NCBI GenBank assembly: GCA_038816475.1
Contig: JAWBAI010000012.1
Location: forward strand, 1 to 29,492
Reading direction: 5' to 3'
Length of the DNA: 29,492 nt
DNA from: Desulfurococcaceae archaeon
GTDB taxonomy: Archaea > Thermoproteota > Thermoprotei_A > Sulfolobales > Desulfurococcaceae
How positions within the stretch are numbered: the first letter of the stretch is position 1; each line of letters starts with the position of its first letter. The notes beneath the pieces were generated by a model. The model made no database searches and was not told the DNA's origin. It worked only from the letters and a program-made list of their open reading frames with translations. A program made the position numbers and the translations under genes. Positions 1 through 29,492 of the stretch are shown here, in pieces.

Positions 1-1
1 G

Positions 2-154
2 ACTCTAATTGTGAAGTTCTACAGAGCTGGTATCAATGACTTCCTGTATACAACACCTATTCACACCACTAATAGCACGGTAGTGTACTACTGGTGGTAC
101 AAGGATAACGACCCAATGACCTACGAAATACAGCTCACTCCCTACTATCCCTGA
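2..154 (+). CDS. 3' end of an unknown protein (partial, begins before the window)
   Basis: Frame 2 is open from the window edge: TLIVKFYRAGINDFLYTTPIHTTNSTVVYYWWYKDNDPMTYEIQLTPYYP, TGA at 152-154. The Tyr/Thr/Trp-rich composition with an NST sequon suggests an extracellular protein (inference). Confidence 0.55.
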   Translation, partial: TLIVKFYRAGINDFLYTTPIHTTNSTVVYYWWYKDNDPMTYEIQLTPYYP

Positions 155-615
155 AGAGGGAAAGCCGCGAAGAACACTTCATCTCGGTAAAAGAGCCGTG
201 CAATGTAAACGTGTAGAAGTTGCGTAGTAGACCATGGCTACCCCGTTCAGATCACTCTAAAAGCACCCGCTACAATACTGCTCGGAAACCATACCGCCAG
301 CTAGTTGCTTGGTGCTTAATGAAGTCGTTCCGTAATTACTCCTAGAACGGGTTATGCCGTGGTTTACTGTAGCTATTAATCACTCAACGCTGAGATCAAG
401 AGCACTCTTTGAGCTACTAACCTGTGGAGGCCTTTGATCACCGGATACCCGTGTTTTCGGTCCTTGACGATTCTGCATGCTTCATGGCTGATTTCAAGGA
501 ACGAGCTTACTCTTGTAACCTGGAACACTACGTTAATAAGAGTAGAGTTTCCTCAACCGGTTCAGTACACGTCTTTACGCATCTTCGAGGGCTATGATCC
601 CAGCCCTATTCTTTG

Positions 616-2145
616 CTAACTATAGTGTTTAGCCATTTCCTCGTTTCCAGGTAGCTTGAGTATGGCGTCTATAACTTCTTCTACTTGTCTTGTGCTCTTG
701 GTTCTAGGGTCTACTATTAACCAGTTGAACAAGTGTTCTCGTCCACCGGACAAGAAGGCTTCTATTGCCCATTCAGCTCTCATAAGCCTATGCATCATTA
801 CGTACTTTAGCACTTTGCTCGGTAAACTCGTGGTAACAACAGGCTCTATACTTCTCCCTGTTAATCTTGCTGGAACCTCCACGGCTACGTTGTCCGGTAC
901 ACCTACGAGCACTCCGTTATTGACTGTGTTGACCTGTATTGGAACAGGTATAGGCTTTGAACCGGGTATTGGTAAGTACAGCTCGTATCGGTCCTTGTCT
1001 ACGTTGTTCGCCAGAGAGTCAATTATTTCAACTAGGGATTCTCCGCTTGGTTTAGGTGGATACCTCGATGTTAATGGAGTTGATAAATCGAAGACGTTTG
1101 ATGCAAGCTCTTTCAGTTTGATCCTCAGGTGTGCAATGTACATGGACCAACCGATCTCGGAGTCGGGTCCTCCGTATGGTCCGTACCAGTACTGCTTGGT
1201 CTTGAGATCCCAGTGGTACTTCCATGTTCCACCTCTTACGGTATCTCCTATTGGTAGTAGTCCGTAGGTTCTGTACATATCTACTGCAGCCGGTGATAGG
1301 TCTATGTCAAAGGGGTTGTAGGTGTGTTCTCTCCAGACCTTCCAGTAGTGTTCAGCGTCCTCCTTGATCCAGTCGTCAAGGTACTTGTAGGCGTCTTCAC
1401 CTTTGTACTTGAACTTCGTTAACCATATGACGTGGTTAAACCCGACCATTTCAACTTCAAGCTCCTCTAAGCTTAGCAAGCTCTGGATAACCAAGTAGCA
1501 TTCGGGGTGCTCTGCAGCACACTCGGAGACTATGTTAACTCCCTTCTCCTTCGCTAGCCTCATTCCGAGAACCAGCACTGCTGATTTCAAGTACCCGAGG
1601 TGTCCGTGGCACAACCCAATGTACTTGACCTTGGATTTTCTGAATGCAAGTGTTGAAAGCTCGAGCACAGGGTTTGCTACGTTTATGAACCAAGCACTTG
1701 GTGATAACTCCTCAATGTCCTCTAGTATATCGGTGAAAAGCTTGAACTGGTAGTAGCCCCATATAGTGTGGTAGTCTGAGACGTAGTTCCACTCTACGCT
1801 GTTTATACCTCTGTAGTAACCGTGCTTCTCCGAAACCTCTCTGAGCAACTCGTAGTACCCGTGACCACGAGCCATAGCGGAGTTTACCACGAAGTCGGCG
1901 TCCTTGATAGCCTCTCTTCTATCAAAGGTTTTGTAGACCCGGGCTCCGGCTCTGAGCTCTTCGATGTACCTTTTTGTGAATCCGTATATAACTTCCAGTC
2001 TCCAGGGGTCTATGTCCATTAACCATATATCAACTCGGTCACGTAGTCTCCTGTTGATCAAGAGGTCTACCACGATGGTACTAGACCATACTGCGCTACC
2101 AGCACCAATAAACGCGATTTTCAACCTCTCCAAAGGCATCACCAC
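616..2145 (-). CDS. Glycoside hydrolase family 4 (NAD+/Mn2+-dependent alpha-glucosidase/alpha-galactosidase type)
   Basis: Motifs KIAFIGAGS (NAD binding), ADFVVNS, NVANP, GLCHG (metal-binding Cys) and GFNHVIW; resembles Thermotoga AglA-type GH4. The real start may be ATG 2139. Confidence 0.9.
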   Translation of the reverse strand: MVMPLERLKIAFIGAGSAVWSSTIVVDLLINRRLRDRVDIWLMDIDPWRLEVIYGFTKRYIEELRAGARVYKTFDRREAIKDADFVVNSAMARGHGYYELLREVSEKHGYYRGINSVEWNYVSDYHTIWGYYQFKLFTDILEDIEELSPSAWFINVANPVLELSTLAFRKSKVKYIGLCHGHLGYLKSAVLVLGMRLAKEKGVNIVSECAAEHPECYLVIQSLLSLEELEVEMVGFNHVIWLTKFKYKGEDAYKYLDDWIKEDAEHYWKVWREHTYNPFDIDLSPAAVDMYRTYGLLPIGDTVRGGTWKYHWDLKTKQYWYGPYGGPDSEIGWSMYIAHLRIKLKELASNVFDLSTPLTSRYPPKPSGESLVEIIDSLANNVDKDRYELYLPIPGSKPIPVPIQVNTVNNGVLVGVPDNVAVEVPARLTGRSIEPVVTTSLPSKVLKYVMMHRLMRAEWAIEAFLSGGREHLFNWLIVDPRTKSTRQVEEVIDAILKLPGNEEMAKHYS

Positions 2146-2258
2146 GTGACTATAGGAACAAAAACATAAATATAGTACCAGAGAGTCCGCTACCCGTGTG
2201 TTTTTAAACCAAGCTCTATATTTCTTGGTATTCTAACATGGAGTAGGTACTGCTGCAT

Positions 2259-3002
2259 ATGACCCTGCTCTGGAAGACAGGAATACCTAAACGAATATAC
2301 GCAAGACTCTACTGTAGCTGGAGGAGAGTTAAACGCGAGGTTGAATTACTGAAAGAGATCTTCTCAAAATTTAACGCGAAGAACCTTGTTGAGTTCGGTT
2401 GTGGTTTAGGGAGACATGGTTATCTATTGTCTAAAATGGGCTTTAACGTGGTGTTAACAGATGCCGTGGACTGGAGGTACGGTGTAGCAAGGAAGCTTCC
2501 ATTCGTTAAGCTGGATGTTCTGGACGATAACTCGACTTTAGAGGGGGTTTTCGACGGAGGATACGCAGTGAATTTCCTTACGATTTTCAAGTATAAAGAC
2601 ATGGTTAAAGCTCTAAAGAACATAGGAAGGATTATTGGTAAAGGTGTTTTCGTAGCAGATTACAACTTCACGCTTTACAAAGAACCACGTGTAGTGTACG
2701 TCAAAGTTGGTGGAGAGACCTATAAAGCTGTACTGGAGAAGGAGAAGAGAACTCCTATAGAGGATGGCGGCATGCTCTACAGCTACAGGGTCAAGGTTCT
2801 CGATAAGCACGGTAATGTTGTTGGAGTCGAGGAAGACTCCTACCCCGTGTATGGTAAAGATGTTGTTTTCAGAGCTATAAAAGAAGCTGGTTTCAGAATA
2901 GCGGATCTCGTATGGGTTACGTGGGATCCCGTGAAGTACGTGTATAAGTTTACCGGTAAAAGAGAATCCGATAGCGCTTTCATTGTAATGGTGAACTACT
3001 AG
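2259..3002 (+). CDS. Class I SAM-dependent methyltransferase
   Basis: Motif I VEFGCGLGRH, then VVLTD and FDGGYAV; 247 aa. Substrate unknown. Confidence 0.8.
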   Translation: MTLLWKTGIPKRIYARLYCSWRRVKREVELLKEIFSKFNAKNLVEFGCGLGRHGYLLSKMGFNVVLTDAVDWRYGVARKLPFVKLDVLDDNSTLEGVFDGGYAVNFLTIFKYKDMVKALKNIGRIIGKGVFVADYNFTLYKEPRVVYVKVGGETYKAVLEKEKRTPIEDGGMLYSYRVKVLDKHGNVVGVEEDSYPVYGKDVVFRAIKEAGFRIADLVWVTWDPVKYVYKFTGKRESDSAFIVMVNY

Positions 3003-3077
3003 CATGTGAAGGACTTTATCCACATCTGCTCTGATGCTAACCTAATACTATTTGTATTAGAGTCTCAGCCACAGCGA

Positions 3078-4454
3078 CTACCAGCCGGTCATGTAGTTCA
3101 GCACGTCATCAGGTACTTTGTTTTCTTCAACATCCCTTATCGAATTTTCTAGAGCTACGAGTGCTTTCTCAACGTCTTCTTCCGGTATGTTCAACGGAGG
3201 TGCTACTCTAATAACGTTTCCATGAGTTCCCACTGTAAGCAGTATTACCCCGTTTTCCCAAGCTCTCCAAACGGCTTTTAATGCTAGTGGTTTACTAGGC
3301 TTCTTCGAGCTTTTGTTCTCAACAACCTCTAAGCCGATCAGCAAGCCGAGTCCTCTTACATCGTCAACGATTCTACTACTGTTTCCAATCTCCACCAACC
3401 TCCTGTAAAGGTGCTCCCCCAGTCTTGAGGCTCTCTCGACAAGTTTTTCCTTCTCTATAATCTCGATCGTCGCTAGTGCTGATGCAACCGAGAGAGCGTG
3501 TCCAGCTAGTGTGAACATGAGTCCAACTGGTGGAACATTATCCAGCACGCTCGACCGTCCGATCACAGCTGAAATAGGCATTCCACCACCGAGAGCTTTA
3601 CCAGCAACCAGGAGATCTGGTTCAACTCCGAAGTGCTCGATAGCCCACCATCTCCCTGTTCTACCCATACCGGTTTTAACCTCGTCTAATACGAGTAGAG
3701 CACCGTACTCGCGTGTAAGCTTATCCAGCTCCTGTACGAAGTACCTTGGTGGAACAATTATTCCACCATCGCCCTGAACAGGTTCGAGGATCACAGCTGC
3801 AATGTTACCCCCTGTGCTCCTGAACGCTTTTTCAACGGTATCGAGAGCTCTATTCGAGAGCTCTACCGGGTTCTCGTACCCGTTTATCCCCCACGGGTTC
3901 CTGTAGGGGTTAGCGTACTCGGCGAACAGAACGTTCTTCGAGAGTTTAAAGGTGCTTCTAACGGTTTCACCGAATATACCGGACGCTGACATAGACAAGT
4001 AGGTTGAACCGTGGAAAGATCCTCTGAAGGCTAAAACGTACTCTCTTCCAGTGTAAGCCATCGAGACTTGTAGTGCGATATCCACAGCGTCGGAGCCGGA
4101 GAACCCGAAAAGCACTTTCTTCTGGAAGCTTCCCGGGGTTATCTCGGTTAGTTTTCTAGCAAGCAAGCACGGCTCCTCCGCGTAGAAGTACACCAGTGGG
4201 TAAGCCATGTACTTACCCAGCTGTTCTACGATTGCTTTTGCAACGTATTCGTGGAGATGACCAATGTTGAACACTGCAGCTCCGGATACGAAGTCTATGT
4301 ACTCATTACCATCAGAATCTACAATTCTACAACCTCTGCTCCTAGCAACTACAAGTGGGTAGTACTTAAGAAAAGCGCATCTGGGAAACAGCTTGTTCGT
4401 CAGCTCTAGAACCTCGATAGCTCTTCTCAGTCTAAGCTTAGCAGAGTATTCCAT
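3078..4454 (-). CDS. PLP-dependent class-III aminotransferase-fold enzyme, probably of the amino-acid racemase subfamily
   Basis: Motifs DSDGNEYIDF, FSGSDAVD, SFHG, EPVQGD, DEVKTGMGRTG, AGKALGGG (PLP Lys) and IRVAPPLNI. Start moved to ATG 4454 (MEYSAK), which has a GTGGTGG RBS-like sequence upstream; the ORF-track extension to 4592 does not look coding. Confidence 0.85.
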   Translation of the reverse strand: MEYSAKLRLRRAIEVLELTNKLFPRCAFLKYYPLVVARSRGCRIVDSDGNEYIDFVSGAAVFNIGHLHEYVAKAIVEQLGKYMAYPLVYFYAEEPCLLARKLTEITPGSFQKKVLFGFSGSDAVDIALQVSMAYTGREYVLAFRGSFHGSTYLSMSASGIFGETVRSTFKLSKNVLFAEYANPYRNPWGINGYENPVELSNRALDTVEKAFRSTGGNIAAVILEPVQGDGGIIVPPRYFVQELDKLTREYGALLVLDEVKTGMGRTGRWWAIEHFGVEPDLLVAGKALGGGMPISAVIGRSSVLDNVPPVGLMFTLAGHALSVASALATIEIIEKEKLVERASRLGEHLYRRLVEIGNSSRIVDDVRGLGLLIGLEVVENKSSKKPSKPLALKAVWRAWENGVILLTVGTHGNVIRVAPPLNIPEEDVEKALVALENSIRDVEENKVPDDVLNYMTGW

Positions 4455-4569
4455 GACCACCACATGTAAGTTTTGTTTGAAAGAGAGTTGATAACTGTTT
4501 TTGCGTGCTAGGTTTTTGTGGGTTTCTCGTGGATGCTTATGGTTCTCGAGGTGATTAAGTTTAGCAATG

Positions 4570-4577
4570 TTTATAAA
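4570..4577 (+). promoter_or_regulatory. TATA box, candidate promoter of the structured RNA
   Basis: TTTATAAA ends about 20 nt before the GC-rich structured segment at 4598, close to archaeal TATA-to-start spacing. It is palindromic, so it could instead act on the minus strand. Confidence 0.45.
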
Positions 4578-4597
4578 CCAGGTGAGTAACAACTGCT

Positions 4598-4700
4598 CCT
4601 GGTGACCCTGGGTTTCCGAGACCCACGGCAGACCGTGGAGAGGGGGCTCAGGGAAACCGTGATGACCCGCCCTAGGAAAACCTAGAGCGGGAAACGGTTT
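4598..4700 (+). ncRNA. Structured non-coding RNA, candidate TnpB omegaRNA scaffold
   Basis: 64 of 103 nt are G/C within AT-rich flanks. Visible stems: CCTG4598/CAGG4649, CCCT4606/AGGG4641, GGGTTT4610/AGACCC4619, CCACGG4623/CCGTGG4633, and the long hairpin AAACCGT-GATGA-CCCGC-C-CTAGG-AAAA-CCTAG-A-GCGGG-AA-ACGGTTT (4654-4700), which has a kink-turn-like internal loop. Confidence 0.55.
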
Positions 4701-4832
4701 ATCTCAAAACATTCGATGTAAAATATGAATATAAAGCATGGTTTGTGGAGAGTGCTTAATCATGAACTTGAATTAAATAAGCTTGGAACTTGAAATAGGT
4801 TGTTACTGGGGACATTGCAAGGTGTGTTCTTA

Positions 4833-5159
4833 TTGTTTAGTTGCATACCCGAGGACTTAATGAGAGCTCTTGAATCTTTTGCTACTAGAGTTAGGGAAGC
4901 TCTGGGAGACGCTGAAGTATACCTTTTTGGTAGCTATGCGCGGTGCGATTGGGTTGAGGATAGTGATGTAGACCTTGTAGTCGTCTCAGATGCGTTCAAA
5001 AACATGGATTTGGGAGAAAGGTATGCTTTAGTTAGAAAAATGCTACCATTGAATATGGGGTTTGAAATACTAACGTACACGCGTGAAGAGTTCGAGGTTG
5101 CTAAGAGGAGAAGCATTGTACTGCGAGACGCTTCCAATTACTGGATAAGAATAGCGTAG
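4833..5159 (+). CDS. Minimal nucleotidyltransferase (MNT) antitoxin
   Basis: VYLFGSYARCDWVEDSDVDLVVV carries the intact GS...DxD motif of pol-beta-like NTases. Start taken as TTG 4833 after GGTGTG; adjacent to a HEPN gene. Confidence 0.85.
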   Translation: MFSCIPEDLMRALESFATRVREALGDAEVYLFGSYARCDWVEDSDVDLVVVSDAFKNMDLGERYALVRKMLPLNMGFEILTYTREEFEVAKRRSIVLRDASNYWIRIA

Positions 5160-5170
5160 AGGGTTTTGAC

Positions 5171-5572
5171 GTGAGGGAGGAAGCGCTGGATTGGCTTGAA
5201 AGCGCACTCGTAGACCTCAACGAAGCAAGGGAAGCGTGTAAGCGTGGTAGCTACCACCTAGCATTGTTCCTAGCGCATCAAGCTGTGGAAAAAACACTTA
5301 AAGCATACATCATAGGCTTCAAGAGGAAGCTACCCCCGAGGTCCCACGACCTAGTAGAACTACTCTCACTGGCGGAGCTACAGCTGAATCCACAGGACTT
5401 CGAGTTGGTCTCGGAGCTTTCCCCCTACTATGTGGTTGCAAGGTACCCGAACGCTGGTCTAAGAAAACCCTGGATCGAGATAAGGCAGGGTACTGCTCAA
5501 AGGCTTCTAGGCGTAGCCGAGAGAGTAGTCAACAGCGTTAAAACATTGTTCGAGCAGGCTAAGACAAGTTAA
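5171..5572 (+). CDS. HEPN domain protein (COG2250-type), partner of the MNT
   Basis: Motifs WLESALVDL, FLAHQAVEKTLKA, RSHDL and YVVARYP; starts 11 nt after the MNT stop. Confidence 0.88.
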   Translation: MREEALDWLESALVDLNEAREACKRGSYHLALFLAHQAVEKTLKAYIIGFKRKLPPRSHDLVELLSLAELQLNPQDFELVSELSPYYVVARYPNAGLRKPWIEIRQGTAQRLLGVAERVVNSVKTLFEQAKTS

Positions 5573-5629
5573 ACTTATTATCCCAGGCTCACACTGGCAT
5601 ATTGCACGGTTGCACGGGTGACGTGGTCT

Positions 5630-6196
5630 ATGATAACTCGTGGTGAAGCCTTGAGCATACTACGCATGTACCTCAGTGACGAGAAGATAGTTAAGCACTG
5701 CATAGCTGTCGAAGCCATCATGAGAGCGGTAGCTAGGAGGCTGGGAGAAGACGAGGAGCTCTGGGGTCTCATAGGTCTTCTACACGACGTAGACTACGAC
5801 TACGTTAATAGAGATGGAAGCAAACATGGTCTCGGAGCACTGGAAATACTCAGCAATACTGGTTTACCGCGAGAAGCTCTGGAGGCTATCGCTGGGCACA
5901 ACGAGCACAACGGGTTTAAGGTGGAGAACGAAAAAGCGCAGAGAATACTTCATGCTCTCAGAGCAGCTGATCACGCGTCGGGGCTAATAATAGCTACAGC
6001 TCTCGTAATGCCGAACAAGAAGCTATCCGAGGTCAAGCTTGAAACCCTCCTCAGGAAGTTCAAAGCAAAGGACTTCGCCAGAGGAGTTGACAGGAGTAGG
6101 ATAAAAGAAATAGAGCACCTAGGAATCGGCCTAGAGGAGTTCCTATCGCTCTCGCTTCAGGCTCTCCAGGGAATAGCGGGCGAGCTTGGACTATAA
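5630..6196 (+). CDS. HD (HDIG-type) metal-dependent phosphohydrolase
   Basis: Motifs KHCIAVE, GLLHDVDY, KHG, IAGHN, AADH and KFKAKDFARGVDR. GGGTGA at 5616-5621 supports ATG 5630 as the start. Confidence 0.85.
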   Translation: MITRGEALSILRMYLSDEKIVKHCIAVEAIMRAVARRLGEDEELWGLIGLLHDVDYDYVNRDGSKHGLGALEILSNTGLPREALEAIAGHNEHNGFKVENEKAQRILHALRAADHASGLIIATALVMPNKKLSEVKLETLLRKFKAKDFARGVDRSRIKEIEHLGIGLEEFLSLSLQALQGIAGELGL

Positions 6197-6454
6197 TATA
6201 CTTAAGTTTACAAACGCGTTGCTCTACGCTGGTATTGCACACAAGTAAGGTAGTGGTGAACCCTGCGCACGCAGGTAGATAAGCATTATTGCATGAAGTT
6301 TTAGAAGTTTATTTCACACGTAGGTTTCTGGATACACATGGTTGCAGGAATTCCTAACCACGTTCGAGCAATACTGGGTACCATGGTTGAGGTTGAACAT
6401 GATCAACAGCGTTCAGTTGAGCGGGGTTTTAACCCTCAGAACGCGTTGTGAACC

Positions 6455-7294
6455 ATGGTGATGGATGCGTTGAACGAGTTGTTTGGTGCTGTAGAGGAGC
6501 TAATGAAACTTCCGTATGAAGAGTCCGTTAGGTTAGCTGTGGAGAAGTTGCTGGGTGTGAACATAGCCAGGGCGTTTGAGGAGTCCAACAGAATTCTCTG
6601 CGTTGCTCCACACCCGGATGATTGTGAGCTTGGAGCTGGTGGAACAATAGCCTCGTTGTCTCGTAGTGGTAAAGAGGTTTACATAGTTGTGGCAACAGAT
6701 GGTGGTCTTGGTACGTACGACCCTGAAATGCATCCATCGCAGCTCGCGGAGATAAGGAGAAAAGAGCAACTCGAGGCAGCTAGGCTAATGGGTGTTAAGC
6801 AGGTATACTGGCTTGGTTACAGGGATGGATTTATGCCCTACGACGCAGAGGCTAGATCCAGGCTGATAACGCTGTTCAGGTTGCTTAAACCCGATGTTGT
6901 TCTAGCACCGGATCCATGGCTTCCCTACAAAGCTCACCCGGACCACAGGCACACTGGACTACTAGCTGCTGAAGCTGCGCTGGTATCTGGTCTCCCCCAC
7001 TTCAACGAGGAGGATCTTCGAGCTGGTCTTAAACCCTGGAGTACTAGGTTCATAGCCTTCTACTACACTCATAGACCAAACTACTACCACGATATAACTG
7101 AAACGTTTGAAGTGAAACTTGAAGCACTTAAAGCCCATAGATCGCAATTCACCTCCAATTGGAGCTACTGGGAGTTCTACGTGAAGTTTACAGCCGCGCT
7201 CAACGGGAGAGCGATAAACACTGAGTATGCGGAAGCATTTAAGCTACTACCCACAGTACTACTGCACGTAGCACCCTTCGCAGAGGTGTTCTAA
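6455..7294 (+). CDS. dac: PIG-L family Zn deacetylase, N,N'-diacetylchitobiose deacetylase-like
   Basis: Motifs APHPDD, TDG, RRKE, DPWLPYxAHPDH, YYTHRPNY, AHRSQF and C-terminal LHVAPF, as I recall them from Thermococcales Dac. Confidence 0.8.
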   Translation: MVMDALNELFGAVEELMKLPYEESVRLAVEKLLGVNIARAFEESNRILCVAPHPDDCELGAGGTIASLSRSGKEVYIVVATDGGLGTYDPEMHPSQLAEIRRKEQLEAARLMGVKQVYWLGYRDGFMPYDAEARSRLITLFRLLKPDVVLAPDPWLPYKAHPDHRHTGLLAAEAALVSGLPHFNEEDLRAGLKPWSTRFIAFYYTHRPNYYHDITETFEVKLEALKAHRSQFTSNWSYWEFYVKFTAALNGRAINTEYAEAFKLLPTVLLHVAPFAEVF

Positions 7295-7857
7295 TGTTTA
7301 CCTCCCAAAGGCTCGTAGGAATCTGGAGATACACCGGTTTAATTGCTGTAGTGTTAGCCTGGATTGTAATAGCTGTTTCGATCGCGTATAACCCATGGTT
7401 TAACCTGTTTAAGCACGCTCTCAGTGATCTCGGTGATCCACGGCGGGCTAATCTCCCCTGGATCTACAACACGGGGTTGATTGCTACGGGTGCTGTAGCA
7501 TCTGTTTACTCCTTCTACTTAGCCTACAGGTCTACGAATAAGATACACACTTTCGCATCAGCACAGGTATTCGTAGCTGGCTTATTCCTGGCGTTGATCG
7601 GGGTATTCCCAAGTGGAACGAGACCACATGTTTTCGTCTCAGTATGGTTTTTCATCCAAATGTGGCTTGCTCTACTAGCAACTCTCGTTGGAATGGTAGT
7701 GGAGAAGAGGAAAACACACGCTACGTTACTAGCACTACTGGCTGTTCTAGGGCCTGCAGGTGCTCTACTGGTTAAATGGCCCTCGGTAGCTCTACTGGAG
7801 ATCTACGGCATAATCATAATCAACATCTACGCAGTCGTGTTAACAAAAACGTTTTAG
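7294..7857 (+). CDS. DUF998-family membrane protein
   Basis: Motifs NPWFN..HALSDLG, YNTGLI and LIGVFP...PH; about 6 hydrophobic segments. Translationally coupled to dac (TAATG overlap). Confidence 0.75.
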   Translation: MFTSQRLVGIWRYTGLIAVVLAWIVIAVSIAYNPWFNLFKHALSDLGDPRRANLPWIYNTGLIATGAVASVYSFYLAYRSTNKIHTFASAQVFVAGLFLALIGVFPSGTRPHVFVSVWFFIQMWLALLATLVGMVVEKRKTHATLLALLAVLGPAGALLVKWPSVALLEIYGIIIINIYAVVLTKTF

Positions 7858-7896
7858 TTATTTGTTAACATGGTCTCTCCGAGAACGGTCTAAGAC

Positions 7897-7914
7897 GAAG
7901 GAGTTAAAATAGTT
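7897..7914. repeat. 18-bp direct repeat, copy 1 (GAAGGAGTTAAAATAGTT)
   Basis: 17 of 18 bases identical to 13793-13810; the two copies bracket the ECF/salvage operon. Confidence 0.7.
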
Positions 7915-7953
7915 CATTGTACCTATGTAACCACGGTTTTCACAGAGCTCTCG

Positions 7954-8676
7954 CTACTCCACGTTAACACTAGTAATAGCCCTTAGTACGGCTGGTGCAA
8001 CCTCTCTAACATGTACCTCGAGTTCGGGTGCCAAAGCGAAGCCTGTTTGCTTAACAAGAGAGTTGCTTACGATTAGTACGGAGGCTACTTTGACTTTCTT
8101 AATTAAACCAATTGCAAGCAAGGGCGCAGTCTCCATGTCTACGGCTATAACGCCCCTACTAGTCCACTTCTCAACAAACCCAGGCTCGGTGTAGAACGCA
8201 TCACAGCTTACAACAGGCGCTAGCACGTACCTCTTATTAATTCTACGTACTTCAGAAACGATGTTCTCAAGTAGCTGGTAGTCAGGGACAGCAACTTGAC
8301 ACACAGGTTCTCCAAGATACTGCTGAAATATACCACCAGAGTAGTACGATGCTCCAGTTGGAATAACGATATCACCTATGTCCAGCTCTGGTATCATAGC
8401 ACCACATGTACCAAGCCTAACTACGACCTTAGCCCCTAGCATAATAAGTTCTTCCAGAACTAGTACGGCAGAAGCTGATCCTATTCCGTGGACAGCCACT
8501 GTAATCGGCACTCCGCGGTACAGACCAGTGTATACATAATAGCCTCTTACATCGCTAACCATTCTCGCTTCGTCGAGAAGAGTTGAGAGCAGTACTACTC
8601 TGGCGGGATCACCTGCAATTACTACACGCTTAGCTATCTCTCCGCGTTGTGCTCTTACGTGAATAGGCTGAGTCAA
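7954..8676 (-). CDS. deoD: Purine nucleoside phosphorylase (hexameric DeoD/MTAP-I type)
   Basis: Motifs GDPAR, VRGYYVYTG, HGIG, EELIMLG, RLGTCG, SCDAFY, VDMETA and IVSN. Confidence 0.85.
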   Translation of the reverse strand: MTQPIHVRAQRGEIAKRVVIAGDPARVVLLSTLLDEARMVSDVRGYYVYTGLYRGVPITVAVHGIGSASAVLVLEELIMLGAKVVVRLGTCGAMIPELDIGDIVIPTGASYYSGGIFQQYLGEPVCQVAVPDYQLLENIVSEVRRINKRYVLAPVVSCDAFYTEPGFVEKWTSRGVIAVDMETAPLLAIGLIKKVKVASVLIVSNSLVKQTGFALAPELEVHVREVAPAVLRAITSVNVE

Positions 8677-8688
8677 CTACACATACAC

Positions 8689-10431
8689 CTAGCTTCCAGC
8701 ATCTTTGACTAGCTTAGTTAGAAATTCAGCTACCTCACTGGTCTTAACAACTCCGCTGAGTCCTAGCTTCTTAGCTAGTAGTGTAGATTGTAGAGGTGTA
8801 AACCCGTGTTCCACTAACCAGTCTACGTCGCTCAGCACTTTGTGAACAGTGTCATCTCGTACGACCTCACCATTAGCCAACACTACTACACGGTCGGCTA
8901 CCTCGCTTATTAACTGCAGATCGTGTGCAACAAGTACCACAGTACCCCCATGTTCTGTCAGTTTCTTTAGAACCAGTAGTAACTGTAAGCTACGCTTGTA
9001 GTCTAAGCCGGAGAACGGCTCGTCAAGGATCACCACTCTAGGTTTCAATGCTAGAACGCTTGCTATAGCTAACCTATGCTTTTCACCAAAGCTGAGCAAG
9101 TGAGGCGACATGTGTAAAGGCTTATGAAGGTCTACGGCCTCAAGAGCTTCTCTTATTCTAGCTTCTATCTCGGCCCTGGATAATCCAAGCTTTCTAAGTG
9201 CAAAACTCATCTCATCGTATATGGTACTAGCGAACAACTGTGCTTCGGGATTTTGAAAAACCATACCCACGTACTTTGCTAAAGTAGAAACAGGTGTTTT
9301 ACGAGTGTCTAAACCAAGTACTTTAACGTAGCCCTTTACAGGTTTGAGAAGACCTATGAAGTGCTTCACGAGCGTTGTTTTACCTACACCACTATGACCT
9401 ATGATCGCAACGAACTCTCCTCTTCTAATCTCTAGGTTTACGCCACGCAAAACCCACGGAAGATCCCTGCCGTATCTGAACCACAGGTCTTTGACCTCTA
9501 TTACAACCTCCTTCTCTGTCGTACTTTTAACATCACCTCGCGCTGGATGGGCATGGCTTTCAGGTGGTTTCAGCTTAACACGTTGTTCTAGGAATAGTAG
9601 GGCGTCTTTAAACGTTACTGGTACTCGGTTAACCAATTGAGGCACTGCATCGGATAACTTGTAGAAGATTTCGCTAACCTGTGGAGGCCTAACACCAGTT
9701 TTCAAAATTAGGTTCTTGTTGTCAAAGACTTCGTCCGGCCTTCCCTCAGCTATCACTTTTCCATCCTCCATTATTACAACCTTGTCAGCGTGTTCAGCAA
9801 CCCACTCGATCCTGTGCTCTACTATGACCAGCGTCATACTGGTTTCTCTCTTAATGCTCTCAATTAACTCCAGGATTCTCCTAGTACCCGGGTGATCCAG
9901 CATTGATGTAGGTTCATCCAGTATTAATACCTTAGGTCTTAGAGCCAGAACGGATGCTATTGCTAGTACTTGCTTTTCACCAGGGGATAACGAATGCGGT
10001 GATTCATGCATTTTATGTGCTAGTCCGGTTAGCTCTAGAACTTCCCTTACTCTTCTATCAATCTCCTGAGGACTCAAACCTAGGTTTTCTAAGCCGAACG
10101 CAACCTCCTCTATCACGCTTGGCATTATCACCTGTATTTCTGGGTTCTGGAATACGAATCCCACGAGTCTCGTTAACTCCTCTGGCTTAGAATTCAGCAC
10201 ATCTAATCCAGCTATGCTTACGTAGCCTTTAACGAAGCCTCTTATTATTCGTGGCGCCATTCCAGCTAATACGTAAAGCAAGGTTGACTTACCGCATCCC
10301 GATGGTCCCATTATAACCAGTGTTTCTCCCTCCCGAACACTGAACGAAATATTCTTTAAAACCCAGTCATCAGACCCTACGTACTTAAACCAGAGGTTTT
10401 CTACCTTCACAGCGTAGGTCAAGATCAGCAC
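8689..10431 (-). CDS. ECF transporter ATPase with two fused ABC domains (EcfA-A')
   Basis: Two Walker A motifs (GPSGCGKS, GHSGVGKT), two GxVFQNPE Q-loops, signatures LSPGEKQ and LSFGEKH, Walker B LDEP twice. Confidence 0.92.
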   Translation of the reverse strand: MLILTYAVKVENLWFKYVGSDDWVLKNISFSVREGETLVIMGPSGCGKSTLLYVLAGMAPRIIRGFVKGYVSIAGLDVLNSKPEELTRLVGFVFQNPEIQVIMPSVIEEVAFGLENLGLSPQEIDRRVREVLELTGLAHKMHESPHSLSPGEKQVLAIASVLALRPKVLILDEPTSMLDHPGTRRILELIESIKRETSMTLVIVEHRIEWVAEHADKVVIMEDGKVIAEGRPDEVFDNKNLILKTGVRPPQVSEIFYKLSDAVPQLVNRVPVTFKDALLFLEQRVKLKPPESHAHPARGDVKSTTEKEVVIEVKDLWFRYGRDLPWVLRGVNLEIRRGEFVAIIGHSGVGKTTLVKHFIGLLKPVKGYVKVLGLDTRKTPVSTLAKYVGMVFQNPEAQLFASTIYDEMSFALRKLGLSRAEIEARIREALEAVDLHKPLHMSPHLLSFGEKHRLAIASVLALKPRVVILDEPFSGLDYKRSLQLLLVLKKLTEHGGTVVLVAHDLQLISEVADRVVVLANGEVVRDDTVHKVLSDVDWLVEHGFTPLQSTLLAKKLGLSGVVKTSEVAEFLTKLVKDAGS

Positions 10432-10434
10432 CCA

Positions 10435-11253
10435 TCAACCAAAAGCTTTAACTAAGTAGTAGTACGTGGAGAAACCAGAAAGCTTTAGTACTATGAGTGT
10501 TAAGTATGATGGAATGAGAATTAGTAAAGCTATGGTATCACGCCTACTCCACTTTAAGGGAAAGTAGAATGTTCTCTTAGTGCTAGCACCAAAGCCTCTT
10601 ACGTTTAGTACTATGCTTAGATCCCACGTGTAGCTGAGCATTCTGATTATAACGGGAACAAATATAGGTATTGTGTAAATGATTCTCTTAACAGGGTTTT
10701 TAGAGTCAACAGGTATTCCACGTGCTCTCTGCACATCCATAACGTTCTTAAACTCTGTTAGCGTGTAGGGCAGCAGTCCAAATGCAAGAATGAACATGAA
10801 GCCAAATTTGTAGGGTAGCTTCATTTTTGTGAAGACCTGAACTATATCGTACATTTTAGTAGTTGTTACTACGAGTAGAAAAGCTGTGATTGGGTTAACT
10901 ATGAGGAAGAACTTACCTAAGCCCACGAGCAAACCTACATCGGTTATTCTGATATTCGCAAGTGGGAAAGTCCACAGGTATCTACCAACATCCTGAAACA
11001 TTGATGCCCAAACCATTATCGTTACAATGAAGAAAACTATACTGTAACCTATAATCAGGATAGCTCTCTTAACGGAGATCTTCGCTAGCACTAAACCGAT
11101 TATTAGAGACAAATATACAAAGATTGAAACAGATCCATCCCACTGTGATACTATAGATGCGGCAAAAGCTAGGATGAACCAGATTAGCTTTGTTCTAGCG
11201 TCAAGCTTATGTATAATACTGCTCTTAGGTAAGTATAACCCTGTAAAAGCCAT
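10435..11253 (-). CDS. ecfT: ECF transporter transmembrane component EcfT
   Basis: N-terminal HKLDARTKL, LVVTTT and the two Arg motifs ARG and VRGF. Confidence 0.9.
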   Translation of the reverse strand: MAFTGLYLPKSSIIHKLDARTKLIWFILAFAASIVSQWDGSVSIFVYLSLIIGLVLAKISVKRAILIIGYSIVFFIVTIMVWASMFQDVGRYLWTFPLANIRITDVGLLVGLGKFFLIVNPITAFLLVVTTTKMYDIVQVFTKMKLPYKFGFMFILAFGLLPYTLTEFKNVMDVQRARGIPVDSKNPVKRIIYTIPIFVPVIIRMLSYTWDLSIVLNVRGFGASTKRTFYFPLKWSRRDTIALLILIPSYLTLIVLKLSGFSTYYYLVKAFG

Positions 11254-11268
11254 CGGTTAACCACCGCT

Positions 11269-12579
11269 TTACTTTGCTTCAGCTAAAATCCTCTCGCGAA
11301 TACTGGTTACACCCTTATACACATCCTCAATGTTAATAGCAGTTACAGTGCCTTTATCAACTAGTTTTTTACCATCAACGTAAACCGAGTAAACGTCTCT
11401 ACAGTCAAGATTGTATACTACAGTATAGTACGGATCATCGTATAGTCCAATAGACCTACTTAAGCTTGGCTTCAGGACAACTACATCAGCACGCTTACCA
11501 GGTTCCAGTGATCCAACCTTGCTATCTAAGCCAAGACCTATTGCTGCATGGCGAGTTACCATTTCGAGAACGTCTTGTGGTGTTAATCTATGGGGAGTTT
11601 TGTAGAAATTAGACTGCGCTGCAACAGCGAGTTTCATTTCCTTGAACAAGCAGAGATCACCACTGGTAACAGGTCCATCTGTGGCAAGGGAAACTGGAAC
11701 TTCGTGTTTGAGAAGTTCATACACTCTTGCTATGCTCTGACCCCAGCTCATTATCGTGAATGGTGAGTATGCTATTGAAGGCTTATACCTAGCTATAAGC
11801 CCAACATCGTTGTCGGTGAGATAAGTTGCATGAGCTAATAGTGGTTTCGTTCTCAGTAGACCTATCCTCTCGGCTAGCTCCGCTGGAGTAGTGCCAAACT
11901 GTTTCCTCACGTAATCTACTTCGTGTAGAGACTCGGAGAAGTGCATGTGTATCCTTAAACCAACGTTATCAGAAACCTCTACAGACTCTTTCACGGTTTC
12001 AATACTACAGGAGTACAGTGCATGCACACCGATCATCGTTGTGATCCTTCCGTTAGCTCTGTTCATGAACCTAATTGCGAAATCTACAGAATCCTTAAGA
12101 CTATGTTTAGGAGCATAGTCACTAAATTCTACAACGCTCTTGGCGAGAACAGCTCTAACCCCGATTTCCTCTACAGCTTTCGCTACTTCCTCTTCGTAGA
12201 AGTAGTGATCAGAGAACGTTGTAATTCCATTCTCAAGCATTAAAGCTATAGCTATTCTAGTTGAAATGTAAATATCGCTCGGCTTCAGCAGGCTCTCCAA
12301 ATACCATATTTTTCTTAACCACTCGAACCCCGTTAACCCGGATACAAGACCCTGTAGGACGATCATAGGAGCATGCGTGTGAGTGTTTATTAAACCGGGT
12401 AGTACTACGTAGTACTTGCCACCTTCCATGAATTCACATTCATGCTTCCAGGCGTTCTCGTTGCGATCAACAGCTAGGATCTCTCCGCTGGAGTCATCGA
12501 ACACGACTATTCCACTTGGAAAAATATCGTTCCTTTTATTCATCGTTAGTATTAAGCCTTTAACGCAGTAAATAGTCAT
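11269..12579 (-). CDS. Metal-dependent amidohydrolase, MTA/SAH (nucleoside) deaminase family
   Basis: Motifs PGLINTHTH, WL...LE, GVHALYS, HMHFSES, LAHA, ATDG and GSLEPGKRAD; lies in an operon with a nucleoside phosphorylase. Confidence 0.82.
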   Translation of the reverse strand: MTIYCVKGLILTMNKRNDIFPSGIVVFDDSSGEILAVDRNENAWKHECEFMEGGKYYVVLPGLINTHTHAPMIVLQGLVSGLTGFEWLRKIWYLESLLKPSDIYISTRIAIALMLENGITTFSDHYFYEEEVAKAVEEIGVRAVLAKSVVEFSDYAPKHSLKDSVDFAIRFMNRANGRITTMIGVHALYSCSIETVKESVEVSDNVGLRIHMHFSESLHEVDYVRKQFGTTPAELAERIGLLRTKPLLAHATYLTDNDVGLIARYKPSIAYSPFTIMSWGQSIARVYELLKHEVPVSLATDGPVTSGDLCLFKEMKLAVAAQSNFYKTPHRLTPQDVLEMVTRHAAIGLGLDSKVGSLEPGKRADVVVLKPSLSRSIGLYDDPYYTVVYNLDCRDVYSVYVDGKKLVDKGTVTAINIEDVYKGVTSIRERILAEAK

Positions 12580-12637
12580 GGTTTAATCCCTGAAGAAAAG
12601 GAAGGAGGTTTATGTAAAAACCATGTAATTTAGGTCC

Positions 12638-13486
12638 TTAGGCTTTGAATTCTATTCTGTCAGCCCAGTATAGTCCACGTGCTTTTATTGGTGGATACAG
12701 TATGTAACCCAGTATGGGCGTCAATATAGCTGTTATGAACGCGTTATTGAATATAACGAACGGTGCAAACCACCCCCAAACAAGTGGTCTTGGCAAGCCT
12801 ATTACGGGTTCTAGTGCATCGAGCCACCAGGATATGTAGATTGAGCACCAAACGCTCGAGATTAGTACGCCCCATATGTAGAACTCTATAATGCTCCTAG
12901 GTGTTCTGAACGTATGGTCCTTCATAAGCTTGTATGGTACATAGGCTATGATGAAGTTTCCAATAAACCCTCCAATGCTACCAACACTTAAGTACCCGGC
13001 TAAAGCGTCGGCTATGAAGTTACCTATGGCTGTACCCAGAGCACCTGGAATCCCAAAGAGTATTCCGAAGAGTGGTGCGAGAGCGTTTGCTGGTCTAACC
13101 CACGTGAAGCCGGGTATTATTGGTATTCCACCAGTTGCAGCTAACGCTCCTCCGTAAACAGCTGCACAGAGAGCTGTAACAGAGATATCCACGGCATCCC
13201 ATCTGAGAATCTGCTTCACTAGTCTCCAGCGCTTAATCGTTACACCAATGAGTTCCATGAAGAACAGCACTGTTCCTACAATCCAGACAACAGCTCCTAC
13301 AGCGAACCAGAAGTCTCTGCCTAGTCTTACGAACGGCTGAGTTATCAACCACTCGCCTGGTTTATCCAGCCCTTTGCTTAGTATATCTACTCCGATGTAC
13401 AGGAAGAACGCTATGAACAGAACTGCAATTATTATTGAAATACCCCAGAGAGCTGGGCCAACTTCCTTCGACTTCACGGTAATCAC
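12638..13486 (-). CDS. ECF substrate-binding S component with an N-terminal membrane extension
   Basis: The C-terminal ~190 aa show the S-component pattern (ALCAAVYG, RPANALAPLFGILFG, GTAIGNFIAD, GFIGNF). It is in an operon with EcfT and EcfA. Confidence 0.75.
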   Translation of the reverse strand: MITVKSKEVGPALWGISIIIAVLFIAFFLYIGVDILSKGLDKPGEWLITQPFVRLGRDFWFAVGAVVWIVGTVLFFMELIGVTIKRWRLVKQILRWDAVDISVTALCAAVYGGALAATGGIPIIPGFTWVRPANALAPLFGILFGIPGALGTAIGNFIADALAGYLSVGSIGGFIGNFIIAYVPYKLMKDHTFRTPRSIIEFYIWGVLISSVWCSIYISWWLDALEPVIGLPRPLVWGWFAPFVIFNNAFITAILTPILGYILYPPIKARGLYWADRIEFKA

Positions 13487-13767
13487 CTAGCCTGAGGTTT
13501 TTTGGCTTTTTTCAAGTACTGTAGTGCAGCGAGGGATCCAACGACTAGTATCAATATACCAATAAGGTTATTGGCTATGTGCGGTTTTCCGTAAATACCA
13601 GCGTATGATAAACCATAGTAGAGCGCCATTGTGAACAACCATAGTGCCCCGAGGAGAATCAGTAAACCAGCACCGCGTATTTTAACTATGTATAGTACAA
13701 ACCCTATTACGAGGATTACTACGCCCATGATAGTTAATGCTAAAAACTGATCCATCGTAGCGCTCAC
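13483..13767 (-). CDS. Small hypothetical membrane protein (3 TM), first gene of the ECF operon
   Basis: 94 aa with three hydrophobic stretches and a basic tail; 4-nt GTGA overlap with the next gene. Confidence 0.7.
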   Translation of the reverse strand: MSATMDQFLALTIMGVVILVIGFVLYIVKIRGAGLLILLGALWLFTMALYYGLSYAGIYGKPHIANNLIGILILVVGSLAALQYLKKAKKPQAR

Positions 13768-13792
13768 CCGGGGGATGGTATTAGTGATACGT

Positions 13793-13810
13793 GAAGGGGT
13801 TAAAATAGTT
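13793..13810. repeat. 18-bp direct repeat, copy 2 (GAAGGGGTTAAAATAGTT), overlapping the probable minus-strand TATA box of the ECF operon
   Basis: Reads AACTATTTTAACCCCTTC on the minus strand, 26-43 nt upstream of GTG 13767. Confidence 0.65.
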
Positions 13811-13992
13811 TAGCAGAGGCATCATTGCATATTAGGCTTTGCTCCAGAGATCGACTTGTAGCAGTCAACGCTGAATCTTTAAGTTCCCCACAGTAAACAT
13901 GTGATAGGAATCAATAGAACGCTCTAACACCTACTTTTCGGTTACACATTTGCTTATTACTTGCGCACACATATATGTACTTGGTGATCTAC

Positions 13993-15264
13993 GTGAAGAA
14001 CATTGTTATTGTCCCCTTCGCGTCCAGGCTTCACGGAGAGCACTACTACCTACACGTATTGGACGTTGTTAGGAAACATCTTGAGAGAGTAGGAGTAAGC
14101 CTAGAGTACTCTTCAGTTGTCACATCAGAGGAGGAAGCTAAGGCTCTTGCAAGGAAATACGTGGACTATCTACCAGTATTCGTTGCTTTAACCGGTGGTA
14201 CCAGTAAGTTGATGCATAGCTTTGCGTTAGCAGCTAACTACAATAGGGTTATCGTACTAGCTCACGGTGAGCACAACAGTTTACCATCAGCTGTATCAGC
14301 TAGGTCCAAGCTGGACATGGAAGGTGTATGGACATGGCTGTTTCACTGCGGAGAAGTTGAGTCCACCGAGTGTTTTCTAAGAGTACAGCAGATGATTACC
14401 GTTGCAAAGGCTGTAGCCTCGCTACTTGGTTCCAGGGTTCTCCTCGTGGGACCCTACACGGAGAAGCCTGAATTAGCTGAGGACTTCGAGTCGCGCTTCG
14501 AGTCTAGAGTAGACGTGTTGTCGCTGGAAGAGTTCGAATCCGAACTGGAGAGAGCAAGGAAGGACTACGTAGAGCACTTCGTGAGTGTGTTCAGCGAAAC
14601 CGAGCCTAGTATCCCGGCTGAAAAACTCGCAGAAATAGGTAAAGTGTACGCTGTGCTCAGGTCTTTAGCCGAGACCAGAGGCTACGAGGGTATAGCAATG
14701 GACTGCTTTCCCTACCTGATCAAGCACCGTTTAACACCCTGCTTAGCACTCGCACTGCTGAATAGCGAAGGCGTAGTTACGGCTTGCGAAGGGGACTTGA
14801 TCAGCCTTGCGTTGATGCTGATATCGAAGGCTCTCACAGGCTACACCGGTTGGATTGCAAACGCCTCCAGGTTCGAGGGTACGAGAGCGTACTATGCACA
14901 CTGTACTGTGGCATTGAACATGACTAGGAAGTTCAGGATCACATCTCACTTTGAATCGGGATACCCGCACGCTCTAGCTGGTGAGCTAGCACCTGGCGTG
15001 TACACAGCTGTTTCCATGAGCCCCGACTTCTCAGTAATACTAGCTGGTACAGGTCGTTTACTAGCGAGCGGTTTAATGTATCAAACAATGTGCAGAACGC
15101 AGCTTATACTAGATCTTGATGTAAACGCGGAGAAAATACCACTAGTTGCTGTTTCAAATCACCATGTTCTAGTACCAGGGGATGTGAGAAAAGAGCTTCA
15201 TGCCATCGCTTCTCTTCTCGGATTAGACTACGCCGAGTACAAAGAGCTTACCGGAGCAGTATAG
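13993..15264 (+). CDS. L-fucose/L-arabinose isomerase-like protein
   Basis: Motifs LTGGTS, NSLPSA, AMDCF, PCLALALLN, CEGD, AHCT, HFESG, CRTQ and NHHVLVPGD. GGTGA at 13983 supports GTG 13993 as the start. Confidence 0.75.
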   Translation: MKNIVIVPFASRLHGEHYYLHVLDVVRKHLERVGVSLEYSSVVTSEEEAKALARKYVDYLPVFVALTGGTSKLMHSFALAANYNRVIVLAHGEHNSLPSAVSARSKLDMEGVWTWLFHCGEVESTECFLRVQQMITVAKAVASLLGSRVLLVGPYTEKPELAEDFESRFESRVDVLSLEEFESELERARKDYVEHFVSVFSETEPSIPAEKLAEIGKVYAVLRSLAETRGYEGIAMDCFPYLIKHRLTPCLALALLNSEGVVTACEGDLISLALMLISKALTGYTGWIANASRFEGTRAYYAHCTVALNMTRKFRITSHFESGYPHALAGELAPGVYTAVSMSPDFSVILAGTGRLLASGLMYQTMCRTQLILDLDVNAEKIPLVAVSNHHVLVPGDVRKELHAIASLLGLDYAEYKELTGAV

Positions 15265-15399
15265 TACTGAGATGCTAGCAGATCGGAAGCAGTCTCCCGA
15301 AGAAAAACTGAAGACATCTGGTTTTACTTCATCTCATCCCTGAGTATCCGAGTCATGGATCTTTAGAGCTTTTACTCGTAGAGTTATCAATGGGGCTTT

Positions 15400-16611
15400 C
15401 TATTCGTATTTCAACGCTACTGCTGGAGGTATCTTCATCGCTTTATAAGCTGGGAACAATGCTCCGAGAACACCAACGCTCAGTGTCATAGCCGCGCTTC
15501 TAGCGAAGAGCTCAGCTGTGAACTTTGGTCCTGCGCGGATTTCCCAGATCTCCCCGATTCTTAAGCTAGCTCCACTCTCAGCAATTACTATTGAACCGGT
15601 AACTCCAAGTGCAACACCTATCGCGTAGCCTATTAAGCTCATGATCACCCCTTCGAAGAGTATTAGTAGTAGCACTTGTTTGTCGTTGAATCCAATAGCT
15701 TTAAGAACTCCGATCTCCCTGGTTCTCTCCATTACACTGGTGATCATGGATGCTGCAACTCCTGCTACAGCTACTGCGAATGCTGATGTGGTAGCAGCGA
15801 AGGTGACGAAGTCTACGGCGGCTACCACGTCGGAAACTGTTCTGGCTATGGCTACGAAGGATATAACGTTAACGTTGTTTCCGTAGGTTCTAGCGATTTC
15901 TCTTGAAACAGCATCTACAACATCAGGTGATGAAACCAGAACCAGAATACCACTCCATTCTCTAACACCCAGAGCTCTCTCAAGTGTTTCAAGAGGTACG
16001 AACAAGCTTTCATCGGGGTTCAAGAAAACAGCGCCTCCGAACTTGTCCAGAACTCCGGCTACTACAACGTTCAATCTTCTAACCTCTACCCTACCTCTTT
16101 CTCGAACAACGTAAGTGGTTACTGAGAGAACGTCGCCTAGTTCATAGTTTCTGCTTCCACCACCTTCGTACACGATGCTGTAGCCTGCGAGTGCTTTACC
16201 GTGATCAGTGGGTGCTGGAGCGTAGCCTTCGATCACCTTCAGATTAGTAATAGCTTTCAGTATGAACTCGGGGTTTACCCCGTAGATGTAAACGCTTCTG
16301 CGTTCACCATGTATAGTTACTTCTCCGGTAGTGGAGTAGAATGGTTCAACACTAACCACGTTTGGTATACTAGAAATGTAGTTTACGTCATCGTGAGTTA
16401 ACCTGTAACCAGGTCTTGGTGTTACAACTATGATGTTTTGACCTAGACCCGTGATGGATGAGATTATGTACTCGCTGTAACCAGTTAGTATACTGCCGAT
16501 CATCAGTAGAACCATGGGACCAATCGCTATACCTATAATTGTCAGTGTTGCACGTATCTTTCTTTCGGTTAAAGCCTTAGCACCAAGTCTTATTACGTCG
16601 TCTAGTCTCAT
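15400..16611 (-). CDS. MacB/FtsX-type ABC permease
   Basis: RATLTIIGIAIG, a large extracellular loop, SVMERTREIGVLKAIG and PAYKAMKIPPAVALKYE. Confidence 0.92.
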   Translation of the reverse strand: MRLDDVIRLGAKALTERKIRATLTIIGIAIGPMVLLMIGSILTGYSEYIISSITGLGQNIIVVTPRPGYRLTHDDVNYISSIPNVVSVEPFYSTTGEVTIHGERRSVYIYGVNPEFILKAITNLKVIEGYAPAPTDHGKALAGYSIVYEGGGSRNYELGDVLSVTTYVVRERGRVEVRRLNVVVAGVLDKFGGAVFLNPDESLFVPLETLERALGVREWSGILVLVSSPDVVDAVSREIARTYGNNVNVISFVAIARTVSDVVAAVDFVTFAATTSAFAVAVAGVAASMITSVMERTREIGVLKAIGFNDKQVLLLILFEGVIMSLIGYAIGVALGVTGSIVIAESGASLRIGEIWEIRAGPKFTAELFARSAAMTLSVGVLGALFPAYKAMKIPPAVALKYE

Positions 16612-19600
16612 TAAGAAGAACCCTTTGCCATGCTCTTCGTATGCCTATAGATAATGTAGGCTACTCCGCTCAGGAATACTGCAACAAGGATTATTATAAT
16701 GAGCTTGAACAGGTCCACGGGAGGCTGCTGAACTGTAGGTGTCTGAGTCACCTCCTCTGGTACGTACACTACTCTGATCTCCTCTTCGAACTCGTAGATC
16801 GAACCGTAGATGTCGCGGTACTTTACTACGAGCTTGCAAGTGTCATCAGCATAGGGTGTTCTCACCTCAACTCTAAATGGTGTTTGCGATGCAGGGTCAA
16901 CATCACCTATGATACTCATAGCCTCGGTTTCTCCGTATTTCACGTAAACAACAACACTCCGCGCTACTGAGATCCCCGTGTTAACTAGTACACCGCTAAC
17001 GAGTAGTGATCCCCTGGTGTACCTTGCTGTTGCTCCGGGGACTAGCCGGAGCTCTATGAAGGGTGCTATCATCGCGCTGAGTGTTGTGTTGAAGGAGCGC
17101 GGTGTTCCTGCTATGTCCACGTAGAGCACAGCTACTCTGAATACAGCTGAAGTTGGTGAAACCGCTAATCCACCGGCAGCGAGCACCTGTACCGGGTTAT
17201 ATACAAGCTCGTACCTGAGCTTAACACTGGAGTATGAGTCGAGCTTTTCAATGTACTTGACAGCTCCCTGGGGTATAGCGTTTCCTGTTTCGGGTATTAG
17301 AGCTACGTAAACGTTGCTCACGGGTGCACCGTAGTTGTTCACGAGTAGTATGTCCAGGTGGGCTGTTCCATTACCGAACACAACTACGGGGGTTAAGGTG
17401 CGAACCTCCAGTAACGGTGGGGATGTTAGTAAGCTAATGGTAAAGTTCGAGGAAACCTCGTAGACGAACCCCCAGTGATCAACAAAGCTCAGTGCGTAGG
17501 GTATAGTGAGCTGTGGGGAGTCAACTCTTTCTATGTTAAGAGATACAATGTAAACTACGAACTCACCTTTACTCACGACTTGAACCACGGGTTGCTGCAC
17601 CAGCTGTTGAATAACTCTAGCTGCATCGCCTGGTAGCCCGAACAGCATTGTGTACGCTTGCTGTGGGGATACTCCAATCGGTAGAGCGGTTGCCACTGAA
17701 CTATTTGTTCTTGAATCAACAATACCCGGTGGTAAATGCAACCTTAGAACAGGACTGTGAACTGAAGGTAGCTCCCTGTTTATGAACACTAGGTAGAGTT
17801 GAGCACCGTGAACAGGTGGTTCAAGGGGCGTGGTTACCCATCCAGAGGCTAAGAACTCAATAACATCTTCATCGCTTTGAACAAGAATGCTCACCCAGTG
17901 ATGCGTTCTCTTCCTAACTCCCCCACCAGCTGTTTGCACAAAGTAGTCTAGCTCGACCAGAGCTCGGTGTAATCCAACGCTACAGTTGTTCATGTCAAGT
18001 GTGAAGGATACTGTTGTCGTCTGTAGAGAAGCCAAAGGTCCAGAAACGTAGAGTGTCCCCGGTGTTCCCTCACGTATACTCATGCACTCCGGTGTCTCCA
18101 GGTTAACCCAGACCGAGTAAACAGTGTAGGGTTCAAGGTTAGCTATCACGAGCTGTAGTACAGCACCACGGGTTCTCGGGAAAACCGGGTTATTGTTTAA
18201 CCACATGTAGCTTGAAATTACTAGGCCTTCGCCAGCCGGGTATTCAGGTAAGTGCACTTTAGCTGTTAATCGTTGCGTTTGAAGAACGTTCGTTCCAAGG
18301 TTAACGTTGTACTTGGCCAATAGACTTATGGTCTTCAAGCCGCTTGAGCTACTCGAGAGATTGAAGTAGAAAACAGCTACGCAGGTATCACCCGGTAACA
18401 GCCTAGTAGCGCACTCGGTGACACTGTTCAGGGCTTCCACGTCATTAGGAGTTACACTTTCAACGTACAAGTGCACGTTGAAAGCATCAACTATCCCTCT
18501 GTTCTGGAGAACAATAGTTAAGGGAGCTCTAGCGCTACCAGGGTAAACGTAAATTGGTGTTCCCTCACCCCAGTATACGTCTACAACCTCGAGCACTGGT
18601 AGCAGAGGGATAAGTTTGGATAGGTTCTCCACGGGTACACTGATGTACCGGAGGACCTCGAAGTACCTGAAGGAACCATCACGAGCTCTCAGAGTACCCA
18701 TGATTCTAACCACGAACTGGTATACGCCTGGTTCGGTGCTTACCGGTATCAGAATGTTGCTGAACACCACCTCGACCAGGGAACCCGGGTTAACGTTAAC
18801 GTTGTAAGCCTTCATCTTATCGGGGTAGATAACACCGCTTGGTACTACTACTTCTACAACAGCGTCTTCCACTCTCAGCTCGGTTTCACTATTGTAGAGA
18901 ACCAGCACAAGGTTATTACCGCTTGAACCCGGGTAGGCATAGCTCTGTTGCCACGTTGAGCGTTCGACTCCAACTCGGATCTCTCTGTAGCTCAGAGGTA
19001 CCACCAGCAGGAGCTCGGTTGAGGTAGGATACCTTGATCCATCCCTTGATACTAAGCCGTGGAGCAGTACTCTGGCCTTGACGTAGGTTGCGTTATCATG
19101 CAGGTTTATCCCTGTATAGCTGATCCACGCGGTTTCGAGATAGCTCAGCGTTGTCTCGTGTTCGTACACGACCATGGAAGATCCGTTAACATGCTCAGCG
19201 TTCTCGAGAACCACGTAGGAGTAGAGTAGCTCTAGCGTCCCTGGCTCCTCGGACCTCAAGAGTACTCTTAAACCAGTGTTTCTGAAGCCGGGTATGTCTA
19301 CACCTGATGTTAAACCGTAGTCTAGAACAGCTATCTTCAAGCCGGGGGGATCACCGAGGAACAGCTCGAACCTGTAGCTCTCCTCGTAGCTGTATACCAC
19401 ACCGTCATCTGTAACAAGCTGAGCACTCACGTGTAGAACGCCGGTGTAACTAGTGTTAGAGATTGCAGAGGGGCTTATGCAGGTAGATCCGAGGTCCACG
19501 TAGGTACTGACGCCTGGCTCGAATCTACCAGCGTAGCTGGTGTTCAACGTGAAAGGATCAGCGAGTTCCGGGGGTAGTTCAGCAGTTAATCTCATTCCAG

Positions 19601-20186
19601 TGATGCTCGTAGACCCTCTGTTCTCCAATCCCACAACGAGGCGAACAGGGCATGCCCCGGGATAACCGTAGGGTGTGAAGTAAGCGTCTTTTACGCTTAG
19701 TTTCATCGGAGGATACTCTGAGACCGAAAGATCAACGATGAGCACTCGCCAGGTTAGTACGTTGTTCACGTAGTAGGTTAAGTTTACAAGAGCGCTGTAG
19801 TTGCCAGGTGCAACGGCTCTATCTACGCTGAGTACGTAGGTGAAGTAGACAGCACTGCCGGGTTCAACGATGGGTAGTACATTGCCTTCGCCGTCTCTTG
19901 CTGGTACGCAACTGCTGGTGGCTTTGAAACCCACTGGTAGATCTCCGATGCATGCAACCGGGTTCAAGGCGTTATCTGGTCCCATGTACCTTGCTGTAAT
20001 TACTAATCTAGCGTTGCTACTACCCGGGTACACGCTTCCACCAGTCGCGGATTTAAAAGACGCTTCCTGCAGTACCCAGTCTTCAGTGCTAGATCTTGCC
20101 ACGAAGGGTGCGTACAATACAGCATTAAGTAGAAACAGTGCAATTACGAGCACAACGCTTCTTCTAGGCGGGTATTTAGCGCTCAT
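16611..20186 (-). CDS. Large membrane-anchored surface protein (COG1361/S-layer-like beta-sandwich repeats)
   Basis: Signal peptide, repeated YPGS/FP-initiated beta-rich modules, many NxS/T sequons, and a C-terminal TM helix with a basic tail. The RBS AGGTG supports ATG 20186 (the ORF track starts at 20195). Confidence 0.8.
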   Translation of the reverse strand: MSAKYPPRRSVVLVIALFLLNAVLYAPFVARSSTEDWVLQEASFKSATGGSVYPGSSNARLVITARYMGPDNALNPVACIGDLPVGFKATSSCVPARDGEGNVLPIVEPGSAVYFTYVLSVDRAVAPGNYSALVNLTYYVNNVLTWRVLIVDLSVSEYPPMKLSVKDAYFTPYGYPGACPVRLVVGLENRGSTSITGMRLTAELPPELADPFTLNTSYAGRFEPGVSTYVDLGSTCISPSAISNTSYTGVLHVSAQLVTDDGVVYSYEESYRFELFLGDPPGLKIAVLDYGLTSGVDIPGFRNTGLRVLLRSEEPGTLELLYSYVVLENAEHVNGSSMVVYEHETTLSYLETAWISYTGINLHDNATYVKARVLLHGLVSRDGSRYPTSTELLLVVPLSYREIRVGVERSTWQQSYAYPGSSGNNLVLVLYNSETELRVEDAVVEVVVPSGVIYPDKMKAYNVNVNPGSLVEVVFSNILIPVSTEPGVYQFVVRIMGTLRARDGSFRYFEVLRYISVPVENLSKLIPLLPVLEVVDVYWGEGTPIYVYPGSARAPLTIVLQNRGIVDAFNVHLYVESVTPNDVEALNSVTECATRLLPGDTCVAVFYFNLSSSSSGLKTISLLAKYNVNLGTNVLQTQRLTAKVHLPEYPAGEGLVISSYMWLNNNPVFPRTRGAVLQLVIANLEPYTVYSVWVNLETPECMSIREGTPGTLYVSGPLASLQTTTVSFTLDMNNCSVGLHRALVELDYFVQTAGGGVRKRTHHWVSILVQSDEDVIEFLASGWVTTPLEPPVHGAQLYLVFINRELPSVHSPVLRLHLPPGIVDSRTNSSVATALPIGVSPQQAYTMLFGLPGDAARVIQQLVQQPVVQVVSKGEFVVYIVSLNIERVDSPQLTIPYALSFVDHWGFVYEVSSNFTISLLTSPPLLEVRTLTPVVVFGNGTAHLDILLVNNYGAPVSNVYVALIPETGNAIPQGAVKYIEKLDSYSSVKLRYELVYNPVQVLAAGGLAVSPTSAVFRVAVLYVDIAGTPRSFNTTLSAMIAPFIELRLVPGATARYTRGSLLVSGVLVNTGISVARSVVVYVKYGETEAMSIIGDVDPASQTPFRVEVRTPYADDTCKLVVKYRDIYGSIYEFEEEIRVVYVPEEVTQTPTVQQPPVDLFKLIIIILVAVFLSGVAYIIYRHTKSMAKGSS

Positions 20187-20195
20187 GCATAACAC

Positions 20196-20915
20196 CTAAA
20201 GCTTACTCAGTATACACTCCGTTTTAAACGGTTCGCGGCTATCTACAATGGAGCCATCCCTTAACACGTAGATTTTCTCCGTACAGTGGGCTATCTCGGG
20301 GTCATGCGTAACCACGACTATTGTTAAACCGCGCTCTACGTTTAGCTTTGCAAAGGTCTCTACAACGGTTTTCGCAGAAGCTCTATCCAGGTTTCCGGTG
20401 GGTTCATCTGCTAGCAGGATCTCGGGGTTACCGACAATGGCTCTCGCGATAGCTACCCTTTGCTGTTGTCCACCGCTTAGTTGACTTGGCTTTTTGCTAA
20501 GCCAGGATAGATCACCGCCCACAGCTAGGAGAGCTTTCTCAACCAGTTCTCTTCTGTACTTCGGTTGCAAGCCCCTGGGTAACAATGGTAGCTCAATGTT
20601 CTCGTAGACTGTTAACCTGTTGATCAAGTTGAAGAACTGGAAGACAAAACCTATCTTCCTGTTCCTCAGACTCGAGATCCCGTGGTCGGGTAGCTTAAGA
20701 ACATTTACACCATCAATGTACACTTCACCGCGAGTCGGCTTATCGAGTAATCCAAGTATGTTGAGCAGTGTTGTCTTTCCGGAGCCGCTGGGACCCATAA
20801 TAGAGATAAAGGAGCCACGAGCAATTGACAGGTTAACACCGCGTAGTGCAGGGTATTCAACACTTCCAACTCTATACACTTTCCAAACATCTACGAGTTT
20901 CGCGATTTCACCCAT
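20196..20915 (-). CDS. LolD/MacB-type ABC ATP-binding protein
   Basis: Motifs GPSGSGKT, IGFVFQFFNL, LSGGQQQRVAIARA, LADEPTGNLD and VVTHD. Confidence 0.95.
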   Translation of the reverse strand: MGEIAKLVDVWKVYRVGSVEYPALRGVNLSIARGSFISIMGPSGSGKTTLLNILGLLDKPTRGEVYIDGVNVLKLPDHGISSLRNRKIGFVFQFFNLINRLTVYENIELPLLPRGLQPKYRRELVEKALLAVGGDLSWLSKKPSQLSGGQQQRVAIARAIVGNPEILLADEPTGNLDRASAKTVVETFAKLNVERGLTIVVVTHDPEIAHCTEKIYVLRDGSIVDSREPFKTECILSKL

Positions 20916-21073
20916 TGGATCACCAGAACACTAGCATGCACAAACCAACCTTAAACTTCTACTAAGTTTAAACAAGCAGAAAGGAACCTTAAGTATGCAT
21001 GTGCCCCTCAGGTCGCCTGTTCGTGCTTATAAAGAATACCTTAGTAATGTATTTTTGACTATGAGGGTCTACT

Positions 21074-21506
21074 TTGTCGATTTTCGAGAAGTTCGCGAGG
21101 AAGTACTTTGAGGAAGCTTTAAGAGACCTGGAGAGAGCTAGAAGAGCTCTACAGTTTGACGATTACCCTCAAGCAGTGTTTTATGCTCAGCAATGCGTTG
21201 TAAAGTGTATATAGGCTCTGCTTGAGGTTAAAAAGAGAGTTGTGTATAATCACGGTCCGGAGCTCGTGGGGATCTTTGCTTTTTGAGGATGAATGGACTG
21301 CGGAGTTTAACGTGATTGTTGAAGCGCTGGAGTACTTGACCGAGTACTACACAAGAGCTAGATACCCGTTTCTGCTTAGAGGTGAGGTTTTTAGCCCTTC
21401 AGAAATAGTTACAAAGGATGTTGCCGAGAAAGGTGTTGAACTAGCAATGGAGACTGTTAAGGTGACGAGAAATTACCTCGTGGGAAGAAGTATTATACGA
21501 AGTTAA
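21074..21506 (+). pseudogene. Disrupted HEPN domain gene
   Basis: From TTG 21074: LSIFEKFARKYFEEALRDLERARR...FYAQQCVVKCI*ALLE...YNHG, with an in-frame TAG at 21212 and a frameshift near 21281. It continues in the 21222 frame as FEDEW...YYTRARYP to TAA 21506. Confidence 0.8.
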
Positions 21507-21534
21507 CCAGGTTGTTAGCAGATTTAACAAAAAG

Positions 21535-21981
21535 TTGAAAGCACTACTGTTGTTCGATAGTAGTATTCATGGGCTCTGGATAGCTAGGGATGTGGACATC
21601 ATGGTTGTTGTAGACAAGTTCTCGTCGGTTGAGGAAAAGCTACTTCTAGAGACCTTGATTGCGAAGTCCCTTAGAAAACTACTGGTTAGAAAACCGGTGG
21701 ATGTTCACGTATTTGACGTTGAGTCCTTCACGGAGAACCTTGAACCAGGTGCAGTAGCTTCAGGGCTTGTAGCAGGCTACATACTTCTGTATGATGAATT
21801 AGGAGTAGAGAGTTTAGTTAGAAACCTAGCCGAGAAAGTTGCGAGGGACAATGTTGTATTATTCAAGCATGGAAAGAAGCTAAATCTATCAGCAATTGCA
21901 AGAGCAAAGCTTTGCGTAAAGCCGCGAACTACTGGTTCACCGACTACACATTGTATGCTCAAAGATAAAAAGCTCTCATAA
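21535..21981 (+). CDS. MNT nucleotidyltransferase-like protein, probably degenerate
   Basis: LLLFDSS...RDVDIMVV and PVDVHVF; the GS motif reads DS. The frame is open back to 21466 with no canonical start after the GGTGA at 21461. Confidence 0.65.
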   Translation: MKALLLFDSSIHGLWIARDVDIMVVVDKFSSVEEKLLLETLIAKSLRKLLVRKPVDVHVFDVESFTENLEPGAVASGLVAGYILLYDELGVESLVRNLAEKVARDNVVLFKHGKKLNLSAIARAKLCVKPRTTGSPTTHCMLKDKKLS

Positions 21982-22051
21982 ATGTGATGACTTTCATTGA
22001 GGGTAACACCTGGAAGCACATGTTCTTTCAGTACTTAGGTTGCATTCTGCT

Positions 22052-22987
22052 TTAGCTGTGCATGGCTTGTGCAACGATAATTACAACTAGTATTAACATG
22101 CACAAGGTAGCGAGAATTAGAGAGCTTAGCGTTGAGTTTTCGAAGTTGTAATGGTAACCTTCGATCAGCTGTATCCAGCTGTTTATTGCCCGTGATACCC
22201 TGTTCTCGAGGTTAATCGAGTACGCATTTAAAATCCTGATGAGCGTGAGCACTCGTTGTGCTGAAGTTACTGTAGCATGCTTCACTCTCTTACTAGGTTT
22301 CTCAAGTCTACCAATGAGCCTGCCGGATGCTAGGGAACCATCTGTTCGTATCCTTGATAAACCAACTTGTAGTTTAGATGATACTACTCTCTGCAGGCTT
22401 TTTTTCTTCCAGTGCACCCATGAATCAAGGGTTATTCTCGTCTTTGTGAGTAGTTCAGCCAGGGTTTCTATAATTCTTGCTTCAGCGTGGAGTATTACTT
22501 CAGCTATACGTACTTGGTGGAATGGTGCTATCAGCGTGAGAGCATTAAGCATAGCTGTGATTGCTACTAATTGTAAGACTAAAACTGAGTTATTCATCTC
22601 TAACCAGTAGTACGATGCCGATACACCGTACCAGCCTAGCGATATAAGCCAGCATCTCGACCTGAACAATGTGCAAATGTACACAATGGAGAGCGCGTAT
22701 CCTGCTAGCGATAAGTAGTTGTTTGAAGGATCAGCGTAGAAGACAAGAGTTAGTAGTAGAATCAGCACTACGTACAGGATTATTCTTCTCACCAGGATGA
22801 GTTTCACCACTATGAAGGCAACGAGTATTTTGAACCCGGCTTCAACGTAGAGTACCTCATCGGTGAGCAACCCGAGAGTGCTCATAAGCAATGCAAGGAA
22901 AATGAACACTTGTTCAAGAAATCGCGGCTTAATAATCAACCCGTGCCCACTGGGTTGGTGGCTACCGTGGTGCTTCAACAGTACCAC
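22052..22987 (-). CDS. Hypothetical membrane protein coupled to the antiporter-like gene
   Basis: About 5 N-terminal hydrophobic segments, a long basic stretch and one C-terminal TM helix. GAGGAG RBS upstream; TTG 22978 is an alternative start. Confidence 0.6.
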   Translation of the reverse strand: MVLLKHHGSHQPSGHGLIIKPRFLEQVFIFLALLMSTLGLLTDEVLYVEAGFKILVAFIVVKLILVRRIILYVVLILLLTLVFYADPSNNYLSLAGYALSIVYICTLFRSRCWLISLGWYGVSASYYWLEMNNSVLVLQLVAITAMLNALTLIAPFHQVRIAEVILHAEARIIETLAELLTKTRITLDSWVHWKKKSLQRVVSSKLQVGLSRIRTDGSLASGRLIGRLEKPSKRVKHATVTSAQRVLTLIRILNAYSINLENRVSRAINSWIQLIEGYHYNFENSTLSSLILATLCMLILVVIIVAQAMHS

Positions 22988-24456
22988 TCCTCTTGAACAT
23001 GTTCGTGAAGAAGTAGATAGTGAACAGCAGTAGCGGGAATGTTACTACTAGTATTAGAGTAGCTTTTCTAAGTAGCATGAACTCTACGTAGTCTAAATAG
23101 CTGAACAACGTTACCATGAAGGAGAAGAGAACGCTGAGAGTACAAGCGCGAGAACGTATGGTTGTAGAATGAAAGCACCCTTAATAACCTCAGCCTGAAG
23201 GACACTTCGTCTTCTTCCAATATGTGCTCGCAGGTAGTTTACATTGTAAACAACTGCTAGAGATGTCTTTAAAGCAACTATTGCGAGCATAAGGATGTAC
23301 AACCAGGATTTCTCAAGGTATTTGGCGATCGATGCGAAGAGAAAGAGCTTTGCGAGAAAACCCATGGAGGGTGGTAGACCGAAGATCGTTAGCACGGTGA
23401 GCAGTACTGATACCGTTTCCGTAGGAGCTATACTAGATATGTAGCCAAGTTTCCTCAGGTTTCTCTCGTGTACTAGGTTTTCTATGAATCCGGTGTCGAG
23501 GAAGAGGGATGCTTTGTAGAGAGTGTGCGCTATGGTGTACACTATGGATGCTTCAACGAACACTATGTCTTCTGTGCTTATGTACAACCCTATCATTAGA
23601 GCAACTAGTGCAACGTTTGAAGTTGTACTGTACGCGAGTAACCTTTTTATATCGGATTGAAGTGAGGCTTGTATTGCTCCGTAGATAGCTGTAATACTTC
23701 CAGATAGCAGTAATGCTGGAACCACGATGTTCTCGTTCATGTTGCAGTGGGATAGAAGATAGAGAGCGAATATACCCATGTTAACCATAACACCAGACAG
23801 TAGAGCTGAGGCTGGTGAAGGCGCGGCCGAGTGTGCATCCGGAAGCCAGAAGTGAAGTGGGAATAGAGCAGCTTTAGCGAAGAAACCTACTAGAACGAGT
23901 AATAGAGCAACAGGGTTCATTAGGGTCATTGCTATGCTTTGAGGACTTAGCTCTAGAGCTTTCTCGAGACCAATGAGTGCTAGTAGTGTAAAGAGAGCTA
24001 CATCAGTTGGTATCATCGAGAACAGCAGGTACTTTAAAGCTGAGTTGTAGGATAGAGTGTTTCCAGTAGCTACGTAATCATATACTACGAGTAGAAATCC
24101 GAAGAGCTCTGCGAGAATCCAGAAAACTACCAGCTCCAATACTGTACTTGAAGTAAAAACGAGGATCATCGATATAGCGAACAAATCAACGAGTGAGACA
24201 AGATCGAGGTTACCGTACTTCAGTTTCGAGTAGTGAACTGCGTATCCGCTGACAACGAGGCTAACCATGATGGAGGTTATTAAGAGAAAATCCATGAACG
24301 GATCTCTGCCTGTTATGTTTGCCAAAAACAAGGAGTAGCCGATCACCTTTAGTAGCAACGCTAAGCTTACGATTTTCCTAGACCACGGTGTATCTCCCGT
24401 TAACACCAGTATTGCTGGCACTGCTCTGCGAAGGTAAAGTATAATAGCTCAATCAC
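22962..24456 (-). pseudogene. Proton-conducting membrane subunit (NuoL/M/N, MrpA/D, HyfB family) with two apparent frameshifts; core ORF 23111-24421
   Basis: Motifs KAALFPLHFWLPDAHSAAPSPASALLSG, QSDIKRLLAYST, AHTLYKASLFL and GLPPSMGFLAK. An out-of-frame N-terminus MIELLYFTFA starts at GTG 24456, and an out-of-frame hydrophobic C-terminus (FMVTLFS...TVEAPR*) ends at 22962. Confidence 0.7.
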
Positions 24457-24888
24457 CTGTATACGGAGGTCTATACCCGGGATTTAACATTGATGTAAAT
24501 ACCAATTTAAATAGCGTTAGAGAGGGTCCCATAAGCTTGTACATTCCCAAATACGATTGCTTATTGGTCGTTAATGTCCTACTAGTAATAGGCATGCGGT
24601 AGAAGCTCGGCAACAATTGACTTGACAGGGAAGCAGGCTTAGCGAGCTCTGAGGGATTTTAGCGTCGGTAGCTGTAAAATGCTATTACAGTGGAAACGAT
24701 GAAGTGCACTCCGCTTAATCTTAAAGTAGGAGCTCTCACAGGGAACCGGTTCTCTTAACTGTTTGAAACGCTGTGTAATCATCGTGAATTTTCGATAACA
24801 CGTGTTCGTATCTACGTGGTTGTAAGTAGGTGTCTTTACTTAGTTTACGTATTTTTATTTTTACTTACGATTTATAGGTATACAGGTG
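24454..24888. repeat. 11-bp perfect inverted repeat (CACCTGTATAC 24454-24464 / GTATACAGGTG 24878-24888) bracketing a divergent intergenic region
   Basis: Read directly from the sequence; the match does not extend past 11 bp. Confidence 0.6.
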
Positions 24889-24894
24889 TCTAGT

Positions 24895-26085
24895 ATGCCC
24901 AGAGGCTGGGTACGAGAGATATATAAATCTAAGCTAAAGGAGCTCTACGAGCGTGGTGAATTCTGGGAGATAAGGAAGCTTATGAGTCCTGCTGGACCGA
25001 GAGTCGTTGTTGAAGGACGAGAAGTAATAATGCTAGCGTCGAACAACTACCTGAATCTTGCTAACGACCCCAGGCTCAAACATGCAGCGTTAGAAGCTAT
25101 GGAGAAGTACGGTTGGGGACCCGGTGCTGTGTGGGCTATTGCAGGTTATCACGAGATTCTAGCTGAGCTCGAGAAGAAGATTGCAGAGTTCAAGAGAACA
25201 GAGGCGGGACTCTTCTTCCCCACGGGTTTTGCTGCTAATGCTGGTACTATACCGGCTCTCGTAGACCAGGGTGATGTTATACTCTCAGATCAGCTGAATC
25301 ACGGTAGCATAATCGATGGTATAAGGTTGTCGCGAGCTGAGAAAATAATATACAACCACTGCGATGTTGGAGACCTCGAGGATAAGCTGAGAAAAGTCCA
25401 CGGAAAGTACAACAAGGTGTTGATTGTAACAGACGGTGTTTTCTCAATGGATGGTGATATAGCACCACTTGACCAGATCACGAAGCTGGCGGACGAGTTT
25501 AACGCGATAGTCTACGTTGATGATGCGCACGGCGAGGGTGTACTAGGTGAAGGTAGAGGTACACCAGCACACTACGGAGTAGAAGAAAAGGTAGACATAC
25601 ACATGGGAACATTCTCCAAGGCCCTTGGATCTAGTGGTGGAATGATAGGCTCGGACTACGAGGTTATAGAGTACATTAGGAACAGGGCTAGAACATGGCT
25701 TCTGAGCACGGGTCCACCTGTTCCAGTAATAGCAGCCAACATCATGGCACTCGAGATCGTGATGAGTCCCGAGGGTAAGGAGAGGATCAGAAGGCTACTG
25801 GACAACGCGAACTACTTCAGAAAAGAGCTACAGTCCATGGGTTTCAACACGGGTAAAAGTCAAACACCCATAATACCCGTTATCATCGGTGATACAAAGA
25901 AAACGAGAGAACTAGCAAAAGCTCTGTTCGAGGAAGGAGTGTTCGTAGTACCAATCGTGTACCCAATGGTACCACGTGGTACAGAGAGGATCAGAAACCA
26001 GGTTAACGCGGATCACACCAAGGAGGACTTGAACAAGGCTTTAGCATTGTACGAGAAGTGGGGAAGAAAGCTAGGGATAATCTAG
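24895..26085 (+). CDS. kbl: Glycine C-acetyltransferase (2-amino-3-ketobutyrate CoA ligase)
   Basis: Motifs ASNNYLNLA, SDQLNHGSIIDG, TDGVFSMDGD, DDAHG and GTFSKALG (PLP Lys); coupled to threonine dehydrogenase. AGGTG RBS supports ATG 24895. Confidence 0.88.
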   Translation: MPRGWVREIYKSKLKELYERGEFWEIRKLMSPAGPRVVVEGREVIMLASNNYLNLANDPRLKHAALEAMEKYGWGPGAVWAIAGYHEILAELEKKIAEFKRTEAGLFFPTGFAANAGTIPALVDQGDVILSDQLNHGSIIDGIRLSRAEKIIYNHCDVGDLEDKLRKVHGKYNKVLIVTDGVFSMDGDIAPLDQITKLADEFNAIVYVDDAHGEGVLGEGRGTPAHYGVEEKVDIHMGTFSKALGSSGGMIGSDYEVIEYIRNRARTWLLSTGPPVPVIAANIMALEIVMSPEGKERIRRLLDNANYFRKELQSMGFNTGKSQTPIIPVIIGDTKKTRELAKALFEEGVFVVPIVYPMVPRGTERIRNQVNADHTKEDLNKALALYEKWGRKLGII

Positions 26086-26104
26086 AAGAGAGGGTGAACC
26101 CTTA

Positions 26105-27064
26105 TTGACAAGAATACTCGTTATAGGTTCAACTGGTCAAATAGGCAGTGGACTAGTACCCGTTTTAAGAGAGATCTACGGTAGAGACAACGTTATAGCT
26201 GGTTACTACCCGAGTCCTCCAACGGGTAAGCTTGCAGAGGGTCCAGCTGAGTACGTGGATGTAACAAATGTTGAAACAATTGAAAGGGTTATCAAGAAGT
26301 ACGATGTAACAGAAGTTTACAACTTAGCTGCAGTACTGTCCGCGGCTGGCGAGAAGAATCCTCAGTTAGCGTGGAAGGTGAACATGATTGGACTATACAA
26401 TGTACTAGAACTTGCGAGAGAATACAGGTTCAGGGTGTTCTGGCCAAGCTCCATAGCAGTTTTCGGACCAACGACTCCAAAGTACAATACTCCGCAGCAT
26501 ACTGTGGTAGAGCCGACCACGATCTACGGTATTACAAAGTACGCTGGTGAACTACTAGTAAGGTACTATGTTTACAAGTACGACCTTGACATAAGGGGTG
26601 TTAGATGGCCTGGTATTATAAGTAGTGAAGCCTTGCCCGGTGGTGGTACAACGGACTACGCTGTGGAGATGTTCTACTACGCTGTAGAGCGAAAGCCGTA
26701 CGTGTGCTACCTTAGAGAAGACACAATGCTGCCAATGATGTACATGCCCGACGCTATAAAGTCTGTTTTGGACCTGATGAGAGCAGACAAATCCAAGCTA
26801 AAGCTCTTCGTAGGCTATAACGTTGCAGCTTTCAGCTTCACACCTAAGCAGCTCGAAGAAGAAATAAGAAAGTACGTTCCGGAGTTCAAGGTTGTATACC
26901 AGCCCGACTTCAGGCAGAAAATAGCGGATTCGTGGCCGAGAACAATAGATGATAGTGTTGCAAGGGAAGAGTGGGGTTGGAAACCGGAGTGGACATTTGA
27001 AGCAATGGTTAAAGACATGTTAATCAAGGTAGCCAAGAAGCTGGGTGTACAGCTGACAATATAG
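26105..27064 (+). CDS. tdh: L-threonine 3-dehydrogenase, SDR/GalE-like type
   Basis: Motifs GSTGQIG, LAAVLSAAGE, PSSIAVFG, YGITK, PGGGTTDY, MMYMPD and RQKIADSWP; GGTGA RBS before the TTG start. Confidence 0.88.
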   Translation: MTRILVIGSTGQIGSGLVPVLREIYGRDNVIAGYYPSPPTGKLAEGPAEYVDVTNVETIERVIKKYDVTEVYNLAAVLSAAGEKNPQLAWKVNMIGLYNVLELAREYRFRVFWPSSIAVFGPTTPKYNTPQHTVVEPTTIYGITKYAGELLVRYYVYKYDLDIRGVRWPGIISSEALPGGGTTDYAVEMFYYAVERKPYVCYLREDTMLPMMYMPDAIKSVLDLMRADKSKLKLFVGYNVAAFSFTPKQLEEEIRKYVPEFKVVYQPDFRQKIADSWPRTIDDSVAREEWGWKPEWTFEAMVKDMLIKVAKKLGVQLTI

Positions 27065-27169
27065 CAAGCTACCGAGTAACCGTGTCGGATTTTTTCTACC
27101 AGTTATTAACATCACGGTTAGCCAAGGTCTTCTGGTTTGCAACCTCGAAAAGTGTGGTGTGAGTTAGTT

Positions 27170-27760
27170 TTATACTCTACTTAGACTTATGTATCTGTGA
27201 ATAGCCAGTATATCACTCAGTATTGCTTGCCCCGTCTCTATTCTACCGGCTCCTGGACCAACGATCGTTAATAAGCCAAGGTGGTCTGTTTCCAAGGTTA
27301 AAGCATTCGTAACCCCCATTACGTTAGCTAGTGGGTGAGTTAAGGGGATCTTCCTAGGTCTCACCGAGGCTTTGACGTTGTCCCCGTTCTTCGAGACTTC
27401 GGCTACGAGCTTAATTCTGCATCCTTCTTCTCTAGCCTTCTTTATATCCTCCGTGGTGATTCTGGTGATACCCTCTCTCTCAACGTCCTTTATGGTTATC
27501 GAGGAACCCATGATCACGTTAGCCAGTATAACAGCCTTGATCGCCGCATCCCAGCCCTCAACGTCCAGCGTTGGATCAGCTTCAGCGTACCCGAGCTTCT
27601 GCGCTTCTCTCAGCGCTTCCTCGTAGGTTAACCCCTCCTCCATTCTGGTTAGTATGTAGTTCGTGGTTCCGTTGACTATTCCCTGTATTCTTCGCACATC
27701 TACTCCCGCCAGAGATTCGAGAACTAAGCTGAAGACAGGTGTACCACTGAGTACTACGCC
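27170..27760 (-). pseudogene. hom: Homoserine dehydrogenase, C-terminal half, interrupted by IS607
   Basis: Motifs GVVLSGTP, GIVNGTTNYIL, AQKLGYAEADP.LDVEGWDAAIK and GPGAG..ETG. The N-terminal NAD-binding domain is absent and similarity stops at the IS boundary. Confidence 0.88.
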
Positions 27761-27776
27761 TCGCGCGACTGTTTCG

Positions 27777-27807
27777 GGTTTCATATAGGTTTATAAGGGT
27801 TGATATC
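27777..27807 (+). repeat. Helically phased subterminal direct repeats at the IS607 left end (candidate TnpA binding sites)
   Basis: GGTTTCATAT (27777), GGTTTATAAG (27788) and GGTTGATATC (27798), spaced 11 and 10 bp apart. Confidence 0.55.
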
Positions 27808-27827
27808 ATTTATTATTGGAGGTGTCA

Positions 27828-28430
27828 ATGCTTCGACCAAAGGAGGTTTGTGAGAAGCTCGGTATCAGCTACACTACTCTGAGAGAGTACGTTAAGAGGG
27901 GATGGATTAAACCAGTTGTTCTCGAGAGTGGTAAGTGGAGGTTCAGAGAGGAAGACGTTGAGAAGCTTATGGGTATTGTTAAACCTAGAACCGTTATCCT
28001 CTACGCTCGCGTCTCCTCTCATACACAGAAGGACGACCTCGAGAGACAGGTGAAGGTTCTCGAGGAGTGGGCTAAGCAGAACAACGTAGAGAAGTACGAG
28101 GTCGTCACGGACATTGGGAGTGGTCTCAACGAGGATAGAAGAGGATTCAAGAGAATACTGAGACTTGCAACCGAGAGGAAGATATCCAAGATCGTAGTAG
28201 CGTACCCAGATAGACTCACCAGGTTCGGTTTCAAAACGCTGGTAGAACTCCTTAGAGCATTTGGAGTAGAGGTGGTTGTGTTAAACCACGAGGATAAAGA
28301 CTCAAAGGAAGAGCTCGTGGAGGACTTGATCACCATCGTATCTCACTTCGCTGGAAAACTCTATGGTATGAGGAGTCATAAGTACGAGAAAGTGGTTGAA
28401 GGTGTGAGAAAACTTGTTGAAGACCCGTGA
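27828..28430 (+). CDS. tnpA: IS607 transposase TnpA (MerR-like HTH plus serine recombinase)
   Basis: LRPKEVCEKLGISYTTLREY, YARVSS (catalytic Ser), DIGSG, DRLTRFG and ELVEDLITIVSHFAGKLYG; GGAGGTG RBS before ATG 27828. Confidence 0.95.
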   Translation: MLRPKEVCEKLGISYTTLREYVKRGWIKPVVLESGKWRFREEDVEKLMGIVKPRTVILYARVSSHTQKDDLERQVKVLEEWAKQNNVEKYEVVTDIGSGLNEDRRGFKRILRLATERKISKIVVAYPDRLTRFGFKTLVELLRAFGVEVVVLNHEDKDSKEELVEDLITIVSHFAGKLYGMRSHKYEKVVEGVRKLVEDP

Positions 28431-29492
28431 AGTAGTCAGAATGTATAGTGTTCCAGTAAGAGACTTGAGAGTTAGAGAGCTGATAACGTGGTACACTAGA
28501 ATGCTCCAGAGAGCGGTTGACATTATATGGGAGAACATTGTATGGGAGTACAGGTTTCCAGAGCTATCCATGAGAAGTGGAAGAGTTCGTGTTGAACTAG
28601 GGTACAAGGTTAAGGTTCCAAGAGTACCTGCTGATAGGAAGTTCAAGAAGATGCTTAGAGACTCTTTGCTCGCAGAGTGTCCATACGCTAAGCACTGGGT
28701 TGACGCTGTTATCAGAACAGCGTACTCTGTTATAGAGTCCTGGAGGAAGAGGTACCTGAAAGGGGAAGCCATGAAGGTTAAACCGAGGATTAGGAGGAGG
28801 TTTGCTAGATGCAAGATAACGCTCATGAAGGTTGACTACGGGAGGAAAGCGGTGAGGATAACTCTGAAGCCGGGTGAGTACTTTGAGGTTTCGTGGAGAG
28901 GAACGTGGTTCAGCAGGAGAGTTGAAGGATGGAGGATTGGTGAAGTAATCCTCAAGGACGATAGAGTGCTTATTCCGTTCAAGAAGATCGAGGTCTATAC
29001 TGTTGAGAGGGTTGTTGCATGGGATTCAAACGAGCTATCTCTCGACGGTTACTCCCCAGAAATTGGGTTCATCAAGGTTGATCTAAGGTACCTGCAGAGC
29101 TTGAAGATTGTTTACGAGAAGAAGAAAGCTACTGCTCAATCAATTGGTAAGAAAGAGCTGTTCGAGAAGTACGCTAAAAGAGAGAGAAACAGGGAAAGGG
29201 ACTACATAAACAAGCTCGTTAAGCAGATAACCACCATGTTCCCCAACGCTGTTCACGTAGTTGAAGACCTCAAGAAGGAGGACTTGGTTGCCAAGGGGAG
29301 AACCAGCAAGAATAGGAGGAAGAGAAACGCTAGAACGCCATGGGAAACAATACACAGAAAGCTCTCAGAGAAAGCACTAGTGGTTAAGGTTTCTCCACAC
29401 AACACCTCTCGAACCTGCCCACGATGCGGGTACGTGGTAAAGACCCGAGTGGGCAGGATGTTCAAATGCCCAAAGTGCAGTCTCGAAATGGA
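28414..29492 (+). CDS. tnpB: TnpB RNA-guided endonuclease family protein (3' partial)
   Basis: My translation is open from TTG 28414/28417 to the window end: KTREVVRMYSVPV...VVAWDSN (RuvC-I)...VHVVEDL (RuvC-II)...HNTSRTCPRCG...FKCPKC (Zn finger). It is not in the ORF track because there is no stop codon in the window. Confidence 0.92.
   Translation, partial: MLKTREVVRMYSVPVRDLRVRELITWYTRMLQRAVDIIWENIVWEYRFPELSMRSGRVRVELGYKVKVPRVPADRKFKKMLRDSLLAECPYAKHWVDAVIRTAYSVIESWRKRYLKGEAMKVKPRIRRRFARCKITLMKVDYGRKAVRITLKPGEYFEVSWRGTWFSRRVEGWRIGEVILKDDRVLIPFKKIEVYTVERVVAWDSNELSLDGYSPEIGFIKVDLRYLQSLKIVYEKKKATAQSIGKKELFEKYAKRERNRERDYINKLVKQITTMFPNAVHVVEDLKKEDLVAKGRTSKNRRKRNARTPWETIHRKLSEKALVVKVSPHNTSRTCPRCGYVVKTRVGRMFKCPKCSLEM

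What the first reader, a model, noticed from the sequence alone, without database searches (positions are those of the whole stretch)
4570..4770. Stand-alone structured RNA with its own TATA box: candidate orphan TnpB omegaRNA (trans-acting guide)
Seen: a 103-nt, 62% GC island (4598-4700) in an AT-rich spacer. It folds into a multi-branch domain plus a long hairpin with a kink-turn-like GATGA/AA internal loop, and begins about 20 nt after TTTATAAA. No protein gene covers it on this strand. Established: TnpB omegaRNAs overlap the 3' end of tnpB and take their guide from DNA just outside the element's right end. Inference, from memory and unverified: the segment translates to LLLVTLG...THGRP...GAQGNRDDPP...SGKR across frameshifts, which resembles low-conservation C-terminal tails of crenarchaeal TnpBs. 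With tnpB gone and the scaffold directly behind a promoter, it could be a guide RNA loaded in trans by a TnpB encoded elsewhere. The guide would be the ~16-20 nt after the right end (candidate ends: TCAA 4704-4707, GG 4740-4741, GG 4747-4748), which lie upstream of the MNT-HEPN pair.
Basis: partly seen in the sequence, partly recalled or inferred. Interest (0 to 1): 0.8.

Follow-up and report, generated by a model that had tools for sequence, protein, structure and literature searches.

The report
Guide-RNA-only miniature transposon, archaeal TnpB-like family
The GC-rich island is the guide-RNA gene of a 210-bp miniature transposon that has lost its TnpB-like protein gene, and related elements show that this RNA is normally a separate gene with its own promoter, read away from its protein gene.

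Summary
Window 4598-4700 is 62% GC, folds far better than shuffles, and begins 20 nt after TTTATAAA.

It is not a lone gene. It lies in a 210-bp miniature transposon (4486-4695) with 4 copies in this genome. Contigs from 4 of 4 hot-spring DNA runs carry the same locus without the element. The joint shows insertion at a GG dinucleotide, the mark of IS607-type serine-recombinase transposons.

The RNA (4599-4698) is homologous to the 3' end of canonical IS607-type tnpB genes. Its native partner is a different protein: a ~375-aa, zinc-finger-less TnpB/Cas12f-like protein ("X", Pfam SSO2105_N). X is encoded on the opposite strand, across a TATA box, in 27 of 30 X loci examined. Across those loci 28 of 34 base pairs show compensatory changes.

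The RNA ends at the transposon boundary, so its 3' tail would come from the flank (from 4698/4699). That is the layout of an omegaRNA guide.

The window copy is a deletion derivative that keeps the left end, promoter, RNA and right end. No X gene was found in this 92%-complete genome.

The origin, the partner protein and the proposed ends are wrong. Expression and use in trans are unshown.

The parts
4482..4485 (.). Left flank of the insertion site (AGAG). In the empty allele it abuts GG-T, giving ..AGAG|GGT.. This is the candidate TAM-like motif (R-A/G-G + GG).
   Evidence: Joint 4485->4696 in contigs of 4 of 4 DNA runs. In the 13 copies where my pattern found the left end, flank -1 is G in 11 and -2 is A in 8.
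4486..4695 (+). The miniature transposon (MITE), 210 bp. Given the GG core, 4488-4697 is equivalent.
   Evidence: The empty-site joint skips exactly 4486-4695. Own genome has 4 copies at 88-98% identity, on C12, C5, C1 and C3, with unrelated flanks. Copies occur in other genomes.
4486..4487 (+). Left-end core dinucleotide. It is AG here and GG in 12 of the 13 copies in which the left end was found.
4488..4562 (+). Left end. It is homologous to the left ends of the full-length X-type element (L132:189-256) and of the IS607-type element on contig C7. It holds an inverted copy of the right end's subterminal motif (4507-4521).
   Evidence: BLASTN: query positions 23-90 of window 4471-4710 match L132 189-256 at 79%, E = 9e-12. 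C7 left end.
4511..4558 (-). Relic of the last 16 codons of the lost X gene.
   Evidence: tblastn of X residues 361-376 against the window - strand: 62.5% identity, E = 0.001 in a 400-nt search space.
4570..4577 (.). Palindromic TATA box TTTATAAA, the predicted promoter of the RNA. In full-length elements the same box also lies about 25 nt from the X start codon on the other strand.
   Evidence: A TATA-like octamer starts 25-31 nt before model position 1 in 24 of 36 copies (3 more have TTTATAGA) and in 21 of 26 X-linked loci. Transcription itself is not shown.
4599..4698 (+). omegaRNA-like scaffold, the RNA family modelled by R1.
   Evidence: R1 scores 116.6 bits, E = 1.7e-33. Covariation. No Rfam family matches.
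4606..4653 (+). Hairpin 1. Outer stem 4606-4617 with 4642-4653; inner stem 4622-4628 with 4633-4639. C4622/A4639 is a mismatch in this copy. Four G.U/U.G pairs form only on the + strand.
   Evidence: In the X-linked set all 19 pairs show compensatory changes. 4639 A>G in most related contigs.
4656..4698 (+). Hairpin 2 with a kink-turn-like motif. C-helix 4656-4660 with 4694-4698; bulge GAU 4661-4663; G4664.A4693; A4665.A4692; upper stem 4666-4676 with 4681-4691.
   Evidence: In the 27 X-linked loci GAUGA is kept in 24/23/24/27/26. The 3' strand is G-A (canonical) in 17 of 27 and A-A in 10 of 27, as in the window.
4696..4697 (+). Right-end GG core dinucleotide, the recombination site.
   Evidence: GG in 26 of 32 copies.
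4698..4717 (+). Predicted guide, taken from flanking DNA. T4698 still pairs in the C-helix.
   Evidence: All copies diverge after ..AACGGT. The base after GG is T in 32 of 32. Own genome holds no second match with up to 4 mismatches, and viral contigs hold no exact 20-mer. Guide use is inferred.

Best explanation
Window 4486-4695 is a non-autonomous miniature transposon with IS607-type ends. It consists of four parts:
- a left end that keeps the last 16 codons of a deleted gene;
- a TATA box;
- a ~100-nt structured RNA gene (4599-4698);
- the right end.

Its parent is a ~1.3-kb element. In that parent the same RNA gene and a ~375-aa zinc-finger-less TnpB/Cas12f-like protein gene (X, Pfam SSO2105_N) point away from each other across one palindromic TATA box.

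The RNA is the family's omegaRNA-type guide. Its scaffold ends at the transposon's GG boundary, so transcription runs into the flank and supplies a locus-specific 3' guide, here from 4698/4699.

Inferred mechanism, by analogy with IS605 and IS607 TnpB: an IS607-type serine recombinase supplied in trans moves the element at GG sites. This genome encodes two such recombinases. The RNA-protein complex then recognises the empty allele, that is, the left-flank motif + GG followed by the guide match. It cuts or binds it, which favours retention or homing of the element.

In this genome the RNA gene is an orphan, because no X gene was found. The copy is therefore most likely a hitch-hiking or latent guide rather than a working one.

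Shown: repeat structure, boundaries, the empty allele, homology, the conserved RNA-X pairing, covariation, strand.
Inferred: transcription, guide use, the activity of X, any use in trans.
For: 1. Repeat: 4 copies in G000 with sharp shared ends and unrelated flanks. The core is found in 36 of 325 genomes of the order.

2. Mobility and ends: the joint 4485->4696 appears in contigs of 4 of 4 DNA runs, and flank contigs stop at exactly these places. The core is GG. Passages of bioRxiv 10.1101/2023.11.20.567912 report a strict GG requirement and a TGGG target/TAM for an IS607 serine recombinase.

3. The ends match the genome's own IS607-type element at C7:71013-72975. Its genes hit Pfam Resolvase + HTH, and Cas12f1-like TNB + RuvC.

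4. RNA homology: R1 hits canonical tnpB 3' ends, and tblastn supports it.

5. Partner protein:
- Full elements L132 and L107, with different flanks, carry X on the opposite strand between the left end and the TATA box.
- R1 finds the RNA, divergent, beside X in 27 of 30 X loci. The 3 misses are contig-edge or fragment cases.
- The X model has pLDDT 88. Its best Foldseek hits are Cas12f, Cas12k and Cas12m, E down to 6e-11, TM about 0.5.
- D216 is nearly invariant; E280 and H355 are invariant; there are no zinc-finger cysteines.

6. Structure:
- In 36 mostly-MITE copies, 89.3% of cells pair, and 14 pairs change on both sides against 6.3 in shuffles (0 of 500) and 6-9 when slid.
- In 27 X-linked copies, 92.1% pair, and 28 of 34 pairs change on both sides against 18.3 in shuffles and 6-11 when slid.

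7. Strand: conserved G.U pairs form only on the + strand. The TATA box sits at a fixed 25-31 nt.

8. No conserved structure at the 3' end of X, where a canonical omegaRNA would lie.

9. Orphan status: X was not found in G000 with the protein, with tblastn or with a profile.
Against: - No RNA data. Transcription, the 5' end and the guide length are all predicted.
- No experiment exists on X or any close relative that I could find. RNA-guided activity is inferred from fold and motifs, and the RuvC-III Asp is His.
- The A3 alignment was fitted to the model, which inflates pairing. The MAFFT-based A1 count is weaker because its copies are close relatives.
- The lower stem 4656-4660/4694-4698 shows no compensatory change in A1 and only 2 pairs with one in A3.
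- The empty-site joint rests on 26-28 nt on its short side at 85% likeness, a range the tool warns about.
- Some copies are decaying (L036, L035, C13:16021-16125; own copies C1 and C3 carry stem-breaking changes). The window copy has one stem mismatch and a non-GG left core. That suggests relaxed constraint on MITE copies.
- G000 is 92% complete, so absence of X is not proven.
- R1 found nothing near six distant (30-35% identity) X homologues.
Confidence: 0.7

Rival explanations
1. One reading: the orphan RNA is loaded in trans by a canonical TnpB encoded elsewhere in this genome. Candidates are the IS607-type TnpB on C7 and the one at window 28693-29484. It would act as a working guide against the sequence after the right end.
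For: The genome has canonical TnpBs. The C7 tnpB 3' end shares the terminal hairpin almost exactly and the overall layout with the window RNA (R1 gives 40.9 bits over model 1-110). The discussion of PMC10055086 states that PATE elements often encode omegaRNAs that would need TnpB in trans. Empty alleles exist in nature to be targeted.
Against: The family's conserved partner is X, not a canonical TnpB. Outside the last hairpin the C7 scaffold differs and lacks the kink-turn motif. No binding or expression data exist. The C7 element has its own two MITE derivatives carrying its own scaffold.
Confidence: 0.12
2. Inert relic. The RNA module survives in the MITE only because it overlaps sequences the recombinase needs at the right end. 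It does nothing here, whether or not it is transcribed.
For: No X in the assembly. By my comparison of the genome lists, 14 of the 36 genomes with the RNA core lack a detectable X. Copies are decaying and own copies carry stem-breaking changes. In the recombinase study read in passages, the ends and short inverted motifs were what excision needed.
Against: The TATA box and its spacing are kept in most MITE copies, although the recombinase needs only the termini. Hairpin 1 lies over 45 nt inside the end and is still kept with compensatory changes among MITE-rich copies. This rival overlaps the main reading, which also takes this copy to be orphaned.
Confidence: 0.4
3. The element matters mainly as a portable outward promoter. 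Transcription from the TATA box runs through the right end into the downstream nucleotidyltransferase-HEPN pair (4861-5572), changing its expression.
For: The promoter points out of the element, and I saw no run of five or more T before the next gene. In L107 a GNAT-like gene starts about 30 nt after the right end.
Against: Flanking genes differ between copies and have no common orientation. The conserved, covarying RNA structure is not explained by a promoter role.
Confidence: 0.1
4. A host small RNA of another class that binds L7Ae (C/D-box or H/ACA guide), or a DNA-level hairpin signal for a transposase.
For: GUGAUGA at 4659-4665 fits a C-box, and the loop is kink-turn-like. The fold is almost as good on the - strand.
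Against: No Rfam match reaches threshold. The best are chance-level, E 0.6-7.6. I saw no CUGA D-box within about 40 nt downstream and no ACA-plus-pocket layout. The RNA is mobile, multi-copy and tied to X. The G.U pairs argue for RNA on one strand, not duplex or single-stranded DNA. The ends match a serine-recombinase element, which in the study read acts on double-stranded ends with short inverted motifs.
Confidence: 0.03

Closest known systems
TnpB omegaRNA (reRNA) of IS200/IS605 and IS607 elements
   Same: The scaffold sits at the transposon's right end and stops at the boundary, so the guide is flank-derived at the 3' side. It is sequence- and structure-homologous to the 3' ends of canonical IS607-type tnpB genes. 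The partner has a TnpB/Cas12f-like fold.
   Different: Canonical omegaRNAs overlap the 3' end of tnpB on the same strand, and at least one TnpB processes its guide from its own mRNA (PMC10278001, abstract seen). Here the RNA is a separate gene with its own TATA box, divergent from the protein gene. It carries a kink-turn-like motif. It matches no Rfam family.
PATEs: protein-less IS200/IS605 derivatives that carry omegaRNAs (Meers et al., preprint PMC10055086, passages read)
   Same: A miniature, gene-less derivative that keeps both ends and the guide-RNA module and would need its nuclease in trans. That idea is already in print there.
   Different: Those elements are moved by a Y1 transposase acting on single-stranded hairpin ends. 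This one has IS607-type ends, a GG core and a serine-recombinase relative, is archaeal, and its RNA has its own promoter.
IS607-family transposition with a GG core and TGGG target/TAM (Zedaveinyte et al., bioRxiv 10.1101/2023.11.20.567912, passages read)
   Same: Insertion at GG. The flank motif ends in G-GG (here AG|GG). The guide-matching sequence follows the right end. The ends carry short inverted motifs.
   Different: That system is a bacterial IStron with a canonical TnpB and a same-strand omegaRNA. The motif here is A/G-G-GG followed by an invariant T, and it is untested.
TnpB clade RIIIr-4 of Altae-Tran et al. 2023 (PMC10691335, passages read)
   Same: The paper describes the clade as lacking the C4 zinc finger and having the RuvC-III Asp changed to His. 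X has both features.
   Different: Placement of X in that clade was not tested by a tree. That paper aligned regions downstream of tnpB to find scaffolds.
TldR / nuclease-dead TnpB-derived RNA-guided regulators (PMC10705468, abstract seen)
   Same: A TnpB relative with an altered RuvC-III region and a separately encoded guide RNA.
   Different: By that abstract they are domesticated TnpB homologues acting as RNA-guided transcription factors. X is multi-copy inside transposon ends (111 of 325 genomes) and keeps a conserved D-E-H/D set.

Membership tests
MITE (non-autonomous internal-deletion derivative of an insertion sequence) | Short, no ORF, several copies with shared ends and unrelated flanks | tested here: met
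   210 bp. 4 copies in G000. No + strand ORF of 30 aa or more.
MITE (non-autonomous internal-deletion derivative of an insertion sequence) | Ends shared with a longer, gene-bearing element | tested here: met
   Left and right ends match the X-type element L132 and, more loosely, the C7 IS607-type element. A relic of the X C-terminus sits in the left end.
MITE (non-autonomous internal-deletion derivative of an insertion sequence) | Presence/absence polymorphism at the insertion site | tested here: met
   Joint 4485->4696 in contigs of 4 of 4 runs. The short side is only 26-28 nt.
IS607-family element | Recombination at a GG core dinucleotide present at both ends | tested here: met
   The empty site reads ..GAG|GGT... 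The right-end core is GG in 26 of 32 copies. The left-end core is GG in 12 of the 13 found; the window copy has AG.
IS607-family element | Mobilised by a serine recombinase TnpA | not testable with these tools
   Candidates exist: C7:71085-71714 (Pfam Resolvase 6e-26 + HTH_17) and window 27840-28427 (44.6% identity). None lies in the MITE or in the X-type elements seen.
TnpB omegaRNA | Scaffold ends at the transposon boundary and the guide comes from flanking DNA | tested here: met
   Similarity stops after ..AACGG(T) in all 36 + 26 copies. The boundary was fixed by the empty site.
TnpB omegaRNA | Overlaps or follows the 3' end of tnpB on the same strand | tested here: not met
   The window has no tnpB upstream. 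In 27 of 30 parent-type loci the protein gene is on the opposite strand. Only a coding relic of a canonical tnpB tail remains.
TnpB omegaRNA | Homology to RNA-coding 3' regions of tnpB genes | tested here: met
   R1 hits 10 of 33 TnpB-bearing loci at E < 0.001, each at a tnpB 3' end or its fragment.
TnpB omegaRNA | Binds the nuclease and directs DNA targeting next to a TAM | not testable with these tools
   No RNA or protein data. No RNA run is listed.
PATE (IS200/IS605-derived) | Subterminal hairpin ends used by a Y1 transposase; insertion 3' of a 4-5-nt TAM | tested here: not met
   GG-core joint. The ends match a serine-recombinase element.
Kink-turn (L7Ae-binding motif) | C-helix, 3-nt bulge, tandem sheared G.A and A.G, then NC-helix | tested here: inconclusive
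   The window copy has the C-helix, a GAU bulge and G.A, then A.A instead of A.G. 17 of 27 X-linked relatives have the canonical G.A/A.G. L7Ae binding is untestable here.
C/D-box sRNA | C box RUGAUGA paired with D box CUGA, and a guide complementary to rRNA or tRNA | tested here: not met
   A C-box-like GUGAUGA is present, but I saw no CUGA within about 40 nt downstream. The best Rfam C/D hit is 9.9 bits against a 38-bit threshold.
H/ACA sRNA | Hairpin with a pseudouridylation pocket and a 3' ACA | tested here: not met
   The internal loops are too small for a pocket and I saw no ACA 3' of a stem. The best Rfam hit is 12.9 bits against a 35-bit threshold, on the - strand.
TnpB clade RIIIr-4 (for protein X) | No C4 zinc finger; RuvC-III Asp replaced by His | tested here: met
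   No Cys pairs after VDPxGT. H355 is invariant and D353 nearly invariant in 33 sequences. The clade description comes from PMC10691335.
TnpB clade RIIIr-4 (for protein X) | Placement inside that clade on the TnpB/Cas12 tree | not tested
   No reference sequences of the clade were at hand, and the supplements were closed.

The most novel reading that the evidence does not exclude
X and this RNA form a 'split' OMEGA system in hyperthermophilic archaea. The guide RNA is a separate gene fired from the same palindromic TATA box as its leaderless nuclease mRNA, and it is stiffened by a kink-turn that recruits the host protein L7Ae. Guide-only MITEs such as the window copy would then be parasites of that system. 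They carry nothing but a promoter and a guide scaffold, borrow X and a serine recombinase in trans, and use them to home into empty alleles, which do co-exist with filled ones in natural hot-spring populations.
Probability: 0.3. Interest if true: 0.8.

Novelty: new variant of a known kind. Interest (0 to 1): 0.6.

Why it matters
Guide-carrying, protein-less transposon derivatives have been noted for bacterial IS605 elements, so an orphan omegaRNA is not new in itself. Three things are new here.

1. Gene layout. A large archaeal family of TnpB-like proteins appears to keep its guide RNA as a separate, divergently transcribed gene with its own promoter. The family lacks the zinc finger and has His at RuvC-III. 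It was found in 111 of 325 genomes of this order and in 671 database proteins. Canonical TnpBs have the guide inside the 3' end of the mRNA. This bears on how TnpB guides came to be separate transcription units, as Cas12 guides are.

2. A candidate host-factor site. The scaffold holds a conserved kink-turn-type motif, which could be an L7Ae binding site.

3. A natural test case. Filled and empty alleles of the same locus co-exist in several hot-spring samples. RNA-guided retention or homing could therefore be measured in the wild.

A ~375-aa thermophilic effector with a ~100-nt stand-alone guide is also of practical interest for genome editing.

Tried and rejected
- **Rfam.** The whole window at gathering thresholds gave 0 matches. 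4450-4870 at E up to 10 gave only chance-level hits. Five related loci gave only a tRNA.
- **tRNA.** ARAGORN found none in the window, so a tRNA or split tRNA was dropped.
- **Same-strand parent.** I looked for a full-length parent with tnpB upstream on the same strand. None appeared among the first related loci checked, 30 TnpB loci of the order, 12 genome-contig loci or 9 metagenome loci. My ORF check covered only the same strand. It therefore missed the opposite-strand gene until. At that stage I wrongly took all copies to be stand-alone.
- **Nested insertion.** I first read L107 as a MITE with a nested insertion. It is a full X-type element whose X gene is broken by an IS200/IS605.
- **Empty site by genome search.** A search of 17 genomes of the genus found only homologues of about 65-71% identity, too far to compare. 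The empty allele came instead.
- **Expression.** No RNA holder is listed among the 22 runs found for window 4300-5100. This says nothing either way.
- **Guide off-targets.** The four own-genome guides have no second site with 3 or fewer mismatches; only a few 4-mismatch sites turned up for the C5 and C3 guides. The 20-mer after the right end has no exact match in viral contigs, and the RNA core has none there either.
- **Canonical RNA position.** There is no conserved structure at the 3' end of X. I gave 15 of 24 loci and left out L135, L136, L137, L145, L147, L148, L151, L157 and L158. All but L157 and L158 had in-frame stops; those two I left out without checking.
- **Distant X homologues.** Six loci of 30-35% identity to X gave no R1 hit better than E = 0.9 with filters off.
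- **Left-end flank count.** My pattern found the left end in only 13 of 32 copies. The other 19 were not examined further, so the flank motif rests on those 13.
- **Naming X.** Local Pfam gives only a weak TNB hit (E = 0.057) and NCBIfam guided_TnpB gives E = 0.006. The Atlas names PF27229 as SSO2105_N. No paper in the library holds 'SSO2105'. A link to Sulfolobus ISC1316 is only my recollection, and searches did not settle it.
- **Literature.** These searches found no description of a divergent, separately promoted guide RNA for TnpB-like proteins. They cover only the held library. Supplements were closed, and the SI of PMC10691335 may list scaffold positions by clade.
Full report
**1. Observation**

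Window 4598-4700 is a 103-nt island of 62.1% GC. The surrounding spacer is 36.4% GC. TTTATAAA lies at 4570-4577.

The + strand of 4590-4710 folds at -55.4 kcal/mol, z = -4.15 against 200 shuffles. The - strand folds almost as well (z = -3.92).

Rfam and ARAGORN find nothing. The description is accurate.

**2. It is a repeat with sharp ends**

The stretch from about 4485 to 4699 occurs four times in the window's genome: on C12, C5, C1 and C3, at 88-98% identity, with unrelated flanks. A fifth, decayed copy lies at C13:16021-16125. Every copy ends at ..GGGAAAYGGT.

The core is found in 36 of 325 genomes of the order (only two candidates per genome were scored, so these are not copy numbers). Named relatives are hot-spring MAGs titled Ignisphaera sp., Desulfurococcaceae archaeon and Sulfolobales archaeon.

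**3. The empty allele and the kind of transposon**

I laid contigs of four hot-spring DNA runs on 4000-5300. In all four, a joint runs from 4485 to 4696 and skips 210 bp.
- Flank contigs stop at exactly these positions.
- Flank depths match: 216.5 and 230.6 in X2, 58.1 and 70.7 in X10.
- Contigs with the element are also present in the same runs.

The caveat is that the short side of the joint is only 26-28 nt and I ran at 85% likeness, a range the tool warns about. Against that, the joint coincides to the base with the boundaries inferred independently from the repeat alignments.

The empty site reads ..AAAGAG|GGTTTATC... The element therefore sits at a GG dinucleotide, and a second GG (4696-4697) lies at its right end.

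This genome also holds a complete IS607-type element at C7:71013-72975. It encodes:
- a serine recombinase (Pfam Resolvase 6e-26 plus an HTH);
- a 439-aa TnpB (Cas12f1-like TNB 3e-17, weak RuvC).

Its left end resembles the window element's left end. Its last hairpin matches the window's almost exactly, in the longer form also seen in the C5 copy. It has two miniature derivatives of its own: C7:~42250-42478 and C11:~4770-4985.

Passages of bioRxiv 10.1101/2023.11.20.567912 report that an IS607 serine recombinase strictly needs a GG core and prefers TGGG, which is also its TnpB's TAM. In the 13 copies where my pattern found the left end, the flank before the core is G in 11 and the base before that is A in 8. 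The base after the right-end GG is T in 32 of 32.

**4. The RNA is related to canonical tnpB 3' ends**

- tblastn of the C7 TnpB tail (residues 394-437) hits sister copies at E = 6e-6 to 9e-5. It hits the window copy at E = 0.03 in a 400-nt search space.
- Covariance model R1, built from 36 copies, matches the 3' ends of 10 of 33 TnpB-bearing loci at E < 0.001. The C7 gene scores 40.9 bits over the whole model.

**5. The turn: the native partner is on the other strand**

I found no copy with a tnpB upstream on the same strand.

Metagenome contig L132 carries the same left end (181-256) and the same TATA box, RNA and right end (1354-1491). Between them, on the minus strand, lies a 376-aa ORF, called X here. 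L107 has the same element at a different site, with X broken by an IS200/IS605.

What X is:
- It hits TnpB models only weakly.
- Its AlphaFold model has mean pLDDT 88.2. Its best matches are Cas12f, Cas12k and Cas12m, with E down to 6e-11 and TM about 0.5.
- In 33 homologues G214 and N218 of the GxDVN motif are invariant and D216 nearly so. ALENP (E280) and H355 are invariant, and D353 is nearly invariant. There are no zinc-finger cysteines.
- Passages of PMC10691335 describe clade RIIIr-4 in the same terms: it lacks the C4 zinc finger and has the RuvC-III Asp mutated to His. I did not place X on a tree.

How common X is: 111 of 325 genomes of the order and 671 database proteins at E <= 1e-5, carrying precomputed Pfam PF27229, which the Atlas names SSO2105_N.

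**6. The RNA-X pair is conserved**

- R1 finds the RNA next to X, divergent, in 27 of 30 X loci. X identity in these loci goes down to about 43%. The three misses are contig-edge or fragment cases (L138, L144, L153).
- The intergenic layout is constant: X start codon, a covarying DNA palindrome, about 8 nt, the TATA box, 22-24 nt, then UGGUGACC.
- The palindromic TATA box lies about 25 nt from both the RNA start and the X ATG. This suggests one bidirectional promoter and a leaderless X mRNA. That is an inference.
- A TATA-like octamer starts 25-31 nt before the RNA in 21 of 26 X-linked loci and in 24 of 36 copies of the first set, with 3 more reading TTTATAGA.
- No conserved structure exists at the 3' end of X, the canonical omegaRNA position (15 of 24 loci given).

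**7. Structure and strand**

| Set | Cells paired | Pairs changed on both sides | Shuffled | Slid controls |
|---|---|---|---|---|
| 36-copy MAFFT alignment | 89.3% | 14 | 6.3 (0 of 500 reach it) | 6-9 |
| 27 X-linked copies, fitted to the model, which favours it | 92.1% | 28 of 34 | 18.3 | 6-11 |

The covariation score in the second set is 0.507 against at most 0.129 for the slid controls.

Several conserved G.U pairs in hairpin 1 would be A.C on the other strand. The RNA therefore reads on the + strand.

The internal loop is a kink-turn pattern. Its parts are the C-helix 4656-4660/4694-4698, the bulge GAU and G.A. The next pair is A.G in 17 of 27 relatives and A.A in 10, as in the window copy.

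The C-helix includes the GG core and the first flank base. This fits the invariant T at that position.

**8. What the window copy is**

Of the 32 non-own copies in the first alignment:
- 4 lie beside a whole or interrupted X;
- 2 lie beside X remnants;
- 26 have none.

The window copy keeps a relic of the last 16 X codons in its left end. It is therefore an internal-deletion derivative: left end, TATA box, RNA and right end.

X was not found in this genome with the protein, with tblastn or with a 33-sequence profile. The assembly is 92% complete. By my comparison of the genome lists, 14 of the 36 genomes that hold the RNA core have no detectable X.

The predicted guide (4698-4717) has no other match in this genome with up to 4 mismatches, and no exact match in viral contigs. 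The three other copies' guides have no second site with 3 or fewer mismatches. This fits a self-locus (homing or retention) guide rather than a defence or regulatory guide.

**9. Mechanism, with what is shown and what is not**

Shown: the element, its ends, the GG insertion, the empty allele, the conserved RNA-X pairing, the covarying structure, the strand, and the conserved promoter position.

Inferred, by analogy with the IS605 and IS607 work read:
- A serine recombinase supplied in trans moves the element. Two are encoded in this genome, one at window 27840-28427.
- The RNA is transcribed from its own promoter into the flank.
- X with this RNA recognises the empty allele, that is, the flank motif + GG followed by the guide match, and cuts or binds it. 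The element is then restored or spreads.

In this genome the RNA most likely has no partner. Use by the canonical C7 TnpB is possible but unsupported.

**10. Comparison and novelty**

Protein-less derivatives that carry omegaRNAs and need TnpB in trans are already mentioned for bacterial IS605 elements (PMC10055086, discussion passage). The orphan-guide idea is therefore known.

I could not find the following in the held library (searches; supplements closed):
- a guide RNA that is a separate, divergently transcribed gene with its own promoter for a TnpB-like family;
- a kink-turn-type motif in such a scaffold;
- IS607-end MITEs that carry only that gene.

I rate this a new variant of a known kind, with interest 0.6.

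Noticed in passing
window 27760-29492 (continues on contig C9:1-~330): A second IS607-type element. It encodes a serine recombinase (27840-28427, 44.6% identical to the C7 one) followed by a TnpB (28693-29484) that runs off the contig end. The C9 start overlaps it. Its left end has a similar layout (..GACTGTTT..TAGGTTTATAAGG..).
   Followed up: partly
window 4455-4486 and 4698-4703: The MITE sits 30 nt upstream of the ATG (4455, - strand) of the class-III aminotransferase gene. In the empty allele a TTTATC (GATAAA on the gene's strand) lies about 33-38 nt from that ATG. The insertion moved it 210 bp away, so the insertion may have changed that gene's promoter.
   Followed up: no
window 4861-5572: A nucleotidyltransferase (MNT-like, within ORF 4800..5159) and a HEPN-like ORF (5171-5572) lie downstream, in the direction the MITE's promoter points. 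A similar HEPN/MNT-like pair also lies beside the C7 IS607-type element (L029 2357-3027, - strand). These family names are my reading of the translations; no family search was run on them.
   Followed up: no
L133-L162, between the X start codon and the TATA box (e.g. L132:1335-1346): A DNA palindrome whose sequence changes between subfamilies but which stays a palindrome (GGGATATACCC, GGGGAATCCCC, AGGCTATAGCCT, GGATATATATCC). It lies upstream of both transcription units, so it looks like an operator for a dimeric DNA-binding protein. It is lost in the window MITE.
   Followed up: partly
own genome C7:~42250-42478 (+) and C11:~4770-4985 (-): Two miniature derivatives of the canonical C7 IS607-type element. 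Each is its left end, including a TTTATATA box, fused to the last ~140 bp of tnpB. Guide-only MITEs have thus arisen at least twice, from two different parents sharing the same ends.
   Followed up: partly
L134 (G181:C5) 1145-3041: An X-type element is inserted inside a serine-recombinase gene, whose two halves flank it.
   Followed up: no
L107 1646-4600: An IS200/IS605 element (Y1-type TnpA of 142 aa plus a 475-aa TnpB) is nested inside the X gene of an X-type element.
   Followed up: partly
own C3:~96870-97084 vs L034 (G015), and own C1:~150040-150254 vs L036 (G009): Two of the four own copies lie at the same loci in other species of the genus, so those insertions are old. The G015 copy has lost the promoter region and the G009 copy has a rearranged hairpin 1.
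   Followed up: partly
own genome C13:16021-16125 (-): A decayed copy of the RNA module (R1 23 bits, E = 7e-4). It lies between a 785-aa ORF and what looks like the start of a tRNA gene.
   Followed up: partly
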